Shown here: one piece after another, positions 1 to 25,661 of the stretch
How the letters are laid out: every line of letters starts with the position of its first letter
Position numbering within the stretch: the stretch's first letter is position 1
Assembly: GCA_039028615.1 (NCBI GenBank)
Contig: JBCCHT010000076.1
Span: forward strand, 1-25,661
Direction of reading: 5' to 3'
Length of the DNA stretch: 25,661 bases
Origin: Myxococcota bacterium
GTDB taxonomy: Bacteria > Myxococcota_A > Polyangia > Nannocystales > Nannocystaceae
The notes under the pieces: model-generated
Databases searched by the model: none
What the model saw: the letters and a program-made list of their open reading frames with translations, nothing else
Told to the model about the DNA's origin: nothing
Position numbers and translations under genes: made by a program

Positions 1-411
1 ACGCCGAGGCCAGCGTTCGGAGGGAAGCTCTCGAATCGCGTAGCCGAGCACCAAGCCCAGGGCGAGCACGTGCGGCGCGAGCAGGGTGGCCCAGGGCAGC
101 TCGCTCAGGTCGCGCCACGGCGGTCCGGCCCAGCGCGCCCACACCAGCGCGTGCACCAGGCCCAGCCACCACAGGGCGGCGATCATGCCGGCGATCCTGA
201 GCTCGACCGACAGGCGCAGGGTGGGGGCGGGCCGTGTGGAGGCCTCGTCGACGACGGGCCGGCCGAGATTCGAACGCGAGGCCACCCGCATCGCGTCCTC
301 GGAGGCCCGGGCCTGGAGCAGCACATCGTCTTCGCTCTCCACCACCGCGGGCTCGGGCGGGGAGAGGCCGGCTTGGGGCCGAGCCCCCGACGATGGCGGG
401 CGCTGGCTCAT
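1..411 (-). CDS. Membrane protein, N-terminal part (runs off the window edge); possibly a second sensor protein
   Basis: Not in the ORF track. I translated it by hand from ATG 411: MSQRPPSSGARPQ...LRIAGMIAALWWLGLVHALVWARW...LLAPHVLALGLVLGYAIRELPSERWPRR, open to position 1. The ATG overlaps the kinase TGA (ATGA, 408-411). Two hydrophobic segments. Confidence 0.7.
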   Translation of the reverse strand, partial: MSQRPPSSGARPQAGLSPPEPAVVESEDDVLLQARASEDAMRVASRSNLGRPVVDEASTRPAPTLRLSVELRIAGMIAALWWLGLVHALVWARWAGPPWRDLSELPWATLLAPHVLALGLVLGYAIRELPSERWPRR

Positions 412-2075
412 GAGGGGAAAATCTCCGCCACGCTGAGCTCGCCGGGCCGAATGGTCCGCCGTACCTTGGCCAGGGCTTGCTCCTCGGCCATGTCGATCGA
501 GGCGGGCCGATGCGGGGGATCGAGGGGCAGGGCCAGGGTGAAGGTGGAGCCGCGCCCGGGCTCCGACTCGGCGGTGAGGCTCCCGCCGTGGTGCTCCGCG
601 ATGCTGCGGGCGATGGCCAGGCCCAGGCCGGTGCCGCGCTCACGGCTATGCGAGCCCGCCTGGCGATACTCCTCGAATACGGTGTCGAGCTCGTCCGCCT
701 CGATGCCCACGCCCGTGTCGATGCAGCGCAGCATGACCTTCTTGGCCCGCGAGTCGAAGGAGCACCGCACCGAGATGCGCCCCTCCTCGGTGAACTTGAT
801 CGCGTTGCTGACGAGGTTGTTGAGGATCTGCCCGATGCGTCGGCGGTCGCAGATGACCTTGGGCAGATCGGGGGCGACCTCGGCGCGCAGCTGGACCGGC
901 TTGTCGCCGAGCTGAGGCTGATGGAACTCGACGGTGCGGCGTACGAGGGCGCCGAGGTCGGACCGAGCGAAGTGCAGCCGCAGGTCGCCCGACTCGATCA
1001 TCGAGATGTCGAGGATGTCGTTGATGAGCTCGAGCAGCTGCTTGCCGCCGGCCTGGATGAGTTCGACGTCTTCGGCCTGGGCCTCGGTGAGCGGGCTGGG
1101 CTGGCCCTCGAGCAGCAGCTGGGTGAAGCCTCCCACCACGTTGAGCGGGGTGCGTAGCTCGTGGCTGACCGCGTTGAGGAAGTCGGACTTGATGCGCTCG
1201 GCGGTCTGCGCCTGCTCGAGCACGGACTCGTAGCGGTGCAGGTTCTCGTCGAGCCGGCCGCGTAGCGTCTCGAGGTTGGCCAGCAGCTCGCCGACCTCGT
1301 CGTTGCGGGTGACCACGATGGGCGGCGTGGCCCCGGGGCGGCTGTCGGAGCGCGGCGCATCGTCGAGGCGCAGCGCGACGGACACGATGTCCTGCCCCGA
1401 GTTTTGCCCGAGGCTCGAGCCGGCCACCGCCGCGAGCACGGGGAACACCAGCAGGCCCGCGCCCGGCAGCAGCATGGAAAGATCGAGGGTGGTCTCGCTC
1501 AGCCGATGGGTGGCGGTGCCCAGGGCCAGCACCGCGACGGCAAAGGCGGCCGATGCCAGCACGCCGAGGTAGCTGCGCTCGAGCAAGGGCGGCGGCGAGG
1601 CGCCAGCGCGGGGGGCTCGACCGCCCGGGGCCCGAATGGCGAACGCATGCAGCACGCGCTTGGTGGGAATGGCCACGACATGCGCGGACGACCACACCGC
1701 GGCCGCGGCGGGTGCCATGGCGACGGCCAGCGGCAGGGCCGGGCCCTCGAGGATCTCGGGCGGCAGCACCAGCAGCGCGAACAAGATCGTCGCCACCGGA
1801 GCGGTGCTGCGAAGGGTGCTCGGAACCGAGCGCACCACATCGGCCGGATCTCCGTATTGACCGCGCAGGTACAGCGCCGCGAGCTGGGCGAGCACGGTCG
1901 CGAGCACGGCCAAGCTCACCACTTCGCGGCCGTGTTCAACTCCGGCCGGACCCGTCGCGAGAATGAGCGTGAGCAAGACGTGGGCGAGACTGAAGTGCAG
2001 CAGCCCGCCGACCCCCACCACGGCCAGCGCACGGACGAAATAGTCCGACCGCGCCTCGGAAGGGGCAGAAGCCAT
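408..2075 (-). CDS. Membrane-bound HAMP-type sensor histidine kinase (HisKA + HATPase_c, no receiver)
   Basis: H-box FLNAVSHELRTPLN, N-box ILNNLVSNAIKFT, G1 DTGVGI, G2 GTGLGL, HAMP-like VTRNDEVGELLANLE and several N-terminal TM helices. Start placed at ATG 2075 (or GTG 2078), because the 2213 start overlaps etfA. Confidence 0.93.
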   Translation of the reverse strand: MASAPSEARSDYFVRALAVVGVGGLLHFSLAHVLLTLILATGPAGVEHGREVVSLAVLATVLAQLAALYLRGQYGDPADVVRSVPSTLRSTAPVATILFALLVLPPEILEGPALPLAVAMAPAAAAVWSSAHVVAIPTKRVLHAFAIRAPGGRAPRAGASPPPLLERSYLGVLASAAFAVAVLALGTATHRLSETTLDLSMLLPGAGLLVFPVLAAVAGSSLGQNSGQDIVSVALRLDDAPRSDSRPGATPPIVVTRNDEVGELLANLETLRGRLDENLHRYESVLEQAQTAERIKSDFLNAVSHELRTPLNVVGGFTQLLLEGQPSPLTEAQAEDVELIQAGGKQLLELINDILDISMIESGDLRLHFARSDLGALVRRTVEFHQPQLGDKPVQLRAEVAPDLPKVICDRRRIGQILNNLVSNAIKFTEEGRISVRCSFDSRAKKVMLRCIDTGVGIEADELDTVFEEYRQAGSHSRERGTGLGLAIARSIAEHHGGSLTAESEPGRGSTFTLALPLDPPHRPASIDMAEEQALAKVRRTIRPGELSVAEIFPS

Positions 2076-2155
2076 CACCGAGGAGAATATCAAACGCGAC
2101 GAGGCCGCCGGGTCCGGGGGACACCGACGGCCTCGAAAGTAGGCGACAGCTGCTG

Positions 2156-3130
2156 TCAGCCGGCCTTGCGGGCCTTGATGAGCTCGAGCAGCTTGGGCAT
2201 CGCATCTTCCCACTTGGCGACCAGGCCGTAGTCCGCCACCTGGAAGATGGGGGCTTCTTCGTCCTTGTTGATCGCCACGATGGTCTTGCTGCCCTTCATG
2301 CCGGCCAGGTGCTGGATGGCACCGGAGATGGCGACGGCGAAGTACAGCTCGGGGGCGACGACCTTGCCGGTCTGCCCGACCTGCAGGTCGGCGGGCACCA
2401 TGCCCGCGTCGGTGGCGGCCCGGCTGGCACCCAGGGCGCCGCCCAGCATGTCGGTGAGCTCTTCGAGGATCTTGAAGTTCTCACCCTTTTGCATGCCGCG
2501 ACCGCCGGAGACGACCACGTTGGCCTCGGTGAGCGCCGGGCGGGCGCTCTCGGTCTTGGCGATGCCGGCCACCTCGGCGCCCCGCGTGCTGACCTTGGGC
2601 GCGGTGAGGTTGTTGACGCTGGCAGCTCCACCACCGGCCTCGGCCGCGGCGAAGTCACTGCCACGCGCGGTGAAGCCGAAGGGCGCGCCGTCGACCTCGA
2701 CCTTGGCGATCGCACGACCGGCCGAGATCTCGCGGGTGAACGCGTTGGCGCCCGCGACCCCGGTGACCTCCGAAGCGAGCGGAGCGTCGAGCACCGCGGC
2801 AGCGCGGGGCACCACCGAGCGGAGGGTCGAGCTGGCGGTACCACCGAAGGCGGTGGCGCCCAGCTCCCGCACGGCGGCCACGACCACGTCGGTCCAGGCT
2901 TCGGCGGTGAAGGGCTCGAGCTCGGCGGCCTCGACCGCGTGCACGGCGGTGGCTCCGTAGCCCGCCTCCGCGACGGCAGCCGCGGCGGCGCCCGGCGAAG
3001 CGCCCGGCACCAGCAGGTGGAGTTCGCCGCCGCTGGCCTCGGCCAGCTGCTTTCCGGCGGTGATACCGGGCAGAGCGGCCGCCTTGGCGCCAGCCGCATC
3101 CGTTTCGACGATGACGAGTACCTTGCTCAT
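2156..3130 (-). CDS. etfA: Electron transfer flavoprotein subunit alpha
   Basis: FAD-binding motifs [61 protein letters not shown]; overlaps the etfB stop. Confidence 0.97.
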
Positions 3131-3948
3131 AGGACCTTGGCCTCCGTGGCGAGCTTTTCGACCAGCGTCTCGGGCGAGTCGACGATCTGACCGGCTGCGC
3201 GAGCAGGCGGCGCGGTGATCTCGGCGTAGCGAAGCTTGGCGGTCGGCTCCACGCCCAGGTCGGCCGGGCTATGGATGGCAACCTTCTTGCGCTTGGCCAT
3301 GGTGATGCCGCGCAGCGAGGCGAGGCGAGCACCGTCTTGGTACTTGTGGTCGGCCGGGGTCACGCCGTTTTTGACGCTCGTGGGCAGGACGATCCGGAGG
3401 TCGACCGACACCACGGCGGGCAGCGGCAGGACCTTGGTCTCCACGCCGTCGTCGACCTCGCGGTCGACCTTGAGCTTGCTGCCGTCGCGGTCCCACTCGA
3501 GGCCGGCCGCGAACGAGGCCTGGGGCTGGTCGAGCAGCCCGGCCACCCGCTGGGCGACCTCGTTGCTCTCGGTGTCTTGCGACAGCTTGCCCGCGATCAC
3601 GAGATCGCAGCCTTCTTTTTGAGCGACGGCCGCGATCAGCTTGGCGATCGTCTGGCTGTCCATTGCGGTGTCGTCGGCATCGACCATGACGCCGCGATCG
3701 GCACCCATCGCGAGGAACTGCGTCACGTGCTGGCGCTTGTCCTTGGGACAAATGCTCAGGACGATCACCTCCGCGAGGCGCTCCTTCTTCTTGCTCACGT
3801 TCTCTGCGAGCCGTAGGGCAGTCTCGACCGCGTACTCATCGAACGCGTTCGGGACCCACTTGGACGACGAAGTATCGATCGCGCTCCCCGCGAACTTCAG
3901 GTTCTCATCGGGGTCTGGGATCCGCTTGACGGTGACCAGGATTTTCAC
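3127..3948 (-). CDS. etfB: Electron transfer flavoprotein subunit beta
   Basis: VKILVTVKRIPD start, NAFDEYAVETALRL, LAMGADRG, REVDDGVET, LPAVVSVDLR. GTG 3948 is preceded by the SD-like AGGAGA (3960-3955) with a 6-nt spacer. Confidence 0.95.
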   Translation of the reverse strand: MKILVTVKRIPDPDENLKFAGSAIDTSSSKWVPNAFDEYAVETALRLAENVSKKKERLAEVIVLSICPKDKRQHVTQFLAMGADRGVMVDADDTAMDSQTIAKLIAAVAQKEGCDLVIAGKLSQDTESNEVAQRVAGLLDQPQASFAAGLEWDRDGSKLKVDREVDDGVETKVLPLPAVVSVDLRIVLPTSVKNGVTPADHKYQDGARLASLRGITMAKRKKVAIHSPADLGVEPTAKLRYAEITAPPARAAGQIVDSPETLVEKLATEAKVL

Positions 3949-3984
3949 CGGCACTCTCCTTGCCTTGAGGGTTGACTCAGGCGG

Positions 3985-4013
3985 CTTATCGCGTGCGCGA
4001 AGCGGGCTGTCAA
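3985..4013 (-). promoter_or_regulatory. Candidate sigma70 promoter of etfBA
   Basis: Perfect TTGACA (4013-4008 on minus) followed 17 nt later by a weak GATAAG. Confidence 0.4.
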
Positions 4014-4148
4014 CGCGAGGAAAATCCACGCGGGGCGAGCGCGGGTGCGCGCGATGACGAGCGCTCGCCTCGACGCGCAGCGTGCGTTCGTCGTCGGGTT
4101 TTCACGGTACGGGGGCCTCTTTTGTCCGTCTTGCGACGCGTGACGGCT

Positions 4149-5147
4149 GTGCGTTACCGTGCCGGCCTCTTGCGACGGGTCACCCAGTTCGTGATGGGCA
4201 TCCTGGTGGGCGGTATGACGGCTGCGTGCAGCCCGGCCTGCAATCCCCCGGATGCAAAAAACCCCGGAACCGACGAGCCGCGAGGCGCGAAGGCCAGCCA
4301 GGCGAGCTCCGAGCGCGGAGAAAAAGCCGCCAAGCTCGCTGAGCACGAGAAGAAGCGGGCCGATCTCCCCAAGGGCGACATGATCATGGAAGCCCCGGGG
4401 GTCGACATCAGCTCGCTCTCGGAGGCCCAGCGCGGGGTGTTCTTCCAAGTGATCAACACCGAGCCGAGCGCATGCGACAAGCCGCACAGCATGGCGCGCT
4501 CGCTCAAGGACGACCCCGAGTGTCGCGACTCGCAGACGGTCGCGCAGTTCGTGGCCGACAACCTCGCCGCGGGCGCGGCCGCCAGTGCCGTCAAGGGCGC
4601 GGTCCCGCAGATCGTCGCCGCACTGCAGCCCCGTGAGATCAATATCGAGGGCCGCCCCGTCTACGGGTCCGAGCGCGCCCCGGTCACCGTCGTCGTCTTC
4701 GCCGACTTCGAGTGCCCGCACTGCCGCAAGGAAGCGCCGGTCCTGCGCAAGGCGATCGATACCTTCCGCGGCCGAGCCAAGCTCGTCTACAAGCACTTCC
4801 CGCTCGGGGGCCACAAGTGGGCCAAGATCGCGGCCATCGCCACCGAGGCCGCCTTCGCTCAGGGCAAGTTCTGGGAGATGCACGACCTGGTCTTCGAGAA
4901 CCAGGCCGCCCTGTCCAACGAGCGGATCATCCAGCTCGCCGGGCGCATCGACGGGCTCGACGTCGAGAAGTTCAAGGCCGATTTCGCGGCCGAGATGGGC
5001 AAGGCCGTCGTCGAGCAGGACAAGGCCGACGGCGAAAAGCTCGGCATCAACGGCACGCCCGCGGTCTACATCAACGGCCGTGAGTACCTCCCGATGCTCT
5101 TCGGCGGCAGCGTCACCGGCTGGATCGACGACGCGCTCAAGCGCTGA
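4149..5147 (+). CDS. DsbA-like thioredoxin-fold oxidoreductase (Thioredoxin_4/DSBA), probable lipoprotein
   Basis: APVTVVVFADFECPHC active site, YKHFPL, QGKFWEMHDLVF, cis-Pro loop GINGTP, and a signal-like segment ending TAAC. Start uncertain (GTG 4140/4149 or ATG 4194). Confidence 0.88.
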   Translation: MRYRAGLLRRVTQFVMGILVGGMTAACSPACNPPDAKNPGTDEPRGAKASQASSERGEKAAKLAEHEKKRADLPKGDMIMEAPGVDISSLSEAQRGVFFQVINTEPSACDKPHSMARSLKDDPECRDSQTVAQFVADNLAAGAAASAVKGAVPQIVAALQPREINIEGRPVYGSERAPVTVVVFADFECPHCRKEAPVLRKAIDTFRGRAKLVYKHFPLGGHKWAKIAAIATEAAFAQGKFWEMHDLVFENQAALSNERIIQLAGRIDGLDVEKFKADFAAEMGKAVVEQDKADGEKLGINGTPAVYINGREYLPMLFGGSVTGWIDDALKR

Positions 5148-5173
5148 GTCGGTCCCGGAAAGCGAGAACGAAC

Positions 5174-6124
5174 ATGGCCGCGCCCAGGCCCTGGATCGAG
5201 GCGTTCGCCCCGGCCACCGTGTCCAACCTCGGCCCCGGCTTCGATTGCCTGGGCTTGGCCGTGCGGAGCGTCGGCGATCGGGTTCGCGCCCGTCGACGTG
5301 ACGAGCCCGGCGTGGTGCTGAGCAAGGTCGATGGCGACGGCGGCAAGCTGCCGCGGGAGATCGACCGCAACACCGCCGCGGTGGCGGCGTCGTGGCTGCT
5401 GTCTCGGCACGCGCCCGAGCAGGGCGTGGAGCTCGAGCTGTTCAAGGGGCTGCCGCTGGGCAGCGGGCTCGGCTCGAGCGGCGCCAGTGCGTGCGCGGCC
5501 GCGGTCGCCGTGGATGCGGCTCTCGGCCTCGGCCTGCCTCCGGCCACCTTGGTCGATGCCGCGCGCCATGCCGAGGGGGTCGCCTGCGGGACGGCCCACC
5601 CGGACAACGTCGCGCCCTGCATCGTCGGCGGGATCGTGCTCATCCCTGCGTTGGATCCGCTGCGCTTGATCTCGCTGCCCTCGCCCGAGCGACTGTGGCT
5701 GGCGATCTACACCCCCGGGTGCTCCGTCGCGACCGCCGACGCTCGGGCCGTGCTGCCCCAGCGGGTGCCCATGGCGGCCACGGTCACGCAGGCGGCGCGG
5801 CTGGGGCTATTGGTGCACGCGCTGCACCAAGACGACCTGGCCTTGCTGGGGGAAGCGGTGGTCGACGACATCGTCGAGCCGGCCCGCGCCAGCCTCATCC
5901 CCGGCTATCTCGACGCCAAGGTCGCGTGTGTCGAGGCCGGCGCGCTGGCGTGCAGCATCAGCGGGGCCGGGCCCACCACCTTCGCCCTCAGCGACGACGA
6001 GACGCGGGCCAAGGCATTGCTCGAGATCCTCGAGGACGTCTACACCGGGGCGGGTGTCCCGGGGCGCGGCATGGTCGATCGGGTCGGCCCGGGCGCGCGG
6101 GTCACCACGCCGCCGCTGCACTGA
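5174..6124 (+). CDS. thrB: Homoserine kinase (GHMP family)
   Basis: APATVSNLGPGFDCLGLA, KGLPLGSGLGSSGASA, HPDNVAP, SISGAGPT. Confidence 0.93.
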   Translation: MAAPRPWIEAFAPATVSNLGPGFDCLGLAVRSVGDRVRARRRDEPGVVLSKVDGDGGKLPREIDRNTAAVAASWLLSRHAPEQGVELELFKGLPLGSGLGSSGASACAAAVAVDAALGLGLPPATLVDAARHAEGVACGTAHPDNVAPCIVGGIVLIPALDPLRLISLPSPERLWLAIYTPGCSVATADARAVLPQRVPMAATVTQAARLGLLVHALHQDDLALLGEAVVDDIVEPARASLIPGYLDAKVACVEAGALACSISGAGPTTFALSDDETRAKALLEILEDVYTGAGVPGRGMVDRVGPGARVTTPPLH

Positions 6125-6142
6125 TTGCATCGCCGCCGCGCC

Positions 6143-7051
6143 TCAGTCGCGGGTGTCGTGCGTCTGCGTCAGAAACTCTCCCGCCAGTTCGACGAACGCT
6201 CGGATTCGGGGCGCGAGGTGGCGGCTCGACGGCCACACGAGCGCGATCCGTCCCGAGTCCAACGACCACTGCGAGAGCACGCCGGTCAGGGCACCGCGTT
6301 CGACGGACGGCTCGGCCACGAAGTTCGGCAGCAGCGCTACGCCGCCGCCCGACTCGATGAGGGCCCGTACCAGCAGCATGTCGTTCGCCGAGAGCGTGAC
6401 CGCGGGAAATTCGAAACGCTCGGTGGCCGTCGACGACGTCAGCGTGATGTGGGAGCCGGCCGGGGCCGAAAAGGAGACGTAGTCGTGGTCGCGCAGGTCT
6501 GCCAGAGAGGCCGGCGTTCCTCGGCGCTCGAGGTAGTCGGGGCTCGCGTAGAACGACGCGGGCGGGAGGTCGTAGACCCGCGACATCAGATCGGAGGTGC
6601 CGGGGATGCGATCGGAGTACGCCCGGAACGCCACGTCGACCCCTTCATGCACGAGGTCGACCACCCGATTGTCGATGCGAAACTCGAGCTCGACCTCCGG
6701 GAAGCGGCGGCGGTAGGTGACCATGAGCCGAGCGAAGGTCTCGGTGCGCCCGAAGTCGGGAGCGGCGACCACCAGCTTCCCGCGAGGTTGATCTGCGATC
6801 GTCTCCAGCGCCAACGCGGCATTGGCCAGCTCTCTCATCGCTCCGCTGGTCAGGCGGTGTAGCCGTCGTCCGTCCTCGGTGAGCACGAACGCGCGCGCCG
6901 AACGTCGCACCAGCTCCACGCCGACCGCTTCCTCCAAACGGGCGATGCGTCGGGTGATGGTCGACCGCGGCACGCCCTCGTCCTTCGCGGCCGCGGCGAA
7001 GGTCCCCAGCTCGACCACGCGGACGAAGCTCCGTAGGTCGTTGAGGTTCAT
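6143..7051 (-). CDS. LysR-family transcriptional regulator (CrgA-like)
   Basis: HTH MNLNDLRSFVRVVELGTFAAAA...RSTITRRIARLEEAVGVELVRRSAR; substrate domain VVDLVHEGVDVAFR, YASPDYL, APRIRAFVE. ATG at 7051. Confidence 0.95.
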   Translation of the reverse strand: MNLNDLRSFVRVVELGTFAAAAKDEGVPRSTITRRIARLEEAVGVELVRRSARAFVLTEDGRRLHRLTSGAMRELANAALALETIADQPRGKLVVAAPDFGRTETFARLMVTYRRRFPEVELEFRIDNRVVDLVHEGVDVAFRAYSDRIPGTSDLMSRVYDLPPASFYASPDYLERRGTPASLADLRDHDYVSFSAPAGSHITLTSSTATERFEFPAVTLSANDMLLVRALIESGGGVALLPNFVAEPSVERGALTGVLSQWSLDSGRIALVWPSSRHLAPRIRAFVELAGEFLTQTHDTRD

Positions 7052-7052
7052 G

Positions 7053-7123
7053 GATTCGAGAGTAGCAAAAAGGCAACTCGACGGTGCTTGATTGCTGAGT
7101 TGTTGCTTTTTTGTTCTCGAATC
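7053..7123. promoter_or_regulatory. Imperfect inverted repeat containing probable LysR binding sites in the divergent promoter region
   Basis: Two 27-nt arms (7053-7079 and 7097-7123) share GATTCGAGA and CAACTC in inverted orientation. The dyad GTAGC-N6-GCAAC (7062-7077) contains a T-N11-A. Confidence 0.55.
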
Positions 7124-7163
7124 ACTGTGTACGCAGGTCGAGTCGACCGGGAGAGGTGTACCG

Positions 7164-8156
7164 ATGAAGACAATCCACACTGCACTGGTGACGGGAGCGA
7201 ACTCTGGACTGGGGTTCGAGGCCGCCGCCCAGCTCGCCGAACAGGGCGCGAGCCGGGTGATCCTCGCGTGTCGCAATCCCACCAAGGCCGCCGCGGCTGC
7301 ACAGGCGCTTCGAGAGCGGACCGGGCGAGACGTGTTCGAGGTCGAGGTGGTGGATGTGTCCGAGGTCGCCAGCGCCTCCGCCTTGGCGGCTCGCCTGGTT
7401 CGCGCGGGGACGAAGATCGACTACCTGCTCCTCAACGCGTCCAACGACTCACTCGAGCGCGTGATCACCGAGGGGGGCTATGAGCTGACCTTGGCGACGA
7501 ATCTGGTTGGCCATCACGTGCTGACGGTCGACCTCGTGGAAGGGGGAGCACTGGCGGCGGGTGCCCGCATCGTGATCTCCACGTCCGAGGTCGTGCGGCG
7601 ATTGGTCCACGACCGGCTCTACGACTACGACCGCCTCGCCGAGGATGCGGGGTCCGTGCGCTCGGCGGCCGTCGAAGTCGTTCGAGGTCGCCTGCCACGC
7701 AAGCACGCGATGATGAGCGCGTACTCCAACGCCAAGATGTGGGCGGTCTGGTGGGCGCTCGAGCTGTCGCGGCGCTTGCCGGAGGGCATGGCGGTCTTTG
7801 CCGTGTCCCCCGGCGTGGTCCCGCATACGCGTGACCCCAAGACCCTGCCGTGGTCCATTCGCTCGATGATGCCTCTGTATCGCGTGCTCGCGCCCTTGCT
7901 CGGTGCGGCCTGGTCGGTCTCCGACGGGGCGCGTCAGTACCTCGAGGGCGCCGGGCTGCCCGTCTCGGAATCCGGCGCGTTCTACGGCGCGCCCCCGCGG
8001 CGCGGCATCGGGAAGCTCGAGCGGCAGACGGACGATCACTATGACAACGAGCCCTGGGCCGCCGCCGTCTGGGCGGCGCTGACCCGGGAGACGGGCCACG
8101 CGTTGCACCGGTCCGGGACGGGCCCCAGCGGCCGCCGCTCCTCTCCCGTGCATTGA
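7164..8156 (+). CDS. Short-chain dehydrogenase/reductase (WWOX/retinol-dehydrogenase-like)
   Basis: ALVTGANSGLG, VILACRN, ATNLVGHHVLT, catalytic YSNAK, VSPGVV; SD GAGAGG 7151-7156 before ATG 7164; divergent from the LysR gene. Confidence 0.92.
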   Translation: MKTIHTALVTGANSGLGFEAAAQLAEQGASRVILACRNPTKAAAAAQALRERTGRDVFEVEVVDVSEVASASALAARLVRAGTKIDYLLLNASNDSLERVITEGGYELTLATNLVGHHVLTVDLVEGGALAAGARIVISTSEVVRRLVHDRLYDYDRLAEDAGSVRSAAVEVVRGRLPRKHAMMSAYSNAKMWAVWWALELSRRLPEGMAVFAVSPGVVPHTRDPKTLPWSIRSMMPLYRVLAPLLGAAWSVSDGARQYLEGAGLPVSESGAFYGAPPRRGIGKLERQTDDHYDNEPWAAAVWAALTRETGHALHRSGTGPSGRRSSPVH

Positions 8157-8218
8157 GCCGATCGCGCCGGGAATGAACGCGCCGGGCGTCGGTTATGCTG
8201 AGCCCGGAAGCGGCCCCC

Positions 8219-8434
8219 ATGCGACGTGAACTCGGAACCTCCTATATCCTCTGCGCCCTCGGTTTTCTCGGCCTGTCGGGCATCCATCGGTTCTATCTCG
8301 GCAAGCCCATCACTGGGCTGCTGTGGTTCTTCACCGGCGGCCTATTCGCCATCGGCACCATCTACGACCTGATCACGCTGCCCAGCCAGGTCGCCGATGC
8401 CAATCGTGGCGCGCTCCCGGCCGGCTATCGTTGA
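8219..8434 (+). CDS. TM2 domain-containing small membrane protein
   Basis: GFLGLSGIHRFYLGKPITGLLWFFTGGLFAIGTIYDLI is the TM2 signature. Start is ATG 8219 (alternative 8195). Confidence 0.88.
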   Translation: MRRELGTSYILCALGFLGLSGIHRFYLGKPITGLLWFFTGGLFAIGTIYDLITLPSQVADANRGALPAGYR

Positions 8435-8461
8435 GCCGCCGAAAATCAGCCTCCAAACGCA

Positions 8462-8489
8462 AAAAAGCCCCGCATATGCGGGGCTTTTT
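8462..8489. terminator. Bidirectional intrinsic terminator
   Basis: Perfect palindrome AAAAAGCCCCGCAT/ATGCGGGGCTTTTT between convergent genes, giving a U-tract on both strands. Confidence 0.9.
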
Positions 8490-8516
8490 CGTGTCGAGCG
8501 CAGGATTGGGTCGGGC

Positions 8517-8954
8517 TTACTCGGTGACCACGACGGCGTAGGAGGACAGGTACACGGCCGAGGCGGTGACGATCTCGTCGCTCATGTCCACGCGATGGTC
8601 GGCGAGCGGCTTCCAGTTCTCCTCGCGCTCGGTGAGCACCTCGAGCGCCTCGGCGCTCAGGCCCTCCATCATCTCCTCGTCGAGTTCGTAGGTGATGGTG
8701 CCGGGGAAGAGCAGGGGAAAGCCGACGGGGCCGATCTCGTAGCAGGGGCCGATGGCGGTGTCCTGCTCGCAGTCGATCTCCTCGATGGTGATGTCCACCT
8801 GCTGGTCGAGAGCACCCGCGGGAACCTCCAACGAGAAGCGTCCGTCCTCCGAAACGACGACTCCACCTCGGGGCCCGATGGTGGTTCCGTCTTCCTGGTC
8901 ACATGCGGTGACCAGGACTAGCGCGGCGAGTGCGGCTTTCGCGATGTAGTTCAT
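8517..8954 (-). CDS. Acidic lipoprotein, ZU5-like beta domain
   Basis: MNYIAKAALAALVLVTAC lipobox; IGPRGGVV..DGRFSLEVPAGAL...ITI...YEIGPVG..L..P.TIT resembles ZU5-type domains; SD GGGAGG 8969-8964. Confidence 0.75.
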   Translation of the reverse strand: MNYIAKAALAALVLVTACDQEDGTTIGPRGGVVVSEDGRFSLEVPAGALDQQVDITIEEIDCEQDTAIGPCYEIGPVGFPLLFPGTITYELDEEMMEGLSAEALEVLTEREENWKPLADHRVDMSDEIVTASAVYLSSYAVVVTE

Positions 8955-9271
8955 GGTGCTCAACCTCCCTGCATTGTGTCAGACACTCCAACTCACGAGC
9001 TTTCCGGTGCGAACTGCCCAAAAATTTGCGCAAGCTGATTTTGCGCGCGCCGCGGCTACACGATGTGGCGCAAAGTAATAATGATTTCAACGAACAAGAG
9101 GCTTGCGCGGTCTTGGAGCAAGGCAAATCCGCCGCTCAGTTGGCCCACACTGGAGCAACTCTAGGCAAATTACCTACAGCGTGAAGCACGCCCAGGCGTC
9201 ATGTTCGCGGGGCTCGGTACAAAGACTACCGGCCGCGGACATCTCGCCGAGGAATGATCCCCCTTATTGGA

Positions 9272-9295
9272 TCCACCATGTCGATGCATGGCGGA
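9272..9295 (-). terminator. Hairpin just after the stop of the Cys-rich lipoprotein gene
   Basis: Minus strand TCCGCCATG-catcga-CATGGTGGA (9 bp including one G-U); no real U-tract. Confidence 0.35.
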
Positions 9296-9306
9296 CCGAG
9301 GCGCCC

Positions 9307-9719
9307 TCAGCCGCCGGTCGTGGTCGCGTCACCCGTGTCCGAGCCGCCGGCCGTGCCGCTGCTCTCGTCGGTCATCGCGCCACCACCGCTGCTGCTGCTG
9401 CCCGCCATGTCGGTGGTCGTGCCCTCAGCGGACACGCCTCCGTCCGAGGACGAGCTCGAGTCGTCGACCGGGGTCTCGTCGTCGTTGTCGCTGACCTCGT
9501 CGAAGTAGCCCTGGCAGCTGAAGGGCGGGCTATCGACGCAGCCGTTGAGCTCGCGGCGGCATGGTGAGCAATACGGAGCGGCGTTGCCGTACTCCTCCCG
9601 GCAGAACTCGTTGCCGGGCACCGACTGGTTGGCGCAGTTGTCCGCGACCAAGACCTTGCAGCTGGTCCCCGCAAGCAGGGCCAGCACGATTCCGCCGCCG
9701 AGCAGCGAGAGTCGACCGA

Positions 9720-9726
<7 letters not shown>
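9307..9726 (-). CDS. Cys-rich putative lipoprotein with a Ser/Thr/Gly/Asp low-complexity tail
   Basis: ATG 9726 with SD GGAGG (9737-9733), overlapping the upstream stop; signal ...ALLAGTSC; six further Cys; tail [10 protein letters not shown]...[10 protein letters not shown]. Confidence 0.75.
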
Positions 9727-10397
<671 letters not shown>

Positions 10398-10469
10398 GCG
10401 ACTCCAGGAATTACATCATCCGAGCACCCCGAGCCAAACGCTGGGGCGCAGCGGCAACCGGGGGCTCGC

Positions 10470-12176
10470 TCACCCGCCTTCGGTGGCGAGGCGAGCGATG
10501 TCGGACAGCGGCTCGAGGGCGACCCGGGCGGCTGCGCGCGTCAGCGGGGTCTTGGCGACCGTCTGCGCGAGTGCCGGGCTGGCGTAGTAGTAGAAGTCGA
10601 CGAACGCCGAGCCCATCGCATTGGACTCGAGGTAGCGGTCGCGGAACCAACGCAACGCTTGCACTCGGTCGGCCCAGGGAGCCCCCCACGCGGCCGTGGC
10701 TACGAAGCAGAAGCCGTCGACCTGAGCGAATTCCTGAGCCGGGGTTCGGATCGAGTCGGAGGTGATGCTGCTGACGTTGCCGCACTCGTCCTCGTAGGCG
10801 AGTCCGATCTGATAGTCGTGATTGCCGAACAGCTCGGTGACTTCACACCATGCCGGCTCGCCCACCACGAAGGGCCCGCTGCACTGCTCGATGGGGGGAA
10901 TCTGCCGGATGGCGTTGCCCGAGTTCTCGTCGGTCAGCGGCACGTTGCCGACGCGGTAGTACAGCAGCACGTTGCTGATGTCGGCGCCGCCCAGCATCTC
11001 GGGCACCGTGAAGTGCACGCGCACGGTGTCGAAGTCGATCTCTTCGAGCTCGATCGACGGCATCCCGGGCAGCGCCTCGAGGGTGCAGGCGCCCCAGCCG
11101 GTGTCGATGGGCGGCGTCTCGCCCGTGCCCGGGCCGTGGCTGTAGACGCCGAGGCGGAAGGTCTCGTCGTTGAGCGTGTACAGGCGCAGGCGATCGCCAC
11201 CGCTGCCGTTGCTCATGCTGATCGACGCGTCGGGGGAGTGAACCTCGCCGCTGCTGCCGTCGAGCTCACCGTAGCCGGCGTAGGCATCGGTTCCGGTGAA
11301 CTGGGCCAGCTCAGGGTCGAATTCCACGGAGTAGAGCACCGAGGGCTGGCCCAGGTACTCGATCCCGAAGTTCTCCAGCCGTGGGTCGACGTAGTGGTCC
11401 CCCGCTCGCGAGAAGTCCCAGTCGGGGTTTTCGTCGTGCTCGATGTTGACCTCGACCTTCACCACCAAGTTGCCCTGACCGACGAGGTCGGCCGGGATCA
11501 CGGTGGTCACCAGCTCGGGCTGCTCGCCCATGGGGGTGGCGCTGGTGATGGCATCGAGGTCGTTGAGCTCCGACAACATCTGCACGTCCTCGTGGTCGTG
11601 CCCCTCCTCGAAGGTCGTCAGATCGTTGCGCGGCGGATAGATGGAGGTGTCGGTCTCGTGCAGCCGGCCCTTGTCCGACTGGAACGTGGCCGGCGACGGG
11701 CACGTCATCGTGTCCGCGGAAATCGTGTCGTGCTCGGACTGCGACAGCGGCCGACAGTAGAAGGGCTCGGGCGAGCTGGTGTTCTCGTGCCAGCCCAGCG
11801 ACTCGAGGTCCGAGGGATCGTCGTCGTGGAAGATGAGCGCGGGGTAGGTGCGGCCGCGGGCGTGGCCCCAGATCGGCAGCACGCCCGTACGCGGCCCGTA
11901 GGGAAACCGCCAGCTCGACAGGAAGTCCCAGCGACCCGGTCGGTTGCCGATGCCCAGGCTGCCCGTGGCCTGCGTGACCATGACCTCCTGGATGAAGTTG
12001 CCCTCGGCGTCTTCGACCCAGATCGCGATCTGAGCGTTGGAGACCGGCGTGAAGTGGATCTCTACGAGAACGTCGTCTTCATCGGCGGCCTGCGCCTCGG
12101 GGGCGGCCATGGTTCCCCCCGCCAGCACCGCGGCGGCGGCAGCGAGTCGACCTCGTCCAAGCCATGTGCAATCCAC
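10470..12176 (-). CDS. Secreted protein with DUF2271-like N-terminus, FN3-like domain and C-terminal CFI-box-CTERM domain
   Basis: Signal peptide ending AQA; QIAIWVEDAEGNFIQEVMVT; FN3-like VTELFGNHDYQIGLAYEDECGNVS; C-terminal GFCFVATAAWG...LRWFRDRYL....GSAFVDFYYYASPALA. Confidence 0.85.
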   Translation of the reverse strand: MDCTWLGRGRLAAAAAVLAGGTMAAPEAQAADEDDVLVEIHFTPVSNAQIAIWVEDAEGNFIQEVMVTQATGSLGIGNRPGRWDFLSSWRFPYGPRTGVLPIWGHARGRTYPALIFHDDDPSDLESLGWHENTSSPEPFYCRPLSQSEHDTISADTMTCPSPATFQSDKGRLHETDTSIYPPRNDLTTFEEGHDHEDVQMLSELNDLDAITSATPMGEQPELVTTVIPADLVGQGNLVVKVEVNIEHDENPDWDFSRAGDHYVDPRLENFGIEYLGQPSVLYSVEFDPELAQFTGTDAYAGYGELDGSSGEVHSPDASISMSNGSGGDRLRLYTLNDETFRLGVYSHGPGTGETPPIDTGWGACTLEALPGMPSIELEEIDFDTVRVHFTVPEMLGGADISNVLLYYRVGNVPLTDENSGNAIRQIPPIEQCSGPFVVGEPAWCEVTELFGNHDYQIGLAYEDECGNVSSITSDSIRTPAQEFAQVDGFCFVATAAWGAPWADRVQALRWFRDRYLESNAMGSAFVDFYYYASPALAQTVAKTPLTRAAARVALEPLSDIARLATEGG

Positions 12177-12309
12177 GCAGGGAGTCTACCAGAGGCCGGC
12201 CCGCGTGCCCGCCGATGCCCTCTGCGGCCCCACGGACGGGTAGGTGCGACGGATCACGCGGGCGATTTGCCCGCGAGGCTACCCTTGCGTTACCCGAGGG
12301 CAGGGCACG

Positions 12310-13887
12310 ATGACCGGCCGTACTCAGAGCTTTTGCACCAACACTGCGGTGGCGCTTTCGACGCTGCTGGTGGCGTGTGCAGGGCATCGACCCCCGCCCC
12401 GTGGAGCGGCCGCGGTCACCGTGGCGGCCGGCACTCTTCCCTCCGGCCCGGCCGAGCCCGGTCGCGGCTTGCCGATGCCGAGCCTCGACGTGTCTTGGAT
12501 GCCGCCGATGCTCACGGCCGGAGATCTCGAGGGACTGCGAGCGAAACTGCACGGTCACGGGACGGTGTCGCTGCACCTCGGCGAACGCTTCGATGGCCCC
12601 GAGTGGACCTCGCGTCTGGGTGGCTTGCTCAACGCGTTGCGCCCCGAGACGTCCGTCTTGGGTCAGCGACGCGGTCGGCCCTTTACCGGCGTGACGCTTC
12701 CGCTGCGACGACGCGGCGACGACGGGGCGCGTCCCCAGTACGACTGGGAGGGCGCGGCGTTGGCCGACTCCACGGAGGCTTCGGCCGTGTTGGTGCTCGA
12801 CGATGCCTCGGTCGATCCCGCGAGCTGGCGGGCGCTGCCGGCTCATGCGGTGGGCAGCTGCTACGAGCCGATGGCCGCGCTCGCGGCCGGGCAAGAGCAG
12901 TCGCTCGCGGAACTCGAGCCCTTCCTCGATCACGCCGACGCGGTGCTGTGGCAGGTCTACCGCCCCGCGCTGCGCCATGCGGTCACGCGTCTTTCGGCCG
13001 AGCTCGAGCCCTACGAGGCTCCGCGCACGCGCGCCGACTTCAGCGACAACGCGGCGTGGGAGCAGCACGAGTGCGGCCACGCCTATTGGCAGTTCCTGCG
13101 CAGCTATGCCGCGTGCGGTGACGAGGCCGCGAGCTGTCCGTCGGCGCCGCGAGTGTTCCTCATCGGGGGGGCGCGCATCGGTACGGCCGAGCCCAGCGTG
13201 TACGTGCCCGAGGGGTGCGCCGAGATCGTCGGCCGCGACTATGTCGGCGAGCTGCGGGCGGTGGCCAGCGAGACGGCCGAGGTCGCGCAAGAGCACCTCG
13301 CCGCGTCGTGGGTCGACCTGGCCGATCGCCTGGGTGCGGTCACCGAGGTCTACGAAGCGCTCGAGGATGTCTGTACGCCGCGACGACGTCGCTTTGCGCA
13401 ATCCGACATCGATGCGATGCGCGGGCGACTGACGGCCATCGGAGACACGCTGGCGTCCGGGCAGCTCGCGCATCCGGCCGGACGCTGGGAGTTGGTCGAG
13501 GCGCCGTTCCATGTGCCGGGCTTTGGTCCCGTGCAGCAGGTGGCGCACTACGACGCTGGCCCGGGGAGCCCCTCCGAGACGGCGGTGGCCGAGGCCCGGG
13601 CGCTGCGGCAGTTCGTCTTGCAGCGCGCGCTGTGCCGCTCGGGGCGGCCCGCGTTGCCGCTGGCGACCGCAGTGGTCGATGGCGACGACGGCAAGGTGGA
13701 GTTCTTCGGGTACTTTTTCGAAGAGGAGCTGTTCTGCGGCGAGCTGCCGCCGCTGTGGGAAGACGGCAGCAAGGCCCAGGCTCCGGCGACCAAGGCCGTC
13801 GACGCTCCTGCGCCGATCGAGGGCGGGGAGACCGAGGCTCCGGCCATCGATCCCGAACCCGCGCCGCCCGTGCTCGTTCGACCGTAG
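12310..13887 (+). CDS. Hypothetical lipoprotein
   Basis: ATG 12310; AVALSTLLVAC lipobox; 8 further Cys; Pro/Ala-rich tail. No family recognised. Confidence 0.7.
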   Translation: MTGRTQSFCTNTAVALSTLLVACAGHRPPPRGAAAVTVAAGTLPSGPAEPGRGLPMPSLDVSWMPPMLTAGDLEGLRAKLHGHGTVSLHLGERFDGPEWTSRLGGLLNALRPETSVLGQRRGRPFTGVTLPLRRRGDDGARPQYDWEGAALADSTEASAVLVLDDASVDPASWRALPAHAVGSCYEPMAALAAGQEQSLAELEPFLDHADAVLWQVYRPALRHAVTRLSAELEPYEAPRTRADFSDNAAWEQHECGHAYWQFLRSYAACGDEAASCPSAPRVFLIGGARIGTAEPSVYVPEGCAEIVGRDYVGELRAVASETAEVAQEHLAASWVDLADRLGAVTEVYEALEDVCTPRRRRFAQSDIDAMRGRLTAIGDTLASGQLAHPAGRWELVEAPFHVPGFGPVQQVAHYDAGPGSPSETAVAEARALRQFVLQRALCRSGRPALPLATAVVDGDDGKVEFFGYFFEEELFCGELPPLWEDGSKAQAPATKAVDAPAPIEGGETEAPAIDPEPAPPVLVRP

Positions 13888-14063
13888 GTGCGCGCCGCTC
13901 CGGCGGACGGATCGGTTCGATCGTCGTTCCTCGGACGAAAAATGTCGTTCGGGGCGTCAGAAGTTCCGAGGTGATCGGAGAGGGATGGATGTCGCGGGGA
14001 GGCAGGCACCTCGCGACCCGGGGACGGGCGCATTCGTGCTCGGGCCCCACGGTTTCCACTCTG

Positions 14064-14111
14064 GCGTTGGCACGTGATTTTCCGGCTCCACGTGCCAACG
14101 CTTCCTTTTGT
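14064..14111. terminator. 13-bp perfect stem-loop between convergent genes, probable terminator
   Basis: GCGTTGGCACGTG (14064-14076) / CACGTGCCAACGC (14089-14101), followed on plus by TTCCTTTTGT; lies 10 nt past the RING gene stop. Confidence 0.7.
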
Positions 14112-16715
14112 TCAGCCCTCGCGATCGGCCGGGATCAAGTCGGAGGCGGCCATCGTCGGGAAGAGGCCCTCGCGGAACAAGGCATAGATCTCGCTGCCCT
14201 CGGGCAGCTCGATGTCGCCCCGCCGCAGCAGGGCGAGCACGCCTGAGCCCTGCTCGGTCGGGATCGTGGCGGTCCGTTCGTCCGGGGCATCCGAGCCCTC
14301 GATGCGAGCCATGAACGCAGCCGGCGTCTCTTGGTCGTGCCGCACGTAGCCTTCGATCCCCGCATCGCGACGCACCAGCACCCGACGTCCGCGCGCCGCC
14401 GCGTGGCGTAGCCCCAGATCCCACATCGACATGCGGATCCCGCTGCCGAAGTACGCCAGGTGCTCCGGGCAGAGCTTCACGATCGCCGCCTTGGACGTCT
14501 CCACGTTGTTCAGCTCGAACATCCCCTTGGAGTAGGTGTCGAGCCAGTGCAACGTGTTGCGCTCGAGGTCGACGAGCAGCGGCAGGTACACGCCTTTGTC
14601 CCCGGACAGGGCGAACTTCAGTCGTACGGTGCGGGCATCGAAGTGCTTGCCGCCGACGTCCCGGCGCAGCATGAGTCCCGCGAACGCCCGGTCGAGCTGG
14701 TCGAAGCTCATCCCGGCGTAGGCGTTGATCACCATCACCGCGTAGCGCAGGCCGACTTTGCGAGCGAGATCGAGGTGGAGGTCGACGAACTCGCTGGCCC
14801 CGTCGGGGTAGGGCGCGTCTTGGAGGTCGCCCGCACTGACCGCGACCTGGTCGCCACCCGCCTCGAAGCTCAGCTGGTAGTAGGAGCAGACCCCCCGGTA
14901 TCGCCACTCGTGGTCATACAGCGCCACGGAGAGATCGAGGTCGGTCTCGCGTCCGCGCTGGGGCTGACACCAGTGCAGGAACAGCCGCAGGACGTTGCCA
15001 TCGGGGATGTCGAGGCTCGAGCCGCGGGGGAGCTGTACCGCCGACGACGAGGCCGTGCGCTCGTTGAAGGGCACCAGGACACGCCGAAGCTCGCGGTCGA
15101 GGATGACGGTGTCGAACGCAGCGAGTCGGCCGAGTCGAGCGAGCAGCTCGGCGTCGATGGCTTCGACGGCGGGTTCGATCGCCTGCGGGGGCAGGGGCGT
15201 GCGGGTATCGGATCGCGAGACTCCAGCCGTGGTCTTGCCCTTGGGCCAGAAGATGCGAATCGGCGCTGGAGAGGTACGCGTAGGCAGGTAGGTCGCCAGG
15301 GTCAGCAGCATGGGGGTGGACAGCCGCGGCACGAGGCGGGCGAAGGTGTGGGTGATGTGTGCGACCGCCCTTGCGTCGTCACCCGCGGTGCGAACCATGT
15401 GGTCGAAGCGCCGCGCGAATTCCCCGGGCCGCGTCGCGAGCAGCTCGGCCATCGCGGCTGCGTCGCCTCGGGTCACCGCGGCCTCCAGCGTGCCGTAGTA
15501 GGTCTCGAACGCGGGCGCCGGATCGCCCTGCGGCGACTTGCCGCGCACGATCGCGAAGGCCCGGGCGACCTGGGGATAGCGCTTGGCGTACTCGTGCGGG
15601 TGCAGGAACTGACCGACCCACACCCAGTACGAGCGATGGCGCAGCATGTCTTCGGCGAGGCCGTCGGGGGGGAAGCTCTCCAGAACCCCCAGCAGCGCGC
15701 GCCGTAGCTTGCGTGAGAGCTTGGCGACGGCGAAGCGGCGCTTGACGAAGGGCGTGCGGCGGATCTGGACCCACTCGCCGTCGACATGCGCCGAGGCGAG
15801 CTGACCCCGCGGGTCTTCGTCTTCGTCGCCGACTCGCGTCACGCGGTACGTCGGCTCGCCCTGGAGCGCGGGGTCGGCCTCCGAGTAGGCGGCGACGAGT
15901 CGCAGCACGTCGGTGGCGGTCTGCAGGTGAGGCACGACGGTCGGCCACACGGCGGCGAGCTCGAGCTTTCGTAGCAAGGGACCAAAGACGAGCGCGACGT
16001 TCTCCCGCACTGGGATGGTCTCGGGGACCCACGCGATGGCCTTGGTCCCGAATGCATCCACCACGGCCTTCAGGGCGGCCCGGTCGTCGGGCGACAGGGC
16101 CTGCGCTCGCGCGCACAGCTGCTCGAACAGGGGCCGGGCGCTCGCCTCGATGTCTTCACCCAAGTCGATGCGCTGGAACGTGACGGGCTCGTTACCCTTG
16201 CGTTGGTTGGGCGTGGGCTCGAAAAACGGGGAGTCCTGGTCGACATGGCGCTCACACACGGGGCAGGCGCTGTAGTTGCTGCCGTCGAAGCAGTCGTCGC
16301 ACACCACGTGCTGACAGGGCTGCAGCACGTGGGTGGTGCCGACCCGGTCGCAGAACAAGCACGGCTGGTCCGGCGCCTGGGCAAAGTGCACGAGCACCTT
16401 CTTGATCCACAGCTGCAGCGTGTTCTTGGGGACCTTGCTCGGGAACTTTCGAAATAGCGGGACGTGCTCTTGGTTGCCGCCCTTGGCCGCGGCCAGCGTC
16501 TGTGCGATCCACTTTTGTTGCTGGGCGAAGGCGGCGAGGTTGCGCCGAGACAGGCGGTCCCGCAGGCGGCTGGACATGGCGTAGCCCAGCTCGGCCAGCT
16601 CGAGGTCGGCGACACGGAGGTAGCGGTCTTCGAGGGGCTCGGCTCTGGCGGGCAAGAACACCAGGCCCCGCCGCTGCAGCAGGACCGTCCGGAGCGCGAG
16701 GTCCTCGGGGGTCAC
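14112..16715 (-). CDS. MXAN_6230/SCO0854-like protein: prokaryotic C3HC4 RING finger + large helical region + TerD-like C-terminal domain
   Basis: CLFC-x11-CQHVVCDDC-x8-CPVC at aa 119-154; HVPLFRKFP and RPGEFARRFD motifs; TerD-like LRLFLHW...TDLDLSVALYD...SAGDLQDAP..GASEFVDLHL...VINAYAGMSFDQL. Confidence 0.88.
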   Translation of the reverse strand: MTPEDLALRTVLLQRRGLVFLPARAEPLEDRYLRVADLELAELGYAMSSRLRDRLSRRNLAAFAQQQKWIAQTLAAAKGGNQEHVPLFRKFPSKVPKNTLQLWIKKVLVHFAQAPDQPCLFCDRVGTTHVLQPCQHVVCDDCFDGSNYSACPVCERHVDQDSPFFEPTPNQRKGNEPVTFQRIDLGEDIEASARPLFEQLCARAQALSPDDRAALKAVVDAFGTKAIAWVPETIPVRENVALVFGPLLRKLELAAVWPTVVPHLQTATDVLRLVAAYSEADPALQGEPTYRVTRVGDEDEDPRGQLASAHVDGEWVQIRRTPFVKRRFAVAKLSRKLRRALLGVLESFPPDGLAEDMLRHRSYWVWVGQFLHPHEYAKRYPQVARAFAIVRGKSPQGDPAPAFETYYGTLEAAVTRGDAAAMAELLATRPGEFARRFDHMVRTAGDDARAVAHITHTFARLVPRLSTPMLLTLATYLPTRTSPAPIRIFWPKGKTTAGVSRSDTRTPLPPQAIEPAVEAIDAELLARLGRLAAFDTVILDRELRRVLVPFNERTASSSAVQLPRGSSLDIPDGNVLRLFLHWCQPQRGRETDLDLSVALYDHEWRYRGVCSYYQLSFEAGGDQVAVSAGDLQDAPYPDGASEFVDLHLDLARKVGLRYAVMVINAYAGMSFDQLDRAFAGLMLRRDVGGKHFDARTVRLKFALSGDKGVYLPLLVDLERNTLHWLDTYSKGMFELNNVETSKAAIVKLCPEHLAYFGSGIRMSMWDLGLRHAAARGRRVLVRRDAGIEGYVRHDQETPAAFMARIEGSDAPDERTATIPTEQGSGVLALLRRGDIELPEGSEIYALFREGLFPTMAASDLIPADREG

Positions 16716-16764
16716 GTCGATGATGGTCGCACGGACACCGCCGCGGCAGACGACACCGCCTGAA

Positions 16765-16870
16765 CGAGGACAACGGACGAGGGCAAGGGCCCGCCGTCCG
16801 TTGGCAATGAAGGAAATCGACCGAGCTGGGGACCTAGAAAGTTAGAGAAGGAAGCCCGGTCTGAGCCTTC
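16765..16870 (-). ncRNA. Candidate ~100-nt structured RNA (or cis-regulatory leader) upstream of the RING-TerD gene
   Basis: Minus strand: GAAGG-ctca-GACCGGGCT-[tccttctctaactttctaggtcccc]-AGCTCGGTC-gattt-CCTTC, then a 14-bp hairpin (16803-16771). A promoter-like sequence puts +1 at about 16870. No expression data. Confidence 0.55.
16771..16803 (-). terminator. GC-rich hairpin, possible terminator/attenuator
   Basis: CAACGGACGG-c-GGGC-cctt-GCCC-TCGTCCGTTG followed by a weak pyrimidine run TCCTCGTTC. Confidence 0.5.
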
Positions 16871-16876
16871 GCTCCG

Positions 16877-16906
16877 ATCATCTCACGCGCAGGAGCGGAG
16901 CGCCAA
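16877..16906 (-). promoter_or_regulatory. Candidate sigma70-type promoter for the structured RNA
   Basis: TTGGCG (16906-16901), 18 nt, then GATGAT (16882-16877) with an extended-10 TG. Confidence 0.4.
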
Positions 16907-16933
16907 CGGACTGTCTTGGGTCGACGGTGGGCG

Positions 16934-17638
16934 CTACTCGAGCAGCAGCATCCCGCGGCTGAGCTCGCTGCTCGAGTCGGTGGTGTTCATGGCGGCCAGC
17001 AGCCGCTCGCTCGACACGAGCCAAGGCTGATAGTCGGCGTTGACGTCGAGCACGAACACCAGGTCCTCGTCCTCGAGGTAGCCGCCGATGGGAGAGTGGT
17101 GACCGCCGCCTTCCCGGAACAGCGGCCCCCGCAGGAAGTTGATGATGTAGCGGCGCTCGGGGTCGTTGCTGCGGCGCATATGCTCGCGGAACTCGTCGGT
17201 GGAGAGGTCGCGCAGCACGGTGACGGTGCGACCCGTCTTGGCACGCGCAATCTCGGCGAGCTCATCGAGGGTCAAGCCGGGCAGGCACTGCCCGCTCCAG
17301 CAATAACCCGTGCCTTCGAGCACCGTGTCCGGCGTCGCGTCGGCGTCGAGCTTCCAGGAGGTCATCGCATTGGCGACGCTGGTCGGCCCGCAGTACGAGA
17401 CCTTGGGCTGAAACTGCAGGGCCTCGGGGCCATAGGTCGCGGCGACGGGCAGCTGCCACGCGCGTGCGATGAGGGCCTCGTCCTGGTACGCGGGCGTCGA
17501 CTTGATCGACACCACATCGTAGGTCTTGGGCGCGAGCGCGATGCGGGCGTAGAGGAACAGCCCGCCGAGCAACACGATGATCGCCAGCAGGGCGAGGCCC
17601 AGGCGTTTGAGCCATGGGCTGCGAGGCGCGTCGACCAT
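16934..17638 (-). CDS. Phytochelatin synthase family protein (papain-like, peptidase C83), N-terminally anchored/exported
   Basis: FQPKVSYCGPTS (Gln/Cys), GLTLDELA, GGHHSPIGGY (His), VLDVN (Asp), YQPWLVS, SRGMLLL; N-terminal hydrophobic helix. Confidence 0.9.
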   Translation of the reverse strand: MVDAPRSPWLKRLGLALLAIIVLLGGLFLYARIALAPKTYDVVSIKSTPAYQDEALIARAWQLPVAATYGPEALQFQPKVSYCGPTSVANAMTSWKLDADATPDTVLEGTGYCWSGQCLPGLTLDELAEIARAKTGRTVTVLRDLSTDEFREHMRRSNDPERRYIINFLRGPLFREGGGHHSPIGGYLEDEDLVFVLDVNADYQPWLVSSERLLAAMNTTDSSSELSRGMLLLE

Positions 17639-17692
17639 GGAACCACGCTGTCATCGGCCCGTCGCGCGGGTCAATACGCCATACTCTCGGTC

Positions 17693-18214
17693 ATGTCCGA
17701 CGCCGCTCCCGCCAGCCCGTGCATCGTTCGAAGTCGCGCGAAATCGACCGACGATGCGATGCACATCAGCCACCCGCTCAACGATCGCTCGTCGATCTTC
17801 ATGACCCGCTTGAGCGATCCCACCGGGTTGACCCACATCGGCGTCTCGCTCGCCCGCATCCCGCCCGGTCGCGAGAGCTTCTCGATGCATGTGCACACGA
17901 TCCAAGAGGAGTGGATCTTCGTGCTCGAAGGTCAGGGGCACGTGCGGCTGAACGACGAAGACCACCCGATTGGCCCGGGGGACTTCGTGGGCTTTCCTCC
18001 CGGCGGTCCCGCGCACGTGGTCCGCAACACCTCCGACGCGGACCTGGTGTTCCTGCAAGGCGGTGACCGTCGCACGGGCGATCGCGGCCACTTCCCCGAG
18101 CTGGGCATGGTGGGCTACCAGGACGACGAGGGGCACATGGCGTTCATCGACGCCGAACACGTGAAGCGCTTGCCCTTCACCGCGTGGATGGTCGCGGCGC
18201 AGAAGCAGTCGTAG
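17693..18214 (+). CDS. Cupin domain protein
   Basis: PPGRESFSMHVHTIQEEWIFVLEGQG and GDFVGFPPGGPAHVVRNTS metal-binding motifs. Start is ATG 17693; the ORF-track extension overlaps the PCS gene. Confidence 0.9.
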   Translation: MSDAAPASPCIVRSRAKSTDDAMHISHPLNDRSSIFMTRLSDPTGLTHIGVSLARIPPGRESFSMHVHTIQEEWIFVLEGQGHVRLNDEDHPIGPGDFVGFPPGGPAHVVRNTSDADLVFLQGGDRRTGDRGHFPELGMVGYQDDEGHMAFIDAEHVKRLPFTAWMVAAQKQS

Positions 18215-18220
18215 CCGGGC

Positions 18221-19171
18221 TCAGCGGTTGTGGAGCAGGTCTTCGACTTCTTCGGCCGCTTCCACCTCGAGGCGAATCTGCTCGAGGCGTCCGCCGAAGT
18301 CGTCGCGGCCGCCGTCGCGGGCTTCGGCCCGCACGAGGTCGACCCGCAGCTGTCGAACCTGCTGCTCGGCGAGGCTCTGGCGGATCTTGAGCCGCTCGAG
18401 GGTCTTGCGGGCCCGTTCGTCGGCGCCGAGCCGATCGCCGAGGACCTCGATCTGACGCTGTCGCAGCTGTCGATCCTCGGGGTCGGTGGCGGTGGCCAAC
18501 GAGGCCTGGGCGGCGTCCCGCTGGGCGATGAGTTCCCGCAGCTCGTCTTCGTCGACCAAGGCCGAGAGCCGCCGGATCTTGTCGCGGAGCTCGTGCACCG
18601 TCTCGGCCATGCGATCGAGGGCGGCGATGGTGGGACCCGCGTCGCCTTCGTCGCGGCGGGCCAGCAGCGCTCGGACCTCGCTCATGTCGGCGTCGAAGCC
18701 TTTCGCGGCGGGCAGGGCGGCTCGCTCGGCGGCGGGCAGGGACGGCGCTTCTTTCGACTCGCCTTTCGGGGGCAGAGCCTTGGCCTCGCCACCCCCAGAA
18801 AGCAGGTTCCCGCTGCGGATGAGCGACCACGTGGCGGGCAGCGCCTTGCTGGCGTGCCCGAGCACGAACAGCCCCCAGATCATCCCCGGGATCGACAGCA
18901 CCCCGAAGAAGTAGCTGGTGACCGCCAAGTAGATGATGAGGTGCCAGCCGAAGCTCTTGGTCACCTGTCGCTGCGCGGCGATGCGGGGGTCTCCGACGAA
19001 GGGCACTTCCTCGCGGAAGATGGGCAGGTCGTGCAGCGGCTGCCAGTCTTCGTCGTCGGCGTGCCGGGCCAGCTCGAGACCGCTGAGGTCACGCTCGCGG
19101 AGCTTGCGTCGGAGCTTCTTCTCCGACCACTCGACGATCTTGTCGTCCTTCTGTACGAGGTATTGGTCCAC
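18221..19171 (-). CDS. Membrane protein: GYF_2-like N-terminus, 2TM domain, C-terminal coiled coil
   Basis: N-terminal ...LSGLELARHADDEDWQPLHDLP; FGWHLIIYLAV...IWGLFVLGHA (2TM pattern); heptad-rich E/R/L/Q C-terminal half. Confidence 0.75.
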   Translation of the reverse strand: MDQYLVQKDDKIVEWSEKKLRRKLRERDLSGLELARHADDEDWQPLHDLPIFREEVPFVGDPRIAAQRQVTKSFGWHLIIYLAVTSYFFGVLSIPGMIWGLFVLGHASKALPATWSLIRSGNLLSGGGEAKALPPKGESKEAPSLPAAERAALPAAKGFDADMSEVRALLARRDEGDAGPTIAALDRMAETVHELRDKIRRLSALVDEDELRELIAQRDAAQASLATATDPEDRQLRQRQIEVLGDRLGADERARKTLERLKIRQSLAEQQVRQLRVDLVRAEARDGGRDDFGGRLEQIRLEVEAAEEVEDLLHNR

Positions 19172-19183
19172 GACGAGGAGCGA

Positions 19184-20635
19184 TCAGGAGGAGGGCGGAG
19201 TCGCCTTGGTGCGCTTGTTCTTCTGGTTGGCCTTGAAGTCCGACCACAGCTTCAGGGCCAGGCGCCACAGGACCCATAGGCCGAAGGCGTAGACCTCGAG
19301 CGCGAGCGTGATGATGATGAAGTCGTAGGAGCTGCGGACGCGGATCGAGCCGAAGAAGATCGCGGCGATGGCCACCAGCCCCAGCAGGTGCACGGCGAGC
19401 AGGGCTTGCTTGATCGTGCGCCGCCCCAAGACCAGCGTGACCAGGCCGAGGAGGGCGGGGATGGCAAACAGGTTGCGGTGCCAGGTCGTCCACCAGTGGC
19501 TGATCTTGCGCCACTGACGGCGCCCCGAGTCCGGCCAGGGCACGTTGTGCCGCCACAGCAACGTCGCGTTGACCACCGAGTACTCGAGCTGACCCCGCAC
19601 TCCGGTCTCGGCGACACACTGCCGGATGTACTCCATGTGCTTTTTGCTGTCGCCGATGTAGCCGGGGTAGGTGAGCTCGTCGGTGAGCGCGGGCTCGAGC
19701 GCGATGCGGGGCGGGATGCCGCGCTTCTTGGCGCGGGCCTCGTGGTTTTTGATCTGCAGGAACGAGGGCGGCCGGAAGTGGACACGGCCGTGGCCCTTGC
19801 CGTCGGGCGTGGAGCGGATCTTCGAGTTGTGGCAGCGCCCGAAGACGAGGTTGAAGGTGCCGTTTTCGGACACGAGCCCGAAGCGCCCCGTGTTGTGGTG
19901 CAGCAGCGAGGAACTCACCACCAACATGATCAGCACGGGCACGAAGGACTGGAGCAGCAGGACCAGCTTGATCTTGGGCAGGGCCTTGCGACGCGCAATC
20001 CAGAACAAGCCGAGCAGCGCGGCGGACACCAGGACCTGCGGGCGCACCGCCAAGCCGATCCCGGCAAAGATGCCCATGATCCACGCGTCTCGTTTTCGGC
20101 CGTGATCGGCCATGCGCAGTGAAAACAGCACCGCACCCATCAAGAAGAACGCGTAGGGCGGCTCCGAGAGGATGTACCCGCCGAGCGAGAAGTGCGGGTA
20201 GTAGAAGACGCCGAGCAGGCCGACCGCGGGCGGCACCCAGACGAAGGCGCTGGCCCGACGCGCGCTCGCGAACGCGAACGCGACGGTGAACGAACCCAGC
20301 ACCGCGTAGAGCACCCCGATGGCGGTGAAGTTGTCCTTGCCGAACAGGTACTTCATGCCCGCCACGATCCAGTGCGTGCCGTAGGGGAAGAAGCTGCTGT
20401 ATTCGTGCGGCTTCAGCCCCGTCTTGAGCATTCGATCGGCGCGGCTGACGTACCCGTTCATGTCCGAGTACACGTAGTCACCCGGCGGATGCACCTCGAG
20501 GTTCCAGTGCAGTCGCACGAGCAACGCGGCGCCGAAGATGAGCAGCAGCCATCGCTCCTGAGCCAACCAGGCGAGGGTTGCCCGAGCAGCGCGAGCCCAG
20601 GGAGACGAGACGGAGGATTGCGGCGAGGACGACAC
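19184..20635 (-). CDS. GT-C fold (GT39/ArnT/PMT-like) polytopic membrane glycosyltransferase
   Basis: First-loop YSDMNGY, FFPYGTHW, YILSEPPYAFF, GLAVRPQ, many TM helices and a periplasmic loop. Confidence 0.8.
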   Translation of the reverse strand: MSSSPQSSVSSPWARAARATLAWLAQERWLLLIFGAALLVRLHWNLEVHPPGDYVYSDMNGYVSRADRMLKTGLKPHEYSSFFPYGTHWIVAGMKYLFGKDNFTAIGVLYAVLGSFTVAFAFASARRASAFVWVPPAVGLLGVFYYPHFSLGGYILSEPPYAFFLMGAVLFSLRMADHGRKRDAWIMGIFAGIGLAVRPQVLVSAALLGLFWIARRKALPKIKLVLLLQSFVPVLIMLVVSSSLLHHNTGRFGLVSENGTFNLVFGRCHNSKIRSTPDGKGHGRVHFRPPSFLQIKNHEARAKKRGIPPRIALEPALTDELTYPGYIGDSKKHMEYIRQCVAETGVRGQLEYSVVNATLLWRHNVPWPDSGRRQWRKISHWWTTWHRNLFAIPALLGLVTLVLGRRTIKQALLAVHLLGLVAIAAIFFGSIRVRSSYDFIIITLALEVYAFGLWVLWRLALKLWSDFKANQKNKRTKATPPSS

Positions 20636-20723
20636 GGGGGCGGTGGCATTCGTAGCCGCACAGGCGTGGTCTCGCCAAGGGGGGAGGGCGTGGCGCGGGC
20701 TTCGCGGGCCGTGATTACCCGCG

Positions 20724-20753
20724 TTGACGCCGGATCCTGGCCCCTGGTAAGTG
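20724..20753 (+). promoter_or_regulatory. Candidate promoter for the M16 peptidase gene
   Basis: TTGACG (20724-20729), 18 nt, then TG-G-TAAGTG (20748-20753), 7 nt before ATG 20761. Confidence 0.4.
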
Positions 20754-20760
20754 GCCTTTC

Positions 20761-23880
<3,120 letters not shown>

Positions 23881-23902
23881 CTTCGGGCTCTTCGTACGAA
23901 CG

Positions 23903-23930
23903 CAACGGCTCGCAGGGATGCGGGCCGTTG
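23903..23930 (+). terminator. 12-bp hairpin downstream of the M16 gene
   Basis: CAACGGCTCGCA-ggga-TGCGGGCCGTTG; no U-tract. Confidence 0.45.
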
Positions 23931-23965
23931 GCAATTGGCCCATGCGCTGACACAGTGAGGTCGGC

Positions 23966-25426
23966 GTGGTCGGGTGGTTGAACAAGCTCCTGGGGAAGGC
24001 TCCGAGGTCCGAGACCGACGGGGTCGATCGGGGGAGCAGGGACCCGGCCGAGGCCGAGCCCCTGGGGCAACTCGAGGAGCTGCTCGCGGGTGAGCCGAGC
24101 GAGGCGCGGTGGTCGAGTGCGGGTGCGTGGCTCGAGTCCGCGCCCGACTCGACGCAGGCGCGGGCGGTGGAGCGCGGCCTGGCGTGGCTCGATGTGTGGC
24201 CCGATGAGCAGCGGTGCTTCGTGCTGTACTACCCGGAGCAGCTCGAGTCGCTGCCCGCGTGGTGGCGGTGGGTCCGACGTCTGCAAAGCCACGAGTCCAC
24301 GCTCTCGCCCGAAGTGCTGGCGGTGTTGCTCGGAGCGGCGTCCGAGGCCGCGGCGACTCAGCTGGTCCTGCCGCACGCGCAGCTCGATGCCGACGGCGCG
24401 GGGCGGCTCGCGGCTTGGCCTGGGCTCGAACGATTGACCCACCTGGAACTCCCGCACAACGAGCTGGGCCCGGCGGGGGCAGGGGCGCTGGCGGACTCGA
24501 ACGCTCCCGTGGCGCTGCGGGTGCTCGACCTGTCGGCCAATGGCGTGGGCGACGAGGGGGTCGAGGCCATCGCTCCGTGGCTGCCCGGGTCTTCGCTGGA
24601 GGTGCTCGGGCTGGAGTTCGACGAACTGGGCGACGCTGGTGCGCGAGTGCTGGCGCAGGCGCTGGGAGGGGCTTCGTTGCGCGAGCTGTTGCTCGACGGC
24701 AACGAGCTGAGCGCCGCGGGCGTCGTCGCGCTGGCTCGATGCGCTGGCCTCGCTGGGTTGATGCGACTCGGGCTCGGCGATTGCGACCTGTCGGATCGTC
24801 GCGGGATCGAGGCGCTCGTGCAGGCCGACCTCGCGCCGGGCCTGCAGCGGCTACAGCTATGGGGGTGCATGCTCGGCGACCGGGGCATCGATGCGTTGTT
24901 GGAGCCCGGCCGGCTTCGTTGCATGTCGGACCTGGACCTGATGAGCAACCAGCTGACCTCCGCGGCGGCGCAGCGGCTGGCGAACAGTGCCGAGCTGGAG
25001 ACGCTTCGGGTCCTCACGCTGTGCCACAACCGATTGAGGGCAGCGGGAGCCGTCGCGCTCGCGTCGTCGGGCGCTCTCGGTGGGCTCGCCACGCTCGATC
25101 TCGCGGACAACGAACTCGGAGACGAAGGCGCCGTCGCGCTCGCGGCCGCCAGTGCGCTCGGTGGCCTCGTATCGTTGGACCTGAGCCGAAACCAGATCGG
25201 CCCCGAGGGCGCGACCGCCTTGGCCGACTCGAGGTTGTACGCCCGCCTCGAGCGGCTGCGACTCCGAGACAACCCCATCGGTTCGCAGGGCGCCGCATCG
25301 CTCGCCGCCGCCTTGCCGCGGACACGACTCCGCCAGCTCGAGGTCTCCGCGGCCGACGTGGGGGCAGAGGGCCTCGCGCGCTTGAAGGGCGCCGCAGGGG
25401 GGACATCCTGCGAGCTCCTCCACTAG
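23966..25426 (+). CDS. Leucine-rich repeat protein (ribonuclease-inhibitor-like/GALA-type LRRs)
   Basis: About a dozen repeats of LxxLxLxxNxLGxxGAxALA (e.g. LRVLDLSANGVGDEGVEAIA, LATLDLADNELGDEGAVALA); GAGG before GTG 23966. Confidence 0.9.
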   Translation: MVGWLNKLLGKAPRSETDGVDRGSRDPAEAEPLGQLEELLAGEPSEARWSSAGAWLESAPDSTQARAVERGLAWLDVWPDEQRCFVLYYPEQLESLPAWWRWVRRLQSHESTLSPEVLAVLLGAASEAAATQLVLPHAQLDADGAGRLAAWPGLERLTHLELPHNELGPAGAGALADSNAPVALRVLDLSANGVGDEGVEAIAPWLPGSSLEVLGLEFDELGDAGARVLAQALGGASLRELLLDGNELSAAGVVALARCAGLAGLMRLGLGDCDLSDRRGIEALVQADLAPGLQRLQLWGCMLGDRGIDALLEPGRLRCMSDLDLMSNQLTSAAAQRLANSAELETLRVLTLCHNRLRAAGAVALASSGALGGLATLDLADNELGDEGAVALAAASALGGLVSLDLSRNQIGPEGATALADSRLYARLERLRLRDNPIGSQGAASLAAALPRTRLRQLEVSAADVGAEGLARLKGAAGGTSCELLH

Positions 25427-25446
25427 ATGGGCTCCGGCCGGAGCGA

Positions 25447-25661
25447 GTGTGCGGCCCCCTGCCAGCGGGCCGCCCACCATGCGGGGCGTCGAAACCGCAA
25501 ACAAGCGCGCGATACGGGTGGGATGAACCCCGAGGCGGGCATAACTCTGCACTCGCTTCTTTCCCGAGCGGGCCGGGCGTCTACCGGATGATCGGTGTCG
25601 ACGGCGACGTGCTCTATGTCGGCAAGGCACGCTCGGTAAAGAAGCGAGTGCAGAGTTATGC
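25447..25661 (+). CDS. uvrC: UvrC-type GIY-YIG nuclease, N-terminal fragment (runs off the window edge; start uncertain)
   Basis: Not in the ORF track. Hand translation from 25561 gives FPSGPGVYRMIGVDGDVLYVGKARSVKKRVQSY. The only in-frame start between the LRR stop and this motif is GTG 25447. Confidence 0.7.
   Translation, partial: MCGPLPAGRPPCGASKPQTSARYGWDEPRGGHNSALASFPSGPGVYRMIGVDGDVLYVGKARSVKKRVQSY

Follow-up and report, generated by a model that had tools for sequence, protein, structure and literature searches.

The window analysed here, 25,661 nucleotides in length, is one whole contig of a 12.3-Mb genome (68% GC) whose closest named relatives are myxobacteria, e.g. Nannocystis and Plesiocystis. 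Within it, a 218-nt gap separates an upstream phytochelatin synthase (PCS) gene from the gene of a protein carrying a RING finger and a TerD-fold domain (RING-TerD). A conserved, structured RNA is encoded in this gap, and both parts of the locus are listed in Table 1. A cupin-domain ORF (16916-18214, plus strand) overlaps the PCS gene (16934-17638, minus strand) in antisense; as its cupin part (aa 312-380) lies beyond the PCS gene, the true start of the ORF is probably later. The same-strand ORFs downstream of the RING-TerD gene (10470-14098, minus strand) are without Pfam or PADLOC family, the exception being a CFI-box-CTERM domain in 10470-12176 (minus strand), and did not turn up as conserved neighbours.

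Table 1. Features of the RING-TerD locus, in positions of the window
Feature	Position	Strand	Basis or detail
MXAN_6230/SCO0854-family protein, 867 aa, predicted divergent Ro60	14112..16715	-	NF041916, AF2, fold searches
Split vWA-like domain, aa 533 to ~560 + 753-865	14121..15119	-	around TerD insert
TerD-fold domain, aa 569-752	14460..15011	-	insert in vWA-like domain
Predicted TROVE/HEAT-like ring, aa ~177-530	15126..16187	-	conserved TATDVLR, R335/R338/R339
RING finger, aa 119-164	16224..16361	-	PF14447, E 6.9e-19
14-bp hairpin, terminator-like, weak U-tail	16771..16803	-	tail 4 T in 8
Y-like small RNA, short form, 62-nt core	16809..16870	-	stem 1, 4x5 internal loop, stem 2, variable loop
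Invariant CUUCCUUC(U) motif	16846..16854	-	end of stem 2 and loop start
Stem 2, 5' arm	16853..16861	-	GACCGGGCT pairs with AGCTCGGTC, 16827-16819
Internal loop, 5' side CTCA	16862..16865	-	faces GATTT, 16818-16814
Stem 1, 5' arm GAAGG	16866..16870	-	pairs with CCTTC, 16813-16809
Likely promoter of the RNA	16877..16906	-	TTGGCG-N18-GATGAT, TG-N extension; -10 position conserved in homologues

The sequence details on which a sequence-only reading of this locus had been built, namely both pairs of stem arms, the 14-bp hairpin, the promoter-like boxes and a TG-C-GACCAT 7 nt before the GTG of the RING gene, were all found in place. The RNA of about 100 nt which it proposed resolves into a conserved core of 55-75 nt and a hairpin that is a variable, terminator-like part. 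The description of the gap as highly ordered holds for core plus hairpin (16870-16770, z = -5.11, 0/200 shuffles as good) but not for the 218 nt as a whole (z = -1.15); the 71-nt core alone gives z = -1.84, with 10/200 shuffles as good. Folding energy alone is weak evidence and the proof therefore rests on comparison. No Rfam family matches the window at the gathering score or at E up to 10, in keeping with the earlier failure to recognise a named family, and ARAGORN returned no tRNA/tmRNA-type match on it.

The RNA class is shared by a wide range of homologues. A common design of a 5-bp stem, an internal loop of CTCA-type/GATTT-type, a 9-bp stem, TCCTTC and a variable loop lies upstream of six homologue loci and most close homologues. 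The covariance model R1, which scores the window RNA at 70.8 bits with the window copy in its seed, was built from 17 short copies chosen by a descriptor requiring pairing and aligned on sequence only, with gap-free arms. In this seed 7/14 pairs have two-sided changes, and RNAalifold gives the same stems. Because the seed had been picked for pairing, R1 was tested blind on metagenome and viral loci, one of which (L184) is closely related to seed loci. It matched 60/79 metagenome loci, the 19 misses being without a gene start, and 57/57 of those that include the N-terminus along with 300 nt or more of upstream sequence, together with 57/64 viral loci. All 160 matches in the two sets are on the strand of the gene; one long copy on the opposite strand was also seen (L026). 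Two-sided changes were found in 11/14 (metagenome) and 12/14 (viral) pairs in alignments fitted to R1, where 97.9% and 94.0% of cells are paired vs 39-56% for slid partners.

Further searches gave the same association. Among 12 named loci on plasmids or in phages, drawn from Actinomycetota, Bacillota, Pseudomonadota and Deinococcota, eight match R1 at E<0.01 (three Streptomyces, Bacillus, Vibrio, Variovorax, Deinococcus and a Rhodococcus phage), and the other four carry similar elements by descriptor, partial Rfam match or eye. Across 150 genomes of the phylum there were seven R1 matches in five genomes, all beside family genes, six of the seven being seed copies or tandem neighbours of one. 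With filters off, R1 matched 0/20 TROVE or TerD-only loci, whose own Y-like RNAs have other stems. A pairing-free sequence pattern occurs at exactly two sites in the 12.3-Mb genome, one per paralogue. The second site, outside the R1 seed, lies 3' of its gene and before a clean terminator, and was found only by model or pattern, as BLASTN of the gap against the genome gave no second similar copy. The paralogue there (G000:C27:9426-11610) is RING-less and 690 aa long; its RNA copy comes straight after the stop codon and is followed by a perfect intrinsic terminator. At the Massilia rubra locus (L005:1407-6586), a single RNA copy lies upstream of the first of two tandem full-length family genes. 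The RNA is conserved, covarying and tied to the RING-TerD protein family; nearly every copy of this widespread bacterial and phage gene adjoins a conserved folded RNA.

Conservation is concentrated in a few positions of the core. In stem 1 the pairs G8-C and G9-C are nearly invariant and positions 5-7 covary. On the CTCA side of the internal loop C is invariant and T is found in 59/61 copies; by its position relative to the Ro60 sites of Y RNAs, this side of the loop, which faces GATTT, is a predicted protein-recognition site. TCCTTC is present in 61/61 and 60/61 distinct copies of the two sets, which are partly model-selected, and TACTTC variants occur in phages. GGCU, CUUCCUUC, AG and the final U..CC are invariant or nearly so. 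The 25-nt loop of the window copy has the 20 pyrimidines and the two TCTA reported for it, but a double TCTA recurs in only 2/61 and 7/61 distinct homologous copies. Of the expected CCTTC...TCTA loop with covarying stems, the stems were borne out, whereas conservation in the loop falls on CUUCCUUCU and not on TCTA. A reading of the 3'-strand GNCGA as the Ro site was rejected, since it is part of stem 2 and uneven across the two copy sets (33/61 but only 6/61).

The promoter-like TTGGCG-N18-GATGAT was not called as a sigma-70 promoter by a consensus scan, although its -10 position is conserved in homologues. TAnnnT ends 6-9 nt before the stem in 40/59 bacterial copies and in at most three at any other distance; the GATGAT of the window ends 6 nt before it. 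The viral copies, which are arranged in arrays, show no such enrichment. The hairpin is likewise present but, with four T in eight, was not called as a terminator by the scan; a hairpin or U-tract follows 45/62 homologous copies. If transcription runs on from the PCS gene, a 10-bp long-range stem could form between 16911-16902 and 16805-16796 (minus strand), which would sequester the 5' arm of the hairpin. Among metagenome matches 63/64 are upstream, most at 70 nt or less from the gene start, and among viral matches 40/96 are downstream of the gene. Copies 3' of the gene were also found in Vibrio, Variovorax, one Streptomyces, the Rhodococcus phage and as the second copy of the window's genome. 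Copies are often in tandem, with separate TTGACA-type promoters. Judged from these signals, the element likely behaves like a separate small RNA with a predicted promoter of its own. The RNA had been proposed as either a ligand or an autoregulatory target of the protein; downstream and tandem copies favour the ligand over a purely autoregulatory leader.

Other neighbours of the bacterial gene copies are not conserved. The PCS-like gene is beside the RNA in the window only as a local neighbour, and no PCS cluster is among 22 neighbour-cluster representatives scanned, from a clustering that left out the window's own locus. No Ter genes (terA-F/Z) were found in the window ORFs scanned nor in these 22 representatives, and PADLOC 2.0 anti-phage profiles matched 0/9 proteins. 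Neighbour clustering gave no neighbour shared by bacterial copies beyond four loci, and the RNA and gene are regarded as a two-part module because the bacterial copies are without a conserved neighbour.

The protein is a member of NF041916 (RING_SCO0854), scoring 932.6 bits vs the curated cut-off of 600. The family comprises 1,025 clusters at 50% identity (E up to 1e-30). Of 401 genomes sampled from the phylum, 27 hold the family at E up to 1e-18 and 36 at E up to 0.001, compared with 16/201 for any TROVE match. The name RING-TerD fits the protein of the window, but the RING is optional in the family, its pattern being present in 58/102 diverse homologues. The AF2 model (pLDDT 95, pTM 0.93) has both a HEAT-repeat (TROVE) ring fold and a ring-closing C-terminal vWA, as predicted structures. 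In a fold ranking, all seven Ro60 entries come directly after the TerD-fold entries, with 329-375 residues aligned over aa ~177-865. Foldseek gave 2nvo at E 1.3e-3 (prob 1.00). The stretch aa 533..865 is aligned with Ro60 and with Ku80 vWA and integrin I domains. With the helical part alone, three Ro60 representatives rank first of 48,161 in the fold ranking. About 70% of the Ro60 chain is covered by the match, in which helical ring and vWA keep their order; other helical matches of similar rmsd align only ~60-120 residues.

Sequence similarity to Ro60 is low, at 7-14% identity. There is no match to PF05731 TROVE or PF25045 vWA_Ro60, and the HHalign probability is 1.5%, with a weak segment pairing TATDVLR...R-R with the conserved TROVE RTGTHLF...WGR..R. 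A PDB sequence search gave RING matches only (one designed-repeat-protein match was disregarded), and the ESM Atlas the family itself only, with no TROVE cluster. Foldseek on the helical part alone returned nothing at E up to 0.001, with Ro60 absent among the matches listed. The suggested likeness of the helical region to TROVE/Ro60 stands as a predicted Ro60 fold of this region together with the C-terminus; HHalign gives it little weight, and Foldseek on the helical part alone does not show it among the matches listed. The MIDAS D-x-S-x-S is absent from the vWA-like domain: D540 is kept in 91/102 homologues and is followed by x-x-L, with S-x-S lost, and 15/16 TROVE proteins have D.S.S. The conserved arginines R335/R338/R339 are suggestive of an outer-ring RNA contact.

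The defining traits of YrlA are a tRNA-like module, a 5' GNCGAAN(0-1)G and a YUAY after the stem, and YrlA genes lie near the Ro60 gene on the same strand, as set out in the sections of Chen et al. used here (PMC4201824). A terminal stem with an internal loop and a same-strand gene nearby, general traits of bacterial Y RNAs, are present at this locus. The permuted tRNA-like module is not in the window copy but in long forms of ~120-140 nt, where T arm, closed acceptor stem and D arm stand in place of the variable loop. These match Rfam YrlA (RF02553) only over positions 23-86, or weakly. At least 25 partial matches were listed, many from near-identical phages, and the best reached 42.3 bits (E 3e-6). 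The gathering score of 69 bits is reached by none, the window copy having no match, and the classical YrlA of the same genome is likewise below it (61.3 bits). The 5' GNCGAAN(0-1)G motif is found in 1/61 and 0/61 copies. From its location, the UUCC/UUAC motif may hold the YUAY position of YrlA. As TROVE sequence and MIDAS are lacking in the protein and YrlA score and motif in the RNA, the two are classed as a variant that would work like Ro60/Y RNA.

Two true TROVE genes occur in the same genome, each with Y-like RNAs of different stem type, which brings the Y-like RNA classes found there, next to different Ro60-type proteins, to three or more. One of these genes is a classical rsr behind an apparent RtcR-type activator, recognised by eye, with its YrlA downstream (L038, G000:C16:126151-129351; 61.3 bits). 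A third RNA class (L037:597-735, G000:C44; also L051 and L052), with a GCAGTGAG internal loop and a TTACTTC motif, has long and short forms in tandem preceding a divergent TROVE subtype with DNSGSA and no Pfam vWA_Ro60 match. At L052 there is no YrlA match at E up to 5, the only match being one to tRNA that spans the tandem copies. In myxobacterial genomes (L039, L041), TROVE genes are surrounded by extended arrays of elements resembling tRNA and YrlA; tandem permuted copies are mis-called by Rfam as tRNAs with long inserts.

Functions linked to tRNA recur beside the family gene. tRNA genes lie within ~3 kb in 23/41 viral loci scanned (of 64; kin included, no control set). A Thg1 gene adjoins the family gene in 11 related phage loci, a CCA-adding enzyme is next door in phage RpAliso, and RtcR is near the Variovorax copy. 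In Ruegeria phage RpAliso a permuted tmRNA and YrlA-type modules were also noted just upstream of the family gene (L075:1059-1347), missing from the record's listed features.

Taken together, the RNA and the RING-TerD protein are probably a divergent Ro60/Y RNA pair, in which a predicted ring binds the RNA encoded beside its gene. RNA binding by the Ro60-like protein is very likely, and gating or tethering in RNA surveillance has about an even chance of being right. The tRNA-gene, Thg1, CCA-enzyme and RtcR neighbours, with the separate TROVE/Y-like RNA pairs, led us to infer a ribonucleoprotein whose RNA gates the ring and recruits enzymes. The short RNA would be made from its own promoter and would bind the outer face of the ring, the double stem with GGCU internal loop and CUUCCUUC acting as a class-specific binding site in place of the GNCGAA site of YrlA. 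Bound RNA may gate the ring channel and tether partners as in known Ro60 systems; PNPase tethering has been established for the Ro60 of Deinococcus, of Salmonella and of phage phiLo in the portions of two reports drawn on here (PMC4201824; PMC12135203). The permuted tRNA module of long copies could recruit tRNA-processing or repair enzymes or serve as a decoy, and the short copy of the window would be a gate or tether only. With the vWA metal site lost, the inserted TerD may have taken its place as a sensor of ligands or stress, and the optional RING would be a protein-interaction adaptor. The most likely use would be to deal with tRNA-like RNA that is damaged or misfolded, during stress or in phage conflict, and the upstream copy may in addition allow feedback attenuation.

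The element could instead be mainly a cis-acting 5' leader, the protein binding nascent mRNA to favour termination or block translation and the small RNA being a by-product. This can coexist with a Ro60/Y RNA pair, and as the main role it is unlikely. The upstream position of nearly all metagenome matches, the promoter before and hairpin or U-tract after the element, and the long-range pairing that competes with the hairpin in the window would all suit a leader. However, the downstream viral matches, the 3' copies of the window's genome and of Vibrio, Variovorax, one Streptomyces and the Rhodococcus phage, and the tandem copies with separate promoters do not, and attenuation needs no tRNA module. 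It is quite unlikely that the RNA and gene are partners in which the protein is no relative of Ro60 but a generic HEAT protein, in an independent TerD-linked ribonucleoprotein that borrowed a tRNA-mimic module. The low identity and HHalign probability, the failure of Foldseek on the domain alone and the loss of both MIDAS and GNCGAA would be expected of it. Against it, the match spans ring and vWA in Ro60 order over most of the Ro60 chain, where other helical matches of similar rmsd are short; the weak HHalign segment falls on a conserved TROVE motif, and the RNA independently resembles YrlA.

A DNA-level repeat or protein-binding site, or an anti-Shine-Dalgarno mimic, with no functional RNA ligand, is highly improbable. 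Tandem arrays and the resemblance of GGAGG/CCTCC and TCCTTC to SD/anti-SD sequences speak for it, but selection at the RNA level is indicated by the G-U pairs and compensatory changes, by the strictly kept strand, by the fixed place of the -10 element and by the tRNA-like inserts and TACTTC variants, and the window's genome has only two copies, both at family genes.

A Ro60/Y RNA pair at this locus would, if true, provide a fold, a ligand and a pathway for a large hypothetical family of bacteria, plasmids and phages. It would add a new RNA class beyond Rfam 15, from which this RNA is absent, and tie Ter stress sensing to RNA surveillance. Surveys of bacterial Ro60/Y RNA begin with TROVE annotations and the YrlA model, and neither picks up this family. 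No literature linking the MXAN_6230/SCO0854 family or TerD fusions to Ro60/Y RNA was found, though reviews or supplements could mention it; the parts consulted of a paper covering both Ro60 and TerD treat them separately (PMC7824862). A wider proposal is offered tentatively, at somewhat under an even chance: that this is a second Ro60 lineage, invisible by sequence and in the phylum sample about as frequent as canonical TROVE, with its own GGCU/CUUCCUUC Y RNA code, a TerD sensor in place of the vWA metal site and often a RING. Large phages would carry it within their tRNA arrays as a ligand-gated ribonucleoprotein, guarding tRNA against host nucleases or repairing it, and the Ro60 paralogues of one genome would each pair with an orthogonal Y RNA class of their own. 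As one genome has at least three such classes beside different Ro60-type proteins, the specificity code is directly testable, and the natural 55-62-nt form would serve structural work as a minimal Y RNA.

Among known systems, the protein belongs to the MXAN_6230/SCO0854 RING proteins (NF041916; Pfam Prok-RING_4), a family described by its RING only, with no mention of an RNA partner or a Ro60 fold, and the same RNA accompanies relatives that lack the RING. In contrast to the TerD domains of Ter systems, as covered in the consulted part of PMC7824862, TerD is here a fused insert and no other Ter gene turned up as a conserved neighbour. With Ro60 (Rsr)/Y RNA systems (YrlA RF02553, YrlB, Yrn1), as far as the cited sections of PMC4201824 describe them, the locus shares small RNA genes that lie on the strand of the protein gene and no more than a few kb from it, frequently of two kinds per locus, with and without a tRNA module, and a long closing stem with internal loop and the order T arm, closed acceptor stem, D arm. 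A YUAY-like motif directly after the stem, a predicted HEAT ring with vWA and occurrence in phages are also common to both in that partial account. Compared with YrlA as described there, the present RNA is without the 5' GNCGAAN(0-1)G, has the invariant GGCU and CUUCCUUC instead and scores below gathering. Compared with Ro60 in the same sections, the protein is without a TROVE sequence match, holds TerD inside a vWA with degenerate MIDAS, has an extra N-terminal domain and the optional RING, and is not in a conserved RtcB/RtcR operon. For the Ro60 of Thermus phage phiLo with Yrl1/Yrl2 (PDB 9l5y), the consulted part of the report describes HEAT repeats and vWA, leaves TerD and RING unmentioned, and gives its RNAs the CGAA motif (PMC12135203).
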